Of a stretch of 64,000 nt of DNA, positions 1-64,000 are shown one piece after another (within the stretch, counting starts at the first letter, position 1; each line of letters begins with the position of its first letter). The stretch is from positions 1 through 64,000 of the forward strand of contig CAWIIV010000013.1 in assembly GCA_963836205.1 (NCBI GenBank). The letters are read 5' to 3'. The DNA is from an uncultured Acidimicrobiia bacterium. Lineage in GTDB: Bacteria > Actinomycetota > Acidimicrobiia > Acidimicrobiales > AC-14. A program made the translations under genes and the position numbers. The notes under the pieces are model-generated. The model was not told the DNA's origin. It saw only the letters and a program-made list of their open reading frames with translations, and did not search any database.

Positions 1-785
1 CGGAGCTGCGGGAGCCCTTCGGCCGGCTGTTCACCCAGGGCATGATCCGGATGGACGGGTCGAAGATGTCGAAGTCGAGGGGCAACCTGGTCGCCCCCGA
101 GCAGTACTTCTCGACGGTGGGCGCCGATGCCCTGCGCCTGTTCCACCTGTTCGTCGGGCCCCCGGCCGACGACGTCGACTGGACAGCGGAGACCGACAAC
201 GTCATCGACGGCGCCGGCCGCTACCTGGCCCGCGTGTGGCGGCTGGCCATGGGCGAGGTGGAAGCGGTAGAGATGGCCGAAGGCACGGCGCCGCCCGGCC
301 CCCCGGGCAGCCTGGAGCGGGCCACCCACCAGCTCATCTCCCGGGTGAGCGACGACTACGCCCGCTGGTCGTACAACACCGCGGTGGCGGCGTGCATGGA
401 GTTCACCAACCTCCTGTACAAGCACGTCCAGGCCGGTACCGAGCGGGCGTCGGTGAAGTTCGCGGTCGACAGCCTGCTCCTGCTGCTGGCGCCGATGGTG
501 CCCCACGTCACCGCCGAGCTGTGGGAGGGCCGCCACCCGGGCGAGCACATCCACGAGCTGCCGTGGCCGACGTTCGACGCGGCCCGGGCGGCCGCCCTCA
601 CCGCCACCATGGTGGTGCAGGTCAACGGCAAGGTCCGCGACAAGATGGAGGTCGACGTCGGGATCGGGCCCGACGAGATGGAACGTCTGGCCCTGGCATC
701 GTCGAAGGTGCAGGCCACGCTCGACGGGCGCACCCCGAAGAAGGTGGTCACCCGCCCGCCGAAGCTCGTCAACCTGGTGGTGTAG
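1..785 (+). CDS. leuS: Leucyl-tRNA synthetase, C-terminal part (5' end outside window)
   Basis: KMSKS class I motif, GADALRLF, YNTAVAACMEF, PMVPHVTAELWE and VQVNGKVR C-terminal domain typical of LeuRS. Confidence 0.93.
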   Translation, partial: ELREPFGRLFTQGMIRMDGSKMSKSRGNLVAPEQYFSTVGADALRLFHLFVGPPADDVDWTAETDNVIDGAGRYLARVWRLAMGEVEAVEMAEGTAPPGPPGSLERATHQLISRVSDDYARWSYNTAVAACMEFTNLLYKHVQAGTERASVKFAVDSLLLLLAPMVPHVTAELWEGRHPGEHIHELPWPTFDAARAAALTATMVVQVNGKVRDKMEVDVGIGPDEMERLALASSKVQATLDGRTPKKVVTRPPKLVNLVV

Positions 786-813
786 GGCTCGCCTTGGCGG
801 CCAGTACGAACGG

Positions 814-1245
814 GTGATCCCGTGGGCGGACAGTGCCGGCGTGGTGGAGCTCCCCGACGGCCGCCGAGTTCGCGGGCGCGGCCTGCGCCACCCGCCGCCT
901 GACGGTCCCGATCCGGAGTTCGCGCTCTACCTCCTTGCTCGCGACCCCGGGCCCTTTGCCTGGGAGCACCGTTGGGTGCGGTGGCCCGACTTCCGCACTC
1001 CGGCGTCCACCGACGACGCCGTCGCCGCCCTCCGGGAGGCGTACGGCCGCTGTGGGGGGGAGCGGGTGGAGATCGCCTGCGGGGGAGGTGTCGGCCGCAC
1101 CGGGACGGCGTTGGCGGGCATGGCCGTGCTGGCCGGAGTCCCGCCGGCGGAGGCGGTCGACTGGGTGCGCCGACGGTACAACCGGCGGGCGGTCGAGACC
1201 CCGTGGCAACGACGATGGGTTCGCCACCTCAGGGCCGGTCGGTAG
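814..1245 (+). CDS. Protein-tyrosine/dual-specificity phosphatase family protein
   Basis: WPD loop (RWPDF) and CX5R P-loop IACGGGVGRTG; AVET..Q C-terminal motif. Confidence 0.85.
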   Translation: MIPWADSAGVVELPDGRRVRGRGLRHPPPDGPDPEFALYLLARDPGPFAWEHRWVRWPDFRTPASTDDAVAALREAYGRCGGERVEIACGGGVGRTGTALAGMAVLAGVPPAEAVDWVRRRYNRRAVETPWQRRWVRHLRAGR

Positions 1246-1269
1246 GGCGGCGGATACCGTTGGTCCCGG

Positions 1270-1659
1270 GTGTTCCTCTCCCTCGACTTCGTGTACGTGC
1301 CGACGGCCGACGTCGACGCCACCGCCGACCGGTACGTGGCAGCCATTGGGGCGGAGCTGCTCTGGAAGGTGCGGGGGATGGGGACGGTGGTGGCGTGCCT
1401 GCGGGTGTCGGATAACGGGCCGTCCGTCCTCCTCTCGGGTCACCTGCAGGGCGACAACCCGGTCCTCGTCTGGCGGGTGGCGGACTACACGGAGGCGGTG
1501 GCGGCCCTGCGGGCGGGTGGCATCGCCGACATCGACGAGCTGGAGATTCCTCACGGACCGTGTGCCGGCTTCCGGGCCCCCGGCGGCCAGCGCATGGCCG
1601 TCTACCAGCTGGTCCGTCCCGGAGCCGACGCCCATTTCGCGGGCCGAATCGACGACTGA
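1270..1659 (+). CDS. VOC/glyoxalase-like protein
   Basis: 129 aa, two beta-alpha-beta-beta-beta halves (DFVYVPTADVD..., VWRVADY...EIPHGPCAGFRAPGG). Confidence 0.7.
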   Translation: MFLSLDFVYVPTADVDATADRYVAAIGAELLWKVRGMGTVVACLRVSDNGPSVLLSGHLQGDNPVLVWRVADYTEAVAALRAGGIADIDELEIPHGPCAGFRAPGGQRMAVYQLVRPGADAHFAGRIDD

Positions 1660-1742
1660 ACCAGCTCAGAGCGAAGGAGAGATGCGATGGCGCTGAACGC
1701 CTACCTCACGGTGAAGGGCCAGCAGCAGGGCGACATCAAAGG

Positions 1743-3155
1743 GGTTCTTCGCGAAACCTGGTGATCGCGCCGCCTGAATGGCTTCCCCGTCATCATCGGC
1801 GATCCCGGCCTCAGCTCGCCAGCGCTGGCGGGTGACCGGAGCAGAACAGAAGCACCCGGACTCGGTAGTTGGCTCTGGAGGCGAACCCGTACGCCATTCG
1901 CTCCAGCACCTCGATGCGGGTGTTCACCCCCTCCGAGGCTCCGTTGGTGGCCCGGTCGGTCTTGTGGAAGTTGAGCGCCTCGACCCCCCAGCGGCAGAAC
2001 GTGGTGATGGCCGATCCCAGGTTGATTCCCGCGGCCAGGTAGGCGTCGGTGAACCAGTCCAGCGCTTGCTCGGCGTCGGCGTCGTTCTCGGCGCAGAACA
2101 CGACGTGAAATCTCTGCACCAGGCCCCACACCACGCCGAGCTCGGGAAGGGCGTCGAAGAGTGCGCCCAGGCGGGCCATCTCCTCGCCGCTGAGTCGGTC
2201 GAGCCGCTTCATCAGCAGGAACCGGGCCCGGAACACCTCGGCGTCATGCGGCTGGCCGAGGGGGCTGCGCTGGGCGTCCCGGCGGGCGCTGACCAGCACC
2301 TTGGCGAAGCCGCGCACGACATGGAACCGATCCGCCACGTGGCGGGCGTGGGGCAGGTGCTTGCGCACCGCAACCCGGTAGCATTCGGCCATGTCGGTCA
2401 CCACCACCGACACGCCCCCTCGCCAAGATGGGCTCTGAGCTGCGAGGAAGCCCCCCAGCACATCCGCCGAGCGGCCCTTGAGCACGGCGATGACGGCGCC
2501 CCGGTCGCCGTCGGTGAGGATGGTGGAGAACTGGCCCCGGCCCTTGCGCATCGACTTCTCGTCGACCAGCAGCACCCGGCACGGACGACGCCGTCGAGCC
2601 CGGGCCAGCAGCTCGCCCTCGGCCAGCACCAGGCGCATCACCCGGTGCCAGGACAGTCCGTGGCGGCGGGCCACGGCGGAAACGGTCATGTCCTTGGCGT
2701 CGGCCACCACCGCCCGGGCCAGTCGCCTGGTCATGCGGTCGACGAAGAACGGATGGCTCTCCGTCGTCGTCGTGCGACAGTTCTTGCACCGGAACCGGCG
2801 GCGGTGCCAGACCAGGGTGACGGGCCGTCCCGACACGGCCAGGTCGGCGATGCGGACCTTGCGGGTGGCATGCACCCGGGCCGTCTTGTGCCCGCAGGCC
2901 GAGCAGCGGATCACGTTGGCGATGGCCACCACCGCCACCACCAGGGACTCGGGCAGGTCCTCCACCACCTCCAGTACACGCACCGCGCGCAGGTGCAGGC
3001 GGATCGTCATAGCGTCGAGGGCAGCCACCAGGCCTCCTTGTTCGATCAGCTTCGTCACTGACCAGTTCAGGAGGCCCGGTGGCCCAGATGGTGGATGCCG
3101 GCTACGGCACCGGCGCCCCTTCACGAGAGGCCGTCACCAGCTTTCGCGAAGAGGG
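1743..3155 (-). mobile_element. ISL3-family insertion sequence (1413 bp)
   Basis: 8-bp direct repeat ATCAAAGG at 1735-1742 and 3156-3163; imperfect terminal IRs sharing TCTTCGCGAAA(C/G)CTGGTGA; internal ISL3 transposase. Confidence 0.92.
1811..3124 (-). CDS. ISL3-family transposase (true start probably near 3010-3050)
   Basis: Zn-finger CSACG...RFRCKNC, HTH region, DDE motifs LVDEK, VTDM, ADRFHVV, TNGASEGVNTRI. Confidence 0.92.
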   Translation of the reverse strand: MKGRRCRSRHPPSGPPGLLNWSVTKLIEQGGLVAALDAMTIRLHLRAVRVLEVVEDLPESLVVAVVAIANVIRCSACGHKTARVHATRKVRIADLAVSGRPVTLVWHRRRFRCKNCRTTTTESHPFFVDRMTRRLARAVVADAKDMTVSAVARRHGLSWHRVMRLVLAEGELLARARRRRPCRVLLVDEKSMRKGRGQFSTILTDGDRGAVIAVLKGRSADVLGGFLAAQSPSWRGGVSVVVTDMAECYRVAVRKHLPHARHVADRFHVVRGFAKVLVSARRDAQRSPLGQPHDAEVFRARFLLMKRLDRLSGEEMARLGALFDALPELGVVWGLVQRFHVVFCAENDADAEQALDWFTDAYLAAGINLGSAITTFCRWGVEALNFHKTDRATNGASEGVNTRIEVLERMAYGFASRANYRVRVLLFCSGHPPALAS

Positions 3156-3623
3156 ATCAAAGGCGGCGTGACCCAGAAGGGCCGGGAAGGGACGATGCTG
3201 GTCTACGCCGCCACCCACGACGTGGCGTCGCCCCGTGACATGGCGTCGGGTCAGGCCTCGGGCCGGCGGATGCACAAGCCGTTCGTCATCACCAAGGCGG
3301 TCGACCGGTCGACGCCGCAGCTCTACCAGGCCATGGTGACGAACGAGAACCTGCCCGCGTGGACCCTTCGCTTCTTCCGGACGGCGACGGCCGGGGCCGG
3401 TGGCCCGGGCGTCGAGGTGCAGCACTACACGGTCAAGCTGACGAACGCCTCGATCTCTGGGATCGGCTTCCGCATGCCCAGCAACCAGGATCCCGACCTG
3501 GCCCGGCTGGCCGAGTACGAGGAGGTCGCCTTCGTCTACCAGCGCATCGAGTGGACGTGGGTCGACGGCGGGATCACGGCCGCCGACGACTGGAACGCGA
3601 CGAATCTCTGACCTCTTTCGGGA

Positions 3624-4511
3624 CTACGGGCCCTGATCGCGCAGGAACTTCTCCAGCTCGGCGGCCAGCTCGTCGCCCGAGGGGAGGTTGGCCCAGCCGG
3701 CGGCGATGGCGCTCTGGTTCTCGGCCTCGGCGTCGAACTGCGTCTCCAGCTGGCGGATCAGGGTGCGGTGCTGGTTGCTGTTCGACGCCAGCTCCTCGAG
3801 CCGGCGGTTGGTGTCCTCGGCCGCCTCCTGCAGGTCGGGGGCCTCGACGACGACGCCCGTCACCCGGGCCAGGCCGTCGAGGAGTTGGAGGCTGGCCGCG
3901 GGATAGGGCAGCCCGGCCGCGTAGTGCGGCACCCGGGCCCAGAGGCCGATGGTGGGGACGCCGTCGACGCCCAACCGTTCCCCGAGGGCGGCCAGGATGC
4001 CGGCCGGAACCTGCAGGGTGCCGGAGACCACACCGACCGACGTCGCCAGCTCGGACGACGACGCGCTGGCGGCCAGGGGCGAGGTCCGGGTGTGGGGCAC
4101 GGGGGCGGGGAACCCGGCCATCCCGACCAGGAGGCGGGCGCCGAACATCCCCGCCAGCTCGGCCACCGCTTCCGCAAACGCGTGCCACCGGCTGTCGGGC
4201 TCGGGGCCGACGAGGACGAGGACGTCGTGGCCGAGCTCGTCGCGTCCTGAGCGCAGCTCGATCTGGGGCCAGCTGAGGTCCTGGTAGACGCCGTCCTCCA
4301 TGAGCGAGATCGGGCGGCGGGCCCGGTAGTCGATGAACTCGTCGGAGTCGAAGGTGGCCACCAGCTCGGTGGGGATCGCCTTGAGCAGGGCGGCCATCGC
4401 CCCCGCCCCGGCCAGCCCGGCGTCGATCCACCCGTCGGGAGCGAGCACCAGCGCCGGTTGCTCGAGCTCCGGTCGAGTGTGGATCTGGTAGAGCCGCGGA
4501 TCTTGAGCCAT
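3624..4511 (-). CDS. PAC2-family proteasome assembly chaperone
   Basis: DGWIDAG, FIDYRARRP, GPEPDSRW, PVPHTR, LWARVPHY, LPSGDELAAELEKFLR. Confidence 0.88.
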   Translation of the reverse strand: MAQDPRLYQIHTRPELEQPALVLAPDGWIDAGLAGAGAMAALLKAIPTELVATFDSDEFIDYRARRPISLMEDGVYQDLSWPQIELRSGRDELGHDVLVLVGPEPDSRWHAFAEAVAELAGMFGARLLVGMAGFPAPVPHTRTSPLAASASSSELATSVGVVSGTLQVPAGILAALGERLGVDGVPTIGLWARVPHYAAGLPYPAASLQLLDGLARVTGVVVEAPDLQEAAEDTNRRLEELASNSNQHRTLIRQLETQFDAEAENQSAIAAGWANLPSGDELAAELEKFLRDQGP

Positions 4512-4571
4512 TTCGATCCAAGGTACCTTCGGATTCGGAATCCACCGCGAGGCCGAAGGGTTGAGAGTCGT

Positions 4572-5306
4572 ATGGCCGATGTCACCGACGCCACATTCGA
4601 ACGCGATGTCCTGGAGCGGTCGGTCGAGGTGCCGGTCGTCGTCGACCTGTGGGCGGAGTGGTGCGGGCCGTGCCGCACGCTGGGTCCCATCATCGAGCGG
4701 GTGGTGGCGGCCACCGGCGGCCGGGTCGAGCTGGCCAAGGTCGACGTCGACGCCAACCCCCGGGTGTCCAGCACCTTCAACGTGCAGTCGATCCCGGCCG
4801 TGTTCGCCCTGCGCGACCGTCGCATCGTCGACTCCTTCATCGGCGCCCTGCCCGAGGCCCAGGTCCAGGCCTTCGTCGACAAGCTGGCGCCGGCTATGTC
4901 GGAGGCCGATCAGTTGGTGGCTGTCGGCGACGAGGTGTCGCTGCGCCAGGCACTGGAGCTGCAGCACGACCACCCGGCAGCGGTCGTCGCCCTGGCTGAC
5001 CTGCTCATCGACGCGGGAGTGGTCGAGGAGGCGCTGGAGCTGTTGAAGCGGCTGCCGGAGACGGCCGAGGTGCGCCGGGTGGCGGCCCGAGCCCGGCTGG
5101 CGAGTGTTGCGGGTGTGGCTGTTGGCGAGGGTGACGCGGGTGGCGACGCTGAGGCCGGGATCGAGGAGCAGTTCGAGGCGCTGCTGGGCCGGGTCAAGGA
5201 CGACGAGGCCGCTCGCCAGCAGTACCTCGACATGCTCGAGTTGCTGGGCGACGAAGACCCCCGGCGAGCGCAGTACCGGCGGGCGCTGGCCTCCCGGCTG
5301 TACTGA
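4572..5306 (+). CDS. Thioredoxin-TPR protein (YbbN/CnoX family)
   Basis: VDLWAEWCGPC thioredoxin domain followed by helical TPR region ending YRRALASRLY. Confidence 0.88.
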   Translation: MADVTDATFERDVLERSVEVPVVVDLWAEWCGPCRTLGPIIERVVAATGGRVELAKVDVDANPRVSSTFNVQSIPAVFALRDRRIVDSFIGALPEAQVQAFVDKLAPAMSEADQLVAVGDEVSLRQALELQHDHPAAVVALADLLIDAGVVEEALELLKRLPETAEVRRVAARARLASVAGVAVGEGDAGGDAEAGIEEQFEALLGRVKDDEAARQQYLDMLELLGDEDPRRAQYRRALASRLY

Positions 5307-5322
5307 GGCGACGGGCGCGGCG

Positions 5323-5679
5323 ATGGGGATCCGCCGGCGGGGCGACCATTGGGTCTGGGTGGGCGGGCCGGTGCCGCCCGGGTCCGACGCCATCACCGTC
5401 TGGTCGGTGATCTCGATCCGCCGGTCGGCCGCCGACAGTGTCCGGCTGCTGCGACACGAGGAGGAGCACGTCCGCCAGTGGCACGCGCTGGGGCCGATCG
5501 GCTTCCTCCGGCGCTATCTGGGGGCGTACGTCTCGGGACGGGTCCACGGGTTCGGCCACCGGGCCGCCTACCGCATGATCCCCCTCGAGATCGAGGCCGA
5601 GGACGCCGCCCGCCGGTACGTGGAGAGCGGTGGAGCCGGCGAAGGCACCGCCGGCGGCGGAGGCGGCAGCCTGCCGTAG
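5323..5679 (+). CDS. Small HExxH zincin-like protein (DUF4157-like)
   Basis: DAITV...LLRHEEEHVRQW...PLEIEA motif pattern. Confidence 0.6.
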   Translation: MGIRRRGDHWVWVGGPVPPGSDAITVWSVISIRRSAADSVRLLRHEEEHVRQWHALGPIGFLRRYLGAYVSGRVHGFGHRAAYRMIPLEIEAEDAARRYVESGGAGEGTAGGGGGSLP

Positions 5680-5708
5680 GCGTCCGGCGGGTTTCGGGCC
5701 CGCGCCCG

Positions 5709-5763
5709 CCGAGCGAGCGCCACTCGGGGTACCACCACGGGACTACTGGTGCCACTCGCTCGG
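5709..5763. repeat. Imperfect intergenic palindrome (REP-like)
   Basis: CCGAGCGAG...CTCGCTCGG arms with a partially paired interior. Confidence 0.45.
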
Positions 5764-5848
5764 ATCGCTCCGCCGCACCCCCCTGCCTGGGGGATCGGTA
5801 CGACCCGGCCCGCCGATGGCGGTCGGCGTCCCCCCGGCGGCGGCGGAA

Positions 5849-5870
5849 TGTCGTAGCCATCGGATAACCT
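5849..5870 (+). promoter_or_regulatory. Candidate PafBC/RecA-NDp-type DNA-damage promoter
   Basis: TGTCG-N11-TAACCT upstream of comEA matches the spacing of TGTCGG-N10-TA-N3-T (sixth base T instead of G). Confidence 0.45.
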
Positions 5871-5922
5871 GGTTCCGCCGGCTTCCCCCTTGGCTGTAGC
5901 CCGTCGCCGTGGGGAATTGCCG

Positions 5923-6672
5923 ATGTCCGACCTCCTGCAGGTCCCTTCCTCTTCGCCACCCAATTGGGTGGTTCGGTTGGCCGTCGTCCGGGCGGCGGTC
6001 ACCCCGATCCGCGTCGTTCTCGCCGTCGTCGGCGTGGCCGCGGTCATCGCCTTCGGAGTCGTCTTCCTCCGCACTCCGTCGCACCCGCCCGAGCTGGTGC
6101 TTCCCAAGGCGGGGGATGCGCCACCCGCGGCGTCAGCCCCGTCCGGGTCGGCACCGGGGCCGGCGGCGCTGGCTGGGCCGAGCACCACGGTTGTGGCCGG
6201 TGGCGCGGGTGTGGTCACGGTCCATGCCGCGGGTCAGGTGGTGGCGCCGGGCGTGTACTCGGTACCGGCCGGGTCGCGGGTTGCCGACCTCGTTACCGCC
6301 GCCGGCGGGCTGCTGCCCGAGGCCGACGTCGACCGTCTCAACCTGGCCGCGAGGCTCGTCGACGGCTCCCGCGTCTACATCCCCCGGAAGGGAGAGCCAC
6401 CACCGACCGAGGCACCGGGCGGCGATCCGGGGGCGGCCACCGGAGGCGGCGGGTCGGAGACAGGGACCGCTCCGAGCGCTCCGGTCGACCTCAACACCGC
6501 CACCGCCGCCCAGCTCGACACGCTGCCGGGGGTCGGTCCGGCGACAGCCAACGCCATCCTCACCTACCGAACCCGCAACGGGCGGTTCAAGTCGGTCACC
6601 GAGCTGCTCGAGGTCCCCGGCATCGGGCCCGCCAAGCTGGAGGCGATCCGGCCCCTGGTCATGGTGTCGTGA
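5923..6672 (+). CDS. comEA: Competence DNA receptor ComEA
   Basis: TM helix, SLBB (VHAAGQVVAPGVY..GSRVAD), HhH motifs LNTATAAQLDTLPGVGPATA and LLEVPGIGPAK. Confidence 0.93.
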   Translation: MSDLLQVPSSSPPNWVVRLAVVRAAVTPIRVVLAVVGVAAVIAFGVVFLRTPSHPPELVLPKAGDAPPAASAPSGSAPGPAALAGPSTTVVAGGAGVVTVHAAGQVVAPGVYSVPAGSRVADLVTAAGGLLPEADVDRLNLAARLVDGSRVYIPRKGEPPPTEAPGGDPGAATGGGGSETGTAPSAPVDLNTATAAQLDTLPGVGPATANAILTYRTRNGRFKSVTELLEVPGIGPAKLEAIRPLVMVS

Positions 6673-8528
6673 GCGCCCGTGCCTCGCCGATGGTGGCGTT
6701 GGCCGGCCGCCGGGCCGCGGGTGGCGCGGGCCGGTCCATGGGCGATGGGGCGGTGGTGGCGATGGCACTGGCGGCCGCCGCCGGCGCGTGGGCGTCGGTG
6801 CCGCTACCGCTCCTGGGGGTGGCGGCGGTCGCCGTCGTCGGAATGGCCGCGCGGCGGCCGGTGGTGGTCGTCGTCGGTGCGGCCCTGTTGGCATCTGCCC
6901 TGGGAGCGCGGGCCGAGGCCGGGTTGCGGCCGCCCATGGTGGGGCCGTGGAGGGGGACGGCCGTCCTCGTCGGCGATCCGGCCGACGCCTTCGGCGGGGT
7001 GCGGGTCGACGTGCGCATCCTGGGCAAACGGGTCGAGGCCCAGGCCCGGGGCGCCGCCGCCGCCCGCCTACGGGCCCGGCTGGCGGGGGAGCAGGTGGCG
7101 ATGGCGGGCGAGCTGCGTCCGGTGGCCGCGTCCGCCCGCCGGTACCTCGACCGGCGCCACGTGGCCGCCCAGCTGGTCGTGTCCGAGGTGGGCGGGTGGG
7201 AGCTGGGCCACGGTCCCAGCCGGCTGGCCAACGGCATCCGGCGCACGCTGCTCGCCGGGGTGGAGTCACTTCCGCCCGATCGGCGGGCGCTCTACTCCGG
7301 GTTCGTCCTGGGTGACGACCGCGGTCAGCCGGTGGAGATCACCGACGACTTCCGGGCCGCCGGGCTCACCCACCTGCTGGTGGTGAGCGGGCAGAACGTG
7401 GCCTTCGTCCTCGCCCTGCTCTCACCGCTGCTGCGCCGGCTCCGGCTCGGCGCCCGCCTGGGCGCGGGGCTGGTGCTGCTGATCCTCTTCGGGGTTCTCA
7501 CCCGGTGGGAGCCGTCGGTGCTGCGGGCCGAGGCCATGGCCGGCCTGGCCCTGCTGTCCTCCACCATGGGTCGGCCGGTGTCGGGCCTGCGCGTCCTGGC
7601 CCTGGCTGCCACCGGGCTGCTCCTCCTCGACCCCCTGCTGGTGGGGTCGCTGGGCTTTCTCCTGTCGGTGGGGGCCTCGGCCGGCATCCTGCTGCTGGCC
7701 AAGCCCATCGCCGCCTTGCTGCCCGGGCCCCGGCCACTGGCCCAGGCCCTCGGCGTCACGCTGGCGGCCCAGGTCGGTGTGGCTCCGGTCTTGGTGCCGG
7801 TGTTCGACGGGATCCCGGTGGCGTCGCTGCCGGCCAACCTGCTGGCGGTGCCGGTGGCCGGGCCTCTGATGATGTGGGGCATCGCCGCCGGCCTCCCGGC
7901 GGGCATCGTCGGAGGCCCGTTGGCCCGCATCGTCCACGTCCCAACCGAGACGATGGTGGCGTGGGTGGCGGCCGTCGCCCGTTGGGGCGCGGGGCTCCCC
8001 CTCGGGCGTGTCCGGCTACCGCATCTGGTGGCTCTGGTGGCGATCGGAGCGGGCGCCTTGGCGGTTCGCCGCCGGGGCAGACGGGGGGCTGTCCGCGGGC
8101 TGGCCGCGCTCGCTGTCGCCGTGTTGCTGGCGCCTGCGGTGGCAGCCCGATGGCCCCCGGCGCTCGACGGCCGCCCCCTGGTCCCGGGTGTCCACCTCTG
8201 GCGGGGGGGCGGCGCGACCGTGCTGGTCGTCGACGGCTCCACCACCACTTCGGGACGGCTCATGTCGGCCCTCCACAACCTCGACGTCCGCCGTCTCGAC
8301 GTGCTGGTGACGGCCCGGGCAGGGGTCGCCGCCGCCCGGTGGATCGAACCGGTGCTACGGCGGTTTCCGGCTGGTGTCCTGCTCGCTCCCCCCGGTCACC
8401 GACTGGCCGGCGCCATCGTCCCTCCAGTCGGCTCGCGCCTGGTTGTCGGGCCCCTGATAATCGATATCGACGAGATTTCTCCTGTTCTCGCTATTCGGGT
8501 GACAGAAGCCCGGGCGCCACCGGATTAG
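6669..8528 (+). CDS. comEC: Competence channel ComEC/Rec2
   Basis: GTGA coupling to comEA; LGDD..., AGLTHLLVVSGQN, PSVLRA, GFLLSV, PANLLA. Confidence 0.92.
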   Translation: MSARASPMVALAGRRAAGGAGRSMGDGAVVAMALAAAAGAWASVPLPLLGVAAVAVVGMAARRPVVVVVGAALLASALGARAEAGLRPPMVGPWRGTAVLVGDPADAFGGVRVDVRILGKRVEAQARGAAAARLRARLAGEQVAMAGELRPVAASARRYLDRRHVAAQLVVSEVGGWELGHGPSRLANGIRRTLLAGVESLPPDRRALYSGFVLGDDRGQPVEITDDFRAAGLTHLLVVSGQNVAFVLALLSPLLRRLRLGARLGAGLVLLILFGVLTRWEPSVLRAEAMAGLALLSSTMGRPVSGLRVLALAATGLLLLDPLLVGSLGFLLSVGASAGILLLAKPIAALLPGPRPLAQALGVTLAAQVGVAPVLVPVFDGIPVASLPANLLAVPVAGPLMMWGIAAGLPAGIVGGPLARIVHVPTETMVAWVAAVARWGAGLPLGRVRLPHLVALVAIGAGALAVRRRGRRGAVRGLAALAVAVLLAPAVAARWPPALDGRPLVPGVHLWRGGGATVLVVDGSTTTSGRLMSALHNLDVRRLDVLVTARAGVAAARWIEPVLRRFPAGVLLAPPGHRLAGAIVPPVGSRLVVGPLIIDIDEISPVLAIRVTEARAPPD

Positions 8529-8565
8529 TGTCGTATCGCTAATTGAAACGACACGAAGGAGTTCT

Positions 8566-8928
8566 GTGGCAGAAAAGGTGACGGTAGAGCTCGTCGATGA
8601 CCTCGATGGCAGCCCCGCCGACGAAAAGGTTCGCTTTGCCCTCGGCGGCAGTCAGTACGAGATCGACCTGTCCAGCGAGAACGCGGCCAAGTTCCGGGCT
8701 GCGCTCAAGCCGTACATCGACGCCGCCCGCCCACCCGGCCTGGCCTCCCAGAGCATCGCCCGCCGGGCCAGCAGCACCGGCAAGCGGGCCAGCAGCGGCG
8801 CGGCCGCCCTCGGGGTCGACCCCAAGGCAGTCCGGGTGTGGGCCGACGAGAAGGGCATCGAGGTCCCGTCCCGGGGTCGGATTCCCAAGCCGGTCCTCGA
8901 CCAGTACGTAGCCGCACTCCAGGGCTGA
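8566..8928 (+). CDS. lsr2: Lsr2 nucleoid-associated protein
   Basis: VELVDDLDG, YEIDLS, VRVWA..GIEVPSRGRIP AT-hook. Confidence 0.93.
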   Translation: MAEKVTVELVDDLDGSPADEKVRFALGGSQYEIDLSSENAAKFRAALKPYIDAARPPGLASQSIARRASSTGKRASSGAAALGVDPKAVRVWADEKGIEVPSRGRIPKPVLDQYVAALQG

Positions 8929-8958
8929 CCAGACCGCGCTCGGGATAGGTTCGCCGCC

Positions 8959-9801
8959 ATGCGGCTGATCCTTGGCGCGCGCCTCTACGACGTCACCACC
9001 CGTGCGCTCGTCATGGGCATCCTCAACCGCACGCCCGACTCGTTCTTCGACAAAGGCGCCACGTGGGACTTCGACGCCTTCCTCCGCCGGGCCGAGCAAT
9101 TGGTGGAGGAGGGCGCCGACATCCTCGACGTCGGCGGGGTGAAGGCCGGTCCGGGGCCCCACGTCACCGAGGAGGAGGAGCTCGACCGGGTCGTCCCCGC
9201 CCTGGAGGCGCTCCACGCCCGTTTCGACGTCCCCCTGTCGGTCGACACCACCCGGGCGGCGGTGGCCAGAGCCGGCTTCGCCGCGGGCGCGGTCGTGGGC
9301 AACGACATCAGTGGCTTCGCCGACCCCGACTACCTCGCCGTGAGCGCGGCGGCCGGGGCCACCGTCGTCGCCACCCACATCCGCCTCGCCCCCCGCGTTC
9401 CCGACCCCGATCCCCATTACGACGACCTCCTGGGCGAGGTCCGGGACTTCCTCGTGGAGTGCGCCCACCGGGCCGAGCAGTCGGGCATACCCCCCGACCG
9501 CATCGTCCTCGACGCCGGCCTCGATCTGGGCAAAACCGCCGGCCAGTCCCTCGAGCTCCTCCAGAAGTCGAAGCGGCTGGCCGAGCTCGGCTACCCCCTG
9601 CTCCTGTCGGCGTCGAACAAGACGTTCCTCGGCGTGCTCCTCGACCTCGACGTCACCCAGCGGCGGGACGCCTCCCTGGCGGCCACTGCCCTCGGCGTCG
9701 CCCGCGGCTGCCGCATCGTGCGGGCCCACGACGTCAAGGGCACCCGCCGGGTGTGCCGCACCATCGCCGCCATCCTCGAAGCGAGGACCGACACACCGTG
9801 A
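8959..9801 (+). CDS. folP: Dihydropteroate synthase
   Basis: MGILNRTPDSFFD, DILDVGG, SVDT, NDISG, SNK, RAHDV. Confidence 0.93.
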   Translation: MRLILGARLYDVTTRALVMGILNRTPDSFFDKGATWDFDAFLRRAEQLVEEGADILDVGGVKAGPGPHVTEEEELDRVVPALEALHARFDVPLSVDTTRAAVARAGFAAGAVVGNDISGFADPDYLAVSAAAGATVVATHIRLAPRVPDPDPHYDDLLGEVRDFLVECAHRAEQSGIPPDRIVLDAGLDLGKTAGQSLELLQKSKRLAELGYPLLLSASNKTFLGVLLDLDVTQRRDASLAATALGVARGCRIVRAHDVKGTRRVCRTIAAILEARTDTP

Positions 9802-10808
9802 GCCGCGGCGACACCCCCGTCTTCCCCGTCTACCTGGTCAAGGGCGACGACACCACCTTGGTCGCCGACGCCGTCCATGCCCTGGTCGCCGAGCTGGTGG
9901 GCGACGACGACGCCGCCCTCGTGGTGGAGGAGCTCTCGGGCGACTACGAGCTGCGGGCGGTGGTCGACGCGGCCCAGACACCGCCGTTCTTCGGCGGCCA
10001 CCGGGTCGTCGTGGCCCGCGATGTCGGCCGTTTCCTCACCGCCGACGTGGCCCCCCTGGTCGCTTACCTGGCCGATCCCCTCGACACGACCCGCCTGGTC
10101 CTGGTCGGTGGCGGCGGGCAGCTCTCCCGGGCCGTCGCCGACGCGGTGCGCAAGGTCGGGCACGTGGTCGACGCCACCGCCCCCACCGGCCGCAACCGCT
10201 CGACCTGGCTGGCGGCCCGGATCAAGGAGGGCCCCGTCCGCCTCGACGCGGCCGCCGCCGACCTCGCCGGCCGCCACCTGGGCGACGACCTCGGCCGGCT
10301 GACGTCGCTCCTGGAGACGCTGGCGGTGGCCTACGGCGCCGGCGCCCGCCTCGGGCCGGAGGAGGTGGCGCCCTTCCTGGGCGAGGCCGGGGGCGTCGCC
10401 CCCTGGGAGCTCACCGACGCCATCGATCGGGGCGACACCGTGGCCGCCCTCACCACCCTCCACCGGCTGACGGCGGCGGGCGGGCGCCATCCGCTCGTCG
10501 TGCTGGCCACGCTCCACACCCACTTCGCCCGCATGCTCCGCCTCGACGGTGCCGACGCCCCCGACGAGGCGACCGCGGCCCAACTCCTGGGGATGACGGG
10601 GTCGACGTTCCCGGCCAAGAAGGCGCTGCTCCAGGCCCGCCGCCTCGGCTCGGCCCCGATCACCCGGGCCATCACCCTCCTGGCCGACGCCGACATGGCC
10701 CTCAAGGGCGCGACGGAGTGGTCGGGCGATCTGGTGCTGGAGGTGTTGGTGGCCCGCCTCTGCCGGCTGGCGCCATCGACCCGCCGCGACAGCAGCCGCG
10801 GCCGGTAG
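9798..10808 (+). CDS. holA: DNA polymerase III delta subunit
   Basis: VYLVKGDD, TPPFFG, WELTDAI, ADMALKG; canonical comEC-holA-rpsT synteny. Confidence 0.88.
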   Translation: MSRGDTPVFPVYLVKGDDTTLVADAVHALVAELVGDDDAALVVEELSGDYELRAVVDAAQTPPFFGGHRVVVARDVGRFLTADVAPLVAYLADPLDTTRLVLVGGGGQLSRAVADAVRKVGHVVDATAPTGRNRSTWLAARIKEGPVRLDAAAADLAGRHLGDDLGRLTSLLETLAVAYGAGARLGPEEVAPFLGEAGGVAPWELTDAIDRGDTVAALTTLHRLTAAGGRHPLVVLATLHTHFARMLRLDGADAPDEATAAQLLGMTGSTFPAKKALLQARRLGSAPITRAITLLADADMALKGATEWSGDLVLEVLVARLCRLAPSTRRDSSRGR

Positions 10809-11072
10809 CTACTTCGAGGCGGCTGCCACCCGCTTCATCAGGGCCGACTTGCGGTTCGACGCTTGGTTGGGGTGGATGATGCCCTGGGCCGCGGCCTTGT
10901 CGATGCGCTTGACCGCCATGCGGACCGCGTCGAGGCTGGTGTCGGCATCTGCCTTGATCGCGACGTTGGCGTTCTTGACGCGCGTCTTGATCTCGGACTT
11001 GACGGCCTTGTTCCGCAGGCGGCGAACCTCGTTCTGCCGGTTGCGCTTGATTTGACTCTTGATGTTCGCCAT
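10809..11072 (-). CDS. rpsT: 30S ribosomal protein S20
   Basis: MANIKSQIKRNRQNE...IDKAAAQGIIHPNQASNRKS. Confidence 0.97.
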   Translation of the reverse strand: MANIKSQIKRNRQNEVRRLRNKAVKSEIKTRVKNANVAIKADADTSLDAVRMAVKRIDKAAAQGIIHPNQASNRKSALMKRVAAASK

Positions 11073-11142
11073 GGCCCGACCAGGGTACCAGCGGCCACGG
11101 GCGCGGCCGACTGGCGCGCCCGGCCTGGGCCAGACTCGGGGC

Positions 11143-11613
11143 GTGCTGCTGGCCGGCCTGGAGGGCAACGAGCTCGAGCTGCGGGTCGTCGGCTACCAGT
11201 TCCCCGACGACGACACCGATCCGTGGGACTCCAACTGGCTGCTCGTGTCGGTGCGGGTGGTCTCGCCCGCCGGCACGTGGGAGGTCGTCGACCCGTGCCT
11301 GACCACATGGGAGGCCAAGCACCTGGTGCGGTGGCTGGTGAACGCGGCCGCCCGCGACCCTGGCGCCAGCCCGGTGACGTTCAGCGAACCCAACCTGGTC
11401 GTGTCCGCCCGCGCCAAGCCGGGCGACGCCAACCGGGTGCTGCTGCGGGCCGCGTTCCAGCTCGAACTGCGACCGCCGTGGGCCCGGGGCAGCGGGGGTG
11501 CGGAGCTGGCCGTGGAGCTCGACGTGGGCCGGGCCGCGCTGGCCCGGGCGGCGGCGTCGCTGGTCACCGACCTGGTCCGATTCCCGCAACGGGGCGACGA
11601 CCCAACTCTCTGA
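11143..11613 (+). CDS. WapI-like immunity-family hypothetical protein
   Basis: LELRVVGYQFP...WDSNWL...DPCLTTWEA...FSEPNL pattern; start codon uncertain. Confidence 0.55.
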   Translation: MLLAGLEGNELELRVVGYQFPDDDTDPWDSNWLLVSVRVVSPAGTWEVVDPCLTTWEAKHLVRWLVNAAARDPGASPVTFSEPNLVVSARAKPGDANRVLLRAAFQLELRPPWARGSGGAELAVELDVGRAALARAAASLVTDLVRFPQRGDDPTL

Positions 11614-11632
11614 GGCCCCTAGTCTGGCCGGC

Positions 11633-12382
11633 ATGGCCACTTTTGCCCTCGTCCACGGCGCCTGGTTCGGCGGATGGTGCTGGACCCCCCTCGCCGTCGA
11701 ACTGCGCAAGATGGGTCACACCGTCGTGGCCCCCGACCTGCCCATCGAGGACCCCGAGGCCGGCATCGCCGAGTACGCCGCCGCCATCGAGCGGGCCCTC
11801 GACGACGCAGGCGCCCACGACGGCGGCACTCTCGCCGGCGAGGACGTCATCCTCGTCGGCCACTCGATCGGCGGGCTGGTTATCCCGGTCGTCGCCGAGC
11901 ACCGTCCGATCGCCGGGCTCATCTTCCTGTGCGCCTTCCTGCCCGACCCGGGCGAGCCCATGCACATCGACGAGGACACGTTCTCGCCGGCGTGGGGCGC
12001 ATTGTCGGCCAAACAGGCCACCCACGACGACGGGTCGACGTCGTGGCCGGTCGACGCGGCCATCCAGGCGTTCTTCCACGACTGCGAGCTGGCCGTCGCC
12101 CAACGTTGCGCCCGCCAGCTCCGCCGCCAGTCGTGGACGCCGGCCAACCAGGAGAACCCGCTCAAGGCCCTGCCCACCGCCCCCGCGGCCTACGTCCTGT
12201 GCACCGACGACCGTTCGATCGCCCCCGGCTGGTCCCGCCGCATGGCCCGCAGCCGGCTGGGCGTCGACCCCATCGAACTTCCCGGCGGCCACTCTCCGAT
12301 GATCGTCGACCCCGCCCTCGTGGCCGACCTGTTCGACCAGATGGCCGCCGGCCTGGCCCAACTCCGCCAGCCGCCCACGTAA
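11633..12382 (+). CDS. Alpha/beta hydrolase (methylesterase-like)
   Basis: LVHGAWFGGWCW, nucleophile elbow GHSIGG, CTDD and GHSPM. Confidence 0.88.
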   Translation: MATFALVHGAWFGGWCWTPLAVELRKMGHTVVAPDLPIEDPEAGIAEYAAAIERALDDAGAHDGGTLAGEDVILVGHSIGGLVIPVVAEHRPIAGLIFLCAFLPDPGEPMHIDEDTFSPAWGALSAKQATHDDGSTSWPVDAAIQAFFHDCELAVAQRCARQLRRQSWTPANQENPLKALPTAPAAYVLCTDDRSIAPGWSRRMARSRLGVDPIELPGGHSPMIVDPALVADLFDQMAAGLAQLRQPPT

Positions 12383-12393
12383 CCCGGCCCGCG

Positions 12394-12442
12394 TTCGTGG
12401 GCATGAAAAGGGGTGCCTGCCGCACCTTTTGATGCCCACGAA
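12394..12442. repeat. 49-bp palindromic repeat, family A copy 1
   Basis: TTCGTGGGCAT-GAAAAGG...CCTTTT-GATGCCCACGAA; reverse complement matches 40978-41026 at 40/49 by manual alignment. Confidence 0.7.
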
Positions 12443-12517
12443 TGGTCGGCGACTGGCACGCCGAACCGGCGGTCGGGCCTGTAGGACAATGGGTGCCCAG
12501 TAGAAATCTGAAGGGCC

Positions 12518-14305
12518 ATGATCTCCCGCGACCGCATCCGCAACCTGTCGATCATCAGCCACATCGACCACGGCAAGACCACTCTGTCCGACCGCATCCT
12601 CGAGCTGACGGGTGCGGTCGACGCCCGCGACATGCGGGAGCAGTACCTCGACTCGATGGACCTCGAGCGGGAGCGGGGCATCACCATCAAGGCCCAGAAC
12701 GTGCGCCTGCCGTGGAAGGGCTTCACCATCCACCTCATCGACACGCCCGGCCACGTCGACTTCGGGTACGAGGTCTCGCGATCGCTGGCCGCCTGTGAGG
12801 GCGCCATCCTCCTGGTCGACGCCACCCAGGGCATCGAGGCCCAGACCCTCGCCACCTGCTACCAGGCCATCGAGGCCAACCTCGAGATCGTGGCCGCGGT
12901 GAACAAGGTCGACCTGCCCGCGGCCGACCCCGACCGGGTGGAGGACGAGATCGAGAAGGTCCTCGGCATCGACAAGTCGACGATCCTGCGCATCAGCGCC
13001 AAGACCGGCGAGGGCGTGCCCGAGCTGCTCGACGCGGCCTGCGCCCGCATCCCGGCCCCCAAGGGCGACCCCGAGGCCCCGCTCCAGGCCCTCATCTTCG
13101 ACTCGATGTACGACCAGTACCGGGGCGTGATCAGCGCGGTGCGGGTGTTCAACGGCGTGCTCTCCACCGGCGCCCGCCTCCGCTTCATCCAGGCCGGGGC
13201 GGTCCACGACGCCGACGAGGTCGGCGTGCGGGCGCCTGCGCTCGCTCCCATCGCCGAGCTCGGCCCGGGCGAGGTCGGCTACCTCGTGGCCGGCATCAAG
13301 GACGTGAGCGAGGCCCGATCGGGCGAGACGGTCACCGAGGCGGGACGCCCGACCACCGAGCCGTTGATGGGCTACCGGGAGCCCAAGCCCATGGTGTTCT
13401 GCGGGCTGTACCCGGTCGACGGCGACGACTACTCCGACTTCCGCGACGCCCTCGACCGTCTCCGCCTCAATGACTCCTCGTTCACCTTCGAGCCGGAGAC
13501 CAGCGGCGTGCTCGGGTTCGGGTTCCGTTGCGGGTTCCTCGGGCTGCTGCACATGGAGATCGTGCGGGAGCGCCTGGAGCGGGAGTTCGACCTCAGCCTC
13601 ATCGCCACCGTCCCGTCGGTGGAGTACCGGGCCCACCTGGTGAACGGCCAGATGGTGGAGGTCGACAACCCGGCCGACATGCCCCCGCCCAACAAGCTCA
13701 AGTCGATCGAGGAGCCCTTCCTCACCCTCACCATCCTCCTGCCGTCCGATTACACGGGCGCGGTCATCGACCTGTGCCAGGGCCGGCGGGGCGAGATGAA
13801 GAAGATGGAGTACCTGTCGCCCGAGCGGCTGGAGCTCGTCTACCGGGTGCCGTTGGCCGAGGTCATCATCGACTTCTTCGACCAGCTCAAGAGCCGCACC
13901 AAGGGCTACGCCAGCCTCGACTACGAGCCCGACGGCTACGAGGAGAGCGACCTGGTGAAGGTCGACCTCCTCCTCAACGGCCAGCCGGCCGACGCCTTCA
14001 GCTGCATCCTCCACAAGTCCCGCTCGGAGGACTACGGCCGGCGGATGACCGAGAAGCTGCGCGAGCTGATCCCCCGCCAGCAGTACGACGTCCCCATCCA
14101 GGCGGCCATCGGCGGACGCATCATCGCCCGCACCACGGTGAAGGCCGTCCGCAAAGATGTCATCGCCAAGTGTTACGGCGGCGACATCACGCGGAAGAAC
14201 AAGCTTCTCGACAAGCAGAAGGAGGGCAAGAAGCGGATGAAGTCGATCGGGCGGGTCGAAGTCCCGCAGGAGGCCTTCATCTCCGCCCTCCGGTTGGAGG
14301 AATGA
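12518..14305 (+). CDS. lepA: Elongation factor 4 (LepA)
   Basis: [53 protein letters not shown]. Confidence 0.97.
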
Positions 14306-14315
14306 GGCTGGAGGA

Positions 14316-15077
14316 GTGACGGCCCGGGGGCGGCCGCACGTCGGCTGCTCGGGATGGATGTACCAGCACTGGCGGGGACCGGTGTACCCCCCCGACCTGC
14401 CCCAGCGGCGGTGGTTCGAGCACTACGCCTCGCTGTTCGACACGGTCGAGGTCAACAACACCTTCTACCGCTTGCCGCCGGAGACGACCGCCGAGGGCTG
14501 GGCCGCCCAGGCGCCACCCGGGTTCGTGTACTCCCTCAAGCTGGGCCAGTTCGGCTCCCACCGGATGAAGCTCAAGGACGCGGCGTCGTGGCTACCGAAC
14601 CACCTCGACCGGGTCGAGCGCCTCGGCCACCATGCCGGGCCCACCCTGGTGCAGCTCCCGCCCCGGTGGAAGCGGGACGCGGCCCGGCTCGACGACTTCC
14701 TCACGGTCGCACCTAGGGACCGGCGGTGGGCAGTCGAGGTGCGGGAGGAGTCGTGGCTGCACGAGGAGGTCTACGACGTCCTCCGCCGGCACGGGGCCGC
14801 CCTCTGCATCCACGACCTGCTGGCCGGCATCCCCTGGGAGCTGACCACCGACTGGTCGTACTGGCGTTTCCACGGCGTCGACGCCCGCAACCGCCCCTAC
14901 CAGGGCCGCTACGGTCCCGACGGCCTGTTCTGGCCGGTCGAGCGCATGACCTACTGGCTCGGCCGGGGCCACGACGTCTACGCCTATTTCAACAACGACG
15001 ACTCCGGCTTCGCGGTGGAGGACGCCCGCTGGCTGGCCGACCGCCTTCGAGCCGGTCCGATCTCGGATCACCGGTAG
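14316..15077 (+). CDS. DUF72 family protein
   Basis: GCSGWMYQHWRG..YP, TVEVNNTFYRLP, VQLPP, YFNND. Confidence 0.9.
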   Translation: MTARGRPHVGCSGWMYQHWRGPVYPPDLPQRRWFEHYASLFDTVEVNNTFYRLPPETTAEGWAAQAPPGFVYSLKLGQFGSHRMKLKDAASWLPNHLDRVERLGHHAGPTLVQLPPRWKRDAARLDDFLTVAPRDRRWAVEVREESWLHEEVYDVLRRHGAALCIHDLLAGIPWELTTDWSYWRFHGVDARNRPYQGRYGPDGLFWPVERMTYWLGRGHDVYAYFNNDDSGFAVEDARWLADRLRAGPISDHR

Positions 15078-15163
15078 GGACGTGCCCGCGGGCGTCGGCG
15101 GGCCGCGGGCGGCCGCTCGCCGTACACTGCGCGACAGGTCCAGTTCAGCATCGGGAGGCTGCG

Positions 15164-16789
15164 ATGAGGAGCAAGGGTTGGGGTAGTCGGTTGGCCGTCC
15201 TGATGGTCTTCTGCCTGACGGCGGTGGCCTGCGGGAGCGACGACGATACCGGCGGGACGGGAGGCACCGCGGGCGCGTCCGACTCGATCGTCGTCGGCAC
15301 CACCGACTCGTTGCAGAACAGCTTCGACCCGGCCGAGGCCTACGACCTGTTCGCCTCCACCATCGACTTCAACACGGCCGAGACCCTCGTCACCTACGCC
15401 CCCAACGCCACCGAGCCGTCGCCCCTGCTGGCCGCGGCCATGCCCACGGTGTCGGCCGACGGCACCGTCTACACCTTCGAGCTGCGGCCCGACGTGAAGT
15501 TCCACGACGGCACCGCTCTCGACTCGGCGGCGGTGAAGTTCTCGTTGGAGCGGGCCCGTGACTTCGGCCGCAAGGACGCCGAGGCGGCCGGCTTCCTCCT
15601 CGACTCGATCGCCGGCATCGCCACGCCGACGGCGACGAAGGTCGAGATCACCCTGGCCAAGCCCAACGTGACGTTCCTGTCCCGCCTCGCCTTCACCGTG
15701 GCCAGCATCGTCAGCCCGACCGCCTACAAGGACCACGTGCTCGACGGCACCGAGGCCGAGGGCCCCGCGGTCCTGGCCAAGTACAAGACCGACACCATCG
15801 TCGGCACCGGCCCGTACAAGCTCGCCTCCTACAAGGAGAAGGAGTCGCTCACCCTGGAGGCCAACCCCGACTACTGGGGCGACGCACCGAAGACCGAGCG
15901 GGTCCTGATCCGCCTGTTCGACAAGTCGTCGGCCCTCAAGCTCGCCCTCCAGAACAAGGAGGTCGACGTCGCCTACCGGGCCCTGCAGCCCGACGACCTC
16001 AACTACTTCCGCGGCCAGGCCGGATTCAAGGTGATCGAGGGCCAGGGGCCGGGCATCCGCTACCTCACGTTCAACGTCAGCCAGCCGCCGTTCGACAACG
16101 TCGCCCTGCGCAAGGCGGTGGCGGCCGCGGTCGACCGCCAGGCCGTCGCCAACGAGGTCCTCAAGGGCACGGGCGTTCCCCTGATGTCGATGATCCCTCC
16201 CACCTTCAGCACCGCCTACGAGCCCAAGTGGGGCGAGCTCTACGGGGCGCCCGACAAGGCCAAGGTCGACCAGTACCTCACCGCCGCGGGCGTGGCCGAG
16301 GGCGCGAAGGTCGACCTCGACTTCTGGTTCAGCCCCACCCACTACGGCGACACCGAAGCGGCGGTGGCCCAGGTGATCGCCCGCAGCCTGGAGGAGACCG
16401 GCCGCTTCACGGTGAAGATCTCCAACGTCGAGTGGGCCGAGTACGGCACGAAGCGGCGGAACGGGGAGATGCCGCTGTTCCTCATGGGCTGGTACCCCGA
16501 CTACCTCGACGTCGACGACTACCTGGAGCCCTTCGCCGACATCAACGTGTTCGACCCGGCCAAGTGGGAGGACCCGCAGATGCTCGACCTGGTCCACGCC
16601 CAGCAGCGGGAGCTGAACTCGGCGGCCAGGACGGCCATCATCAAGCAGGCCCAGACGTACATGGCCGACCAGACGCCCTACGTGCCCATCTTCCAGATCT
16701 CGCAGTTCGCGGCGAGCGTCGACGGGGTCTCGGGCGTCGTGCTCGACCCCATCCAGCTGCTGCGGTTCTTCCTGATCGAGAAAGCCTGA
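15164..16789 (+). CDS. Peptide/nickel ABC transporter substrate-binding lipoprotein (family 5)
   Basis: Lipobox AVAC, FDPA, ETLV, YTFELRPDVKFHDGT, GTGPYKL, GWYPDY. Confidence 0.92.
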   Translation: MRSKGWGSRLAVLMVFCLTAVACGSDDDTGGTGGTAGASDSIVVGTTDSLQNSFDPAEAYDLFASTIDFNTAETLVTYAPNATEPSPLLAAAMPTVSADGTVYTFELRPDVKFHDGTALDSAAVKFSLERARDFGRKDAEAAGFLLDSIAGIATPTATKVEITLAKPNVTFLSRLAFTVASIVSPTAYKDHVLDGTEAEGPAVLAKYKTDTIVGTGPYKLASYKEKESLTLEANPDYWGDAPKTERVLIRLFDKSSALKLALQNKEVDVAYRALQPDDLNYFRGQAGFKVIEGQGPGIRYLTFNVSQPPFDNVALRKAVAAAVDRQAVANEVLKGTGVPLMSMIPPTFSTAYEPKWGELYGAPDKAKVDQYLTAAGVAEGAKVDLDFWFSPTHYGDTEAAVAQVIARSLEETGRFTVKISNVEWAEYGTKRRNGEMPLFLMGWYPDYLDVDDYLEPFADINVFDPAKWEDPQMLDLVHAQQRELNSAARTAIIKQAQTYMADQTPYVPIFQISQFAASVDGVSGVVLDPIQLLRFFLIEKA

Positions 16790-16814
16790 CGAGGAACTCC
16801 TGAACAACTGACGG

Positions 16815-17843
16815 GTGGCTTCGTCCGGAGGGGGCTCGCTCCGGGCCTACGTGTTGGCGCGGCTGCTGCTGGCCGTCCCCATGCTGTTCATCCTGCTGAC
16901 GGTCACCTTCGTGCTCCTGCGGGTGGCCCCCGGCGACCCGGTGACGGCCACCCTCGGGGGACGGGTGTCGGATGCCAGGGCTGACCAGATCCGCCACGAT
17001 CTCGGCCTCGACCGGCCCCTGTGGCAGCAGTACACGTCGTACCTGGGGGACGTGGCCCAGGGCGACTTCGGCCGGGCCATCACCACCAACCGCCCCCTGC
17101 GCACCACCATCGCCGACCGCTTCCCAGCCACCCTGGAGCTGACACTGGCGGCCATGGTGGTGGCCATCGGCGTCGGCGTGACGGTGGGGGCGGTGGCGGC
17201 CCGCTTCCGCGACACCCCCCTCGACGTGGGCGGGCGGCTCGTCGGCATCCTCCTCTACGCCGCGCCCATCTTCTGGCTGGGGATCATGCTCCAGCTGCTG
17301 TTCTCCATCCAGCTCCACTGGCTGCCCACGGGGGGACGGATCGCGCCCTTCCACGAGCCCCGGTCGATCACCCGGCTCTATCTCGTCGACGGGTTGCTGA
17401 CGGGGGACTGGGCCGCCCTGGGCAGCGCCTTCCGCTACCTGATCCTGCCCGCGGTGACCCTGGGGGTGGTGATCGGGGGGATCTTCATCCGCCTGGTGCG
17501 GGTCAACATGCTCCAGACGCTCAAGGCGGACTACGTGGAGGCGGCCCGGGCCCGGGGCATCGGCGAGCGGCGGGTGCTCTTCAACCACGCCTTCCGCAAC
17601 GCGCTGGTGCCGGTGGTGACGATCGTGGGCCTCCAGTTCGCCTTGCTGCTGGGCGGGGCCGTACTCACCGAGGCCACCTTCACCTGGCCAGGGATCGGCC
17701 TTTCGCTTTACCAGTTCCTCCAGAACCGGGACTACACCGCGGTGCAGGGGCTGGTGACGTTCTACGCCCTGTTCGTGGTCGGGGTCAGCCTGCTCATCGA
17801 CATCGTCTCGGCGTGGGTCGATCCCCGGATCCGATTCCAGTGA
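16815..17843 (+). CDS. Peptide ABC transporter permease (DppB/OppB-like)
   Basis: APGDP, GLDRPLWQQY, RFPATLEL, DYVEAARARG, HAFRNA, RDY. Confidence 0.92.
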   Translation: MASSGGGSLRAYVLARLLLAVPMLFILLTVTFVLLRVAPGDPVTATLGGRVSDARADQIRHDLGLDRPLWQQYTSYLGDVAQGDFGRAITTNRPLRTTIADRFPATLELTLAAMVVAIGVGVTVGAVAARFRDTPLDVGGRLVGILLYAAPIFWLGIMLQLLFSIQLHWLPTGGRIAPFHEPRSITRLYLVDGLLTGDWAALGSAFRYLILPAVTLGVVIGGIFIRLVRVNMLQTLKADYVEAARARGIGERRVLFNHAFRNALVPVVTIVGLQFALLLGGAVLTEATFTWPGIGLSLYQFLQNRDYTAVQGLVTFYALFVVGVSLLIDIVSAWVDPRIRFQ

Positions 17844-20267
17844 TCGGGCGTGGGGGTCGGCGGGCCGAGCGGATGCGGAGATTGTGGCGGACGACGCACC
17901 CCACCGCCCGCCGGCTGTTGGTGGCCGGTGGCGTGATCACCGGCCTGTTCCTGCTCATGGCCGTGTTCGCGCCCCTGGTGGCTCCGTACGGCGAGGCCGA
18001 GTACCAGGGGGTGCCGCAGCTGGGCCGGCCCAGCGCCGATCACTGGTTCGGCACGACCAACCTCCGCTACGACGTGTTCTCCCGGGTCGTGTTCGGCACC
18101 CGCCTGGCGTTCCAGGTGGTCATCCTGTCGACTGCGGTGGCGATGGTGATCGGGGTGCCCCTGGGCCTGGCCGCGGGGTACACCGGACGGTGGCTCGACC
18201 GCGTGCTCGTGCTGCTCATGGACGCCATGTACGCCTTCCCCAGCCTGCTGTTGGCCATCGTGGCCGCATTCGCCCTCGCCCGCTACGTCGGCCAGGGGGT
18301 GCCGGCGGCGGCCATCTCCATCTCCGTGATCTACGTCCCCCAGTACTTCCGGGTGGTGCGCAACCACACGCTGGCGGTGCGGGAGGAGGCGTTCGTGGAG
18401 GCGGCCCGAGCCATGGGCGCGCCCCGGCGGACGGTGGTCGGGCGGTACGTGCTGTTCAACGTGGTCCAGTCGGTGCCGGTGATCTTCACCGTCAACGCGG
18501 CCGACGCCATCCTCACCCTGGCCGCGCTGGGGTTCCTCGGCTACGGGGTGCCGATCCCGGCCGCCGAGTGGGGCTACGACATCTCCCGGGCCATCGGCGA
18601 CGTGGCCAACGGCTTCTGGTGGACGTCGCTGTTCCCGGGGCTGTTCATCCTGGCCCTGGTCACGGGCCTCACTCTGCTGGGGGAGGGGATCAACGACGTC
18701 GTCAACCCCCTGCTCCGCCGGCGGGGGGTCGGCGTCGGGGCGGTGGCGCCGGGAGCGGTCGTGGTGGAGCGGGCCTCCACGGTGGCGACGCCTTCGGTGG
18801 ACGCCGAGCGCGTCGACGGCGGTGTGGCCGACGCGCTGCCGGCCGCGGCCGTCGTCCTGGAGCCGCCGCCGGCGGAGATGGAGCCGGACACCGGGCCGGT
18901 CGCTGCGGTGCCGCCACCACCACCGCCGCCGGACCGGGCGGCGCGGGAGGACGTACCGGTCGCGGCCTCGAACCCGACGGAGAAGGTGGTGCCGGAGGAA
19001 GATGTACCGGTCGCCGCCTCGGCCCCGCCGGAGCGGGCGCTGCCGAAGGAGGACGTACCGGTACCGGTCGATCCCTCGGCCCCGCCGGAGCGGGTATCGG
19101 CGGAGGACGAACCAGTAGCGGCCTCGGCCCCGCCGGAGCGGTCGACGTCAGCGGACGTACCGGTCGCCGCCTCGGCCCCGCCGGCGGCCGCCGGGCGAGT
19201 CACGGCCGCGGTCCCGCCGCCGGCGGCCGACGTGGCCCTGTCGGTGCGCGACCTGCGGGTGACGTACGCCTCGTCCCGGGGCCCGGTGGTGGCGGTAGAC
19301 GGCGTCAGCCTGGACGTGAGGCGGGGTGAGAGCATCGGGCTGGTCGGGGAGAGCGGGTGCGGCAAGTCGACCCTCGGCCGGGGGATCCTGGGCATCCTCC
19401 CCGGGGGAGCGACCGCCAGCGGCCGGGTGGTCGTCGGCGGGGTGGAGCTGTCGGCGCTGGGTCCGGGGGAGCGCCGCCGGGCCCGGGGGGAGAAGGTGGC
19501 CCTCATCTTCCAGGAGCCGATGACCCGACTCGACCCCCTCCAGCGCATCGAGGACGCCTTCGTGGAGACGATCCGGGCCCACCGGCCGGAGGTGTCGCGA
19601 CGGGAGGCGTCCGCCATGGCCGCCACCGCCCTGGCCGCCATGCGCATCCCGCCCACCCGGGCCCGTCACTACCCGCACGAGTTCTCGGGCGGCATGCGCC
19701 AGCGGATCATGATCGCCCTCGGACTGGTGCTCGGCCCGGCCGTGCTGGTGGCCGACGAGCCCACCACCAGCCTCGACGTCATCGTCGAGGCCCAGATCCT
19801 CGAGATCCTCGACGACCTCCGCCGAGGGTCGGAGATGGCCCTCGTCCTCATCACCCACAACCTCGGGATCGTGGCCCAGACATGCGACCGGCTGGCCGTG
19901 ATGTACGCCGGCCACATCGTGGAGCAGGGCGCGGTCGGTGCCGTCTTCTCGACGCCCCGCCACCCCTACACCCGGGGCCTGCTGGCCAGCGTGATCAGCC
20001 TCGACACCGAGCGCCTGTCGTCGATCCCCGGCTCGCCGCCCGACCTCCTCGACCCGCCCCCCGGGATGCCGGTTCGCGCCTCGGTGCCCGTTCGCCATGG
20101 GCGTGTGCCAGGAGCAGGTGCCGGCCCTGGCCCCGATGGACGACGGCTCCCAGGTCGCCTGCCACCTGTACCCGGGCGCCGACACCCGCCATCCCGGACG
20201 CCGGTGGGTGCCGGCCGGCCGGCGGGAAGGCCTCGCCGACGCCCCGCTCGAAGCGAGCCTGGAGTGA
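17840..20267 (+). CDS. Fused peptide ABC permease (DppC)-ATPase (DppD); one extra base near 20057-20065
   Basis: Permease (HWFGT, FVEAARAMGA) plus repeat linker plus ATPase (GESGCGKS, FSGGMRQR, ADEPTT). The C-terminal CRFAPRCPFA...VACHLY continues in a shifted frame to TGA 20265-20267. Confidence 0.8.
18946..19190 (+). repeat. Five degenerate ~50-57-bp coding tandem repeats (EDVPVAASAPPER-like)
   Basis: Recurrent GGAGGACGTACCGGTCGCCGCCTCGGCCCCGCCGGAG in the permease-ATPase linker. Confidence 0.8.
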
Positions 20268-21565
20268 CGGCCGACGACGGCGCCGCACCGGGGCCGGGGC
20301 CGGTGTTGCGACTGCGGGGGGTTTCCACCTGGTTCCCGGTGCGGGGCGGGTTCCTCGGGTCGCTCCTCGGGCGGGCGTCGGCGTGGGTGCGGGCCGTCGA
20401 CGGCGTCGACCTGGAGGTCCACGAGGGGGAGATCTTCGGGCTGGTGGGGGAGAGCGGCAGCGGCAAGACCACGCTCGGGCGCACCATGCTCCGGCTGGTC
20501 GAACCGGCGACAGGAACGGTGGAGTTCGAGGGCCGCGACATCTCCCACCTGGCCGAATCCGACCTGCGACCGCTCCGCCGGCGCATGCAGCCCGTCTTCC
20601 AGGACCCCCACGCCGCCCTCAACCCGGCCATGACCGTTGGTGACGCGGTGGCGCATCCTCTGCGGGTGCACGGCCTGGCGACCGACCGGGCCGACGCCCG
20701 TCGCCAGGCGGCGGAGATGCTCGAACGGGTGGGGATCTCGCCCCCGGGGGCCTTCCTCGACCGCTACCCGGAGGACCTCTCGGGCGGCCAGAAGCAGCGG
20801 GTGGTGATCGCACGGGCCCTGATCACCCGGCCGCGACTGGTGGTCGCCGACGAGCCGGTGGCCATGCTCGACATGAGCGTGCGGGCCAAGATCCTCGAGC
20901 TCCTGCTCGACCTCAAGCGCGAGTTCGGCCTCACCTACGTCTTCATCACCCACGACCTGGCCACGGCCAAGTTCGTGTGCGACCGCATCGCCATCCTCTA
21001 CCTGGGCCAGGTGGTCGAGACGGGTCCGGCCGCGTCCGTGTACGCCGCGCCCCAGCACCCCTACACCCGGGCGCTGCTGGAGGCGGTCCCGTCCCCCGAC
21101 CCCGAGCGCCGAAACCCCCACCGCCGGCTGCCGTCGGGCGAGGTGCCCGACGCGGTCGACCCGCCGGGCGGGTGTCGCTTCCATCCCCGATGCCCCGACG
21201 GCTTCGGCCCGTGCGGGTGGGAAGGCCGCGACCTCCTGTCCGCCCTGGAGGAGCGGTGGACCGACCCCGCCCTGTTCGAGGCCGAGTCGGGCCTGGTGGG
21301 CCCCCTGGCCGCGGTCGACGTGTCCGGCCCCACCGTCGTCTTCCCCCGGGGTGGCGAGCCGTTGGCCGACCTCCTCCGCCGACTCGACGACGAGCGCGCC
21401 CACCGGGTGTTCTCCGCGGTGACAGCCGTCGAGACCGACGGGACCCGGGTCGAGGTGCGCCTGGAACCGGGCGTGGAACCCGCGTTGCAGCCGGTCGCGG
21501 GCCGGTGGGTGGCATGCCACCTCCACGGCGTCGTGGCCCGAAAGCCTCCGGCCGCCGACCGGTAG
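20264..21565 (+). CDS. Peptide ABC transporter ATPase (DppF/OppF-like)
   Basis: GTGA coupling; GESGSGKT, LSGGQKQR, ADEP, HPYTRAL, CRFHPRC...VACH. Confidence 0.9.
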   Translation: MTADDGAAPGPGPVLRLRGVSTWFPVRGGFLGSLLGRASAWVRAVDGVDLEVHEGEIFGLVGESGSGKTTLGRTMLRLVEPATGTVEFEGRDISHLAESDLRPLRRRMQPVFQDPHAALNPAMTVGDAVAHPLRVHGLATDRADARRQAAEMLERVGISPPGAFLDRYPEDLSGGQKQRVVIARALITRPRLVVADEPVAMLDMSVRAKILELLLDLKREFGLTYVFITHDLATAKFVCDRIAILYLGQVVETGPAASVYAAPQHPYTRALLEAVPSPDPERRNPHRRLPSGEVPDAVDPPGGCRFHPRCPDGFGPCGWEGRDLLSALEERWTDPALFEAESGLVGPLAAVDVSGPTVVFPRGGEPLADLLRRLDDERAHRVFSAVTAVETDGTRVEVRLEPGVEPALQPVAGRWVACHLHGVVARKPPAADR

Positions 21566-21665
21566 CGACGGCGCGGAAGTACGGTCGCGACATTCACGAG
21601 GGTGGGCGTTTCGGTTGCGGCCGGCCAGGTACATATCGGCCGGAGGAACGAGGGGGTAGGGGGCC

Positions 21666-23429
21666 ATCGCCGTCGTACTGCTGGACGAGCTGCGCAAGCT
21701 CCAGGCGATCATCGCCGCGCTGTCGGCCGCGCCGTCGGAGGACGCCATCGCCGACGTCGCCGTCGACCGCCTGCTGGAGGCGGTCGGTGCCGATGCCGGC
21801 GTGCTGGCCCTGCGCGACGACGACAGCCTGATCGTCCGGCGCGCCATCGGCTACCGGGAAATCGCGGCCGCCTGGACCCGCATCCCGCTCGACGCCGACC
21901 TGCCCCTGAGCGACGCCGCCCGCCGGGGCGAGCCCGTGTTCCTGTCCACCGGCGCGGCCCGGCTCCGGGCCTACCCCATGTCGGCGTCCATCCCCGTGCT
22001 GTACGAGGGCCTCGTCGCCCTCCCCCTCCTCGTCGGCGACCGGTGCCTCGGTGTCCTCGGCCTGAGCTTCGCCGAGTCCCGCCGGTTCGATCCCGACGAG
22101 CAGGCCCTCCTGGTCACCATCGCCCAGCTGTGCGCCCTCACCATCGACCGCTTCGAGCGGGGCGCCCGGCTCAGCCGGCTCCAGGAGCTCACCGGCCACC
22201 TGTCCCGGGCCTTCACCGTCGAGGAGGTGGTGCGGGTGATCCGGGACGAGCCCATCCCCGAGCGGTCGGTGCTCGGCCGGGGGCTGTGGCTGCTCGACGA
22301 CGAGAGCGGTGGGCTGCGCCAGGCCTTTCCCGTGTCAGCCGGCGGCGAGCCCGTGGTCATCCCCCTCGACGCCGACCTCCCGGCGGCGGAGGCGGCCCGC
22401 ACCGGCGAGGTGGTGTGGGCGAGCGGCCTGCGAGGAGCGCCGGCCGAGGACCAGTTCCCGTCCCTCGCGGCCACCGGCTTCGGGAGCGCAGCCGCCATCC
22501 CCCTGGCCGCCGAGGACCGCGTGGTCGGGGTCCTCACGGTCGGCTTCGAGCACGACCTTCCGGTCGACGAGGGCGAGCGGCGATTTCTCGTCGCCCTGGC
22601 CGAGCAGGCGGCGGTGGCGCTGGAGCGGGCCCGCCTCTACGACAGCGAGCGCCAGTCGCGGCGCCAGGCGGAGCTCGATCGCCAGCGCTCGCTCGAACTG
22701 GCCCGGGCCCTGCAGACGAGCCTGCTCCCGCCCCGCCTGCCCGACGTCCCCGGCCTCGACCTGGGCGCCCGCTACCACCCCGCCCTGGCCGGCCTGGAGG
22801 TGGGCGGCGACTTCTACGACGTGTTCGACACCGGAGGCGACTGGGCCGTCGTGATCGGCGACGTGTGCGGCAAGGGCCCGGAGGCGGCCGCCCTCACTGC
22901 CCTCGCCCGCTACACCATCCGGTCGGTGGCCATGGACCTGCGCCACCCGGCCCAGGTGCTGCGCAAGCTCAACGACACCCTTCTCCACCACCAGCTCGAC
23001 GAGCGGTTCTGCACCGTTGCCTACGGACGGGTGGTCCCCAGCGTCGGTGGGGTGCGCGTGTCGGTGTGCCGGGCCGGCCACCCGCCCCCGATCGTGGTGC
23101 GGGCGAACGGCGACCTGGAGGCCATCGGTCCCGACGGCGGGCTGGTCGGCCTGTTCGCCGAGATCCGCCTGTGGGACGAGACGGTGCAGCTCACGCCGGG
23201 CGACAGCCTCGTCTTCTACACCGACGGGGTCACCGAGGCCGCCCGTGGCCAGGAGCAGTTCGGCGACCGGCGACTCGACGAGGTTTTGCGGGGCTGCGCC
23301 GGCCTCACCGCGGCCGAGGTGGCCGAGAACGTGGAGGCGGCGGTGATCGACTTCGGCGGCCCCCAGCCCCGCGACGACCTGGCCGTGCTCGTCCTCCATG
23401 TCCCCACCGCGGCCGACGCCGCCCGCTGA
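21666..23429 (+). CDS. GAF-GAF-PP2C (SpoIIE/RsbU-like) phosphatase; start uncertain
   Basis: Two GAF-like domains; LQTSLLP, VGGDFYDVF, IGDVCGKG, AGHPPP, YTDGVTEA, RDDLAVL. Confidence 0.88.
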   Translation: MAVVLLDELRKLQAIIAALSAAPSEDAIADVAVDRLLEAVGADAGVLALRDDDSLIVRRAIGYREIAAAWTRIPLDADLPLSDAARRGEPVFLSTGAARLRAYPMSASIPVLYEGLVALPLLVGDRCLGVLGLSFAESRRFDPDEQALLVTIAQLCALTIDRFERGARLSRLQELTGHLSRAFTVEEVVRVIRDEPIPERSVLGRGLWLLDDESGGLRQAFPVSAGGEPVVIPLDADLPAAEAARTGEVVWASGLRGAPAEDQFPSLAATGFGSAAAIPLAAEDRVVGVLTVGFEHDLPVDEGERRFLVALAEQAAVALERARLYDSERQSRRQAELDRQRSLELARALQTSLLPPRLPDVPGLDLGARYHPALAGLEVGGDFYDVFDTGGDWAVVIGDVCGKGPEAAALTALARYTIRSVAMDLRHPAQVLRKLNDTLLHHQLDERFCTVAYGRVVPSVGGVRVSVCRAGHPPPIVVRANGDLEAIGPDGGLVGLFAEIRLWDETVQLTPGDSLVFYTDGVTEAARGQEQFGDRRLDEVLRGCAGLTAAEVAENVEAAVIDFGGPQPRDDLAVLVLHVPTAADAAR

Positions 23430-23462
23430 GCGCCCGCCCGACCCGCCGAGGCCGCCGAGCGG

Positions 23463-24857
23463 TCAGCCGGGCTCGATGTCGTCGGAGAACGTCTCGCCCA
23501 CAACGAAGCCGTCGCCGGTGATGCGGTACTCCCGGATCTCGGGCTCGTGGAGGCTGGCCCGGGTCTTGAGGACGGTGAGCGCCCGCTTCACCCGGGACCG
23601 GCTGCGGAGGAACTGGAGCAGGATCACGTTGTCGGACATGTTGGAGATCCCCGATTCCGACAACCGCGAGAGGTGGAACAGGTCGGGCACCTCCATCGTC
23701 ATCAGCACGCTGATCCCCCTCCGTGAGCAGCGCTGGATGAGCGAGTAGATGTACTCCCGCAGCCGGATCTGGTCGGGGGAGGCGAAGGCGAGGTCGCCCA
23801 GGCTGTCGATGACCAGGCGGGTGACGTTCTGGGCCTCGATCGCCTCCAGCACGGAGTACACCCACTCGTCGATGTAGAGGTCGACCGTCGACCGGTAGAG
23901 CACCGAGACGTCGGGATGTTCGAGCGACCAGCCGAAGCCGCGGGCGGTGCGCTGGAGCTGGCTCGGGTTCTCCTGGAGGTTGGCGATGAGGCCCCGCTCG
24001 CCCCGGGCCGCGCCCCCGAAGATGAAGCTCAGGCTCATGACCGTCTTGCCCGACCCCGACGGCCCCGCCACCAGGGTGCAGGCCCCCGGCCAGTACCCGT
24101 CGCCCAGCATGGCGTCGAGGGCGGGGATGCCGGAGGAGATGCGTTCGTCGGACAGGGCGTAGCCGGACGGGTCGGCGATGTCGGCCAGCCGGGGGAAGAC
24201 GTCGACCCCCTTCTCCGACAACCGGTAGGCGTGCTGGCCGGACAGGAACCCGCTGCCCCGGAGCTTGAGCACCTGGAGCACCCGGTTCTCCCGCTCGTTG
24301 ACCATGGTCGACGACAGCTGGATGATGGCGTCGGCGACGGCGAACTCGGGCTCCCGGGCGATGTCGTCGAGCCCGTACTCGCCCACCCAGAACGACGACG
24401 CCCCCGACGCCGACAGCCGGGCCGCGAAGTCGTGCAGGAACCAGCGGAAGTCGCTCGGCTCCCGGGCGAAGGCGTGCAGGGCCTTGAAGCTGTCGATGAC
24501 GATCATCGCCGGCCGGTGCTCGCCGATGAGGGCCTGGAGGCGGTCGACGAAGGCGGGCAGGCCTCGCTCGTCGAGGAGGCTGCCGAGGTCCTCGTAGAAC
24601 ACGGCCCGCCCGACCTTGTCGTCGTCGAAATAGGACAGGCTGCGGCCGTAGCGGAGGATCTTGTCGAGCGGCTCCGACACGGTGGACACGTAGAGCGCCG
24701 GTGCCTCGGGCGAGGCGTTGGAGAAGACGAACTGCTGGGCCAGCAGGGTCTTTCCGGTACCCGGTGCGCCGGTGATCAGCGTGAGCGCGCCCGACGACAG
24801 GCCGCCCCCGAGGACCAGGTCCAGGCGGGGGTGCCCGCTCTTCAGCCGAGAGGTCAC
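23463..24857 (-). CDS. KaiC-like double-domain RecA-superfamily ATPase
   Basis: Two Walker A motifs (GAPGTGKT, GPSGSGKT), IDS Walker B twice, KLRGS and KTRAS fingers, ERISSGIPALDAMLG. Confidence 0.88.
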   Translation of the reverse strand: MTSRLKSGHPRLDLVLGGGLSSGALTLITGAPGTGKTLLAQQFVFSNASPEAPALYVSTVSEPLDKILRYGRSLSYFDDDKVGRAVFYEDLGSLLDERGLPAFVDRLQALIGEHRPAMIVIDSFKALHAFAREPSDFRWFLHDFAARLSASGASSFWVGEYGLDDIAREPEFAVADAIIQLSSTMVNERENRVLQVLKLRGSGFLSGQHAYRLSEKGVDVFPRLADIADPSGYALSDERISSGIPALDAMLGDGYWPGACTLVAGPSGSGKTVMSLSFIFGGAARGERGLIANLQENPSQLQRTARGFGWSLEHPDVSVLYRSTVDLYIDEWVYSVLEAIEAQNVTRLVIDSLGDLAFASPDQIRLREYIYSLIQRCSRRGISVLMTMEVPDLFHLSRLSESGISNMSDNVILLQFLRSRSRVKRALTVLKTRASLHEPEIREYRITGDGFVVGETFSDDIEPG

Positions 24858-24928
24858 ACGCGTATCCGCTCCATACGGTGCCGGAAATCTAGGCCAGCAG
24901 CGGCGGCCGCGCTTCTCTCGGCCCCCGG

Positions 24929-25636
24929 TTACGCCCGGCGGTGGGTGATGCGGGCGGCCACGTCGGCCACCGACGAGGTGACCTGGTAGCCGTCGCGGCG
25001 CAGCCATTCCCGGTTGCGGCGATGGACGTCGGTGCCTTCCCACCGGTTGAGGAGGACGAGGATGGGAGCGCAGCCGGTGAGGAGGACCTCGACCGACAGC
25101 CGCACCGCGTTGATGGCGCCCAGGCCGGCGTCGGCCACCAACACCACCACGTCGGGGGACAGGAACGTGCACAGGTCGACGCTGTCGCCGTCGGCCGCGA
25201 TCGGCGTCCGGGGCCCGCCGGCCGTGTCCACCAGCCCCACGGTGGTGCCCGCCGGCCAGGCCAGCTCCTCGACCAGGTCCTCCACGCTGAAGGCGGGCCG
25301 ACCGAGGACGGCGGCGGCGATGGGCGGGGCCAGCGGCACCTCGTACCAGCGATGGCGGGGACACACGTCTTCCGGCTCCTCGCCGTCGGCTCCGGCCAGC
25401 ACGTGGGCGTCGGTGGCGGCGGCGTCGGCCGTAGCCGGGTCGAACGACTGCACCGGCTTGCGGGCCACGGCCCGGCCGTCCTCACCGGCCAGCTCCCGCA
25501 GGAGGGCGGCCGTCGTCCACGTCTTGCCGACGCCGCTGGCGGTGCCCAGGACGACGGCCAGCCGCGGGGGGCGCCAGGTCACTGCGCGCGGCCTGGTGGC
25601 GACTGCGGCGGGCCGGGCGTCGGAGCCATCTCCCAT
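24929..25636 (-). CDS. bioD: Dethiobiotin synthase-like protein
   Basis: GTASGVGKT, RKPVQS, DTAGG, AGLGAIN, LNR. Confidence 0.78.
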   Translation of the reverse strand: MGDGSDARPAAVATRPRAVTWRPPRLAVVLGTASGVGKTWTTAALLRELAGEDGRAVARKPVQSFDPATADAAATDAHVLAGADGEEPEDVCPRHRWYEVPLAPPIAAAVLGRPAFSVEDLVEELAWPAGTTVGLVDTAGGPRTPIAADGDSVDLCTFLSPDVVVLVADAGLGAINAVRLSVEVLLTGCAPILVLLNRWEGTDVHRRNREWLRRDGYQVTSSVADVAARITHRRA

Positions 25637-25695
25637 GCTTGCATCTGGCCGCCTCGAACGCGGCGGCCTGCCCGTGCGATCGCTACGATCGGGCC

Positions 25696-26136
25696 ATGTC
25701 CGATGGTGGGAGGACGGGTCGGCGGCTCGCGTGGACACTGGTGACGGTGGTGGTGCTGGGGCTGTTCGGCGCCTGCTCGGGCGAAAACGACGAGGGGGCG
25801 GTGGCCACCACGACGCCCACCACGCCCACCACCACCTCCACCAGCCCGACGTCGGGCGTCGTGCCCAACCCATCCACGTGCGCCAACCAGAACTTCACGC
25901 CCAACAGCGAGGACATCGCCGGCAACGTCGTCGCCACCGGACTCACCTGCGCCGAGGCGGAGGCGTTCGTGCGCAAGGTCGGCCCCCTCGTGGGCGCCAC
26001 CGGCGGTCCTGCCAACATCTCGGTCGACGGCTTCGCGTGCGTCCGGACCAAGGAGGACGACGGCAGCTACGGCCTCCCGTCGTCCGACTACGAGTGCACC
26101 AGTGGCACCAGGACGGTGACCTTCCACCGCACCTGA
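25696..26136 (+). CDS. Small Cys-containing lipoprotein
   Basis: Lipobox FGAC, Thr/Pro linker, 4-Cys domain; TACGAT 6 nt upstream of ATG. Confidence 0.65.
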   Translation: MSDGGRTGRRLAWTLVTVVVLGLFGACSGENDEGAVATTTPTTPTTTSTSPTSGVVPNPSTCANQNFTPNSEDIAGNVVATGLTCAEAEAFVRKVGPLVGATGGPANISVDGFACVRTKEDDGSYGLPSSDYECTSGTRTVTFHRT

Positions 26137-26190
26137 GAAGGCCCGGTTCGTCCCAGAACCACGGCCTCTCGGTATCATCGACGGGCAACC

Positions 26191-27204
26191 ATGCTCGACG
26201 ATCGCAAGGCAGCCATCCTCCGGGCCGTGGTCCAGGAGTACATCCAGACCGCGCAGCCGGTGGGCTCCGCCCACTTGGCGCGCAGCCACAGCCTGGGCGT
26301 TTCCCCCGCCACCGTCCGCAACGAGATGGCCGCCCTCGAGCGGGAGGGCTTCCTGGCCCACCCCCACACCAGCGCCGGGCGCATCCCCACCGACAAGGGC
26401 TACCGGTTCTTCGTCGACAACATCAGCGTGAGCACGCCCGCCGGCGCGCTGGAGCCGGCCCACAAGCAGCAGGTGCAGACCTTCTTCGCCCGGGCCCACG
26501 GCCAGCTGGAGGAGATGCTGCACGACACCAGCTGCCTGCTGTCCAGCCTCACCCACTACGCGGCCATGGTCCTGCCCCCCCACCACGAGGACGCCACCGT
26601 GCGATCGGTGCAGATCGTGGCCCTGGGGGCGCGGGTGGCGCTGGTGGTGGCCGTCCTGTCCACCGGCGCCATCGAGAAGGCCACCCTCGAGCTCGACGAC
26701 GGGGTGGGCGACGAGCAGCTGGCCGCGGCCGGTGCCCGGCTGGCGTCCCACCTGGTCGGATCGCCGATCGCCGACGACCGCACCATCGCCTCCACCGGCA
26801 ACGACGCCACCGACCGCCTGGTTGCGGCCGCCCGCAGCGGGCTCGTCGACCACCACAGGCGGGAGGCGGAGCAGGTCTACGTCGACGGGGCGTCCCACAT
26901 GGCGGCCACCTTCGAGGCGGTGGCCACCGTCCGCCAGGTCCTCACCATCCTCGAGCAGCAGTACGTGGTGGTCAGCCTGATGCGGGAGGCCCTCCACGAC
27001 GACCGCCTCAACGTGGTCATCGGCACCGAGCACCGGGTGGAGTCCCTGGCCGAGTGCTCGATCATCGTCGCCCCCTACGAGGTCGAGGGGGGCCGGGCCG
27101 GCACCATCGGCGTCCTCGGCCCCACCCGCATGAACTACCCCCAGGCCATGGCCGCGGTGGCGGCTGTGAGCCAGCGCCTGGGCCGGGCCCTGAGCGAGAG
27201 CTGA
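26191..27204 (+). CDS. hrcA: Heat-inducible transcription repressor HrcA
   Basis: PVGS, SPATVRNEM, PHTSAGRIPTDKGYR, GPTRMNY. Confidence 0.96.
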   Translation: MLDDRKAAILRAVVQEYIQTAQPVGSAHLARSHSLGVSPATVRNEMAALEREGFLAHPHTSAGRIPTDKGYRFFVDNISVSTPAGALEPAHKQQVQTFFARAHGQLEEMLHDTSCLLSSLTHYAAMVLPPHHEDATVRSVQIVALGARVALVVAVLSTGAIEKATLELDDGVGDEQLAAAGARLASHLVGSPIADDRTIASTGNDATDRLVAAARSGLVDHHRREAEQVYVDGASHMAATFEAVATVRQVLTILEQQYVVVSLMREALHDDRLNVVIGTEHRVESLAECSIIVAPYEVEGGRAGTIGVLGPTRMNYPQAMAAVAAVSQRLGRALSES

Positions 27205-27211
27205 CACCGCC

Positions 27212-28357
27212 GTGGCCGACCAACCGGAGGACTTCTACGAGCTGCTCGGGGTGAGCCGCAACGCCACCGAGGACGAGCTCAAGAAGGCGTATCGAGCCCG
27301 GGCCCGGGAGCTGCACCCCGACGCCAACCCCGGCGACCCCCAGGCCGAGAACCGGTTCAAGCTGGTCACCGTCGCCTACGAGACCCTGCGCGACCCCGAT
27401 CGCCGCCGCCGCTACGACACGCTCGGGCCCGAGGGGCTGCGGGGGGCGGGTGCCCCGGGCAGTGCCGGCTTCGACGACATCTTCGGCGCCAACCTGGGCG
27501 ACATCTTCCAGTCGTTCTTCGGCGGGGGGTCGCCCTTCGGCAGCAGTGGGCGCCGCCAGGCGGGACCGCCCCGAGGCAACGACGTGGAGACCGCCATCCA
27601 ACTCGACTTCCAGGAGGCGGTGTTCGGCGCGTCCCACGAGGTGCGGCTGCGGCTGCCGGTCACGTGCGAGACGTGCGCCGGCTCGGGCGCCAAGCCCGGC
27701 ACCGGCCCCGTCACCTGCTCCCAGTGCGAGGGCACGGGCGAGGTGCGCCGCACCCGGCAGTCGATCCTGGGCCAGATGATCACGTCCAGCCCGTGCCCCC
27801 GCTGCGGCGGCGTGGGCGAGATGGTCACGTCACCCTGCCCCGACTGCCGGGGCGACGGCCGCCGCACCGAGGAGCGCAGCTACACCGTCGACGTCCCCGC
27901 CGGGGTCGACGACGGGAGCACGCTCAAGGTCAGCGGCCGGGGGGCGGCCGGGCCCCGGGGCGGTGCACCGGGCGACCTCTACGTCCACCTGCGGGTGCGG
28001 CCCGACGAGCGCTTCGTGCGCCAGGGCAACGACCTGGTCCACGTCCTCCACGTCCCGATGGCCCAGGCCGCCCTGGGCGCGGTCATCCACTACGAGACGC
28101 TCGACGGCACCGAGGACCTGGTCATCCCCAAGGGCACCCAGCCGGGGCGGGTGTTCCGCCTGCGCAGCCGGGGTGTGCCCCGCATCGGCGGCGGCGGCAG
28201 CCGGGGCGACCTGCTGGTGCAGGTGGTGGTCGACACGCCCACCGACCTGTCCAAGGAGCAGGAGGAGCTGCTGCGGCTGCTGGCCACGGCCCGGGGCGAG
28301 GACGTGGCCCCGCCCGACACCGGCTTCCTGGCCCGGGTCCGCTCGGCCTTCAAGTAG
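27212..28357 (+). CDS. dnaJ: Molecular chaperone DnaJ
   Basis: J domain with HPD, four CxxCxGxG repeats, C-terminal domain. Confidence 0.96.
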   Translation: MADQPEDFYELLGVSRNATEDELKKAYRARARELHPDANPGDPQAENRFKLVTVAYETLRDPDRRRRYDTLGPEGLRGAGAPGSAGFDDIFGANLGDIFQSFFGGGSPFGSSGRRQAGPPRGNDVETAIQLDFQEAVFGASHEVRLRLPVTCETCAGSGAKPGTGPVTCSQCEGTGEVRRTRQSILGQMITSSPCPRCGGVGEMVTSPCPDCRGDGRRTEERSYTVDVPAGVDDGSTLKVSGRGAAGPRGGAPGDLYVHLRVRPDERFVRQGNDLVHVLHVPMAQAALGAVIHYETLDGTEDLVIPKGTQPGRVFRLRSRGVPRIGGGGSRGDLLVQVVVDTPTDLSKEQEELLRLLATARGEDVAPPDTGFLARVRSAFK

Positions 28358-28360
28358 CCC

Positions 28361-29051
28361 GTGGCGGGTGCCGTCGCGCACGTCTTCGTGCCCGACCTCG
28401 CCGCCCCCGAGGTGGACGCGGGCGACCGGCACCACCTCGAGCGGGTGCTGCGGCTGCGTACAGGCGAGGCGGTGACCGCGTCGGACGGGGCGGGGCGGTG
28501 GGTGGCGTGCCGGTGGGTCGGCGGCGCCGCGCTGGAGGTCGACGGCGAGGTGGTCGTCGAGCCGGCGCCGAGTGCCGCTGGTGACGGTTGCGTTCTCGCC
28601 GGTGAAGGGCGACCGGCCGGAGTGGGCGGTGCAGAAGCTCACCGAGCTGGGCGTCGACCGCATCGTCCCCCTGGCGGCGGCCCGGTCGGTGGTGCGGTGG
28701 ACGGGCGATCGGGGCGCGGCGGCGGTGGAGCGGTGGCGGCGGGTGGCCCGGGAGGCGGCCATGCAGAGCCGGCGGTCGTGGCTGCCGGTGGTGGATCCGG
28801 CAGTGGCGTTCGGGGTCGCGTCGGGGTGGCCGGGGGCGGCGTTGGCGGTGGCGGGGGGCGACCCGCCGTCGCTCGACCACCCGGTGGTGCTGGTGGGGCC
28901 GGAAGGGGGATGGGACCCGTCGGCCGAGCTCGGTGCGGGCCTGCCCACCGTGGGCCTGGGGCCGAACGTGCTGCGGACGGAGACGGCGGCGGTGGCGGCG
29001 GGGACACTGCTGGTGGCCCTGCGCAGCGGGCTGCTAGCCCCCCACCGGTGA
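28361..29051 (+). CDS. rsmE: 16S rRNA m3U1498 methyltransferase RsmE (frameshift near 28565-28572, probably artefact)
   Basis: HHLERVLRLR in one frame; KGDRPEWAVQKLTELGVD, VGPEGG, LRTETA in the next; hrcA-dnaJ-rsmE synteny. Confidence 0.88.
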
Positions 29052-29561
29052 GGCGCAGGCCTCGGCCGACTGCGGGCCCTCCACGCCCGCGCTCGTCACC
29101 GCGCTGACCTTGTAGCAGCGGGGGCCGGGGTCGGGCTCGGTGGACGGCCAGTACTGGTAGTCGGGGGCGTCGACGACCCCCAGCCGGCCCGGCTCGATGG
29201 GCGGGATCGTCGCCGGGATGGTGACCGGCGCCAGGTTCGTCCCGTCCGCCCGACGCTTGTAGGCCTTGTAGGCGACGACGTCGGCCGACGCCGATAGCGG
29301 GAGCCACGTGAGCACCGTCTCCCCACTGCCCCCGCCCGTGGAGGCGGTGACGCCCGTCACCTGGGGCGGGACGGCGCCGGGCGCGGCGGTGGTGCTCGGG
29401 GCGACTGTGGTGGCTGTGGATCCGGAGGTCGTGGTGGCCGCGGCCACCGAGCTCGAGGTGGTGGTCGACGGGCCGCCGCCGTCGTCGTCGGTACACCCGG
29501 CCCCGACCAGCGTGGCCGCCAGCAGGCCGACCACCGCCCGGCGCCTGTGCGTCCGTCCCAT
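29034..29561 (-). CDS. Lipoprotein with fibronectin type III-like domain
   Basis: Lipobox GAGC, Thr/Ser linker, PPQVTGV...VLTW...YKAY...CYKVSAV..GVEGPQS. Confidence 0.6.
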   Translation of the reverse strand: MGRTHRRRAVVGLLAATLVGAGCTDDDGGGPSTTTSSSVAAATTTSGSTATTVAPSTTAAPGAVPPQVTGVTASTGGGSGETVLTWLPLSASADVVAYKAYKRRADGTNLAPVTIPATIPPIEPGRLGVVDAPDYQYWPSTEPDPGPRCYKVSAVTSAGVEGPQSAEACASPVGG

Positions 29562-29590
29562 GCCGTTGCCTCCCGCGCTCCGATGGCGTG

Positions 29591-29603
29591 GGACGCTACG
29601 TTA
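29591..29603. promoter_or_regulatory. Possible BldD-box overlapping a -10 element upstream of the bldD-like gene
   Basis: GGAC-GCTAC-GTTA, one mismatch to TNAC-N5-GTNA, overlapping TACGTT. Confidence 0.3.
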
Positions 29604-29707
29604 CCGACGGTCACGGTCCGCGGGGCGACGGTCACGGAGGGAGATTGCCGTGGTGACGGAGAGCGAGATAATGTGACGCGGCCGGCGACAGGAGAGGGGG
29701 CTCGGTC

Positions 29708-30272
29708 GTGGACGAGGACACCGAGCTGGTAGGCGCGTCGCAGACCTACGCCCGCCGGGTCGGCCAGCGCCTGCGGGCCATCCGCCGGCAGAAGCGACTG
29801 TCGCTTGCAAGAGGTCGAGGCCGCGTCCGACCAGGAGTTCAAGGCGTCGGTGCTGGGCGCCTACGAGCGGGGCGAGCGGGTCATCTCCGTCCCCCGCCTG
29901 CAACGGCTGGCCGACTTCTACAGCGTCCCCGTCGACCAGCTGCTCCCCCGGGAGGGTGAGGCGCCGGCGGCGGCGTCCACCGGCGACGGTGGAGGCGAGG
30001 CGGCGGAGGGAGGGCGCTCGGTGCCGTCGGCGGGCTCTCCCCGCAAGATCACGTTCGACCTCTCCCGGTTCGAGGCCATCGAGGCCGACCCGGAGGTGGA
30101 GATGGTGCACAAGTACCTGTCGAGCATCCAGGTGCTGCGCCAGGACTTCAACGGCCGGGTCCTCACCATCCGCCACGACGACATCCGGGCCATCGCCGGC
30201 CTCTTCGGCACCGACGCCGACGCCTTGGTCCGGCGACTCGACGACCTCCAACTCCGCCTGACACCGGCGTAG
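29708..30272 (+). CDS. bldD: BldD-family XRE regulator (one-base frameshift near 29802-29807)
   Basis: YARRVGQRLRAIR..RLSL|QEVE...GAYERGER.ISVPRLQRLADFY.VPV.QLLP; C-terminal RQD-FNGRVLTI-RHDD = RXD-X8-RXXD. Confidence 0.82.
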
Positions 30273-30282
30273 TATCGTCGTC

Positions 30283-30471
30283 ATGGCGAACGAGCCGGGA
30301 CGACTCGACACCCCGTTGCTCGACGAGTGGATCGCGGAGGTTGGTGAGGATGGTGTTGCCGCCGAGGTCCGCTCGACCGAGCGCGCTGTCAGCGCGGGAC
30401 TGATCCCAAGCCACGGCGATGCGATCTCCCTCCTGCGCTCTTGGAGGCGGGGTCGGCGCCAGTCGGCGTGA
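30283..30471 (+). CDS. Putative antitoxin (62 aa)
   Basis: Small ORF, TAGTAT 7 nt before ATG, GTGA-coupled to a RelE-like ORF. Confidence 0.5.
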   Translation: MANEPGRLDTPLLDEWIAEVGEDGVAAEVRSTERAVSAGLIPSHGDAISLLRSWRRGRRQSA

Positions 30472-30719
30472 CCTGGCGGGTCGCAACGGGCGAGCGCGCC
30501 TGGTCTGACATCGAGCGCTTCGACGAAGCAGACCAGGCAGCCATCGCGGACGCTCTCTTTGCCTGGCTGGAGCGTGGCCCTCCTCGGGGAGAGTCCCGCG
30601 TTGTCGGTGGTGTCGAGGTGTTCGAAGTCGAGATCGCCTCGGGTTTCCGAGCGACATACTTCGTCAAGGAATCGGAACGATACGTGGCTGTCTTCCGCGT
30701 GCGACACGTGCCCGGATGA
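30468..30719 (+). CDS. Putative RelE/ParE-superfamily toxin (83 aa)
   Basis: WRV...RAWSDIERF..ADQAAI...GP...FRATY.V....VAVFRVRH fits the RelE topology. Confidence 0.5.
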   Translation: MTWRVATGERAWSDIERFDEADQAAIADALFAWLERGPPRGESRVVGGVEVFEVEIASGFRATYFVKESERYVAVFRVRHVPG

Positions 30720-30736
30720 ACGATTCGGTGGCGCGG

Positions 30737-31473
30737 TCACGTTTCGCTTGACGGCGCAGGCACGGGAACGGCGAAGACCTGGCCCGGGAAGATCAAATCG
30801 GCGTTGCCCGGGTCGGCCAACTCGGCTCGGTTGGCCTCGACCAGGCGGAGCCAGTAGGGGACGATCTCGGCGTCCGTGGGTGCTCGACCCCAGGAGCGGT
30901 GGAGCACGTCGTCGGCGATGGTCCAGAAGCAGTCGCCCGGTTGGACGGTCCACCGGTCGGAGACGTCGACATCGGCTCGTTGGGCGGGGGGCGGTGGCGA
31001 GTCGGATGGGGGGAGGCGGACCATGGTGATCGTCGTCGGCGCGGTCGGCACCGACGTCGCGGGCTGGCGACGGAGGTGGCGGTGGCCGGCTGGGCGGCGG
31101 CCGCGGCCAAGGTGCCGGAGGGGCCGATCCCGGCCAGGGTGAGGGTGAGCGAACCCGCGAGGAGATGACGGATGGGGGCGACCGTTACCCGGTCGGCGAC
31201 CGCCACCAGAAGGTCGGCCCGGAACAGGCGGAGGAGGGCGCCGACGACGGTGGCGCCGGCCAGGTACCAGCTCCCGGCCACCGCCAGCAGCCGGAGGATG
31301 GCGAAGCCGGCCTCGGCCGGCTCCCGTGCCTCAACCCACGCCTGCCACCGGGACGGAGCGCCGAGCGGGGGCGGCGAGAGGGCGCCGTGCCCGCTGGCCG
31401 ACAGGGCGAGCAGGGCCATCCCGATGCCGATCGTCCACGCCGCGGGGTGGACGAGCCGCCCGGTACGGCTCAC
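30737..31473 (-). CDS. Membrane-anchored LysM domain protein (frameshift near 31050)
   Basis: N-terminal TM helices; C-terminal WTVQPGDCFWTIA...N.....NADLIFPGQVF LysM in a shifted frame. Confidence 0.8.
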
Positions 31474-32873
31474 GGTGTGGGCCGGGGCAGGCGGACGACC
31501 TGTGGCGGCAGCTCACCTCGCTCGACCACCAGCTCGTGGCACCCGTCCCGGTCGACGTCGGCGGCCCGCACCGCCTGGCCTCCGGGCACCCTCGCCACCG
31601 CCGCACCCGTGACCGACTCCCGGGTGCCCACCGCCCATCCGTCGAAGCGGAACACCTCGCCGGTGGACGGCCGCAGGACCACGACTGTGCGGCTGCCCCG
31701 GCACGACCAGTCTCCGGTGGCGATCTGGTCGCCCGCCCGACCGACTTCCCATCGCAGCCCTGCTCCCTCGAGGATCCCGTCGGCGTAGCGGAGGGCGTCG
31801 AGGCAGCCATCGCCGTCGACGTCGGCGAGAAGGATTGCCGCCGGGGCGGGGCAATCGGGTCGCCGGCGCGGGGATGGTGCTCGACGAGGGCGGCGGCGCG
31901 GCGGTAGTGGTGGTCGACGACGACAGTCGGGTGGATGGCGTCGGCACGGTGGCCGACGTCAGCCCGGTCTCGTCGGCCGCGGGCGACGACCACGGTGCCG
32001 ACGACGAGCAGCGCGGCCGCGGCAATGGCGACTGCTCCGGCCAGCGCCGATCGCCCCGGAAACCGTCGCCGACGAGGTGTCGCCAACCGGCGAGAGGGTC
32101 GCCGGACGTCACCCGGCGGTACCGGTGCGTCGCCCGGGTACGCCGGCTGCCCGACGCCGACCTGCTCGCCAGCCTCGGTCTGCCGGTGGGTGCCAAGCAG
32201 GACGCGGCGGGACCGGCTCTCGACGGGCAGCGCCGCTCGCCGTCGGCGGCCGCGGTCGACCCGGGCGCCGGCGACCAACGACCGCAGATCGTGTGCGGGG
32301 TCGACGCCGTTCGTCGCCGACCGTGGTGGCGAGGGCAGGCGCGGCTTCCGGGACCGCCGCCGCGATCTCAGCCGCGACCTCCTGGGCCGATGGCCGGGCG
32401 GCGGGGTCCTCGGAGATGGCCGCCTCTGCGATGCGGCGCAACGGGCGGGCCTCGGGCCCGGTGGCCAGCCGGCGGAGGAGACGGCCGAGGGCGGCCACGT
32501 CGGTGGACGGTTGGAGCTCGTCGCCGGCCCGCCCGGCCGACCCGAACCCGCAGAGGATCGGCCGCCCGTCGGATGCGATCAGGACGTGTTCGGGGCGGAC
32601 CGCGCCGTGGACGAGGCCCAGCTGGTGGAGGTCGGCGAGAGTCGTGGCCAGGGACCCGGCCAGCCCCGCCACCTCCTCGACCGCCAGCGGCAACGGCGTC
32701 GCCAGCGTCGGTCCGTCGACGAGCACGGTCACCAGCACCGGCCGCTCGGCGCTGCCCTCCACCCCCACCACCTCGATGACGCCCGGGTGGCGGGCCGCGG
32801 TCAGCAGCTCGGCCTGTAGGCGGATGCCCTCCGCACCACCCGGCCCAGAGGCGACCTTACGGTGTATTTCCAT
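31470..32873 (-). CDS. Pseudokinase-TM-FG-GAP-like protein (several frameshifts)
   Basis: Kinase-fold remnants (HPGVIEV, LHQLGLVHGAVRPEHVL, CGFG, DVAALG, DPAARPS), TM helix, Ser/Thr linker, DVDGDGC and DVDRDGC motifs across shifted frames. Confidence 0.6.
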
Positions 32874-32882
32874 AGTATTCCA

Positions 32883-33458
32883 CTATAGACCACAGGATCC
32901 GGCTGTCGCATCCTGTTCGGGGCCCGCCACCGACGTGGCCCGCACCGACGCCGCGTCCGGTCCGCCGGGGAGGGCCTTGGCGAACACGTACGACACCTGG
33001 GAGGAGGCGGACACCCGCACCGTCCACGGGCAGCCGGCCCGCGCCGGCGGGCTGGCGCTGGCCTGCACCTCCAGTCCCTGGTGGCGGGACTCGTCGATGG
33101 CCAGCCGAACCCGTTCGATCGCCACCGCCTCGACCGCGGCCGGGTCGAGCGCGATGCGGTCGTCGCGGTAGAACGCCTGGCCGTCGACGCCCTCGCCGGC
33201 GGCGTCGTTGGCCGCGGCCGCGGTCGCGTTGGCCAGCTCCCGCTGGGCGAGGAAGGCGATCGACGAGTCGACCGTGATCGCGGCCAGGACCATCACGATC
33301 AGCACCGCCGCCGGGAAGAGGAGCAGGACGCTGCCTCGCTGGCCGGGCCGCTCAGCCACGGCCGGCCCCGCCCGCGACTGCCGAGCGCAACCGGTGGCCC
33401 GGCCGCCGGCCAAAGCCACACCGGCCGACGGCCAAAGGACGCCGGCCCGCCCGCTCAC
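32883..33458 (-). CDS. TadG-like pseudopilin
   Basis: QRG/SVLLLFPAAVLIVMVLAAITVD...QRELANATAAAANDAA; start uncertain (33458 or 33359). Confidence 0.72.
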   Translation of the reverse strand: MSGRAGVLWPSAGVALAGGRATGCARQSRAGPAVAERPGQRGSVLLLFPAAVLIVMVLAAITVDSSIAFLAQRELANATAAAANDAAGEGVDGQAFYRDDRIALDPAAVEAVAIERVRLAIDESRHQGLEVQASASPPARAGCPWTVRVSASSQVSYVFAKALPGGPDAASVRATSVAGPEQDATAGSCGL

Positions 33459-33982
33459 CCACGGTCGCATCGCGCCGCGGCCGAGGGGACGCCGTCGCGG
33501 TAGGGGTCGACGACCTCGGCGTGGCGGGCGGCGGCGGTGAAGCCGGCCCCCCCGCCGCCGATGAACGGCAGGCCCACCGCCGGCACCTGGTACCGGGCCT
33601 CGAACCGGACGACCTGGCAGCGGGTGAAGCCGGACTCAAGCGCCTGCAACTCCATCCGGTCGGGATCGCGGCCATGTCCCCGCACCGCCTCCCGGGCCGC
33701 GGCCTCGGCCCGCGCCATTGGGTCGGACCCCTCCGGGGCTTCGACGTAGGCCCGGGTGGCCTCCCGGGCGGCGGCCGACATCGCCATCTTGGCGTCGATC
33801 ACCGCCCACCCGTTGGCCGCCAGCAGGACGCCGACCACGAACGTCAGCAGCCCGAACACGATCGCCTCCAGCCCCGCCGCCTGCCCCGACTCGCCCCGCC
33901 CCGACTCGCCCCGCCCCGACTCGCCCTGCCCCGACTCGCCCCGGCCCGAATCGCCCCGGCCCGACTCGCCCCGCCCCGTCAC
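33455..33982 (-). CDS. TadE-like pseudopilin
   Basis: ESG/QAAGLE hydrophobic helix, AAAREATRA, VVDPYR. Confidence 0.75.
   Translation of the reverse strand: MTGRGESGRGDSGRGESGQGESGRGESGRGESGQAAGLEAIVFGLLTFVVGVLLAANGWAVIDAKMAMSAAAREATRAYVEAPEGSDPMARAEAAAREAVRGHGRDPDRMELQALESGFTRCQVVRFEARYQVPAVGLPFIGGGGAGFTAAARHAEVVDPYRDGVPSAAARCDRG
33884..33973. repeat. 6 x 15-bp tandem repeat encoding (R/Q)G(E/D)SG
   Basis: CCCCGACTCGCCCCG units in the leader of the TadE-like gene. Confidence 0.9.
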
Positions 33983-34476
33983 CGTTCAGATCCAGTCGGA
34001 ACGTCGGTCTGCTGGAACGCCTCCACCCGCACCCGGATCGTGCGGTCGATCTGGTCGAACGCCAACGGCCCCGCCATCGCCGGCAACAGCCGCGTCGGGT
34101 TCTGCGCCCGCACCGAGAGGACCACGAACTCCCCGCCCGACCCGCTCCAATCGAACGTCACTCGCTCCCCGTACCGCCCGAGCGCCCGCCGGGCGTCCGC
34201 CTCCGCCTGGGCCACGTTCCCGGTCCCGCCATCTGCCACCGCCACCCGTCGGGCCGCGTCGTACGCGACCGCGGTGACCACCGAGGTCGCGTACAAGTTG
34301 AACAACGCCTGCACCGCGAACAGCAGCAATCCCAGAAAGACCAGGAGGGCCAACCAGGACGAAATGGGACCGCTCCCGCGCTCCGAGCGGAAAAGGGCCG
34401 TCCGAGCCGACCACGAGCACGACCGCCACTGCCCGCAGGCGGCTCGGACGAATCCTCGCCGGGCCAGGCCCGGCAC
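33979..34476 (-). CDS. TadE-like pseudopilin
   Basis: SERG/SG then hydrophobic helix, AVAYDAARRVA. Confidence 0.7.
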   Translation of the reverse strand: MPGLARRGFVRAACGQWRSCSWSARTALFRSERGSGPISSWLALLVFLGLLLFAVQALFNLYATSVVTAVAYDAARRVAVADGGTGNVAQAEADARRALGRYGERVTFDWSGSGGEFVVLSVRAQNPTRLLPAMAGPLAFDQIDRTIRVRVEAFQQTDVPTGSER

Positions 34477-34483
34477 CCTCCGC

Positions 34484-34696
34484 CTACCTTCCGATGGAGT
34501 CGATCTGGGTCGACGTCTGGCTGCTGGCATTGCCCCAGATGTTCTGGAACCCGACCCACATGAGCGCGCCCAGGGCGGCGAAGATCAGCACCGCGATGGC
34601 GGAGGAGACCACGCCTTCACCGCGCTCGTCGCGGGCGGTCACCGTGGTCGTGAGGCACCGGGCCCAGACGTAGGCCCGCATGAGCTGCTCCTGCAA
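34484..34696 (-). CDS. Flp/Fap major pilin
   Basis: 70 aa, strong SD AAAGGAG, DERG/EG cleavage site then one hydrophobic helix. Confidence 0.72.
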   Translation of the reverse strand: MQEQLMRAYVWARCLTTTVTARDERGEGVVSSAIAVLIFAALGALMWVGFQNIWGNASSQTSTQIDSIGR

Positions 34697-34730
34697 TTTG
34701 AAACTCCTTTCGCGTGTTACGACTCGTTTG

Positions 34731-35648
34731 TTAGGACGACGAGAAGAGGCTGAGTGCCTCGAGGAACGGGATGGCGATGAAGACCACCCCCGGCAGGAGG
34801 GCGGCGATGGTGACCGGGATCCACACCTGTTGGCCCCGGCGTTCGGCGGTCTCGATCAGGCGCCGTTGAAGGTCGCGGCGGATGGCCCGAGCCTCCTCCG
34901 ACAGCAGCCGGCCGAGGTCGCTCGCCTCCCGGTTGAGGGCGAGCACCGGCAGCAGCCGATGGAGGGCCTCGACATCGGCCACCGCGGCCCATTCCCGCAG
35001 GGCTTCCGTCTCGGTGAGCCCCTGGCGGAGGCGGGCGCACACCCGGCCCAGGTCGGAGGCGGCCGCACCCCGTCCTCGGGCCGCCAACCGGTTGAGGGCT
35101 GCGCCCAGCGAGTAGCCGGCGGACAGGAGCATGGCCAGCTGCTCGGCCACCACCGGCAACTCCACCATCAGCCGCCGCTTCCACTGCTCGGACGCCGATG
35201 CCACCTGCTGCTCGACGATGAGGAACGCCAGCAGCGGCCCGCCCAGGACGAACAGCAGGGCCACCACCGCCGGCGGCCGGGCAGTAGCGGCCAGCATCGA
35301 GCCGACGACGAATCCGACGCCGCTCCATCCGAGCTGACGGACCCGGAAGGCGGTGACGTCGAGCGGTGAATGGATGCGCTGCAACCGGGTGGCGAGGTCC
35401 TCGGTGACGCCGAACACGGCCGCCACCCGCTCGCCCAGGGCCCGGCTCAAGGGCCGGATGACCTCCCGGAACGACTCCACCGACAGCACGCCCTCGCGCC
35501 GCCGCCGAGCGCCCAGGCCGCCGGGGGAGTACGGCCGTAGGCGCTCGACGAGGGTGGGACGGGCGAACCAGCGCAGCTCGGAGAGCACCAGCGTCGTGCC
35601 CGCCCACAGGGCCAGCCCCAACGCGACGGCGAGGCGGGCGTCAGTCAA
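34731..35648 (-). CDS. TadC-like pilus platform protein
   Basis: ELPVVAEQLAMLLSAG, EEARAIR, IPVTIAALLPG (T2SSF-like). Confidence 0.85.
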   Translation of the reverse strand: MTDARLAVALGLALWAGTTLVLSELRWFARPTLVERLRPYSPGGLGARRRREGVLSVESFREVIRPLSRALGERVAAVFGVTEDLATRLQRIHSPLDVTAFRVRQLGWSGVGFVVGSMLAATARPPAVVALLFVLGGPLLAFLIVEQQVASASEQWKRRLMVELPVVAEQLAMLLSAGYSLGAALNRLAARGRGAAASDLGRVCARLRQGLTETEALREWAAVADVEALHRLLPVLALNREASDLGRLLSEEARAIRRDLQRRLIETAERRGQQVWIPVTIAALLPGVVFIAIPFLEALSLFSSS

Positions 35649-36528
35649 CGAACACCCGCTCCTCCTCCGGCAGCCGCAGGAGCCGGCCCGACCACAGCCA
35701 GCAGGCGCCGACCATGGCCACCGCGAACACCGTCGCCATCTGGCCGAACGGGGTGCCGTAGGCGGCCCGGGCGTTGCCGATGGTGAGCCCGCACAGGGCC
35801 ATCCCCACCGGGACGAACAACACGAAGCGGCGGGCGAACTTGACCCCGGCCTGCTTCGACGCCGCGTCCTTGCGCCCGTGGACATCGGCCACCCGGTCCT
35901 CGACCAGGGCCGCCAGCCGGCGCTGGACGTCGCTGCCGCCGACCTCGTGCGCCACCAGGAGCGTCTCGCAGGCGGCGTCGGCGGTGGCGTCGGCCAGGCC
36001 CGCCTTGAGCACCCCGACGCTGCGGGCGAAGTCGGTGGTGACGAGCCAGGTCCGCGACGCGGCCTCGAACGCGGGCTGCATCTCCTCCGGACCACCCCGT
36101 CCCACCTCGAAGAGGGCCTGCGGGATCGATCGGCCGAGCGAGCCGGTGAGGAGGGCGATCTCCTCGATCATGCGGGGCCACCCCTCGGCGGCCCGCCGGC
36201 GGCGCTGCCGGCGCCGGCTGCGGTAGGACGCGCCCGGGTACGTGGCGGCGAACGCACCCACGGCCAGGGCCGGGAGGAAGGCGCCGAAGACGGCGAAGGT
36301 GAGCCCGGTGCCCACCACGAGGAGCAGCCCCATCACGCCCAGGAACTCGGATGGCTTCACCCCGTCGAGGCCGGCCTGCACCAGCCACTGCTCCGCCCGC
36401 CGCCGGCGCACTCGGCGACCCGGGCGGCGGGGGCCGACGCCGACGCCCTCCCACCCGAGAACCAACGCGGTGTACAGGAAAAACACCCCGCAGGCCCCGG
36501 CGACGGCGATCAGCAGCGGCGGCATCAC
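35641..36528 (-). CDS. TadB-like pilus platform protein
   Basis: WPRMIEEI...GRSIPQAL, AHEVGG, AYGTPFGQ, RLPEEERVF. Confidence 0.85.
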   Translation of the reverse strand: MMPPLLIAVAGACGVFFLYTALVLGWEGVGVGPRRPGRRVRRRRAEQWLVQAGLDGVKPSEFLGVMGLLLVVGTGLTFAVFGAFLPALAVGAFAATYPGASYRSRRRQRRRRAAEGWPRMIEEIALLTGSLGRSIPQALFEVGRGGPEEMQPAFEAASRTWLVTTDFARSVGVLKAGLADATADAACETLLVAHEVGGSDVQRRLAALVEDRVADVHGRKDAASKQAGVKFARRFVLFVPVGMALCGLTIGNARAAYGTPFGQMATVFAVAMVGACWLWSGRLLRLPEEERVFVD

Positions 36529-37901
36529 TGCTCCCGGAGCCGGTTGACGGTGCCGGCGGGCGGGCGCCCGAGGCCGGTGACGACCCGGGGCCGCGTAGGG
36601 GCGGCCCGCCGTTCGGCGTCGGGATCGAGGAGCAGGCGGACGTCGTAGCCGGCCTCGGATAAGGCCCGGGCGGCCCGGACGGGCAGGTTGCCGGTCCATT
36701 CGAGACGCTCGTCGACGGTCGGCCGGGCGAACAGCTCGGTGACGGTGAACTGCATCGCGTCCGGCCCCACCTGCAGTTCCTCCACCGCCACCACCTCGTG
36801 GACCCGGACCTTCCCCCGGACCCGGCTGCAGTGGACGACGACGTCGATGGCCTCGCTCACTAGGGCGCTCAACGCCGACATGGGCAGCTCGTTGGACGTG
36901 TCGGCCAGCTGGCAGATGAAGCGCAGCCGGGTGAGGGCCTGGCGGGCGGAGCCGGCGTGGATGGTCGTGAACCCCTTGACGCCCGACGACAGGGTGAGCA
37001 GCAGCGGCAGGGCCTCCCGGTCGCGGACCTCGCCCACCACGGCGATGTCGGGGGCCATGCGCAGGAACCCCGAAACCAGCCGGCGCAGGTCGACCTCCCG
37101 TCGATCCTGGCGGGCGGGGCGGGTCTGCATGCTGGCCACGTTCGGAAGCGGCAGGTCGGCCTCGAACACCTCCTCCGCGACCACGACCCGCAGCGTGGGG
37201 TCGAGCTCGGCCGCGCAGCACGACAGGAGTGTGGTCTTGCCCGACCCCGGCGCCCCCGAGAAGATCATCGACAGCCGGGACCGCACGCAGGCCCGCAGGA
37301 AGTCGGCCACCCGGGTGTCGAGCATGTCGAGCTCGACCAGCTCGTCCAGGGAGCGGAACGGGATCCCGGTGAACTTCCGGATGTTCACCAGCGTGTGGCC
37401 GTCGCGCCCCACGTCGCCGTGGACGATGTGGAGCCGGGCGCCGGTCTCGAGCTGGGCGTCCTGCAGACCCTCGGCGGGGTCGAGCTTGCGATGGCTGCCC
37501 GACGCGTCGTCGAGGATCTTGGTGAGGGTGCGCACGACGTGCTCGTCGTCGTTGAACACCTCGTCGTGGTAGCTGCTCGGTCCCTGGTGCCTCTTGACGA
37601 AAATCTGGTCCGGGCCGTTGATCATGATCTCCCACACGTCGTCGTCGGCGAGGAGGGGCTCCAGCGGTCCGTAGCCGGCGAGGTTGCGGTAGGCCCGGGT
37701 GGCCACCAGTGCGGGTTCGGCGAGGTCGAAGGCCCGCAGGCCCCGCTTGAAGTCGCGCGACCAGCCCGCGACCTCGTCGTCGACCAGGGCGCGCAGCCGG
37801 GCTCGGCCGTCGTCGTCGGCCATGTCGAGGGCGAGGTCGCCGGCTCGCTCCTGGACCCGTCGCTCGATCTCCTGGAGCGGCGACAGCTCGCTCGCCCCCA
37901 T
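36525..37901 (-). CDS. CpaF/TadA pilus assembly ATPase
   Basis: GYGPLEPLLADDDVWEIMING, NIRKF, GAPGSGKTTLL, LRMAPD..VVGEVR, TTIHAGSA. Confidence 0.93.
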   Translation of the reverse strand: MGASELSPLQEIERRVQERAGDLALDMADDDGRARLRALVDDEVAGWSRDFKRGLRAFDLAEPALVATRAYRNLAGYGPLEPLLADDDVWEIMINGPDQIFVKRHQGPSSYHDEVFNDDEHVVRTLTKILDDASGSHRKLDPAEGLQDAQLETGARLHIVHGDVGRDGHTLVNIRKFTGIPFRSLDELVELDMLDTRVADFLRACVRSRLSMIFSGAPGSGKTTLLSCCAAELDPTLRVVVAEEVFEADLPLPNVASMQTRPARQDRREVDLRRLVSGFLRMAPDIAVVGEVRDREALPLLLTLSSGVKGFTTIHAGSARQALTRLRFICQLADTSNELPMSALSALVSEAIDVVVHCSRVRGKVRVHEVVAVEELQVGPDAMQFTVTELFARPTVDERLEWTGNLPVRAARALSEAGYDVRLLLDPDAERRAAPTRPRVVTGLGRPPAGTVNRLREQ

Positions 37902-39221
37902 CAGACCGCGGCCTCGTCGTCGGCCCACCGGCCGAGGGACCCGGGCCGGACCCGCTCACCACCCGGGGTGCCGGTACCGCTTTCGCTGCCGAAGGCCCGC
38001 TCGGTGGCTCGTTCGAGTACCGCGTTGAGCGCTCCCGCCAGCGGCGCGCCGAGGACGGCCGGTAGGCGGCGGCCGTCGTGGAGATCGCTCTCGATGTCGC
38101 GCTCGGGCAGGTGGACGGGGCTGGCGAGGAAGGCGCCGGTGGCGGCCCCGGCCAACTCGGCGACGGCCGTGCCCAGGCCGGCCCGGGCCCGGGGCGAGCG
38201 GGAGGAACGGTTGAAGACGGGCACGATGCGGTGGGCGGGGACGCCGAACGCGATCAGGTCGGTGATCACCCGCACCAGGCCGTGGACGCCCTTGAGCGTC
38301 GGCCCGCCGATGACGAACACCACGTCGGCCCGGGACGCGGCGGTGCGGGCCATGACGTTGCGCTCCTCCACGTCGATCGAGCCCCCGCCGTCCTCCCCTT
38401 CGAGGTCGGGATCGATGTCGCACACGACCGCCCGGTAGGCCCGGCCCAGGGTGTCGAAGGCAGCCTCGAACGCCTGCGGGCGCAGGGCGGGCCAGAAGCG
38501 GGGCCGGCGCAGTCCGAGCAGCAGGTGGTAGCGGCGCTCGTCGACCCCCCACGCCAGGCCTCGGGCGGCGTCGATCGACGGCTGGCCCGAGCGGTGGGCC
38601 TCGACCAGCTCCTGGATGCCGGGGGACACGTCGCGGACGTCGTGGAGCATGGCCAGCTCGGCATTGAGACGGAGGTCGGCCAGCAGGACGGTGCCCAGCG
38701 CCTTCACGTCGTCGCCCAGGGACTGGGCCAGGGCCATGGCCGCGGTGGACGCACCCGTCCCGCCGGGACCGGTGACCGCGGCCACCGTCCCCCGCCACGA
38801 CGCGAGCGGCGGACGGGCCAGCAGGTCGGCGGGGGCCGCGTCGCCCCGCCGGATGGTGCGGGCGCAGGCGGAGAGGGCGGTGACGAGCTCGTCGCGGGTG
38901 AACGACGGGCGACAGCACGCGGGCCGCGCCCAGGGCCTGCCAGTCGCGGGTGGCCCGCCCGTCGTCGACCACGAGGACGGCGCAGTCGGCAGCGGCGGCC
39001 GCGGCCAGCAGGTCGCGGTCGACGGTGGGCAGGCCGGCGTCGGCCACCAGGGCCGAGAACGGGCGCCCCGACGCCAGCCGGGCCCGGGCCTCCTCGGCCG
39101 AGACGCACTTGAGGAACTCGGCCGGCAGGGCACCCGACGTCGCCCACACGCCCACCGACCGGAACCACGCGGCCCGGGGCGGCGCCAGCCCCAGCACCAC
39201 GAAGCGCTCGCCGGGGATCAC
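37901..39221 (-). CDS. CpaE/TadZ-like (receiver-like + MinD-like) protein; frameshift near 38905
   Basis: Degenerate receiver N-terminus; AVTGPGGTGAST deviant Walker A, LLADL, VVCDID, VFNR. Confidence 0.72.
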
Positions 39222-39973
39222 GGGCCGGGCGCCCGGTAGGTGGGTGCGACCCCGGCGCCGTCGGCGGGCGTGGCCCCGGTGGTGCGGACGACGGTGACCT
39301 TGGCCACCTGGGTCGCGTGACCGAGGGCGAGCGCGCCGGCCGGGTCGGTGACGGCCACCGTCACGAACACGGGGCTGGTCTCGCCCACGCCGACCCGGGT
39401 GCGGTCTACGGTGATGACGGGCAGGTCGCGGCCGGCGACGAGGGTGTAGGCGTCGTCGCCCGTGCCGTAGGTGGCGAGGAGATCGATGCGCTCGCCGTCG
39501 CGGATGGTGGGCCCGATGCGACCCCGCTCCACCGTGAACGTGAGCTCGCGGCTGCCGGCGGTTGTACCTCCGGCGATGACGGCGCTGACCTGGACCAGCT
39601 CGCCCGCTCCCACGGGGGCGAGGAGGGTGGACCCGGCCAGGAGCGCCGGGTCGTCGAAGGCGCGCGCCCGCAGGCCGGGTGGCAGCTCGATGCGTTGCAG
39701 GGCCAGGTCGCCAGGCTCGAGCCGGGCGCCGGCGGTGAGCGCCCGCTGGGCGACCACGTAGGGATGCCCCGGCTGACGTCCGGCCGTGGTGGCCGCCGAG
39801 AACAGCCCGACCCCCGCCGCCGCCACCAGGACGCCGCCGACCACCGCCCGGCTGCCGGGCAACCCCCGCCGCCGCTGCACGTTCCGGCCGCCGGTGGCGT
39901 CGCCATTCCCACTCCCGCCGCCGCCGTCGATGGACCCATCGCGTCGCGCTCGCGTCGCCGTTCTCGTCGCCAC
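39218..39973 (-). CDS. SAF-domain CpaB/RcpC-like protein
   Basis: TM helix, YVVAQRALTAGARLEPGDL, APVGAGELV, GERIDLLATY. Confidence 0.8.
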   Translation of the reverse strand: MATRTATRARRDGSIDGGGGSGNGDATGGRNVQRRRGLPGSRAVVGGVLVAAAGVGLFSAATTAGRQPGHPYVVAQRALTAGARLEPGDLALQRIELPPGLRARAFDDPALLAGSTLLAPVGAGELVQVSAVIAGGTTAGSRELTFTVERGRIGPTIRDGERIDLLATYGTGDDAYTLVAGRDLPVITVDRTRVGVGETSPVFVTVAVTDPAGALALGHATQVAKVTVVRTTGATPADGAGVAPTYRAPGP

Positions 39974-40060
39974 CTTCGCTCCCCCCGGCGCCAGTGTCGT
40001 GCATTTGGTCCGCTGCGTGAACCGACCCCAAGGATATGAAAGGCCATGGAACGCACACAA

Positions 40061-40101
40061 GGGGATAACCCTGAGGATTTTCTCGGGAGAACCTGTGGAT
40101 T
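40061..40101. promoter_or_regulatory. Phased direct repeats (DnaA-box-like) in the divergent tad / HTH promoter
   Basis: GGA(T/G) cores at 40063, 40075, 40086 and 40097 (spacing 12, 11, 11). Confidence 0.35.
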
Positions 40102-40188
40102 GCGTCGCTCCGGCCGCCTTTGGACGTCGAGCGTGTGAAAGCTCATGAGATCCCACAAATGAGCGAGGGAGCGCAGTACGATCAGGAC

Positions 40189-40440
40189 ATGCCTGATGAC
40201 GACATCCGCTGGATGAGCACGGCTGCCGCGGCCCGTCGGCTCGGGGTCACCGTGCGTACCCTCTACCGCCTCATCAACGAGGCCGAGCTGCCGGCCTACA
40301 AGTTCGGGCGGGTCATCCGCCTCAAGCAGGAGGAGGTCGACGCCTTCATCCAGTCGTCCCGGATCGCCCCCGGGTCGCTGGAGCACCTCTACCCCGAGTC
40401 GAAGAGGGACACCTCCGACACCGAGGCCAACGTCACGTAA
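40189..40440 (+). CDS. BldC/excisionase-like HTH (HTH_17) DNA-binding protein
   Basis: WMSTAAAARRLGVTVRTLYRLINEAELPAYKFGRVIRL; TACGAT 6 nt before ATG. Confidence 0.82.
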   Translation: MPDDDIRWMSTAAAARRLGVTVRTLYRLINEAELPAYKFGRVIRLKQEEVDAFIQSSRIAPGSLEHLYPESKRDTSDTEANVT

Positions 40441-40943
40441 CTGAGTCCCGGCGGCTCACCGTCGGTGCGGACGGTGAGCACGTCCGTGCCCACTGCCCGC
40501 AGCTCGCCCACCACGGTGACGGTTCCGAGCACCACCGCCACCCGGGGACGAGTGGCGACCGCCTGGGCCAGCACCTCGGCCAAGGTCACGCCCTCGGCGT
40601 TGGCACCGCGGCCTCGGTCGGCTCCCGCCGCCGCCTGTGGACGCCGCGTGCCGGTGCCGGGCCGCACCTCGGCCACCGCCGCCAGGTGCACGAGGACGAG
40701 CCGGTTCTCGGGCCCGGCGACGGCTACGAAATCGGCGCCCACCGCCGCGATCGGGCCGCGGTGGCGCCGCCCGGTCACCGTCGTGATCGACACTGGCCGC
40801 CCGTCCTCGGCCAGGTCGACCAGGAGCCCGGCGAACGACGCCTCTTCCTCCGCCGCCTGCCGCAGCCAACGCTCGCGGACGCGAGCCTCGGCCGCCTCCT
40901 GCGCCCGCGCCCCTGCGGCCCACCGCTCGAGATCGTCGAGCAC
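40389..40943 (-). CDS. Conserved actinobacterial hypothetical protein (two Sm-like halves), overlapping the HTH gene convergently
   Basis: LDDLE..., HRGPIAAVGADFV and VVGELRAVGTDVL internal duplication; resembles the protein I recall beside SAF/HTH/LysM genes in actinomycetes. Confidence 0.6.
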   Translation of the reverse strand: MLDDLERWAAGARAQEAAEARVRERWLRQAAEEEASFAGLLVDLAEDGRPVSITTVTGRRHRGPIAAVGADFVAVAGPENRLVLVHLAAVAEVRPGTGTRRPQAAAGADRGRGANAEGVTLAEVLAQAVATRPRVAVVLGTVTVVGELRAVGTDVLTVRTDGEPPGLSYVTLASVSEVSLFDSG

Positions 40944-40977
40944 CGCCGAACGCTACCCGTGCCGCGCTTGCCGGACG

Positions 40978-41026
40978 TTCGTGGGCCGGAAAAGGTGCGT
41001 CTGGCGCCCCTTTTCTGGCCCAAGAA
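40978..41026. repeat. 49-bp palindromic repeat, family A copy 2
   Basis: TTCGTGGGCCGGAAAAGG...CCTTTTCTGGCCCAAGAA. Confidence 0.7.
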
Positions 41027-41063
41027 GGTTGGACGGGGAGCGAAGGCCTACCGTGATCCCCAT

Positions 41064-43020
41064 GTTGCGTCCTGAGAACTGGACCAGACCAGCGGGTGCG
41101 AGTCCCGCCCGGGTAATCGCCGGAGAGCCCGGTAGCAGGCCCCGGTTCGTCGCCGAGAGGCGGCGGGCTGAGCGGGGCGTCAAGAGCCTCTTTGGAGGGA
41201 GCAAGCGTGCGGGCCGTAGTGCCACCAGGCGCGAGTCCTGCAGCCTCGTCAAACGCACAACGGGGGAGCCGAGCCGCTCATGTCACGGCGAAGGCCACGT
41301 CCGACCGACTGGCGTTCCGGACACGCCCCTGGTCGGGTCCCCTCGGGGTACGGGGAGCGGCACGTACGCACGGTCAGGTTCGGAACAGGAGAGACCCGTC
41401 TGCGCAGCCTCGTCAGCAAAGACCGCTCGTATAAGCCAGTGGTGAAATCGAGCGGAGCGCAGCGGGAGTCCGACGGGGTCGTAGTACCGCTGATCGCCGG
41501 GATGAACCCGGCGGGAGGGAAGGGCCCCGACTTCGGTCACGCCGGAGACGGAAGTAAGCGCCAGGGCATGGCCGGGAACGCCCGGCCCAACTCCCCCGGC
41601 GGGCAGCCGCCCACCGACAACGTGCGAAAACTCCAGAACCGGCTATGGGCTGCGGCCAAGCAGTCTCCGGGTCGCCGCTTCCACGCCCTGTTCGACCGAA
41701 TCCACCGCAGTGACGTGCTGTGGACGGCGTGGGAGCGGGTGCGAGCCAATCGTGGCGCCGCCGGGGTCGATCGACTGACCCTGGAGGCGGTGGAGGACTA
41801 CGGGGTCGGGCGCGTGCTCGACGAGCTTTCCCGTGACCTCCGTGCAGGCACCTACCGCCCGTCGCCTGTTCGGCGGGTGGAGATCCCCAAGCCCGACGGC
41901 CGGATGCGGCCCCTGGGCATCCCCACCGTGCGCGACCGGGTGTGCCAGGCGGCAGCCAAGATCGTCCTCGAACCCATCTTCGAGGCCGATTTCCTGCCCC
42001 AGAGCTTCGGGTTCCGCCCGAAGCGGTCGGCCACCGACGCCCTGGAAGCCATCCGGGTGTCCTTCCCCCGAGGACGGCAGTTCGTCTTCGAGGCCGACAT
42101 CCGCGACTTCTTCGGCCAGATCGACCACGACAGGCTGCTGTCACTGGTCGGCGAGCGCGTGTCGGACCGGCGGGTGCTCAAGCTCATCCGCCAGTGGCTG
42201 CGTGCCGGGGTGCTGGTCGAGGGGGTGCGCTCCGAGACGGTCACGGGCACGCCCCAGGGCGGGGTCATCTCCCCGCTGCTGGCCAACATCTACCTGCACG
42301 CCTTCGACCGGTCCTGGGCCGAGTCCGGCACCGGCGAGCTCGTCCGTTACGCGGACGACTTCGTGGTGCTGTGCACGACCCGCAGCCAGGCCGAGACGGC
42401 CCAGGCCAGGGCGGCGGCCCTGCTGGGTGATCTCGGCCTGAGCCTGCACCCGGACAAGACCCGTGTGGTCGACCTCCGGGAGGGCAAGGAGGGCTTCGAC
42501 TTCCTGGGTTGTCATCTTCACGCCCGCATGTCGGGCCGGTTGTGGGAACAGCAGCGGGTCATCCGCTACTACCTCCACCGCTGGCCGTCGCAGCGGTCGA
42601 TGAAGCGGGCACGACAGCGGGTCAAGGCCCTCACCGGCCGGAACCGGGTCGGCATGGAGTTGGAGGACGTGATCTACGACCTCAACCTGTTCCTGCGGGG
42701 GTGGGGCAACTACTTCCGCACCGGCAACGCGGCGAATAAGTTCGTCTCCCTCGACCGACACGTCGTGTGGCGGCTCAAGCGCTTGCTCATCAAGAAGCGG
42801 GGCCGCAACCTACGGGCAGGCCAGGCAGACTGCTGGACCCGCACCTGGTTCCACGGCCAGGGCCTGCATCAGCTCATGGGCACCATTCGCTACCCGAAGG
42901 CGTCGTAACCATGTCCAGAAGATCGTCGGAAAGCCGTATGCGGGAAAACCGCACGTACGGATTGAAAGGGGGATGGGGAAACGTGCTGGCCTTGCCGGCA
43001 ACGCGCCCCTGACTACCAAT
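41064..43020 (+). mobile_element. Group II intron (1957 nt) inserted in the hit start codon
   Basis: 5' GTTGCG, domain V AAGCCGTATGCGGGAAAACCGCACGTACGGATT (~42931-42963), 3' end ...ACCAAT; excision restores ATG GCA TCG GAG TGC. Confidence 0.88.
41568..42908 (+). CDS. ltrA: Group II intron reverse transcriptase/maturase, no endonuclease domain
   Basis: GAAGVD, RRVEIPKPDG..RPLGIPTVRDR, SFGFRP, GTPQGGVISPLLANIYL, RYADD, FDFLG, GWGNYF. Confidence 0.95.
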   Translation: MAGNARPNSPGGQPPTDNVRKLQNRLWAAAKQSPGRRFHALFDRIHRSDVLWTAWERVRANRGAAGVDRLTLEAVEDYGVGRVLDELSRDLRAGTYRPSPVRRVEIPKPDGRMRPLGIPTVRDRVCQAAAKIVLEPIFEADFLPQSFGFRPKRSATDALEAIRVSFPRGRQFVFEADIRDFFGQIDHDRLLSLVGERVSDRRVLKLIRQWLRAGVLVEGVRSETVTGTPQGGVISPLLANIYLHAFDRSWAESGTGELVRYADDFVVLCTTRSQAETAQARAAALLGDLGLSLHPDKTRVVDLREGKEGFDFLGCHLHARMSGRLWEQQRVIRYYLHRWPSQRSMKRARQRVKALTGRNRVGMELEDVIYDLNLFLRGWGNYFRTGNAANKFVSLDRHVVWRLKRLLIKKRGRNLRAGQADCWTRTWFHGQGLHQLMGTIRYPKAS

Positions 43021-43366
43021 GGCATCGGAGTGCGTCTTCTGCCGGATCGTCTCGGGCGACATCCCGTCCGACGCGGTGGCCTCGTCGGAGCTGTCCTACG
43101 CCTTCCGCGACATCCAGCCGGCCATGCCCGTGCACGTGCTCGTCGTCCCTCGGCGGCACATCACGTCGGCCGCCACCGTCGAGGCCGCCGACGCCGACGT
43201 CCTGGCCGACATGGTCCTCACTGCCCAGGAAGTGGCCCGCCGCGAGGGCCTGGCCGAGCGGGGCTACCGGCTCGTGTTCAACGTGGGCGACGACGCCCTC
43301 AACTCGGTCGCCCACCTCCACCTGCACGTGCTGGGCGGCCAGAAGATGGGGTGGCCGCCGGGCTGA
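43019..43366 (+). CDS. Histidine triad (HIT/HinT) nucleotide-binding protein
   Basis: CVFCRIV, FRDIQP..PVHVLVVP, HLHLHVLGG. Confidence 0.93.
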   Translation: MASECVFCRIVSGDIPSDAVASSELSYAFRDIQPAMPVHVLVVPRRHITSAATVEAADADVLADMVLTAQEVARREGLAERGYRLVFNVGDDALNSVAHLHLHVLGGQKMGWPPG

Positions 43367-43396
43367 CCCGAGCCCGGTACCCTTGACGCAACACCC

Positions 43397-44374
43397 GTGT
43401 CCCCCACCCAAGTCAAGATCCTCGTCCCCGGCAACCACCTCATGGTGGAGCTGCTCGGCCACCGTGACCAGTTGTTGCGGCTGATCGAAGCCGCGTTCCC
43501 CGAGGCCGACGTCCTCGTGCGGGGCAACGAGATCACCATCAGCGGCGACGACGCCGACCGGGTGGGACGCCTCTTCGACGAGCTCGTCCTCCTCCTCGGC
43601 CGGGGCCAGCGCCTCGACGCGGCCGACGTGGGCCGCACCATCGAGATGGTCAAGGCCGACGAGAAGCCGTCGGAGGTCATGTCGGGCGAGGTCCTCCGCT
43701 CGGCGAGGGGCCGCAGCGTGCGCCCCAAGACCAGCGGCCAGAAGCGCTACGCCGACGCCATCGCCGGCAACGTGATCACCTTCGCCATCGGCCCCGCCGG
43801 CACCGGCAAGTCGTACCTGGCCGTGGCCCAGGCGGTGCAGGCCCTCCAGGCCAAGCAGGTGAGCCGCATCATCCTCACCCGCCCGGCGGTGGAGGCGGGG
43901 GAGCGGCTGGGCTTCCTTCCCGGCGACATGCTGGCCAAGGTCGACCCCTACCTGCGCCCCCTCTACGACGCCCTCTACGACATGCTCGGCCCCGAGGGCG
44001 CCAAGCGCCTCCTCGACGGGGAGACCATCGAGGTCGCCCCCCTCGCCTACATGCGGGGGCGCACGCTCAACGACAGCTTCCTCATCCTCGACGAGGCCCA
44101 GAACACCACCCCCGAGCAGATGAAGATGTTCCTCACCCGCATCGGCTTCGGGTCCAAGGCGGTCGTCACCGGCGACGTCACCCAGGTCGACCTGGCCGCC
44201 GGGCGCAGCGGCCTGCTCGGCCTGGAGAAGGTCCTCACCGGCATCGAGGGCCTGGCGTTCGTGCACCTCACGTCGAAGGACGTGGTGCGCCACCGCATCG
44301 TCCAGGACATCGTCGACGCCTACGAGCGGGCGACCCCCAATGAGGCGACCCCCAAACGAGGCCGACCCCAATGA
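43397..44374 (+). CDS. phoH: PhoH-family ATPase
   Basis: GPAGTGKSYLA, RPAVEAGERLGFLPG, MRGRT, DEAQN, DVVRH. Confidence 0.95.
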   Translation: MSPTQVKILVPGNHLMVELLGHRDQLLRLIEAAFPEADVLVRGNEITISGDDADRVGRLFDELVLLLGRGQRLDAADVGRTIEMVKADEKPSEVMSGEVLRSARGRSVRPKTSGQKRYADAIAGNVITFAIGPAGTGKSYLAVAQAVQALQAKQVSRIILTRPAVEAGERLGFLPGDMLAKVDPYLRPLYDALYDMLGPEGAKRLLDGETIEVAPLAYMRGRTLNDSFLILDEAQNTTPEQMKMFLTRIGFGSKAVVTGDVTQVDLAAGRSGLLGLEKVLTGIEGLAFVHLTSKDVVRHRIVQDIVDAYERATPNEATPKRGRPQ

Positions 44375-44375
44375 A
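44330..44375 (+). repeat. Three 15-16-bp tandem repeats at the phoH/ybeY junction
   Basis: GCGACCCCCAATGAG / GCGACCCCCAAACGAG / GCCGACCCCAATGAA. Confidence 0.65.
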
Positions 44376-44384
44376 GCCAACATC

Positions 44385-44918
44385 GTGAGCCCACTGGAGG
44401 TCTTCGCCGCCGACGAGCAGTCCGACGAGCCAGTCGACGCGGTGCGGTGGATGGACCTGACCAAGGCCGTCCTCCAGGCCCAGGGGGTGCGGGGCGACAC
44501 CGAGGTCTCACTCCTGTTCATCGACGAACCGGCCATGGCCGAGCTCAACCTGCGCTTCCTCGACAAGCCCGGCCCCACCGACGTGCTCGCCTTTCCCATC
44601 GACGAGGAGGAGGCCCTCGAGGCCGGTCCCGCCGGACCCCGCTCGCCCGACTCCTTGGGCCCCGGCCCCACCGACGAGCCCGAGCTGGGCGACGTCCCCC
44701 GCCTGCTGGGCGACGTGGTCGTGTGCCCGGCCGTCGCCCGCCGCAACGCCCCCGGCCACGCCGGCACCTACGACGACGAGATGGCCCTGCTGATCGTCCA
44801 TGGCGTGCTGCACCTGTTGGGTATGGATCACGAGGACGCGCAGGAGGCAGCCCACATGGAGCAGCGGGAGCAGGAGATGCTCGACCGGTTCCACCGAAAA
44901 GCGGTGACCCAGCAGTGA
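44385..44918 (+). CDS. ybeY: rRNA maturation RNase YbeY
   Basis: PTDVLAF, LLGDVV, HGVLHLLGMDH. Confidence 0.93.
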   Translation: MSPLEVFAADEQSDEPVDAVRWMDLTKAVLQAQGVRGDTEVSLLFIDEPAMAELNLRFLDKPGPTDVLAFPIDEEEALEAGPAGPRSPDSLGPGPTDEPELGDVPRLLGDVVVCPAVARRNAPGHAGTYDDEMALLIVHGVLHLLGMDHEDAQEAAHMEQREQEMLDRFHRKAVTQQ

Positions 44919-44979
44919 CGAGCCGGCCGGGGATCGACCGGCCTGTTCCACGAGGCGGGCCGGCGGCGGGAGAGGCGGC

Positions 44980-46314
44980 GTGAGCACCGACGCGATCATG
45001 GTGATGGCGATCTTCGCCCTGATCGGCATGGCCTCGGTGCTGGCCATCGCCGAGACGGCTCTCACCCGCACCAGCCGCATCCGGGCCCTCACCCTGGCCG
45101 AGGAGGGCAAGCGGGGGGCCAAGCAACTGCTGCGGCTGGTGGAGCACCCCGAGCGCTTCCTCAACCCGGTGCTGCTCCTCGTCCTGCTCTGCCACCTGGG
45201 CGCGGCGAGCATGGTCGGCGTCCTGGCCGAACGGTGGGCGGGCGCCCTGGGCGTGTTCCTGGCCGTCATCTTCGAGCTGGTCGTCATCTTCGTGCTGGCC
45301 GAGGCGGTGCCCAAGACCTACGCCGTCCAGCACCCCGACCAGGCCGCCCTGCGGGTGGCGCCGATCATCGCCGCCATCGTCGCCTTCCCCCCGGTGCGGC
45401 TGCTGTCCCGGATACTGATCGGGCTGGCCAACATCCTCGTCCCCGGGCGGGGCCTCAAGCAGGGCCCGTTCGTGTCGGAGGAGGAACTGCTGGCCACGGT
45501 CGACGTGGCCACCGAGGGCGAGGTGATCGAACGGGAGGAGCGCCGCCTCATCCACTCGATCATCGAGTTCGGCGACACCGTGGTGCGGGAGGTCATGGTC
45601 CCCCGGCCCGACATGGTGGCGGTGGAGGCCCGGGCATCGGTGGAGGACGCCCTGGAGGTGGCATTGGCCGCCGGCTACAGCCGCATCCCCGTGTACGAGC
45701 TGGGCATCGACGACATCGTCGGCATCCTCTACACCAAGGACCTCATCCGTGCCTCCCACGACGGCAAGGGCGACGAGCCGGTGCGGGAGCTGGTGCGGGC
45801 GGCCAACTTCATCCCCGAGACCAAGAGGGTGGCCGAGCTGCTCCCGGAGATGCAGAAGCACAAGCAGCACCTGGCGATCGTGGTCGACGAGCACGGCGGG
45901 GTGGCCGGGCTCGTCACCCTGGAGGACCTCATCGAGGAGCTGGTGGGCGAGATCGTCGACGAGTACGACGTGGAGGAGGCCCAGGTGGAGGACCTGGGCG
46001 GCGGCGAGTTCCGGGTCGACGCCCGCATGCCCATCGACGAGCTGGAGGACTTGATCCACATCGACCTCCCCGAGGGGGGCTACGACACGGTCGGTGGGCT
46101 GCTGCTCGACCTGCTCGGCCATGTCCCGGTGGTGGGGGAGAGCGTCGATTTCGACGGCCACCGCCTCACCGCCGAGAAGATGCAGGGGCGGCGCATCGGT
46201 CGCGTCCGCATCACCCCGCTCCACCGGGAGCCGGCGTCGGCTCCGGCGTCGGCGTCGGGGGCGGGATCGGGGTCGTCGGCCGACGGCGACGGCACGCAAT
46301 CGGACGAGGGATGA
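44980..46314 (+). CDS. Hemolysin-family CNNM/CBS/CorC_HlyC protein
   Basis: DUF21 TM region, VREVMVPRPDM, YSRIPVY, VDEHGG..GLVTLEDLIEELVGEI. Confidence 0.9.
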   Translation: MSTDAIMVMAIFALIGMASVLAIAETALTRTSRIRALTLAEEGKRGAKQLLRLVEHPERFLNPVLLLVLLCHLGAASMVGVLAERWAGALGVFLAVIFELVVIFVLAEAVPKTYAVQHPDQAALRVAPIIAAIVAFPPVRLLSRILIGLANILVPGRGLKQGPFVSEEELLATVDVATEGEVIEREERRLIHSIIEFGDTVVREVMVPRPDMVAVEARASVEDALEVALAAGYSRIPVYELGIDDIVGILYTKDLIRASHDGKGDEPVRELVRAANFIPETKRVAELLPEMQKHKQHLAIVVDEHGGVAGLVTLEDLIEELVGEIVDEYDVEEAQVEDLGGGEFRVDARMPIDELEDLIHIDLPEGGYDTVGGLLLDLLGHVPVVGESVDFDGHRLTAEKMQGRRIGRVRITPLHREPASAPASASGAGSGSSADGDGTQSDEG

Positions 46315-46324
46315 GGTCGGTCAC

Positions 46325-47161
46325 ATGAGATCTGGGTTCGCCACCCTCGTGGGGCGGCCCAACGTCGGCAAGTCCACCCTGCTCAACGCCATCCTGGGCA
46401 CCAAGGTGACGATCACCGCCACGGCCCCCCAGACCACGCGTACCGAGGTGAGGGGCGTCCTCAACCGCCCCGACGTGCAGGTGGTGTTCGTCGACACGCC
46501 CGGCATCCACAAGCCCAAGTCGGTGATGGGGGAGCGGCTCAACGCCACCGCCACCGGTGCCCTGTCGGAGGTCGACGTCCCCGTCCTGGTCATCGACGCC
46601 ACCGCCCCGTTGGGCAAGGGCGACCGCTTCGTCGCCTCCCGGCTGCCGTCGGGGGCGATCTGCGTGGTCAACAAGGTCGACGCCGCCACCCAGCACGAGG
46701 TCCTCTCCCAGCTCACCAAGGCCGGTGAGCTGGAGCTGTCGGCCTACTACCCGGTTTCGGCTCGCACCGGCGAAGGGGTGGAAGTGCTGGTCAGCGCCAT
46801 CATCGAGCGCATGCCCGAGGGTCCGCAGTACTACCCGGACGGGATGATCACCGACGCCGGCGACGGCTTCTGGGTGTCGGAGCTGGTGCGGGAGGAGCTG
46901 CTGAAGGTGGTGCGGGAGGAGATGCCCCACTCCATCGCCTGCCGGGTGACGGAGTGGGAATGGCCCCGGATCCGCTGCGAGATCCTGGTCGAGCGGGAGT
47001 CGCAGAAGGGCATCGTCATCGGCAAGGGCGGCCTCGTGCTCAAGCAGGTCGGCCAGGCGGTTCGGGCCCAGCTCGACCCCGGCGCCTACCTGGAGCTGGT
47101 GGTGAAGGTCGACAAGGACTGGCAGCGCCGCCCCGCCGCCCTCGACCGCCTGGGGTACTGA
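46325..47161 (+). CDS. era: GTPase Era
   Basis: [24 protein letters not shown] domain VIGKGG. Confidence 0.96.
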
Positions 47162-47167
47162 GCGGGG

Positions 47168-47911
47168 TTACTCCGCCGCCTGCTCGAGGACCACGCTCGA
47201 CACGAGGCTCAGCCCCGCGATCACCGCGAGCATCGCGGGCAGGCTCTGGAACGGCACGACCCGGACGCCCACGGCCTGGTTGGACAGGGTGCGCAACGAG
47301 GACGCAAGTGTCACCAGCGGCAGCGAGAGCAGGAGCGTCCCGAAGGTGGCGATGAGGGCCAGGGAGGGGCCGCGGAGCTCCGACGGGCGCCGGTAGGCGA
47401 TGGTGACGGTCGCCAGGACGGAGGTGAGGGCGCCGACGGCCGGCGTCGCCGCTAACAGGAGGAGGAGGTTTGCGTCGTTGCGGGCGGCCACTGCGGGGTC
47501 GTCGTCGGACGAGCTCACGTGGGTGATCTCGACGAGCGACCGGGGCGGCGGGGTCGACGGATCGGCCGCCGCCAGCATCAGGTGATAGACGCCGAAGAGG
47601 AGGCAGGCGAGGATGCCGAACGCGGTTGCCGCCGCGCCCGTGCAGGCGGCGGCCGCCATCGGCGAGGAGACACCCTCGGCGTCCCCTCGACCGTCCCATC
47701 GCAGCCGCACCGCGACGGCGGCCGTCGCAGCACCCAGCAGGACCGCCAGCGTGGTGGCCATCGCCACCCATCCACCGGCATCGGCGGCCGAGGCGGGCGT
47801 TTCGGTGAGCTGGCGGGTGACCGGCCGGCCGCACGCGCCGGTAGCGAGACCGAAGAGCACCGCCGCCGGGCCGACGACCCAGATCCGCCGCCGTTGCCCC
47901 GAGTGCCGCAT
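47168..47911 (-). CDS. Hypothetical multi-pass membrane protein
   Basis: Several hydrophobic helices, possible lipobox TGAC; no family recognised. Confidence 0.45.
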   Translation of the reverse strand: MRHSGQRRRIWVVGPAAVLFGLATGACGRPVTRQLTETPASAADAGGWVAMATTLAVLLGAATAAVAVRLRWDGRGDAEGVSSPMAAAACTGAAATAFGILACLLFGVYHLMLAAADPSTPPPRSLVEITHVSSSDDDPAVAARNDANLLLLLAATPAVGALTSVLATVTIAYRRPSELRGPSLALIATFGTLLLSLPLVTLASSLRTLSNQAVGVRVVPFQSLPAMLAVIAGLSLVSSVVLEQAAE

Positions 47912-47974
47912 CCCAGACGTGGACCACCGGGCCGCAGCGTCGGTTACATCGGCCGACCGGGCCGGCGGCGGTTC

Positions 47975-48379
47975 CTACTCGGGATCGGGGGGCCGGCCTC
48001 GGAGGCGTTTGCGCTCGGACGTGCGCCGTTTGGACTCGAGGCGACGGGTCTTGGCGCCCTTGGACGGCCGGGTCGGCACCCGGGGGCGGTCGGTCTTGAG
48101 GGCCTCGGCCAGGCGGGCGGCGAGGCGGGAAAGGGCCAGCTCGCGGTTCCGGAGTTGGGAGCGTTCGTCGTCGGCGACCACCCGGACGACCGGGCCGAGC
48201 TTCTCCAGGAGGCGGGCCCGTTGGCGGGGGCCGAGGGAGGGGGAGTTGGCCACGTCGAAGCGGACCTCGGCCCGGGTGTTCGACGTGTTGGCGTGCTGGC
48301 CGCCGGGGCCGCCGGAGGAGGAGAAGCGCCACTCCAGCTCGTCGAGGGGGATCCGGCAGCTCCGGCTGACGACGAGCAT
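47975..48379 (-). CDS. arfB: Alternative ribosome-rescue factor B
   Basis: [20 protein letters not shown], basic tail [20 protein letters not shown]. Confidence 0.93.
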
Positions 48380-48513
48380 CGGGACCCGACCGTACCGGCT
48401 GGTACCATTTGACGAGCGCTTGGGCGACTGCCAGGCGCGTCCGCAATCGGCTCGTGCCCTGGGTCAACTTCCCTGGGTGCCACGCCGGGGACGAGGAAGA
48501 TCACAGCAAGCGT

Positions 48514-48771
48514 ATGCCCGACAAAACCGCCACCATCGGCGAGTACCGGCTCCACGACACCGACACCGGGTCCCCCGAGGTTCAGGTCGCGCTCCTCACC
48601 GAGCGGATCAACCACCTCACCGGGCACCTGCGGGACCACAAGAAAGACCATCACGGTCGGCGTGGCCTGTTGATGATGGTGGGCCGCCGTCGCCGCCTTC
48701 TCGACTACGTGAAGGCGAACGACGTCGAGCGCTACCGGGCTCTCATTGCCCGGCTCGGCCTGCGCCGGTAA
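48514..48771 (+). CDS. rpsO: 30S ribosomal protein S15
   Basis: [18 protein letters not shown]...HKKDHH.RRGL, LGLRR. Confidence 0.97.
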
Positions 48772-48860
48772 CTCGCACTGAAGAGCGTCCCACCCACATG
48801 TTCGGGTGCCGCTGTTCGCATTTTCTCAAGCCAACACCAGAAGGGGCGACCGAGTCAGCT

Positions 48861-48921
48861 GCCAGTCGCCAGCTCCCCGGGCCGAGACCGTCGCTCGGGT
48901 GGCTGACAACTGGGAACTGGC
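48861..48921 (+). promoter_or_regulatory. Stem-loop in the pnp leader
   Basis: GCCAGT...ACTGGC closing helix with inner CCCGGGC/GCTCGGG pairing between rpsO and pnp. Confidence 0.35.
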
Positions 48922-48967
48922 CTTCGCTCCGGACAACGCCTCCAACGAGGCAAAGGAGCGACACACA

Positions 48968-51478
48968 ATGACGGAACCTGTTTCCGTTTCGTCCCCGATC
49001 AGCGGGACCGACAAGACCATGTCCTTCCAGGCCGGCAAGCTGGCGCAGCTGGCCGACGGGGCGGTCCTCGCCCAGCTGGGCGACACCATGGTGCTCTGCA
49101 CCGCCACCGCATCCCGCAGCGTGCGTGAAGGGGTCGATTTCTTCCCCCTCACCGTCGACATCGAGGAGCGGATGTACGCCGCCGGCAAGATACCGGGCTC
49201 GTTCTTCCGCCGGGAGGGCCGGGCCACCGACCAGGCCATCCTCACCTGCCGCCTGCTCGACCGGCCGCTGCGGCCCTCGTTCCCCGAGGGCTTCCGCAAC
49301 GAGGTCCACATCGTGGGCACCATCCTGGGCGCCGACCAGGAGAACCCGCACGACGTGCTGGCCATCAACGGCGCCTCGGCGGCCCTGATGATCTCCGGCA
49401 TCCCTTTCGACGGCCCCATCGGGGCGGTCCGGGTGGCCTTCACCGCCTCCGGCGAGTGGATCCCGCACCCGACCTACCAGGACGGCGACGAGTCCACCTT
49501 CGAGCTGGTCGTGGCCGGCCGGGCCCTCGACGCCGATGCCGACGGTGAATCGGACATCGCCATCATGATGGTGGAGGCCGGTGGCACCGAGGACGCCTGG
49601 CGCATCTACGAGGACGGCGCCCCCAAGGTGACCGAGGAGGTCATCGCCCAGGGGCTGGAGGCGGCCAAGACCTGGATCAGGGAGTCGATCGACGCCCAGA
49701 ACGACCTGGTCGCCAAGTTCGGCCAGAAGCCGCCGGTGCCCTACGTGCCCCAGGTCGACTATGCCGACGACGTCTACCAGCGGGTGGTCGAGGTCGGCGC
49801 CGAGCGCATCGCCGAGGCCAGCGCCATCTCCAGCAAGGCCGAGCGCAACCTGGCCACCGACGCCGCCATCGCCGCCATCAAGGACGAGCTCAAGGCCGAG
49901 TTCGAGGGCCGCGACAAGGAGATCAAGGCCGCGGTCAAGGCCCTCCAGAAGCGGATCGTGCGCAGGCGCATCGTCGAGGAGGGCATGCGCATCGACGGCC
50001 GGGGCCCCACCGAGATCCGGCCCCTCTCGGCCGAGATCGGCCTCATCCCCACCGCCCACGGCTCCGGCCTCTTCCAGCGGGGCGAGACCCAGGTCCTCTC
50101 GGTGGCCACCCTGGGCATGCCCCGCATGGAGCAGATGCTCGACACGATCGGCATCGACGACTCCAAGCGCTACATGCACCACTACAACATGGCCCCCTTC
50201 GCCACCGGCGAGACCGGGTTCATGCGGGGCCCGAAGCGTCGGGAGATCGGCCACGGCCTGCTGGCCGAGCGGGCCCTCCTGCCCGTCGTCCCCCCGATCG
50301 ACGAGTTCCCGTACACGTTGCGGGTCGTCTCCGACTGCATGTCGTCCAACGGCTCCACGTCGATGGCGTCGGTCTGCGGCTCCACCCTGTCGCTGATGGA
50401 CGCGGGTGTGCCCATCAAGGCGCCGGTGGCCGGCATCGCCATGGGCCTGGTGTTCGCCGAGGGCAAATACACGACCCTCACCGACATCCTGGGCGCCGAG
50501 GACGCGTTCGGCGACATGGACTTCAAGGTCGCGGGCACGGCCGACTTCGTGACGGCCCTCCAGCTCGACACCAAGATCGCCGGCATCCCCGCCGACGTGC
50601 TCGGCAAGGCCCTCCAGCAGGCCTACGAGGCCCGGATGAAGGTCCTCGACGTCATGCTGGCCACGATCGCCGAGCCCCGGCCCGAGGTCAACGACACCGC
50701 CCCCAAGATCATCAGCTTCGAGATCCCGATGGACAAGATCGGTGAGGTCATCGGTCCCAAGGGCAAGGTCATCAACGCCATGCAGCAGGAGACCGGCGCC
50801 GACATCAACGTCGACGACGACGGCCAGGTGGGCACGGTCACCATCGGGGCCAAGGACGGGGCTGCGGTCAACGAGGCCCGTCGCCGCATCGAGCTGATCC
50901 TCGACCCGCCCCGGGCCAACGTGGGCGACGTCTACACCGGCAAGGTGGTCAACATCACCAAGTTCGGCGCCTTCGTCAACATCCTCCCCGGCCGCGACGG
51001 CCTGGTCCACATCTCCAAGCTGGGCCGGGGCAAGCGGGTCGAGCGGGTGGAGGACGTGGTCTCCCTCGGCGACGACATCATCGTGCGGGTCGACGACGTC
51101 GACCCCCAGGGCAAGGTCGCCCTCTCCCCGGTGGGCGAGGACGGCGAGGTGGCCCCCTCCAACGGCGACGACCGTCCGGCGCGCGCCGAGCGGTCCGACC
51201 GGGGTGACCGGGGTGACCGGGGTGATCGCGACCGGGGTGACCGGGGCGACCGTCCCGAGCGGGCGCCTCGTGAGGAGCGGCCGGCGGCCGACTCGTCGGG
51301 CCGGGAGTTCGTCTCCTTCGAGGAGGCGTTCGATTCCGAGGCCAAGTCGAAGTTCGGCGACCTGGGCCCGGCCGAGGTGGTCACCGGTGGCGGCGGTGGC
51401 GACGGCGGCGGTCCCCGACGCAACCGCGACCGCGACCGTCGACCCGGCCGCAGTGGTGGTGGCGGCGGTCGGCGGTAG
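48968..51478 (+). CDS. pnp: Polyribonucleotide nucleotidyltransferase
   Basis: FFPLTVD, RREIGHG, SNGSTSMASVCG, GDMDFKVAG, KH and S1 domains, RGD-rich tail. Confidence 0.97.
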   Translation: MTEPVSVSSPISGTDKTMSFQAGKLAQLADGAVLAQLGDTMVLCTATASRSVREGVDFFPLTVDIEERMYAAGKIPGSFFRREGRATDQAILTCRLLDRPLRPSFPEGFRNEVHIVGTILGADQENPHDVLAINGASAALMISGIPFDGPIGAVRVAFTASGEWIPHPTYQDGDESTFELVVAGRALDADADGESDIAIMMVEAGGTEDAWRIYEDGAPKVTEEVIAQGLEAAKTWIRESIDAQNDLVAKFGQKPPVPYVPQVDYADDVYQRVVEVGAERIAEASAISSKAERNLATDAAIAAIKDELKAEFEGRDKEIKAAVKALQKRIVRRRIVEEGMRIDGRGPTEIRPLSAEIGLIPTAHGSGLFQRGETQVLSVATLGMPRMEQMLDTIGIDDSKRYMHHYNMAPFATGETGFMRGPKRREIGHGLLAERALLPVVPPIDEFPYTLRVVSDCMSSNGSTSMASVCGSTLSLMDAGVPIKAPVAGIAMGLVFAEGKYTTLTDILGAEDAFGDMDFKVAGTADFVTALQLDTKIAGIPADVLGKALQQAYEARMKVLDVMLATIAEPRPEVNDTAPKIISFEIPMDKIGEVIGPKGKVINAMQQETGADINVDDDGQVGTVTIGAKDGAAVNEARRRIELILDPPRANVGDVYTGKVVNITKFGAFVNILPGRDGLVHISKLGRGKRVERVEDVVSLGDDIIVRVDDVDPQGKVALSPVGEDGEVAPSNGDDRPARAERSDRGDRGDRGDRDRGDRGDRPERAPREERPAADSSGREFVSFEEAFDSEAKSKFGDLGPAEVVTGGGGGDGGGPRRNRDRDRRPGRSGGGGGRR
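51197..51251 (+). repeat. 9-bp tandem repeat encoding (DRG)n in the PNPase tail
   Basis: GACCGGGGT units. Confidence 0.75.
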
Positions 51479-51482
51479 TCGC

Positions 51483-52730
51483 TTGCTCCGCACCTCCCGC
51501 CTCGACAGCGGCCTGCAGGTCGTCACCGAGGCCATGCCCGACTCGCACTCCGTCACGCTGGGGTTCTGGGTCGACGCCGGGTCCCGTGACGAGACCCCGG
51601 TCGAGGCGGGAGCGTCGCATTTCCTCGAGCACCTGCTGTTCAAGGGCACCGACACCCGCAGCGCCAAGGACATCGCCGAGTCGATAGAGGCGGTGGGGGG
51701 CGACATGAACGCCTTCACCACCAAGGAGTACACCGCGTACTACACGCGGCTGCTCGACGAAGACGTCGAGCTCGGCCTCGACATCCTGTGCGACATCATG
51801 GACTCGCCCGCCTTCCGGGGCGACGAGGTCGACGCCGAGCGCCAGGTGATCCTCGAAGAGATCAACATGAACGACGACGAGCCGTCCGACCTGGTGCACG
51901 AGGTGTTCCACCAGGCGGTCTTCCCCGACCACCCCCTGGGCCGGGAGGTGTTGGGGGAGCGGTCGACGATCACGGCCATGACGCCGGAGCAGATCAGGTC
52001 GTACTTCAACACCCGCTACCGGCCGCCGAAGATGGTGCTGGCCGCGGCCGGCAACGTCGACCACGACCTGGTGGTGGCAGGGGTCGACCGCCGCTTCGGG
52101 GGCCGTCCGGGCGATGCCCCGGCCCGGGTCGTCCCCGGCCTGGCCCCGGCCCGGCGGTTGGGCGTCGTCCGCCGGAAGACGGAGCAGGCCCACATCATCG
52201 TAGGGATGCGCTCGCTCACCCGGGGCGACGACGACCGCTACGCGCTGGCGGTGCTGAACCAGATCGTCGGCGGGGGCATGTCGAGCCGGCTGTTCCAGGA
52301 GATCCGGGAGAAGCGGGGGCTGGTGTACTCCGTGTACTCGTATCCGGCCGCCTACATGGAGACGGGCGCCTTCGCCATCTACGCCGGCACCGCCCCCGGG
52401 CGGGCGCGCCAGGTGCTCGACCTCATCGACCTCGAGCTCGACAAGCTGGTGGCCGACGGGATCACCGACCGGGAGCTGGCCGTGGCCAAGGGCCATCTCA
52501 AGGGGTCGCTGGCGTTGTCGCTCGAGGACTCGGCCGGGCGCATGAACCGCATCGGGCGCAGCCAGCTGTTGCACGGCGAGGTCGTCCCCTTCGCCGAGTT
52601 GGTGGCCCGCACCGAGGCCGTCGGCCACGACGACGTCCGCCGGGTGATCGACCGGGTCCTCGGCAACGAGCGCACCCTCGCCGTCGTCGGCCCCTTCTCC
52701 GAGGACGACTTCGCCGAACGGGTGGCCTAG
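51483..52730 (+). CDS. M16 (pitrilysin-family) peptidase
   Basis: Inverted zinc motif HFLEH, MNAFT, GGGMSSRLFQEIREKRGL.YS; start uncertain. Confidence 0.92.
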   Translation: MLRTSRLDSGLQVVTEAMPDSHSVTLGFWVDAGSRDETPVEAGASHFLEHLLFKGTDTRSAKDIAESIEAVGGDMNAFTTKEYTAYYTRLLDEDVELGLDILCDIMDSPAFRGDEVDAERQVILEEINMNDDEPSDLVHEVFHQAVFPDHPLGREVLGERSTITAMTPEQIRSYFNTRYRPPKMVLAAAGNVDHDLVVAGVDRRFGGRPGDAPARVVPGLAPARRLGVVRRKTEQAHIIVGMRSLTRGDDDRYALAVLNQIVGGGMSSRLFQEIREKRGLVYSVYSYPAAYMETGAFAIYAGTAPGRARQVLDLIDLELDKLVADGITDRELAVAKGHLKGSLALSLEDSAGRMNRIGRSQLLHGEVVPFAELVARTEAVGHDDVRRVIDRVLGNERTLAVVGPFSEDDFAERVA

Positions 52731-52734
52731 AGCG

Positions 52735-52782
52735 AACCGGTGACGTTTTTCGGGGCCAGGACCCCGGGATCTGTCACCAGTT
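52735..52782. repeat. 48-bp palindromic repeat, family B copy 1 (intergenic)
   Basis: AACCGGTGACGTTTTT...GTCACCAGTT; 37/48 identical to 62874-62921 by manual alignment. Confidence 0.7.
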
Positions 52783-52803
52783 GGCGGAAGTAGGGTCACC
52801 GGC

Positions 52804-53595
52804 GTGACGATCAAGGTCGGAGTCTTCGGCGCCGGGGGGCGGATGGGGTCCACCGTGTGCCGCGCCGTGGTCGGGGATCCGGGGCTGGAGCTGGTGGCCG
52901 GGGTCGACCCGCTCCACGCAGGTATAGACCTGCGCAAGGTCACCGGCGCACCTGTCGGCGGGCTGCAGATGTCGCCCGACGCCGACGCCATCCTGCAGGC
53001 AGGCGCCACCGTCGCCGTCGACTTCACCCACGTCGACGCGGCCCGGGAGAACCTCGCCTGGTGCGCGGAGAACGGAATCCACGCGGTGGTCGGCACCACC
53101 GGGTGGCTGCCCGACGACCTCGACCGGCTGGCGGCCATGTTCACCAGGAGCAACTGCTTCGTCGCCCCCAACTTCGCCATCGGCGCGGTCCTGATGATGC
53201 GCTTCGCCGAGATCGCGGCGCCGTGGTTCGAGACGGCCGAGATCATCGAGCTCCACCACGACCAGAAGGTCGACGCCCCGTCGGGGACGGCCATCCTCAC
53301 CGCCGAGCGCATGGCCGCCCGGTCGTCGGACTGGGCCGCCGACCCCACCGAGCGCACCGTGGTCGAGGGTGCCCGGGGCGGCGCCGGGCCGGCGGGCATC
53401 CGGGTCCACTCGGTGCGCCTGCGGGGGCTGGTGGCCCACCAGGAGGTCCTCCTGGGCACCACCGGCCAGAGCCTGTCGATCCGCCACGACTCCTACGACC
53501 GCGACTCCTTCATGCCCGGCGTGCTCCTGGCGGTCAAGGCGGTGGCCGACCACCCGGGCCTGACGGTCGGCCTCGACACCCTGCTCGATCTGTAG
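52804..53595 (+). CDS. dapB: 4-hydroxy-tetrahydrodipicolinate reductase
   Basis: GAGGRMG, DFT, GTTG, APNFAIG, ELHHDQKVDAPSGTA. Confidence 0.96.
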   Translation: MTIKVGVFGAGGRMGSTVCRAVVGDPGLELVAGVDPLHAGIDLRKVTGAPVGGLQMSPDADAILQAGATVAVDFTHVDAARENLAWCAENGIHAVVGTTGWLPDDLDRLAAMFTRSNCFVAPNFAIGAVLMMRFAEIAAPWFETAEIIELHHDQKVDAPSGTAILTAERMAARSSDWAADPTERTVVEGARGGAGPAGIRVHSVRLRGLVAHQEVLLGTTGQSLSIRHDSYDRDSFMPGVLLAVKAVADHPGLTVGLDTLLDL

Positions 53596-53621
53596 GCGGG
53601 GAGTCGCGGTCGCGCGGAGAC

Positions 53622-54422
53622 CTAAACGGCCAGGTGGTGGAGGGCGATGGCGGCGGCTGTCGCCACGTTCACGGAGTCGACCCCGGACGCCATCGTGATT
53701 CGGACCTGGCGGTCGGCGGCCCTCAACGCCGCCGCCGACAGGCCGGGGCCTTCGGCGCCGACCAGAAGGGCTCTCCGGACGCCCGTCGCCGGCGGCGGCA
53801 AGGTGCGGAGGTCGTCGGCGTCGTCGGACGGGGTGAGGGCCAGGACCTCGATGCCTCGGGCCTGGAGCCGAGCGATGGCGACCGACGGCCAGTCCTCCAT
53901 CCGGGCGAACGGGATGCGGAGGACGTGGCCTGACGAGACCCGGACCGAGCGGCGGTAGAGGGGGTCGGCGGTGGTGGGGTCGAGGAGGACGGCGTCGACG
54001 CCGAAGGCGGCCGCGTTGCGGAACAGGGCGCCCAGGTTCTCGTGGTCGTTCACGCCCTCGACCAGCAGGAGCCGAGTCGCCCCCGCCACCACCTCAGACG
54101 GGTCGAGCAGCGGGGCCCGGTCGGCGACGGCCAGCGCCCCCCGGTGGAAGTGGAAGCCGGCGATGGCCTCCATCACCTCCTGGGTGGCCACGTAGACGGG
54201 CGCGTCGACCCCGGCCATCAGCGGCTCCAGCGTCCGGAGGCCCCGCTCGGTGACGAGGAACGACCGCACCCGGTACCGCGACCGGACGAGCTGCTCGATG
54301 ACCAGCACCCCTTCGGCGACGAAGATCCCGCCCTCGATCCGCCGGCGGGCTTCGGCGTCGGACAACCCCACGTAGTCCGCCACCAGTGGATCGGCCGGGT
54401 CGACGATCGGTGTATGGGCCAT
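53622..54422 (-). CDS. TrmH/SpoU-family RNA methyltransferase
   Basis: DHENLGALFRNAAAFG, GAEGPGL, ITMASGVDSVNVATA. Confidence 0.92.
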   Translation of the reverse strand: MAHTPIVDPADPLVADYVGLSDAEARRRIEGGIFVAEGVLVIEQLVRSRYRVRSFLVTERGLRTLEPLMAGVDAPVYVATQEVMEAIAGFHFHRGALAVADRAPLLDPSEVVAGATRLLLVEGVNDHENLGALFRNAAAFGVDAVLLDPTTADPLYRRSVRVSSGHVLRIPFARMEDWPSVAIARLQARGIEVLALTPSDDADDLRTLPPPATGVRRALLVGAEGPGLSAAALRAADRQVRITMASGVDSVNVATAAAIALHHLAV

Positions 54423-54537
54423 TTGGACCAGTTTCACAACCCTCGGCCAACTCTCTCTACAGGCATCTTGGCGATGAGCCGATTACTTACGCATACCAAG
54501 GTTCAGTAAAGAAACTGTTAATCGAGAGCGAGGCGAC

Positions 54538-55194
54538 ATGTTCCCTAGGACGAGACAAGGAATGGGTCTCATGGGTTGGGCGGCGACAGCCATCGTGACC
54601 CTGGCCGTGGCCGCCAGCGGCAGTGTGGTGGTACCCGGGTTGATCAACGCCGAGGAGCCGCCCCCGGGCGTCACCAGCGCTTCGGTCGAGGTCGTCACCC
54701 CCGTCGAGGCCCCGGCCGAGGTGGTCGCCGCCGCCGCCGCCGCTGCCGCTCCCGAGGTTGTCGCCGAAGTCGCCCCCGTGGTCGAGGTCGAGGTCACCAC
54801 GCCCCCCACGACCCCCAAGCCCAAGGCCACCGCTGCCGTCACCACCGTGCCCGCCCCGGTCGTCACCGCCCCGCCGGTCACCGCCCCGCCCGTCACCGTG
54901 CCCGCCCTCGCCCCCCGCACCGTGCCCAGCGCGGCCCAGGTGCAGTCGGCCATCGCCGGGATCAGCAGCATGGTCCAGCTGCCCTTCTTCTTCCAGATCA
55001 CGCCCGCCCACGTGGCTCAGGTCGGCAACCAGGTGTGCACCGCTTTCGACCAGGGCCAGACGTTCACCCAGGTCAAGGCCACCGGGCTCTCGATGGTCTC
55101 GGCCTACGTGCCGGTGTCGGCCGCCGCCGCCGACTACGCCGTGCGCACCGCGGTCTCCATGTACTGCCCGGCCTACGCATCCAAGCTCGTCTGA
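54538..55194 (+). CDS. Secreted Pro/Val/Thr-rich protein with DUF732-like C-terminal domain
   Basis: Signal/TM segment, low-complexity linker, G.QVCTAFDQG...AVSMYCP. Confidence 0.6.
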   Translation: MFPRTRQGMGLMGWAATAIVTLAVAASGSVVVPGLINAEEPPPGVTSASVEVVTPVEAPAEVVAAAAAAAAPEVVAEVAPVVEVEVTTPPTTPKPKATAAVTTVPAPVVTAPPVTAPPVTVPALAPRTVPSAAQVQSAIAGISSMVQLPFFFQITPAHVAQVGNQVCTAFDQGQTFTQVKATGLSMVSAYVPVSAAAADYAVRTAVSMYCPAYASKLV

Positions 55195-55220
55195 GAATCT
55201 GAGAATCGGAGCCGATCGCC

Positions 55221-56009
55221 ATGACAATGCTTCTCACCGCCGGGCCCCTCACCGCCGCCGCTCCCCAGGAGGACTTCCTGGGCAGCCGCACCGCCGCTCA
55301 CGTGGTTGACGCCACCAAGGTCTACGGGCGCAACGGGAACTCGGTGCGAGCCCTCGACGGGGTCGACCTGGAGATCGGTCGGGGCGAGTTCACCGCGATC
55401 ATGGGCCCGTCGGGCTCGGGGAAGTCCACCCTGCTCCACTGCCTGGCCGGCCTCGACTCCCTCACCTTCGGACGGGTCTACATCGGCGACACCGAGCTCG
55501 GCTCCCTCGACGACAAGCGCCTCACCCGCCTGCGGCGCGACCGCATCGGCTTCGTCTTCCAGGCCTTCAACCTCCTGCCCACGCTCACGGCGGCCGAGAA
55601 CATCACCCTGCCCCTCGCCCTCGCCGGCAAGAAGGCGGACAAGGAGTGGTTCGACCGCATCGTCGACGTCATCGGCCTCCGTGACCGCCTCCACCACAGG
55701 CCCAACGAGCTCTCGGGCGGCCAGCAGCAGCGGGTGGCGGCGGCCCGGGCCCTCGTGACCCGGCCCGAGATCATCTTCGCCGACGAGCCCACGGGCAACC
55801 TCGACTCGCAGACCGGCGCCGACCTGCTCGCCTTCCTCCGCCTGGCGGTGGACGAGTTCGGCCAGACCATCGTCATGGTCACCCACGACCCGGCCGCGGC
55901 CGCGGTGGCCGACCGCATCGTGTTCCTGAAGGACGGACGGGTGGTCGACGAGATGCTCGAGCCCACCGCCGACCGGGCCATCGACCACATGAAGCGCCTC
56001 GGCGCCTAG
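55221..56009 (+). CDS. ABC exporter ATPase (LolD/MacB-like)
   Basis: GPSGSGKST, FQAFNL, LSGGQQQR, ADEPTGNLD. Confidence 0.93.
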   Translation: MTMLLTAGPLTAAAPQEDFLGSRTAAHVVDATKVYGRNGNSVRALDGVDLEIGRGEFTAIMGPSGSGKSTLLHCLAGLDSLTFGRVYIGDTELGSLDDKRLTRLRRDRIGFVFQAFNLLPTLTAAENITLPLALAGKKADKEWFDRIVDVIGLRDRLHHRPNELSGGQQQRVAAARALVTRPEIIFADEPTGNLDSQTGADLLAFLRLAVDEFGQTIVMVTHDPAAAAVADRIVFLKDGRVVDEMLEPTADRAIDHMKRLGA

Positions 56010-56082
56010 CGACCGTGGACCGCCCGCCCAAAACCGGACGGCGGCCCGCACCGATTGCACACTCGACCGGGGGGAACGGGAC

Positions 56083-58605
56083 ATGTGGCGAGTACTGAAA
56101 GGACTGCTGGCCCACCGCAGCCGCCTCCTACGGACGGCAGCGGCGGTGGCCCTGGCGGTGAGCCTGGTGTCGGGGACCTTCGTCCTCACCGACACCATCG
56201 ACGCCGCCTTCGACCGGGCGTCGACCTCGTCGGCCCAGATCGACGTGGTGGTGCGGGCCAGCGCCCAGTTCACGGCCCAGGCCACCACCCTCCCGGAGCG
56301 GGAGACGCTGCCGGAGTCGCTCCTCGACGTGATCGCCGCCATCCCCGGGGTCCAGAAGGTGTGGGGCCAGGTCATGGGCTTCGCCGGGCTGGTCGACAAG
56401 GACGGCAAGGCCATCAACCCCTCGGGCCTGCCCACCGTCGGCACCTCGTTCTCGCCTGACGACACCCTCGTCGCGGGCCGGGCCCCGGCGGGACCGGGGG
56501 AGGTCGTCATCGACGACGTCACCGCGGCCAAGGACGGCTTCCACCTCGGGGACCAGATCAAGATCCTGTTCCAGGGGCTGGTGCGGGAGTTCACCATCGC
56601 CGGCGTGCGCAAGGTGGAGGACCTGCTCGCGTCGACCACGGCCAGCTTCGACCTGGAGACGGCCCAGCAGCTCCTGGGCGAGGCGGGGACGCTCGACGCC
56701 ATCCCGGTCAAGGCCGAGCCCGGCGTCTCGCCCGAGATCATGCGGGCCCGCATCGGCGCCGCCCTCCCCGACACCTACGAGGTCGTCACCTACGACCAGG
56801 CCGCCCGCGAGGCCCAGGAGTCGTGGACCAAGGCCCTAGGCTTCCTCACGACGGCCCTGCTCATGTTCGCCGCGGTGGCGCTCCTGGTCGGCGCCTTCAT
56901 CATCTTCAACACCTTCTCGATCCTCGTCGCCCAGCGCACCCGGGAGCTGGGCCTGCTGCGGGCGGTCGGGGCCAGCCGCCGCCACATTCTCGGCTCGGTG
57001 CTGACCGAGGCCCTCGCCGTTGGCGTCGTCGCCTCCGCGGTCGGGATCGTCCTCGGCCTGGGTGCGGCCCACGGCCTCCTCGCGCTGATGCGCATGATCG
57101 GCTTCGAGCTGCCGTCGGCGCCGGTGGTGTTCCGGGGCCGCACCGCCGCCCTCGGACTGATGGCCGGCGTTGTCGTCACCGTGGCCGCCGCCGTCATCCC
57201 AGCCCGCCGGGCCACCAGGGTCTCGCCCATGGCGGCCATCGTGGGTCGCAGCAGCGACGAGGCGGGCTCGGTCGGGCGGCGGGTGGGCGCCGGGCTGAGC
57301 GTCACCCTCGTCGGCCTGGGTGCGCTGTTCATCGGCCTGTTCGGGGAGGTCCAGACGCCCTTGCTGGCTATCGGCCTGGGGTCGGCCGGCATCCTGGTCG
57401 GAATCGCCATGCTCACGCCCCTCGTGGCCGGGCCCGCGGCTCGCCTGATCGGGCTCCCCCTCGTCCGCATCTTGGGTGAGCCGGCCCGCCTGGGCCGGGA
57501 GAACGCAATACGCAACCCCCGGCGCACATCGGCCACCGCCGCCGCCCTCATGATCGGGATCACCCTGGTGGGCGTGGTCGCCATCCTGGCTGCGTCGATC
57601 AAGAGCTCGGCCAGCCAGACCATCCAGGACACCCTCCGGGCCGACTTCGTGGTCACCCCCCGCACGGCGGCCGGTGCCCAGGGCGGCGTGCCTACCGCGG
57701 TGGGCGACACCCTGCGCAAGAACAAGGCGGTGGCCACCGTGTCGGAGATCCGGGGCGGGCAGTGGGGGCTGGAGGGCCGGACACGGACGCTGGTGGCGGT
57801 CGACCCCGAGACGATCACCGACGCCTACCAGCTCGACCCCGAGGCCAACACCGCCCTGCGCCGGCTCGACGACGACAGCGTGCTGGTGCGGGAGAGCGTG
57901 GCCGAGCGCCACGGCTGGACGGTGGGCGACGAGGTGCCGATGACCTTCGCCCGTTCCGGCACCCAGCCCATGCGCCTGGCCGACACGTTCACCTCGACCG
58001 CGGTGCGCAGCGACTACGTGATCTCGCTGGACGCGTTCAAGGACAACTTCAAGCAGCAGCTCAGCCTCGAGGTCGACGTCCGGCTGGCGCCTGGGATCTC
58101 GGCCGAGGCCGGCCGCCACGCGGTGGAGGAGGCACTGGTCGACTTCCCCAACGTCGAGGTGCGCGACCGCGACCAGGTGCTGGCCGCGCAGGCGGCCCAG
58201 GTCGACAAGCTGCTGGTGCCGGTGACGGCCCTGCTGGCCCTGTCGGTGGTGATCGCCCTGCTCGGGATCGTCAACACCCTGGCCCTGTCGATCCACGAGC
58301 GGACGAGGGAGCTGGGCCTGCTGCGGGCCGTCGGCATGGCCCGCAGCCAGCTGCGGTCGATGGTGCGGTCGGAGGCGGTGATCATCGCCGGCCTCGGTTC
58401 CGTGCTCGGGGTGGTGGTGGCCGTGTTCTTCGGCTGGGCCCTGGTCGGGGCGATGCACGACCTGGGCGTGTCGCGGCTGGTGATCCCCGTCGGCCAGCTG
58501 CTGGGCCTGGTGGCCGCCGCCACCGGCGCCGGCCTGGCCGCCGGCGTCCTCCCCGCTCGCCGGGCCGCCCGCCTGCCGATCCTCGAGGCGATCAGCGGGA
58601 AATAG
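56083..58605 (+). CDS. ABC exporter permease (duplicated FtsX/MacB-type)
   Basis: QRTRELGLLRAVGA and ERTRELGLLRAVGM, RNPRRTSATA. Confidence 0.92.
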   Translation: MWRVLKGLLAHRSRLLRTAAAVALAVSLVSGTFVLTDTIDAAFDRASTSSAQIDVVVRASAQFTAQATTLPERETLPESLLDVIAAIPGVQKVWGQVMGFAGLVDKDGKAINPSGLPTVGTSFSPDDTLVAGRAPAGPGEVVIDDVTAAKDGFHLGDQIKILFQGLVREFTIAGVRKVEDLLASTTASFDLETAQQLLGEAGTLDAIPVKAEPGVSPEIMRARIGAALPDTYEVVTYDQAAREAQESWTKALGFLTTALLMFAAVALLVGAFIIFNTFSILVAQRTRELGLLRAVGASRRHILGSVLTEALAVGVVASAVGIVLGLGAAHGLLALMRMIGFELPSAPVVFRGRTAALGLMAGVVVTVAAAVIPARRATRVSPMAAIVGRSSDEAGSVGRRVGAGLSVTLVGLGALFIGLFGEVQTPLLAIGLGSAGILVGIAMLTPLVAGPAARLIGLPLVRILGEPARLGRENAIRNPRRTSATAAALMIGITLVGVVAILAASIKSSASQTIQDTLRADFVVTPRTAAGAQGGVPTAVGDTLRKNKAVATVSEIRGGQWGLEGRTRTLVAVDPETITDAYQLDPEANTALRRLDDDSVLVRESVAERHGWTVGDEVPMTFARSGTQPMRLADTFTSTAVRSDYVISLDAFKDNFKQQLSLEVDVRLAPGISAEAGRHAVEEALVDFPNVEVRDRDQVLAAQAAQVDKLLVPVTALLALSVVIALLGIVNTLALSIHERTRELGLLRAVGMARSQLRSMVRSEAVIIAGLGSVLGVVVAVFFGWALVGAMHDLGVSRLVIPVGQLLGLVAAATGAGLAAGVLPARRAARLPILEAISGK

Positions 58606-58967
58606 AGGTCGCCTTCTGGTCCGCCGCGGTGGCCTCGTCGAGGGCTGGAGAGCCGCGGTCCCACCGCCCGCCAGTCCCGGGTCAGGCGCCGCCGCCGCCG
58701 GATGAGGATCGTGGTGGCGACCACTACGCCGTCGAGTGGTCCCGCCTCGTCGAGCTCAACATGGAAGGCTCGGTCGGTTAGGTAGGGCGCGAGACGAAGG
58801 TTCCCACCGCGGCATAGGAGCGGAACCGTCCCCGCCCGTCACCAGGCGTGGGCCCGCAGGTCCGGAGCCTGGCGTGGCCGGGTCCGTCGCCGCGAGGAAG
58901 AGCGAGCGAGGGCCGGGGCCGGCCGCCGCTGCGCGAAGCCCTACTCGCCTTGAGGAGGGAGCGGGAG

Positions 58968-59408
58968 TCGCCAACGCGGGTTGTCGCCATCGCCGACAAT
59001 GACACGGCAGCGCACGATGCTCTGGCGGACATAAGGAACGACCGTCTGCCGGGCAACTATCGAATTCGGCACTATCCGGCCATTCCTCTGCTCGATTCCT
59101 ACCCGTCCCTGGGTCCTCAGGATGGCATCGTGCTGGCAGATCTCAACGGGTGCGCCGGCTCACTTGAGATGTATCTGGGGCGCGGCCTGCTCACTGTGGA
59201 CGGTGAATTGACACCCGTGCAGTGGACCGGCTACGTCAAGAAACTGAACCGCTACCAAGCTTCCCTCCCCGATCACGAGAAGAGGCGCGTGCAAAAGGCC
59301 TTCCTCGATGTCGCCAAGAAGGCTTTGCACGATCCCGCTGTCCGAGCGGCGCACGACTGGAGTGGCGTACACGCCATCATCGAGACCGTGGTCGAAGCAT
59401 TTGCGTAG
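58968..59408 (+). pseudogene. C-terminal TOPRIM fragment resembling HEPN/Toprim-associated proteins
   Basis: RVVAIADNDTAAHDA, YPSLGP, LNGCAGSLEMYLG, PVQWTGY; N-terminus missing; visibly lower GC. Confidence 0.55.
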
Positions 59409-59785
59409 CGTCCGTCGGGCGCCGTGAACCACACCACGTGGCGAATGTCGCCGGCGCCGCGGTGGGCCCACCGTGGACCACGGTCCACAGCTCGTGGTTC
59501 GCCTGCCAGCCCGCCATCGTCAGATTCCCGGAGCCGACGGCGACCGTGACCCGCTCGGCGCCGGCGATCACGACCAGCTTGGGATGGAAGGCACCCGAGC
59601 ACGAGGCCAGCCCGGCGACGTAGCTGCGACCGCCCCGCCGCACCGCCCACCGGTCGTGGGTGACCATGGCAGCGTGGCCCACCACGGTGGCCCGGGCCCC
59701 GAGGGACTGGGCCAGGCCGAGCTCGGCCCGCTCGAAGAACCCGAGGTCGAGGGTGTAGCTGAGGAGCAGCAGCTCCGGGGCCGTC
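59377..59785 (-). pseudogene. Truncated PLD-superfamily nuclease-like fragment
   Basis: LLSYTLDLGFFE, FHPKL, VGSGNLT..GW..NHE. Confidence 0.6.
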
Positions 59786-59888
59786 TCACCTCGCTCGGCC
59801 GCCTCCGGCGGCGGCCACCAACCAACACACGGCGGCCGCCGCCGCCATCCTCCAACCCGTACGACGCCTTGGCTGCGTCGCGCCAGGC

Positions 59889-61166
59889 TCAGAAGCCAAA
59901 GTTGGAGCCGCAGCTCCCCAGTCCGTAGGCGTCCCACTTGGCGTCGGCGGCCGTCGTCAGGGTGGTCAGCTCCCGGTCGAGGGCGTCGAGGCGGTCGAAG
60001 TCCTCGTCGCCAGCGGCGTCCTCGAACTCCCGGCTCTTGGCCTGCACCTTGTCCTGGGCGGTGAACAGCTCGGCCAGCGTGGCATCGTCGCCCGGCGGCA
60101 CGGGCAGGGCCTTGATGTCGGCCACCAGCTGGTCGAACACGCCGTTGGCGTGGCCGATGAAGGCGACGAAGGCGGCGTCGTCCTCGAAGTCGACCTCGAC
60201 GTCGTAGATGTCGTCGGCCGCCCGCCGGCAGAGAACGTCGGCCTGGGCGACGAAGCCGGCCTTCATGACCGACTGCGTGCCGCCGTAGACGGCGTCGACG
60301 CCGGTCTGCATCCCGATGGAGCAGGCGGCGAAGCCGGTGGTGGTCGCCTTGGTGCGCGCCTCGCCGGCGGCGGACGACATGTCCTTGGTGGCGGCGACGG
60401 TGGCGGCGTCGTCCTGGCGCCCGGCCGCGTCCTGGATCCGCTTGGCCGCCGCGCTGGCGCCCTCGAGGGACGTGTAGACGGCGGCGACCTCGGTCTTGGC
60501 CGACCCGCCGGGCTGCTTCAGCGCCCGCAGCTGGCCCAGCTGGGAGTCGATGGTGGTGGTCAGGGTCCCGGCCGCGGTGGCCAGCTCGGGGTAGCTGGTG
60601 GGCTTGACGATGGTCGCGATGGGGCCGTTGGCGGGCCGGCAGAGGTCGTCGGCCTTGGACACGAACTCGGCCCGGGAGGGGGCGCCGCCCTTGGTGACGA
60701 GCAGCACGCCGCCGGCGCCGGCACCACCCACGACCAGGACGCCCGCGACGATGGCGGCGATCATGCCGCCGCCCATCTTCCGCCTGGACGGGCTCGGGGC
60801 GTAGGGGCTGTACCCGGGCGACGAGGGTGCCGGCCGGCTGGGCGGCGGGGGCGGGGGCGACGCTGGCGTGTAGGCCCGGGGGGATGGGCGGAAGCTGTCG
60901 ACCTCGTCGTCCCAGTCCCGGGGGGGCGGGGAGGGCGGCGGGGCGTAGGCCCGGGCTGCGGGCGCGGCCGTGCGGGCCGGGGCCACCGTGGGGGCGGCGG
61001 TGACGCCGGACACCCGGCGGAACTTGGAGACCGGCGCCTCCTCGGCAGGGGCCTCGTCGATCGGGGCAGTGGCGGCGGTGCCGTTGGCCTCCGTCCCGTC
61101 GCCCCGCCGTTCAGCGGCGTGCTTCAGGATCCACGGCACGGACTCGTTGGTCGGGTCGTCCGACAT
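59889..61166 (-). CDS. Membrane protein: Pro-rich cytoplasmic N-terminus, TM helix, two repeated helical domains
   Basis: EFVSKADDLC...L..P...GFAAC and FVAQADVLC...L..PP...YGLGSC duplication. Confidence 0.65.
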   Translation of the reverse strand: MSDDPTNESVPWILKHAAERRGDGTEANGTAATAPIDEAPAEEAPVSKFRRVSGVTAAPTVAPARTAAPAARAYAPPPSPPPRDWDDEVDSFRPSPRAYTPASPPPPPPSRPAPSSPGYSPYAPSPSRRKMGGGMIAAIVAGVLVVGGAGAGGVLLVTKGGAPSRAEFVSKADDLCRPANGPIATIVKPTSYPELATAAGTLTTTIDSQLGQLRALKQPGGSAKTEVAAVYTSLEGASAAAKRIQDAAGRQDDAATVAATKDMSSAAGEARTKATTTGFAACSIGMQTGVDAVYGGTQSVMKAGFVAQADVLCRRAADDIYDVEVDFEDDAAFVAFIGHANGVFDQLVADIKALPVPPGDDATLAELFTAQDKVQAKSREFEDAAGDEDFDRLDALDRELTTLTTAADAKWDAYGLGSCGSNFGF

Positions 61167-61327
61167 CGGGGTTCCTCCTCGCGGTTGTCAGCCTTCGCCG
61201 GACAACCTTCATCGCCGCCGTATGGACCGTCTGTCGGCTCTCACCTACCAGTATCGGGTGGGTCAGAGGCCGACTTGAGCGGCACGTGCCGTTCGATGTC
61301 GGCCCGGGGGCTAGAACTGTGCCTGGT

Positions 61328-62011
61328 ATGCCCAAGGGAAAGCGGCGCCGGACGATCACGGTCGACCCCATCGTCACCGAGGTGCTCGGCGACGACGACG
61401 AGGTCCTGTCGGCGGCCGTCAACGAAGTCCTCCAGAACGAGGTCGAGCGGCGGCAGCGGGCGGCCGCCCTGGCCCGGCTGCTCCGGATCCTCACCGCCGA
61501 GCGGGGACCGGTCGACTCGGCCGACGTGGAGGAGTTCCGTCGCATCGGCGAGGTCAGCGCCGTCGTCCTCGACTCGGAAGCGGTGGCGGCCCTGGCCCGG
61601 GGGGGTGACCAGGAGCGTACGGTGCGGGCCGCCCTCACCGCCGCGTCGGAGACGTCCACCCAGGTGGTCGTGCCCGCGGCCGCCCTGGCCGAGCTCTACC
61701 GGGGTGTCGCCGGCGACCAGGCCGTCGACGCCTGCCTGGGGGCGGAGGGCGGGATCGCGGTCATCCCCACCGATCGCCCGCTCGCCCGCCGTATCGGCAA
61801 GATCCTGGCCGATGCCGGCCGGGCCACCGAGGACCACGCCGACGGGAGCGTGGTGGCGGTCTGCGCCGCCGCCGGCGGTGGCCTGATTCTCACCGGCGAC
61901 CCCCGGAAGGTCACCGAGCTGTGCGGACGCACGCCCAGCATCGTCGTGCGGGGCATCGGCACCAAGTGGCGGCCGGCCCTGTTCGGCAGCACCGCCAGTC
62001 CCCCGGGCTGA
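61328..62011 (+). CDS. Apparent antitoxin-PIN (VapB-VapC-like) fusion protein
   Basis: N-terminal RRTITVD...LSAAVNEVL (RHH-like) read in frame into PIN motifs VVLDSEA, LAELYRG, DHADG, LTGD. Confidence 0.65.
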   Translation: MPKGKRRRTITVDPIVTEVLGDDDEVLSAAVNEVLQNEVERRQRAAALARLLRILTAERGPVDSADVEEFRRIGEVSAVVLDSEAVAALARGGDQERTVRAALTAASETSTQVVVPAAALAELYRGVAGDQAVDACLGAEGGIAVIPTDRPLARRIGKILADAGRATEDHADGSVVAVCAAAGGGLILTGDPRKVTELCGRTPSIVVRGIGTKWRPALFGSTASPPG

Positions 62012-62020
62012 CGCGCAGGG

Positions 62021-62941
62021 CTAGCCCTTCACCGCCCCCATGGTGAAGCCGGCGACGAACCGCTTCAGGAAGGCGTTGAACACGAGGGCGATGGGCACCG
62101 CCACCAGGATGGTGGCCGCCTGGAGCGACTGCCAGAAGAACACGTCGCCCCGCACCAGCTCGGTGGGCACCCCCACCGCGATGGTCTTCTGGCTGGTCCG
62201 GGACACGAAGGCCAGGGCATAGATGAACTCGCTGGCCGCCAGGGTGGCGGAGAACACGACCACCGCGACGATCCCCGGGAACGACAGGGGCAGCACGGTA
62301 CGCACGAACGCCCCCAGCCGGCTGTAGCCGTCGACCATGGCCTGCTCCTCCATGTCGCGGGGGATCGACTTGAAGAAGCCGATGAGCAGCCACACCGACA
62401 CCGGGATGGTGATGGTGGGGTACACGACCACCAGCGCCCACCGGGAGTCTTGGAGGCCCAGCTGCGACACCACCCGTGACAGGGAGATGAACAGCAGCGA
62501 CGGCGGGATCAGGTAGACGAAGAAGATGGCGATGCCCATCGCCCCACCCCACCGCAGGTTGAGCCGGGCCAGGCTGTAGGCGGCCGGGATGCTGGCGGCG
62601 AGGGTGATGGCCACCACCAGTACCGCCACCAGCAGCGTGTTTGAGACGAACGTCCCGAACGGCGTGTCGTTCAGGAGGAGGCGGACGTGCTCGAACGTGG
62701 GCGGGAAGTTGAACAGGAACGGGTTGTTGTCGCGGCTGTACAGGTCCTGGTTGGCCTTGAACGAGGTGATCGCTCCCCATACGAATGGGAAGGCGGCGAA
62801 CAGGGTGAGGAGGACGACGATGGCATACAGCCCCACCCGGCCCCAGCGCCGCCGCCGCTCGTACCGCCCCGCCAACTGGTGACGTTTTTGGTGGTCAGGA
62901 CCACCAAAAACGTCACCAGTTGCGGGGGTGGGGGTCGTCAC
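62021..62941 (-). CDS. Carbohydrate ABC transporter permease
   Basis: FFKSIPRDMEEQAMVDG EAA loop, FVAGFTMGAVKG; GTGA coupling. Confidence 0.92.
   Translation of the reverse strand: MTTPTPATGDVFGGPDHQKRHQLAGRYERRRRWGRVGLYAIVVLLTLFAAFPFVWGAITSFKANQDLYSRDNNPFLFNFPPTFEHVRLLLNDTPFGTFVSNTLLVAVLVVAITLAASIPAAYSLARLNLRWGGAMGIAIFFVYLIPPSLLFISLSRVVSQLGLQDSRWALVVVYPTITIPVSVWLLIGFFKSIPRDMEEQAMVDGYSRLGAFVRTVLPLSFPGIVAVVVFSATLAASEFIYALAFVSRTSQKTIAVGVPTELVRGDVFFWQSLQAATILVAVPIALVFNAFLKRFVAGFTMGAVKG
62874..62921. repeat. 48-bp near-perfect palindrome, family B copy 2, inside the permease CDS
   Basis: AACTGGTGACGTTTTTGGTGGT-CAGG-ACCACCAAAAACGTCACCAGTT. Confidence 0.85.
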
Positions 62942-63864
62942 ATCGTCTCCATGCGGCGGACGGCGCGCAGGATGAGCACGGCCATGGCCACCAGGACGGG
63001 GAGCAGGAAGAGGGCCACCGCCGCCCCCTGGGCCAGGTCGCCGCCGGTGATGCCCCGGAAGAAGGCCCAGGTGGGGAGGGTCTGGGTGGCGTCGATGGGC
63101 CCGCCCCTCGTCAGCACGTAGACCACGCTCAGGTCGGTGAAGACGAGGATGGCCCCGAAGAGGGTCGCCACCGCCATCACCGGCGCGGTCAGGGGGATGG
63201 TGACCTGGAACAGCTTGCGCCAGAACCCGGCCCCGTCCACCTCGGCCGCGTCGTTGATGTCCTGGGGGATGGACATGAGCCCGGCGCTGATGATCACCGC
63301 GGCCAGGGGGACGATCCGCCACACCTGCACCGCGATCACGGACACCATGGCCAGGGTGTCGTTGCCCAGCCAGTGGAGGTTGCCCTCCAGCAGCCCCAGC
63401 CAGCGCAGAGTCCAGTCGATGGGGCTGAACAGGGAGTCGAGCAGCCACAGCCAGGCGATGGTGGCCAGCGAGACGGGCGTCGTCCACGGCAGGAGCACCA
63501 GGAACCGCACCAGCCACTTGCCCCGGAAGTCCTTGACCAGGACGAGGGCCATGACCTTGCCCAGGATCAGGACCAGGACCATGGTGACGACGGTGATGAA
63601 CAGGCTGTTGCGCAGCGCCTTGAGGAACACGGGGTCGTCGAGGACGGCCCGGAAGTTGCGCAGGCCCACGTAGTCGAAGCTGGGGTCGCCGACGGTGACG
63701 TCGCTCAGGCTGTAGCCGATGGCCAGGAAGAACGGGACGGCCACCAGGGCCAGGATGTAGACGACCGCCGGCAGGAGCAGGATCGGGCCGAGCAGCCCCT
63801 CCCGATCGAGCAGGTACCGAGGCCGCCGTTCCCTGGGCTCGGCGGCCACCTCGGGCGCGGTCAC
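62938..63864 (-). CDS. Carbohydrate ABC transporter permease
   Basis: YVGLRNF, LLPW, SIPQDINDAAEVDGA, LTRGGP. Confidence 0.92.
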   Translation of the reverse strand: MTAPEVAAEPRERRPRYLLDREGLLGPILLLPAVVYILALVAVPFFLAIGYSLSDVTVGDPSFDYVGLRNFRAVLDDPVFLKALRNSLFITVVTMVLVLILGKVMALVLVKDFRGKWLVRFLVLLPWTTPVSLATIAWLWLLDSLFSPIDWTLRWLGLLEGNLHWLGNDTLAMVSVIAVQVWRIVPLAAVIISAGLMSIPQDINDAAEVDGAGFWRKLFQVTIPLTAPVMAVATLFGAILVFTDLSVVYVLTRGGPIDATQTLPTWAFFRGITGGDLAQGAAVALFLLPVLVAMAVLILRAVRRMETM

Positions 63865-64000
63865 AGGCGGCGCCGCGCCATCCGCAGGCCCGTCGCCTTG
63901 TCGAAGAAGCGCAGGTCGGCGCCCCGGACGACGAAGTCCGACGTCTCGCCCGCCGGGACCGGCACCGACACGTTGGCCGGCAGCAGGGCGATGGCCCGGG
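63861..64000 (-). CDS. Sugar ABC ATPase, C-terminal end (partial)
   Basis: ...ADLRFFDKATGLR..* typical MalK/TOBE terminus, GTGA-coupled to the permease. Confidence 0.6.
   Translation of the reverse strand, partial: RAIALLPANVSVPVPAGETSDFVVRGADLRFFDKATGLRMARRRL

Follow-up and report, generated by a model that had tools for sequence, protein, structure and literature searches.

The window, a stretch of 64,000 nucleotides from an uncultured Acidimicrobiia bacterium, carries a gene for the T6SS tube protein Hcp that has been interrupted by an insertion sequence of the ISL3 family. The features of the locus are, in order:

1270..1659, + strand: gene of 129 amino acids that bounds the single-gene hcp slot on the left; no Pfam or NCBIfam match
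1674..1679, + strand: Shine-Dalgarno-like AAGGAG, read from the sequence, 7 nt 5' of the hcp start codon
1687..1742, + strand: hcp 5' piece, codons 1 to about 19, ending with the left target-site duplication
1735..1742, + strand: left 8-bp target-site duplication, ATCAAAGG
1743..3155, - strand: ISL3-family insertion sequence of 1,413 bp, recognised by its sequence, transposase and further copies
1746-1781 and 3117-3152: arms of the imperfect terminal inverted repeats of the ISL3 element
1811..3028, - strand: ISL3 transposase; its frame stays open to 3124 and probably starts at GTG 3028, preceded by AAGGAGG
3156..3163, + strand: right 8-bp target-site duplication, ATCAAAGG
3156..3611, + strand: hcp 3' piece, 151 codons and the stop, undecayed; PF05638 E 1e-28, TIGR03344 E 2.5e-36
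3624..4511, - strand: gene of the PAC2 family in convergent orientation, bounding the hcp slot on the right; PF09754 E 2e-52

The neighbours of hcp are a phosphatase-like gene, the 129-residue gene, which we take to be glyoxalase/VOC-like, the PAC2 gene and a thioredoxin gene. When the element and one copy of the repeat are removed, hcp reads from ATG 1687 to a stop at 3609-3611 as 167 codons plus the terminal stop, with no internal stop codon and a GC3 of about 0.94-0.95. The first-pass annotation had rightly recognised an intact spliced frame with its own Shine-Dalgarno motif, but had put its length at about 170 residues. As present in the genome, the 5' piece runs into the element and meets a stop after 25 codons; the split falls near codon 19, and the intact frame is absent from the window's genome (G000). 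The join is confirmed by an intact orthologue (L008/L096). L008, a gene of 168 codons lying between the same two neighbours, agrees with the 5' piece at 14 of 16 codons at the protein level, is 80% identical to the 3' piece and likewise has a purine-rich stretch upstream. Duplication, spliced frame and orthologue all agree that the element at 1743-3155 splits hcp, as had been proposed. The orthologue is labelled Actinomycetota, its genome (G061) agrees in gp19 coordinates and size with the same-genus G005, and the window holds Lsr2 and PAC2, in keeping with the earlier assignment of the contig to an actinobacterium. A scan of positions 700-3800 for sigma-70 promoters and terminators found nothing.

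The inserted element has the full set of ISL3 features, namely the transposase, terminal inverted repeats, an 8-bp duplication and multiple copies. A target duplication of 8 bp is the norm for ISL3, and a match of this length at a given site has a chance probability of about 6e-5. The transposase scores 281.8 bits against NF033550 (cut-off 180) and contains the Pfam domains DDE_Tnp_ISL3, zinc ribbon and HTH. There are three copies of the element in the genome; the other two, on contigs C20 (99.7% identity) and C7 (99.6%), show 4-6 base differences. Because these copies are near-identical and each has its own 8-bp duplication, the element can be taken to have moved recently. Decay of hcp itself is not clearly visible, since 18 of 100 conserved columns differ from the family in the window copy, as against 10-17 in five intact close homologues. 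The recent knockout claimed in the first-pass annotation is thus borne out: the window shows one accessory hcp recently disrupted by ISL3, and no T6SS was detected in its genome. This copy is a pseudogene, and the interest lies in the class of gene that it exposes. In a look-up of read runs for the same strain, the highest word share in any listed run was 0.14 and no RNA run was listed; four of 11 runs were inspected, and only relatives of the window strain were seen.

Both the PF05638 and TIGR03344 models place the gene in the Hcp/TssD family above their curated cut-offs, which settles the identity first read from short motifs. On its own the 3' piece reaches 100.6 bits (cut-off 23.5) and 125.1 bits (cut-off 58.9), respectively, and the orthologue L008 scores 103.6 and 140.4 bits. 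By sequence, the closest solved relative is P. aeruginosa Hcp3 (3HE1; E 2.4e-27). An AlphaFold model of L008, built from a 23-row alignment, has a pLDDT of 85 and, among solved Hcp structures, is most similar to C. jejuni Hcp (6A2V; TM 0.85), so the fold test rests on the orthologue. In passing both cut-offs the window gene resembles the T6SS-i Hcp/TssD proteins of the TIGR03344 type, for which we took P. aeruginosa 3HE1, V. cholerae 5MXN/5OJQ and C. jejuni 6A2V as tube references. Its subfamily is about 9 residues shorter than 3HE1 and 5MXN after the first strand, but this deletion is not special to lone Hcp: T6SS-linked members of the subfamily have the same consensus. What sets the window gene apart from T6SS-i Hcp is its host, a member of the Actinomycetota in whose genome no tssB, tssC, tssF or membrane-complex gene was found. 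Judging from the family, the intact, leaderless product would adopt the Hcp fold and form free hexamers in the cytoplasm.

The first-pass annotation also held that ATG 3195, within the 3' piece, could still give a truncated product. The codon does open a frame of 138 residues, which public gene callers list as a product (P0048), but that protein would start at residue 30 and lack residues 1-29, including the predicted strands 4-11 and 15-17. With the first predicted strand missing, a working product is unlikely, and the truncated form is probably nonfunctional. The starting Met30 is private to the window copy; Ile occupies this position in more than 90% of 115 distant homologues.

The same site is occupied by hcp in G000, in its relative G005 and in a metagenome contig (L115) on which hcp adjoins the PAC2 gene, with 80-90% protein identity. 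In two congeners (G001 and G003) the 129-residue gene abuts PAC2 with no hcp between them, contigs of read runs X2 and X7 have the same empty junction, and hcp is absent from all six PAC2 loci of five congeners. The gene is a one-gene accessory between two genes conserved in the genus. Of three copies of the window subtype in the family sample, two are disrupted, that of G000 by ISL3 and that of G013 by a frameshift.

Does the genome contain a machine that this tube protein could serve? G000 is 88.64% complete with 1.38% contamination and has a single PF05638 match. Profile searches of this assembly found no match to TssB (PF05591), TssC (PF05943), TssF (PF05947) or the T6SSiii TssC (PF17541). 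tblastn with T6SS-linked TssA, TssB, TssC, TssF, TssG and TssM gave nothing at E 1e-3, and a ClpV query matched two Clp-type ATPases. At 88.6% completeness the genome scan thus found neither a T6SS sheath nor TssF, upholding the description of the gene as stand-alone. Within the 64 kb no T6SS or eCIS family other than hcp is matched, as had been noted; all such matches lie on other contigs. Contig C15 carries a gp19-type eCIS, unlinked to hcp and containing none, with genes for a sheath, two gp19 proteins, a CIS_tube-LysM protein, VgrG, gp25, baseplate J and Tail_P2_I and with a PAAR match below cut-off; the VgrG and PAAR matches of the genome are confined to this cluster, with none beside hcp. 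Contig C8 carries a lone short sheath gene. This gene is syntenic in the congeners G001, which has no Hcp, and G002, which has only a signal-peptide Hcp, and an obligate pairing of Hcp with the lone sheath is weakened accordingly. Actinobacterial eCIS of the Afp/PVC type, with gp19 tubes, share the ring-forming tube superfamily with Hcp and are represented by a locus in this genome (PMC6899500). Their tubes belong to PF06841, however, whereas the window gene belongs to PF05638 and lies on another contig, outside the eCIS locus. The window locus can be assigned to none of T6SS-i, T6SSiii, orphan effector islands and eCIS. With the Hcp models matched, no T6SS locus found and the contig actinobacterial, the original reading of a lone hcp stands.

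Lone hcp recurs across phyla and is not a one-off, as emerged from the survey of homologous neighbourhoods that the first-pass annotation had proposed. Among 61 genomes (G000 and 60 relatives; 35 at least 90% complete), PF05638 was found in 12, gp19 in 18 and PF05943 in none; these tallies include the unpublished genomes G008, G015 and G035, and G103 is likewise unpublished. By sequence reading, the 12 carriers are of three kinds: the window subtype (G000, G005 and the frameshifted G013), an Hcp beside a methyltransferase (six genomes), and an Hcp with an N-terminal leader or a collagen stretch (three genomes). Signal-peptide and collagen-fused forms of Hcp both occur in the host family. In a sample of the phylum, 8 of 221 genomes, G000 included, had PF05638; of the other seven carriers all but G237 were searched for PF05943, five of them here and G057 among the relatives, and none had it.

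A GTDB scan with the hcp 3' piece brought up 122 relatives, of which the best 80 gave 79 loci; most are 50-64% identical to the query, and they are distributed over Myxococcota, Fibrobacterota, Bacteroidota, Planctomycetota, Pseudomonadota, Armatimonadota and Actinomycetota. Neighbour clustering placed 34 of the 79 in T6SS clusters. PF05943 was searched for in the genomes of 41 of the 45 other loci and of one linked locus, four same-isolate duplicates being left out, and was missing from 21 of these 42 genomes. The 21 included four with a T6SSiii TssC and 10 with a PF17482 sheath (G061 represented by G005); nine, all carriers of the close subfamily, had none of the three sheath families PF05943, PF17541 and PF17482, most lone-hcp carriers being incomplete MAGs. 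A PF17482 sheath was present in 19 of 37 carriers. The 201 genomes of Chitinophagaceae, the family of G062 by its tree label, gave 27 PF05638 matches, some weak and some of other subtypes, together with 62 for gp19 and none for PF05943; among the carriers searched for them, PF17482 was matched in 9 of 10 and T6SSiii TssC in 3 of 5. G483, a single contig of 6,517,676 bp, has a lone hcp of the window subtype and, surrounded by housekeeping genes, a single lone sheath gene; profile searches for PF05943, PF17541 and PF06841 found no match in it. In many unrelated genomes without a detected T6SS-i sheath, an intact member of the window's Hcp subfamily occurs as a lone gene.

From 19 lone loci, 32 neighbouring genes were picked by hand; they fall into unrelated families (truB, MutS, ABC transporters, rpoB, HSP20 and others; 8 without a match) and include no VgrG, PAAR, Rhs or toxin family and no defence gene. 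Two loci are exceptions. In L053 hcp directly precedes a pair of gp19 genes and has PAAR and Phage_base_V genes upstream of it, and in L118 it lies two genes from a lone sheath gene. A complex prediction of two copies of the L118 Hcp with that sheath gave a score of 0.00 against a threshold of 0.32, which counts neither way. Lone hcp is under purifying selection: simple pairwise counting, which is inflated at high GC3, gave dN/dS values of 0.07-0.10 for three pairs from Bacteroidota and higher ones for two high-GC pairs, one from Solirubrobacterales (0.38) and the other formed by the window 3' piece and L008 (0.39, compared with 0.16 and 0.22 for the two neighbouring genes), with two further pairs saturated. 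Lone and T6SS-linked Hcp share one consensus, including a long loop at residues 39-58, and a specialised signature of the lone form was rejected, the majority residue being the same in every column of 18 lone and 18 linked rows; mean identity is 60% among lone Hcp as against 71% among linked Hcp. In a quick tree (3 short rows dropped) the two are intermixed, which suggested repeated origin of lone copies, yet a single clade of lone copies was not rejected (p-AU 0.077, 55 rows). A viral origin found no support, with no relative in viral_contigs and, in the phage set, three distant records of at most 40% identity. Plasmid records gave 196 matches, every one below 60% identity.

How does the gene class relate to systems already described? 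In its position outside a T6SS cluster, lone hcp resembles the orphan hcp and hcp-vgrG-PAAR islands (PMC13098142; 10.1101/031039), and isolated hcp genes have been recorded on 116 plasmids (PMC13098142). As the accessible parts of these sources describe them, such islands usually include genes for spikes, effectors and immunity proteins and are interpreted as supplying a complete T6SS encoded at another site of the same genome; the window, by contrast, has a single gene with no effector beside it, and no T6SS was found. In the available portion of their study, Abby et al. (10.1101/031039) report that diderm-type secretion loci were not found in monoderms, and place 8% of small VgrG clusters in T6SS-less genomes. 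The Tai/Tab tail-assembly-blocking defences are likewise small single accessory genes and may offer a model for a lone tube subunit (PMC11364771). In the part of that paper available, Tai genes are mostly found in prophages and satellites of Proteobacteria and are not described as Hcp homologues, and the window Hcp has no PADLOC match (0 of 7 proteins matched). Searches of the literature outside subscription journals brought up no paper that, judged by its title or the opening of its abstract, deals with a chromosomal Hcp lacking an effector in Actinomycetota or Bacteroidota devoid of a T6SS. Such lone-Hcp cases may be among the supplementary data of PMC13098142.

Our tentative preference is that the lone Hcp ring is a dispensable conflict gene, most likely a decoy, that works without a T6SS, a secretion-independent role such as the first-pass annotation had considered. 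The reading as a conflict gene is suggested by the behaviour of the gene, which is patchy in distribution, has moved between phyla and is easily lost. Intact Hcp, which has no signal peptide, would form free hexameric rings in the cytoplasm, as judged from the family. Without a tip complex these rings would stay unpolymerised and form no tube; polymerisation requires that complex, according to the part available of a review (PMC8718954). A free ring may then act as a decoy by holding incoming Hcp-type cargo toxins in its lumen. Hcp lumen surfaces are reported, in the accessible portion of one study, to be permissive, binding diverse toxin cargo whose toxicity may be suppressed (10.64898/2026.06.15.732508). 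Alternatively, the ring might mis-assemble with foreign tail-type structures. Blocking of tail assembly is an established route of defence (PMC11364771), and mis-assembly between contractile machines through shared Hcp-type subunits has been raised as a speculation (PMC6899500), both again as given in the available text. The gene would spread by single-gene transfer and be easily lost, as in the window. In three genomes (G062, G067 and G091) gp19 is itself alone among housekeeping genes, with no sheath found. That two unrelated tube families stand alone in some of the same genomes suggests that it is the ring itself that matters. The wider proposal that several phyla keep lone Hcp and gp19 as cytoplasmic decoy rings against injected T6SS cargo or foreign tails is more doubtful than the preference itself. 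The ring fold is the sole feature common to gp19 and Hcp. Several observations count against a decoy: PADLOC gave no match and the neighbours examined include no defence gene, many carriers own another type of sheath and G483 has its lone sheath, no residue is diagnostic of the lone form, conservation is lower, the dN/dS of hcp exceeds that of its neighbours, and two of three copies of the window subtype are broken.

Close behind the decoy ranks the possibility, somewhat unlikely in itself, that lone Hcp is a spare tube or cargo ring for an unlinked contractile system, be it a gp19-type eCIS, a T6SSiii or a minimal lone sheath, much as an orphan hcp might be in a T6SS-bearing proteobacterium. 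Such a system does exist in G000, as the first-pass annotation had envisaged, in the eCIS on C15, and the lone sheath on C8 is a second candidate. The complete T6SS-type consensus retained in lone Hcp and the arrangements in L053 and L118 fit this explanation as well. So does the co-occurrence of gp19 with PF05638, found in 8 of 11 relatives with PF05638 and 9 of 49 without (Fisher p 0.001) and in 17 of 27 and 45 of 174 Chitinophagaceae, respectively (p 0.0002), although kinship and genome size confound these counts and overstate the p values. Against it, the eCIS on C15 already carries its own tubes, two gp19 genes and a CIS_tube gene, and hence has no need of Hcp as its tube. Five relatives, in the genus (G001, G003, G004 and G006) and beyond, have gp19 and a sheath without PF05638, and the C8-type lone sheath persists in G001 and G002 as described above. 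The nine of 21 carriers that lack all sheath families, incomplete genomes as they are, point the same way.

It is less probable that lone copies are debris of transfer, picked up singly from T6SS loci of the Myxococcota or Fibrobacterota type, persisting for some time with little or no function, and then decaying, the insertion being one such loss. The intermixed tree and common consensus, the patchy distribution with differing neighbours, the broken subtype copies and a dN/dS above that of the neighbouring genes would all fit such debris. They have to be set against the five pairs that yielded a dN/dS value, each of them far less than 1, a site maintained at 80-90% identity in G000, G005 and L115, a GC3 (0.94) like that of host genes, frames that stay open across several phyla at about 60% identity, and a single origin of lone copies that the topology test did not reject.

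A housekeeping-type ring, acting as chaperone, in small-molecule or metal binding or as scaffold, and in some lineages perhaps linked with a methyltransferase, seems improbable. In the host family two types of Hcp abut a DUF7059-MTS-DUF7782 methyltransferase (L090-L095; L097), and the signal-peptide and collagen-fused forms indicate that the fold has been reused; the evidence for the methyltransferase neighbourhood (L091, L092, L094), as for L110 and for the lone sheath L182, comes in part from unpublished genomes. A close homologue of this methyltransferase is absent from G000, where the only match spans 79 residues at E 9e-4, and none occurs near the 79 related GTDB loci; patchy presence and easy loss also fit such a role poorly. 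Least probable of all is that a T6SS lies in the unassembled 11% of G000 or that the product from ATG 3195 still functions, given PF05943 in none of 61 relatives and the missing residues 1-29 behind a private start codon, even with an assembly at 88.64% completeness and a gene-caller entry for the 138-residue product.

What does a dispensable hcp mean for this family of proteins? Stand-alone Hcp is apparently an undescribed variant of a well-known family, of which the window holds a recently broken but real member. The gene is widely used as a T6SS marker. Among the genomes sampled, 20% of the relatives and 13% of the Chitinophagaceae matched PF05638 although no T6SS-i sheath was found in them, so hcp misleads as a marker outside Proteobacteria. 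Lone hcp in unrelated bacteria in which no T6SS was detected suggests a second job for the tube protein. If the decoy reading is true, that job would be a one-gene defence built from a part of the weapon itself, and it would be readily testable, because a single genus provides intact alleles as well as empty sites and a natural knockout.

The ends of the ISL3 element that splits the stand-alone hcp gene (window 1743-1748 and 3150-3155) are asymmetric, reading GGTTCT and CCCTCT inward, respectively, and are the same in all three copies in the genome (window, contigs C7 and C20). The PAC2-family region to the right of the hcp slot occurs twice in the congener G001, on C28 and C34 (loci L101 and L106), at 86-87% identity to the window; the contamination figure for this genome is 6%.

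Directly downstream of the organism's own contractile locus lies an element of another ISL3 family, which has five copies in the genome. A sheath and gp19 pair is present in most congeners. Genes of both kinds also stand alone. Lone sheath genes are found amid unrelated genes at six loci; the one on C8 of the same genome is short, lacks the usual N-terminal start motif and keeps its synteny in two congeners. Lone gp19 tube genes lie amid housekeeping genes, no sheath was found in their genomes, and the one in L165 gives a weak TAT-signal match.

Contractile-system genes and their loci
L087 (C15:375.5-386.2 kb): gp19-type eCIS locus
L089:9242-10378 (C8), L188, L189, L118, L181, L182: lone sheath genes
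L159:4079-4528, L160:4718-5245, L167:4824-5366, L165:4618-5190: lone gp19 tube genes

Hcp domains themselves occur in unusual protein contexts. Leader-like N-termini precede a number of them, with collagen repeats in two, and several of these genomes lack T6SS-i TssC (PF05943). An open frame of ~2,000 aa on C25 of genome G383 (L175) contains a PF05638 match, and the same genome has three more matches of equal score. Other proteins with leader-like N-termini carry the loop motif of Hcp (residues ~36-70) without the remaining Hcp, as five to six tandem copies in each of two ~950-aa proteins and as a single copy in proteins of 160-210 aa.

Hcp domains and loop motifs with leader-like N-termini
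L098, L099, L100, L110, L111, L113, L136, L138, L146, L178: Hcp domains
L149:3486-6347, L153:1834-4716; L150-L152, L154-L157: loop motif only

Two different Hcp types directly adjoin a DUF7059-MTS-DUF7782 methyltransferase gene in seven genomes of the family (L090-L095, L097), three of them unpublished; the two genes converge in six of the seven and run in the same direction in the other. Members of the same hcp subfamily as the split gene form tandem pairs in Polyangiaceae T6SS loci (L014, L018, L020, L021, L023, L028 and others), where they adjoin tssF/tssG and an FHA gene.

What the first reader, a model, noticed from the sequence alone, without database searches (positions are those of the whole stretch)
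41049..43021. Group II intron inserted inside a start codon (AT^G) that it regenerates, possibly with a 2-nt 5' exon
Seen: upstream ...TACCGT-gatcccc-AT|GTTGCG and downstream ...CTACCAAT|GGCATCGGAGTGC. Boundaries 41064/43020 keep a canonical AY 3' end and restore ATG-GCA-TCG-GAG-TGC of hit. The intron's terminal AT plus the exon G also recreates the ATG in unspliced RNA, so the insertion could be silent either way. The 5' end is GUUGCG rather than GUGYG. A -10 box 7 nt before the original ATG implies a leaderless mRNA, so the 5' exon would be just AU and the intron would capture the promoter of the hit-phoH-ybeY-era operon. Established: some bacterial intron lineages target translation start/stop signals (for example the A. 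vinelandii groEL stop-codon intron). Targeting leaderless starts would be a distinct strategy (inference).
Basis: partly seen in the sequence, partly recalled or inferred. Interest (0 to 1): 0.76.

Follow-up and report, generated by a model that had tools for sequence, protein, structure and literature searches.

The report
Mobile intron that targets leaderless gene starts
A self-splicing mobile intron sits in the start codon of the hit gene, and its relatives in many soil bacteria sit at the same kind of place, a promoter box followed directly by a start codon, apparently borrowing both signals for their own expression.

Summary
Window 41064-43020 is a complete group II intron with an endonuclease-less RT/maturase. 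It lies between TACCGT-N7-AT and GGCATCG of hit. Same-genus relatives carry the uninterrupted ATGGCATCGGAG.

The genome holds 8 copies. With RT relatives from about ten phyla, 66 of 73 mapped 5' junctions read TAnnnT-N6-8-(A/G/T)T|G, against 0.66% of control RTG sites. Downstream ORFs are real genes that begin at that codon.

Covariation shows the intron RNA reads the site:
- EBS1 (41280-41282) pairs with the base before the start codon and its first two bases.
- An EBS2-like triplet (41253-41255) pairs with the 3' half of the -10 hexamer.
- EBS3 (41351) pairs with the first base of codon 2.
- The hexamer's TA is invariant and required.

The EBS3 result favours a junction after the whole ATG (3-nt 5' exon) over AT^G. 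Sequence alone cannot decide.

In 23 of 59 relatives one ORF runs from the host start codon through the ribozyme to the RT stop. In the window this frame ends at a TGA overlapping a GTG of the RT frame.

The nearest RT relatives are class C introns, which target terminators. I found no description of this habit. An earlier scan note saw something similar on other DNA. TSS and splicing are untested.

The parts
40389..40943 (-). Upstream neighbour ORF, divergent from hit (184 aa, no Pfam family)
   Evidence: Codon-position GC of 0.82/0.55/0.89 marks the minus frame as coding. No co-directional gene reads into hit.
40983..41021 (+). G+C-rich hairpin in the 118-bp divergent spacer, followed by a T-rich run
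   Evidence: Read. Its inner part (40994-41008) is scored terminator-like.
41049..41054 (+). -10-like hexamer TACCGT (TAnnnT). Positions 4-6 (CGT, 41052-41054) act as IBS2. TA (41049-41050) is the invariant determinant.
   Evidence: Relatives' intron-less hit genes also have TAnnnT 6-8 nt before the ATG.
41061..41064 (+). IBS1: C41061 plus the start codon ATG 41062-41064. This is the 5' exon end: AT in model ii, ATG in model iii.
   Evidence: Covariation with the EBS1 loop.
41064..43020 (+). Group II intron, 1957 nt in model ii (G...AAT). Model iii is 41065-43021.
   Evidence: Rfam, copies with other flanks, empty sites.
41062..41445 (+). Frame opened by the host start codon. It has 127 codons through domains I-III and ends at TGA 41443-41445, which overlaps GTG 41442-41444 of the RT frame.
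   Evidence: (it is part of listed ORF 40465..41445).
41253..41255 (+). EBS2-like triplet A-C-G in the internal loop UCAAACGCACAAC of domain ID. It pairs with hexamer positions 6, 5 and 4.
   Evidence: In one search, y1:hex5 pairs in 49 of 53 and y2:hex4 in 36 of 53, with 0 of 2000 shuffles reaching either value.
41279..41282 (+). EBS1 in hairpin loop CUCAUGUCA. A-U-G (41280-41282) pairs with flank positions -1, -2 and -3. Invariant C41279 could pair with the G of the start codon.
   Evidence: In one search the counts are 59/59, 58/59 and 56/59, and C is invariant in 59/59.
41351..41351 (+). EBS3 (C in GGGGUA-C-GGGG). It pairs with G43022, the first base of codon 2 of hit.
   Evidence: 35 of 37. 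45 of 50, with all four Watson-Crick types and 0 of 2000 shuffles reaching it.
41442..42908 (+). RT/maturase reading frame (RVT_1 + GIIM, no endonuclease domain). The frame is open from 41280. The true start is not known; candidates are GTG 41439 or 41442, ATG 41511 and ATG 41568.
   Evidence: GsI-IIC RT, E 2.8e-64. The start candidates were read.
42934..42960 (+). Domain V
   Evidence: Rfam RF00029. Consensus fold with compensatory changes.
42968..43017 (+). Domain VI. The basal stem is GGGG/CU[A]CC with bulged A43015 as candidate branch point. It lies 5 nt (model ii) or 6 nt (model iii) before the 3' splice site.
   Evidence: Consensus fold of 27 sequences.
43019..43366 (+). hit (HIT family) ORF as it reads in the DNA. 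Its ATG is regenerated from the intron's last bases. Codon 2 starts at 43022.

Best explanation
This is an active copy of a widespread lineage of mobile group II introns, related by RT to class C. The lineage homes to the promoter-plus-start-codon of leaderless genes.

Shown:
- The intron RNA reads the DNA site by three short pairings. An EBS2-like triplet pairs with positions 4-6 of the -10 hexamer. EBS1 pairs with the base before the start codon and its first two bases, probably also its G. EBS3 pairs with the first base of codon 2.
- The TA of the hexamer is an obligatory extra determinant, read in a way I could not identify.
- The gap between the hexamer and the start codon is 6-8 nt.

Inferred:
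- After insertion, the host -10 box starts transcription at the A/G of the start codon. The primary transcript is then the start codon followed at once by the intron.
- The intron thus gains a promoter and a 5'-terminal start codon.
- Leaderless initiation at that codon translates a frame that runs through domains I-III. In many relatives this frame is the RT frame itself. In the window's clade it ends at a UGA overlapping a GUG of the RT frame, which suggests coupling.
- Splicing with a 2- or 3-nt 5' exon, held by EBS1 only, would rebuild the original leaderless hit-phoH-ybeY-corC-era mRNA.
For: Copies and sites:
- The genome has 8 copies: 5 near-identical, plus 3 copies about 90% alike, one of them cut by a contig end. 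All lie at (A/G)T|G. Seven have TAnnnT 6-8 nt upstream and the eighth has TAGCGA.
- 40 of 42 plus 26 of 31 mapped junctions fit. They come from Acidimicrobiia, Solirubrobacterales, Pseudonocardia, Mycobacterium, Embleya, Chloroflexia, Gemmatimonadales, Acidobacteriota, Nitrospirae, Proteobacteria, Planctomycetota and Spirochaetia.
- The control rate is 0.66%.

Real gene starts:
- 10 of 10 tested downstream ORFs have their Pfam domain starting at profile position 1-7. They include SmpB, TrpS, NadD-like, IlvE-like and RsmI-like proteins.
- Own-genome hosts PIG-L, HDAC and MoCF_biosynth begin at profile position 1-2.
- Intron-less hit genes in relatives keep TAnnnT 6-8 nt before the same ATG.
- The genome-wide spacing of TAnnnT to RTG peaks at 6, 7 and 8 nt (346, 316 and 255, against about 110).

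RNA-DNA pairings:
- EBS1:-3 pairs in 56 of 59 (shuffle mean 39.9).
- EBS3 pairs in 45 of 50 (shuffle mean 22.7).
- EBS2 y1 pairs in 49 of 53 (26.4) and y2 in 36 of 53 (21.4).
- None of 2000 shuffles reached any of these values. The sites are different genes, so the flanks are not inherited with the intron.

TA requirement: 1613 empty sites in the genome fit the pairings. Only 17 carry TA, yet all 5 occupied sites of that subfamily do. My arithmetic gives (22/1618)^5, about 5e-10.

Promoter capture: the upstream gene is divergent.

Captured start codon:
- In 23 of 59 loci one ORF of 617-680 codons runs from the junction start codon to the RT stop.
- Over domains I-III that frame has 0 stops, against means of 5.2 and 6.4 in the other two frames.
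- The eight different domain I lengths are all 2 mod 3.
- The ORF listing confirmed this for L033 and L069.
Against: - No transcription start, spliced product, lariat or protein was observed. The TSS is inferred from the motif only. RNA-library contigs gave no ends or joints.
- A 2- or 3-nt 5' exon has no precedent that I know of (recalled). Holding it through the second splicing step looks difficult.
- In the window's own clade the RT is in another frame than the host start codon. The GTGA overlap lies in a conserved domain III motif, so it may be kept for RNA reasons.
- One copy (L001) sits inside a histidine kinase gene and one (L007) before a 19-codon ORF. Sequence, not gene function, therefore decides where the intron lands.
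- 5 of 31 far junctions and 2 of 42 near ones lack TAnnnT. Three of these seven are mis-mapped or doubtfully mapped ends, and two have almost no flank.
- 13 of 88 loci could not be mapped.
- The relatives were found with the RT, best 80 of 590, so this is a sample.
Confidence: 0.75

Rival explanations
1. Exact reading of the first stage. The splice junctions are AT|G and AAT|G, so the intron is GUUGCG...AAU and the 5' exon is the dinucleotide AU.
For: - The first intron base is then G in all mapped copies.
- The last two bases are the canonical A-pyrimidine: AAT, or AAC in L061.
- The other model would make the first base U in the 16 of 59 introns that begin GTTGCG or GTCGCG (model ii numbering), including the window's own. 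This is unusual for an intron with 5 near-identical copies.
Against: - EBS3 covaries with the base after the G, not with the G (45 of 50). In IIB and IIC introns IBS3 is the first base of the 3' exon (PMC8643678, introduction passage).
- With ATG| the 5' end is the canonical GUGCG in 42 of 59, and in 28 of the 29 reliably mapped far relatives.
- Invariant C41279 extends EBS1 to 4 bp with the G.
- The bulged A then lies 6 rather than 5 nt before the 3' site, nearer the usual 7-8 (recalled).
Confidence: 0.35
2. Plain sequence-specific homing with no link to leaderless expression. On this view TAnnnT-N6-8-ATG is only the recognition sequence, the intron is transcribed by read-through from elsewhere, and the RT uses its own start in domain IV.
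For: - The site is read by base pairing.
- Copies also land inside a gene (L001) and at a non-gene site (L007).
- In the window's clade the RT frame differs from the start-codon frame.
Against: - The motif equals the leaderless promoter layout, and nearly all sites are real gene starts.
- At hit there is no co-directional upstream gene.
- The frame from the host start codon is kept open into the RT in 23 of 59 loci despite indels. Pure homing does not explain this.
Confidence: 0.15
3. Integration needs the promoter in action. The RNP reverse-splices into the non-template strand while RNA polymerase holds the -11 to +2 bubble open. The TA requirement and the 6-8 nt spacing would then reflect sigma binding and start-site choice, not direct reading.
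For: - Every paired base (hexamer positions 4-6, position -1 to +4) lies in or at the edge of the region melted in an open complex (established knowledge of sigma-70 type promoters, recalled).
- T and A of the hexamer have no covarying partner in the intron.
- The spacing is flexible (22, 17 and 1 sites at 6, 7 and 8 nt).
- The RT has no endonuclease or DNA-binding domain. Such introns prefer single-stranded DNA (PMC8643678, discussion passage).
Against: - In an open complex the last T of the hexamer is held by sigma (recalled), yet here it pairs with an invariant A of the intron.
- Nothing in the sequence data separates this view from direct recognition of TA by the RT or by invariant RNA bases.
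Confidence: 0.2
4. The pattern is made by selection after near-random insertion. Only copies behind a promoter and at a start codon would survive.
For: Copies that interrupt genes without splicing would be lost.
Against: - Five near-identical, hence recent, copies all fit.
- Intron and flank covary at five positions.
- 1596 sites that fit the pairings but lack TA are all empty.
Confidence: 0.03

Closest known systems
Bacterial class C (IIC) group II introns, which insert after Rho-independent terminators or attC hairpins
   Same: - The closest solved RTs are IIC RTs: GsI-IIC at 2.8e-64 and the Eubacterium rectale IIC RT at 3.4e-58.
- The RT has no endonuclease domain, the ribozyme is compact, and IBS1 is very short (3-4 bp) with a single-base IBS3.
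- Both are specialised for a gene-expression signal rather than a unique gene.
- RT relatives at about 50% identity in Paenibacillus (L170, L174) sit directly after a hairpin and T-run.
   Different: - The target is a -10 box plus start codon, not a hairpin. No hairpin abuts the junction.
- An EBS2-like pairing exists, 5-6 nt away from IBS1.
- The intron lies inside housekeeping operons, at the 5' end of the transcript rather than the 3' end.
[quoted passage not shown] Source: Michel et al. 2007 as described in Gomes et al. 2025, PMC12584367 (introduction and discussion read).
   Same: [quoted passage not shown] The groEL intron lies inside the stop codon and regenerates a stop codon.
   Different: - That lineage is IIB1 with CL1-type RT and is reported from proteobacteria. 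All its members carry a 300-700 nt insertion at the base of domain I.
- Here the whole intron is 1957 nt, and only about 440-500 nt precede the RT.
- That description mentions no link to the -10 box, leaderless genes or a fused RT frame.
- I could not read Michel et al. 2007 itself.
Yeast mitochondrial group II introns aI1 and aI2 (recalled, no call)
   Same: The RT reading frame is continuous with the upstream exon and runs through domains I-III, so the host gene's start codon serves the intron protein.
   Different: - Those are organellar IIA introns with long upstream exons.
- Here the upstream exon would be only the start codon.
- The frame is fused in 23 of 59 relatives but not in the window's copy.
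IIE/IIF introns and Toro's En-less varieties g1-g4 (PMC3753933, passages; PMC3552965, section 11 and passages)
   Same: They have En-less RTs. Their EBS2-IBS2 pairing covaries but is dispensable for splicing in vitro, so it probably serves homing. Actinobacterial and myxobacterial members are listed.
   Different: Membership was not tested because no reference sequences were at hand. The passages I read mention no start-codon or promoter targeting.

Membership tests
Mobile group II intron | Ribozyme domains I-VI with a catalytic domain V and a bulged A in domain VI | tested here: met
   RF02003 scores 91 bits against a gathering score of 49. Domains V/VI (RF00029) score 37.8 bits, just under the gathering score of 40, with E 9e-5. 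The consensus fold has compensatory pairs and bulged A43015.
Mobile group II intron | RT/maturase ORF in domain IV | tested here: met
   RVT_1 at 2.8e-36 and GIIM at 2.2e-16.
Mobile group II intron | Mobility: several copies with unrelated flanks, and precise empty sites | tested here: met
   8 copies in the genome. Intron-less hit genes in relatives equal the predicted ligated exons.
Mobile group II intron | EBS-IBS pairings with the flanking exons | tested here: met
   EBS1, the EBS2-like triplet and EBS3 all covary with the flanks.
Mobile group II intron | Self-splicing and lariat formation | not testable with these tools
   The RNA-library contigs show no joints or ends.
Class C (IIC) introns | Insertion directly after a terminator or attC hairpin | tested here: not met
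   The flanks are TAnnnT-N6-8-start codon. The only hairpin near hit ends 42 nt upstream.
Class C (IIC) introns | No EBS2-IBS2 pairing | tested here: not met
   A triplet in domain ID covaries with hexamer positions 4-6.
Class C (IIC) introns | Class C RT clade | tested here: inconclusive
   The best solved matches are IIC RTs, and the terminator-associated relatives are about 50% identical. No phylogeny with reference classes was made.
IIB1 start/stop-codon lineage (Michel et al. 2007) | Located within or next to an initiation or termination codon | tested here: met
IIB1 start/stop-codon lineage (Michel et al. 2007) | 300-700 nt insertion (subdomain Ia) at the base of domain I | tested here: not met
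   EBS1 lies 199-277 nt from the 5' end in all mapped members. The intron is 1957 nt long.
IIB1 start/stop-codon lineage (Michel et al. 2007) | IIB1 ribozyme with CL1-type RT | tested here: inconclusive
   The RT is closer to IIC RTs than to the other solved group II RTs. No CL1 reference was compared.
Leaderless gene start (promoter directly before the start codon) | TAnnnT -10 element 6-8 nt before the start codon, with no room for a Shine-Dalgarno site | tested here: met
   The genome-wide spacing peaks at 6-8 nt.
Leaderless gene start (promoter directly before the start codon) | Transcript 5' end at the first base of the start codon | not testable with these tools
   No raw RNA reads of this organism were available.

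The most novel reading that the evidence does not exclude
A group II intron lineage lives as a parasite of leaderless gene starts.
- It base-pairs with the -10 box and the start codon of the DNA target. It possibly does so while the promoter is melted by RNA polymerase.
- It is then transcribed from that promoter as a leaderless mRNA.
- Its RT is translated from the host's own start codon.
- It splices with a 5' exon of only three nucleotides, handing the same AUG back to the host gene.
Probability: 0.4. Interest if true: 0.9.

Novelty: new variant of a known kind. Interest (0 to 1): 0.82.

Why it matters
Bacterial group II introns are said to lack promoters and to avoid housekeeping genes (PMC12584367, introduction). 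This lineage would solve both problems. It lands where a promoter and a start codon coincide, so every new copy is expressed, and the host mRNA can be restored by splicing.

It is found in trpS, smpB, nadD-like, ilvE-like, rsmI-like and hit genes of many soil phyla.

If the inferences hold, it gives:
- a natural test of how short a 5' exon a group II ribozyme can use;
- a bacterial case of an intron protein started from the host's start codon;
- a new target-recognition layout, with IBS2 separated from IBS1 and an unexplained TA requirement;
- possibly a marker for leaderless promoters in uncultured bacteria, and a starting point for targetrons aimed at promoter-proximal sites in high-G+C bacteria.

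Tried and rejected
1. RNA evidence. One run search gave soil metatranscriptome and other runs holding at most 17% of the words. Laying X1-X4 (Logan contigs, 90% likeness) covered only the intron. It gave no begin or end places and only joints typical of mixed relatives. This gave no verdict on TSS, splicing or boundaries.
2. Settling AT|G against ATG| through the gamma-gamma' pair. I looked for a change in J2/3 matching the AAC end of L061. I could not identify gamma, so I dropped this.
3. Further pairings. Position -4 with loop position 220 (30 of 59, equal to the shuffle mean) and hexamer position 3 with y3 (25 of 53, with 267 of 2000 shuffles reaching it) show nothing. EBS3 against the next exon base shows nothing either.
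4. ORF length as evidence for gene starts. 60% of random RTG sites open 60 or more codons in this G+C-rich DNA, so I used Pfam N-termini instead.
5. Class assignment. A second RT scan from the Sorangium copy did not bring in Myxococcus xanthus, so a link to Toro's g2 or class F stays untested.
6. The 17 empty TA-bearing sites in the genome are mostly gene starts too. They do not separate 'promoter function' from 'direct TA reading'.
7. Literature. Searches found no paper on group II introns at leaderless promoters. Simon et al. 2008 and Michel et al. 2007 are not held. Supplements were not opened.
8. Earlier scan notes by sequence or place gave nothing.
9. Thirteen of 88 loci could not be mapped: L022, L050, L060, L070, L072, L075, L076, L078, L081, L082, L085, L086 and one other. 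L032 and L077 have only 3-5 nt of flank, ending in cat.
Full report
**What is there**

- TACCGT at 41049-41054;
- seven bases, then ATG at 41062-41064 running into TTGCGTCC;
- ...CTACCAAT ending at 43020, followed by GGCATCGGAGTGC.

Between them lies a complete group II intron. Rfam finds the domain I-IV family RF02003 (91 bits, gathering score 49), a partial RF02005 match, and domains V/VI (37.8 bits, gathering score 40, E 9e-5). ORF 41280-42908 carries RVT_1 and GIIM and no endonuclease domain. HIT, PhoH, YbeY, CNNM/CorC and Era follow.

The upstream neighbour (40389-40943) is on the other strand, by codon-position G+C. The hit promoter must therefore lie in the 118-bp spacer. That spacer also holds a hairpin at 40983-41021.

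**Boundaries**

The genome (25 contigs, 4.05 Mb, 89% complete) holds eight copies. Five are near-identical and three form a second subfamily about 90% alike, one of them cut by a contig end. Their flanks are unrelated, and homology stops at xT|G on the left and at CCAAT|G on the right.

Same-genus relatives have uninterrupted hit genes. G001 reads TAGCGT-N8-ATGGCATCGGAGTGCGTCTTCTGCCGG, identical to the predicted ligated exons. These claims rest on G001-G007, G011, G014 and G016, and on none of the genomes flagged unpublished.

The element carries a G at one end and the target has a G at the junction.

**The habit belongs to the lineage**

I mapped the 5' junction in the 80 best RT relatives out of 590 confirmed, plus the eight own copies.
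- By nhmmer, 42 were mapped. Of these, 40 have TAnnnT 6 nt (22 sites), 7 nt (17) or 8 nt (1) before the first base of the start codon. The exceptions are L007 (TAGCGA, before a 19-codon ORF) and L083 (end poorly mapped).
- By motif, 31 of the 36 more distant loci were mapped. Of these, 26 fit. Two of the five misses have under 6 nt of flank on their contig, and two are doubtful mappings.
- In total 66 of 73 fit. Thirteen loci could not be mapped, and two more lie at contig ends.
- The control rate is 204 of 31114 RTG sites in the same loci, or 0.66%.

Hosts span Actinomycetota, Chloroflexota, Gemmatimonadota, Acidobacteriota, Nitrospirota, Proteobacteria, Planctomycetota and Spirochaetota. Start codons are ATG in 45, GTG in 13 and TTG in 1.

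**The sites are real gene starts**

- Ten of ten downstream ORFs tested have their Pfam domain beginning at profile position 1-7, within 4-76 residues. They are an RF-1 domain protein, SmpB, a cytidylyltransferase-like (NadD-like) protein, a class IV aminotransferase, TrpS, an RsmI-like methylase, DegV, a deacetylase, an SDR and an iron-dependent repressor.
- In the own genome, PIG-L, a deacetylase and a MoCF_biosynth protein start at profile position 1-2.
- One copy (L001) lies inside the HATPase_c domain of a histidine kinase, at a sequence that mimics the motif: TATCGT-N7-GT|G.
- Genome-wide, the distance from TAnnnT to ATG/GTG peaks at 6, 7 and 8 nt (346, 316 and 255, against about 110 elsewhere). 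Starts of this type are common in this organism.

That this layout means a leaderless mRNA rests on established knowledge of actinobacterial promoters, which I recall. It was not measured here.

**How the site is read**

I aligned domain I of the mapped introns and scanned it against the flanks. This gave three covariations, which I recounted on 59 regex-mapped loci. Sixty-two were mapped, and three that were clearly mis-mapped were dropped.

1. The hairpin loop CUCAUGUCA (A-U-G at 41280-41282) pairs with flank positions -1, -2 and -3. The counts are 59/59, 58/59 and 56/59. For position -3 the shuffle mean is 39.9, and 0 of 2000 shuffles reach the observed value. G-C, A-U, U-A and G-U all occur. 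Position -4 shows nothing. The C before the loop's AUG is invariant and could pair with the G of the start codon.
2. The base after GGGGUA (41351) pairs with the first base of codon 2 in 45 of 50 (shuffle mean 22.7, 0 of 2000). It does not pair with the next base.
3. In the internal loop UCA-x-A-y1-y2 (41253-41255 = A-C-G), the invariant A faces the last T of the hexamer. y1 pairs with hexamer position 5 in 49 of 53 (shuffle mean 26.4). y2 pairs with position 4 in 36 of 53 (shuffle mean 21.4). Both have 0 of 2000 shuffles reaching them. Hexamer position 3 shows nothing.

The sites are different genes in different genomes, so the flanks are not inherited with the intron. The shuffle control is fair here.

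This explains why all five sites of the window's subfamily read TAnCGT.

The T and A at hexamer positions 1-2 never vary and have no covarying partner. They are nevertheless required. The genome has 1613 empty sites that fit NNNCGT-N5/6-C-RTG-G, and only 17 begin with TA. All five occupied sites do, which by my arithmetic has a chance of about 5e-10. About 13 of the 17 empty TA sites look like gene starts too. This does not tell whether TA is read directly or matters because the site must be a working promoter.

**Where exactly is the junction?**

For ATG| (model iii):
- In IIB and IIC introns IBS3 is the first base of the 3' exon (PMC8643678, introduction passage). Here it is the base after the G.
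- The 5' end is then the canonical GUGCG in 42 of 59, and in 28 of the 29 reliably mapped far relatives.
- EBS1 becomes 4 bp.
- The bulged A of domain VI (43015) lies 6 rather than 5 nt before the 3' site.

For AT|G (model ii):
- The first base is always G and the end is always A-pyrimidine.
- Model iii would make the window's own intron, which is evidently active, start with U.

I put about 60:35 on ATG|.

**The start codon is shared with the intron**

The frame that begins at the junction start codon stays open far into the intron. The other two frames close after 3-76 codons.

In 23 of 59 loci it is a single ORF of 617-680 codons, down to the RT stop.
- Over domains I-III it has no stop, against means of 5.2 and 6.4 stops in the other two frames.
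- This includes a 57% G+C example with 9 and 12 stops in the other frames.
- The eight different domain I lengths are all 2 mod 3.
- The ORF listing lists these ORFs as starting exactly at the junction ATG in L033 and L069.

In the window's clade the frame has 127 codons (41062-41445). It ends at TGA 41443-41445, which overlaps GTG 41442 of the RT frame. That overlap lies in a conserved domain III motif, so coupling is only a hypothesis here.

**Model**

Shown:
- the element, its copies, the site pattern, the pairings and the TA requirement;
- the real gene starts;
- the open frames.

Inferred:
- transcription starts at the start codon, so the intron captures a promoter;
- leaderless initiation at the 5'-terminal start codon feeds the intron frame and thereby the RT;
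- splicing with a 2- or 3-nt 5' exon, held only by EBS1, restores the leaderless host mRNA.

No Shine-Dalgarno motif precedes it.

**Comparison with what is known**

By RT the lineage is nearest class C: GsI-IIC RT at 2.8e-64. Relatives at about 50% identity in Paenibacillus sit after terminator hairpins. It nevertheless fails two defining features of IIC, namely hairpin targeting and the lack of EBS2.

The known IIB1 lineage at start and stop codons is defined by a 300-700 nt insertion in domain I and was described from proteobacteria (PMC12584367, introduction and discussion read). That insertion is absent here.

A frame fused to the upstream exon is known from yeast mitochondrial aI1 and aI2 (recalled).

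Eight literature searches found nothing on group II introns and leaderless promoters. Michel et al. 2007 and Simon et al. 2008 were not available, and supplements were closed, so an earlier mention cannot be excluded.

That agrees with this finding but is not independent evidence.

**Verdict**

This is a real, well-delimited feature. I class it as a new variant of a known kind, a specialised group II intron lineage, and rate its interest as high.

Noticed in passing
G000 contig C13:79445-80084 (about 15 kb beyond the window's end; locus L008): A copy of the second intron subfamily lies on the same contig at TAAAAT-N8-AT|G. It is cut off by the contig end, so its host gene is unknown.
   Followed up: partly
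window 40983-41021: A 13-bp G+C-rich hairpin with a T-rich tail lies in the spacer between two divergent genes, 27 nt before the -10 box of hit. It cannot be the terminator of a co-directional gene, and its role is unknown.
   Followed up: no
L014 (1839-4627), L077 (6-4258), L079 (2790-6706): Three relatives are much longer than the usual 1.95-2.0 kb, at 2789, 4253 and 3917 nt. L014 has a second domain I-like match inside it. These may be nested or tandem elements.
   Followed up: no
L170 about 880-945; L174 about 880-940: RT relatives at about 50% identity in Paenibacillaceae sit directly after a hairpin plus T-run, the classical IIC habit. This marks the edge of the start-codon lineage.
   Followed up: partly
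L177 about 870-900; L172 about 870-900; L164 about 870-900: Actinobacterial relatives at 49-54% RT identity have other 5' contexts, for example TAAGCCT-N8 directly before GTGCG. This may be a further habit, with the intron's own GUG at the start site.
   Followed up: no
many loci, e.g. L009, L010, L017, L021, L026: When the gap is 6 nt, a -10 box of the form TAG/TAA-nnT is an in-frame stop four codons before the start codon. This closes the host frame upstream; one search reports 'upstream open codons 3'.
   Followed up: no
window 41054-42978: Contigs of four soil and rhizosphere RNA libraries, 90-99% alike, cover the intron but not its flanks. They are deepest over domain I. Relatives of this intron are present in such libraries, though DNA carry-over is not excluded.
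   Followed up: partly
G000, 17 sites listed: Seventeen unoccupied sites in the genome fit the full recognition pattern of the window's intron subfamily. Most are GTG starts of apparent genes. Occupied sites favour ATG (4 of 5), as expected for an A-U rather than a G-U pair with EBS1.
   Followed up: partly
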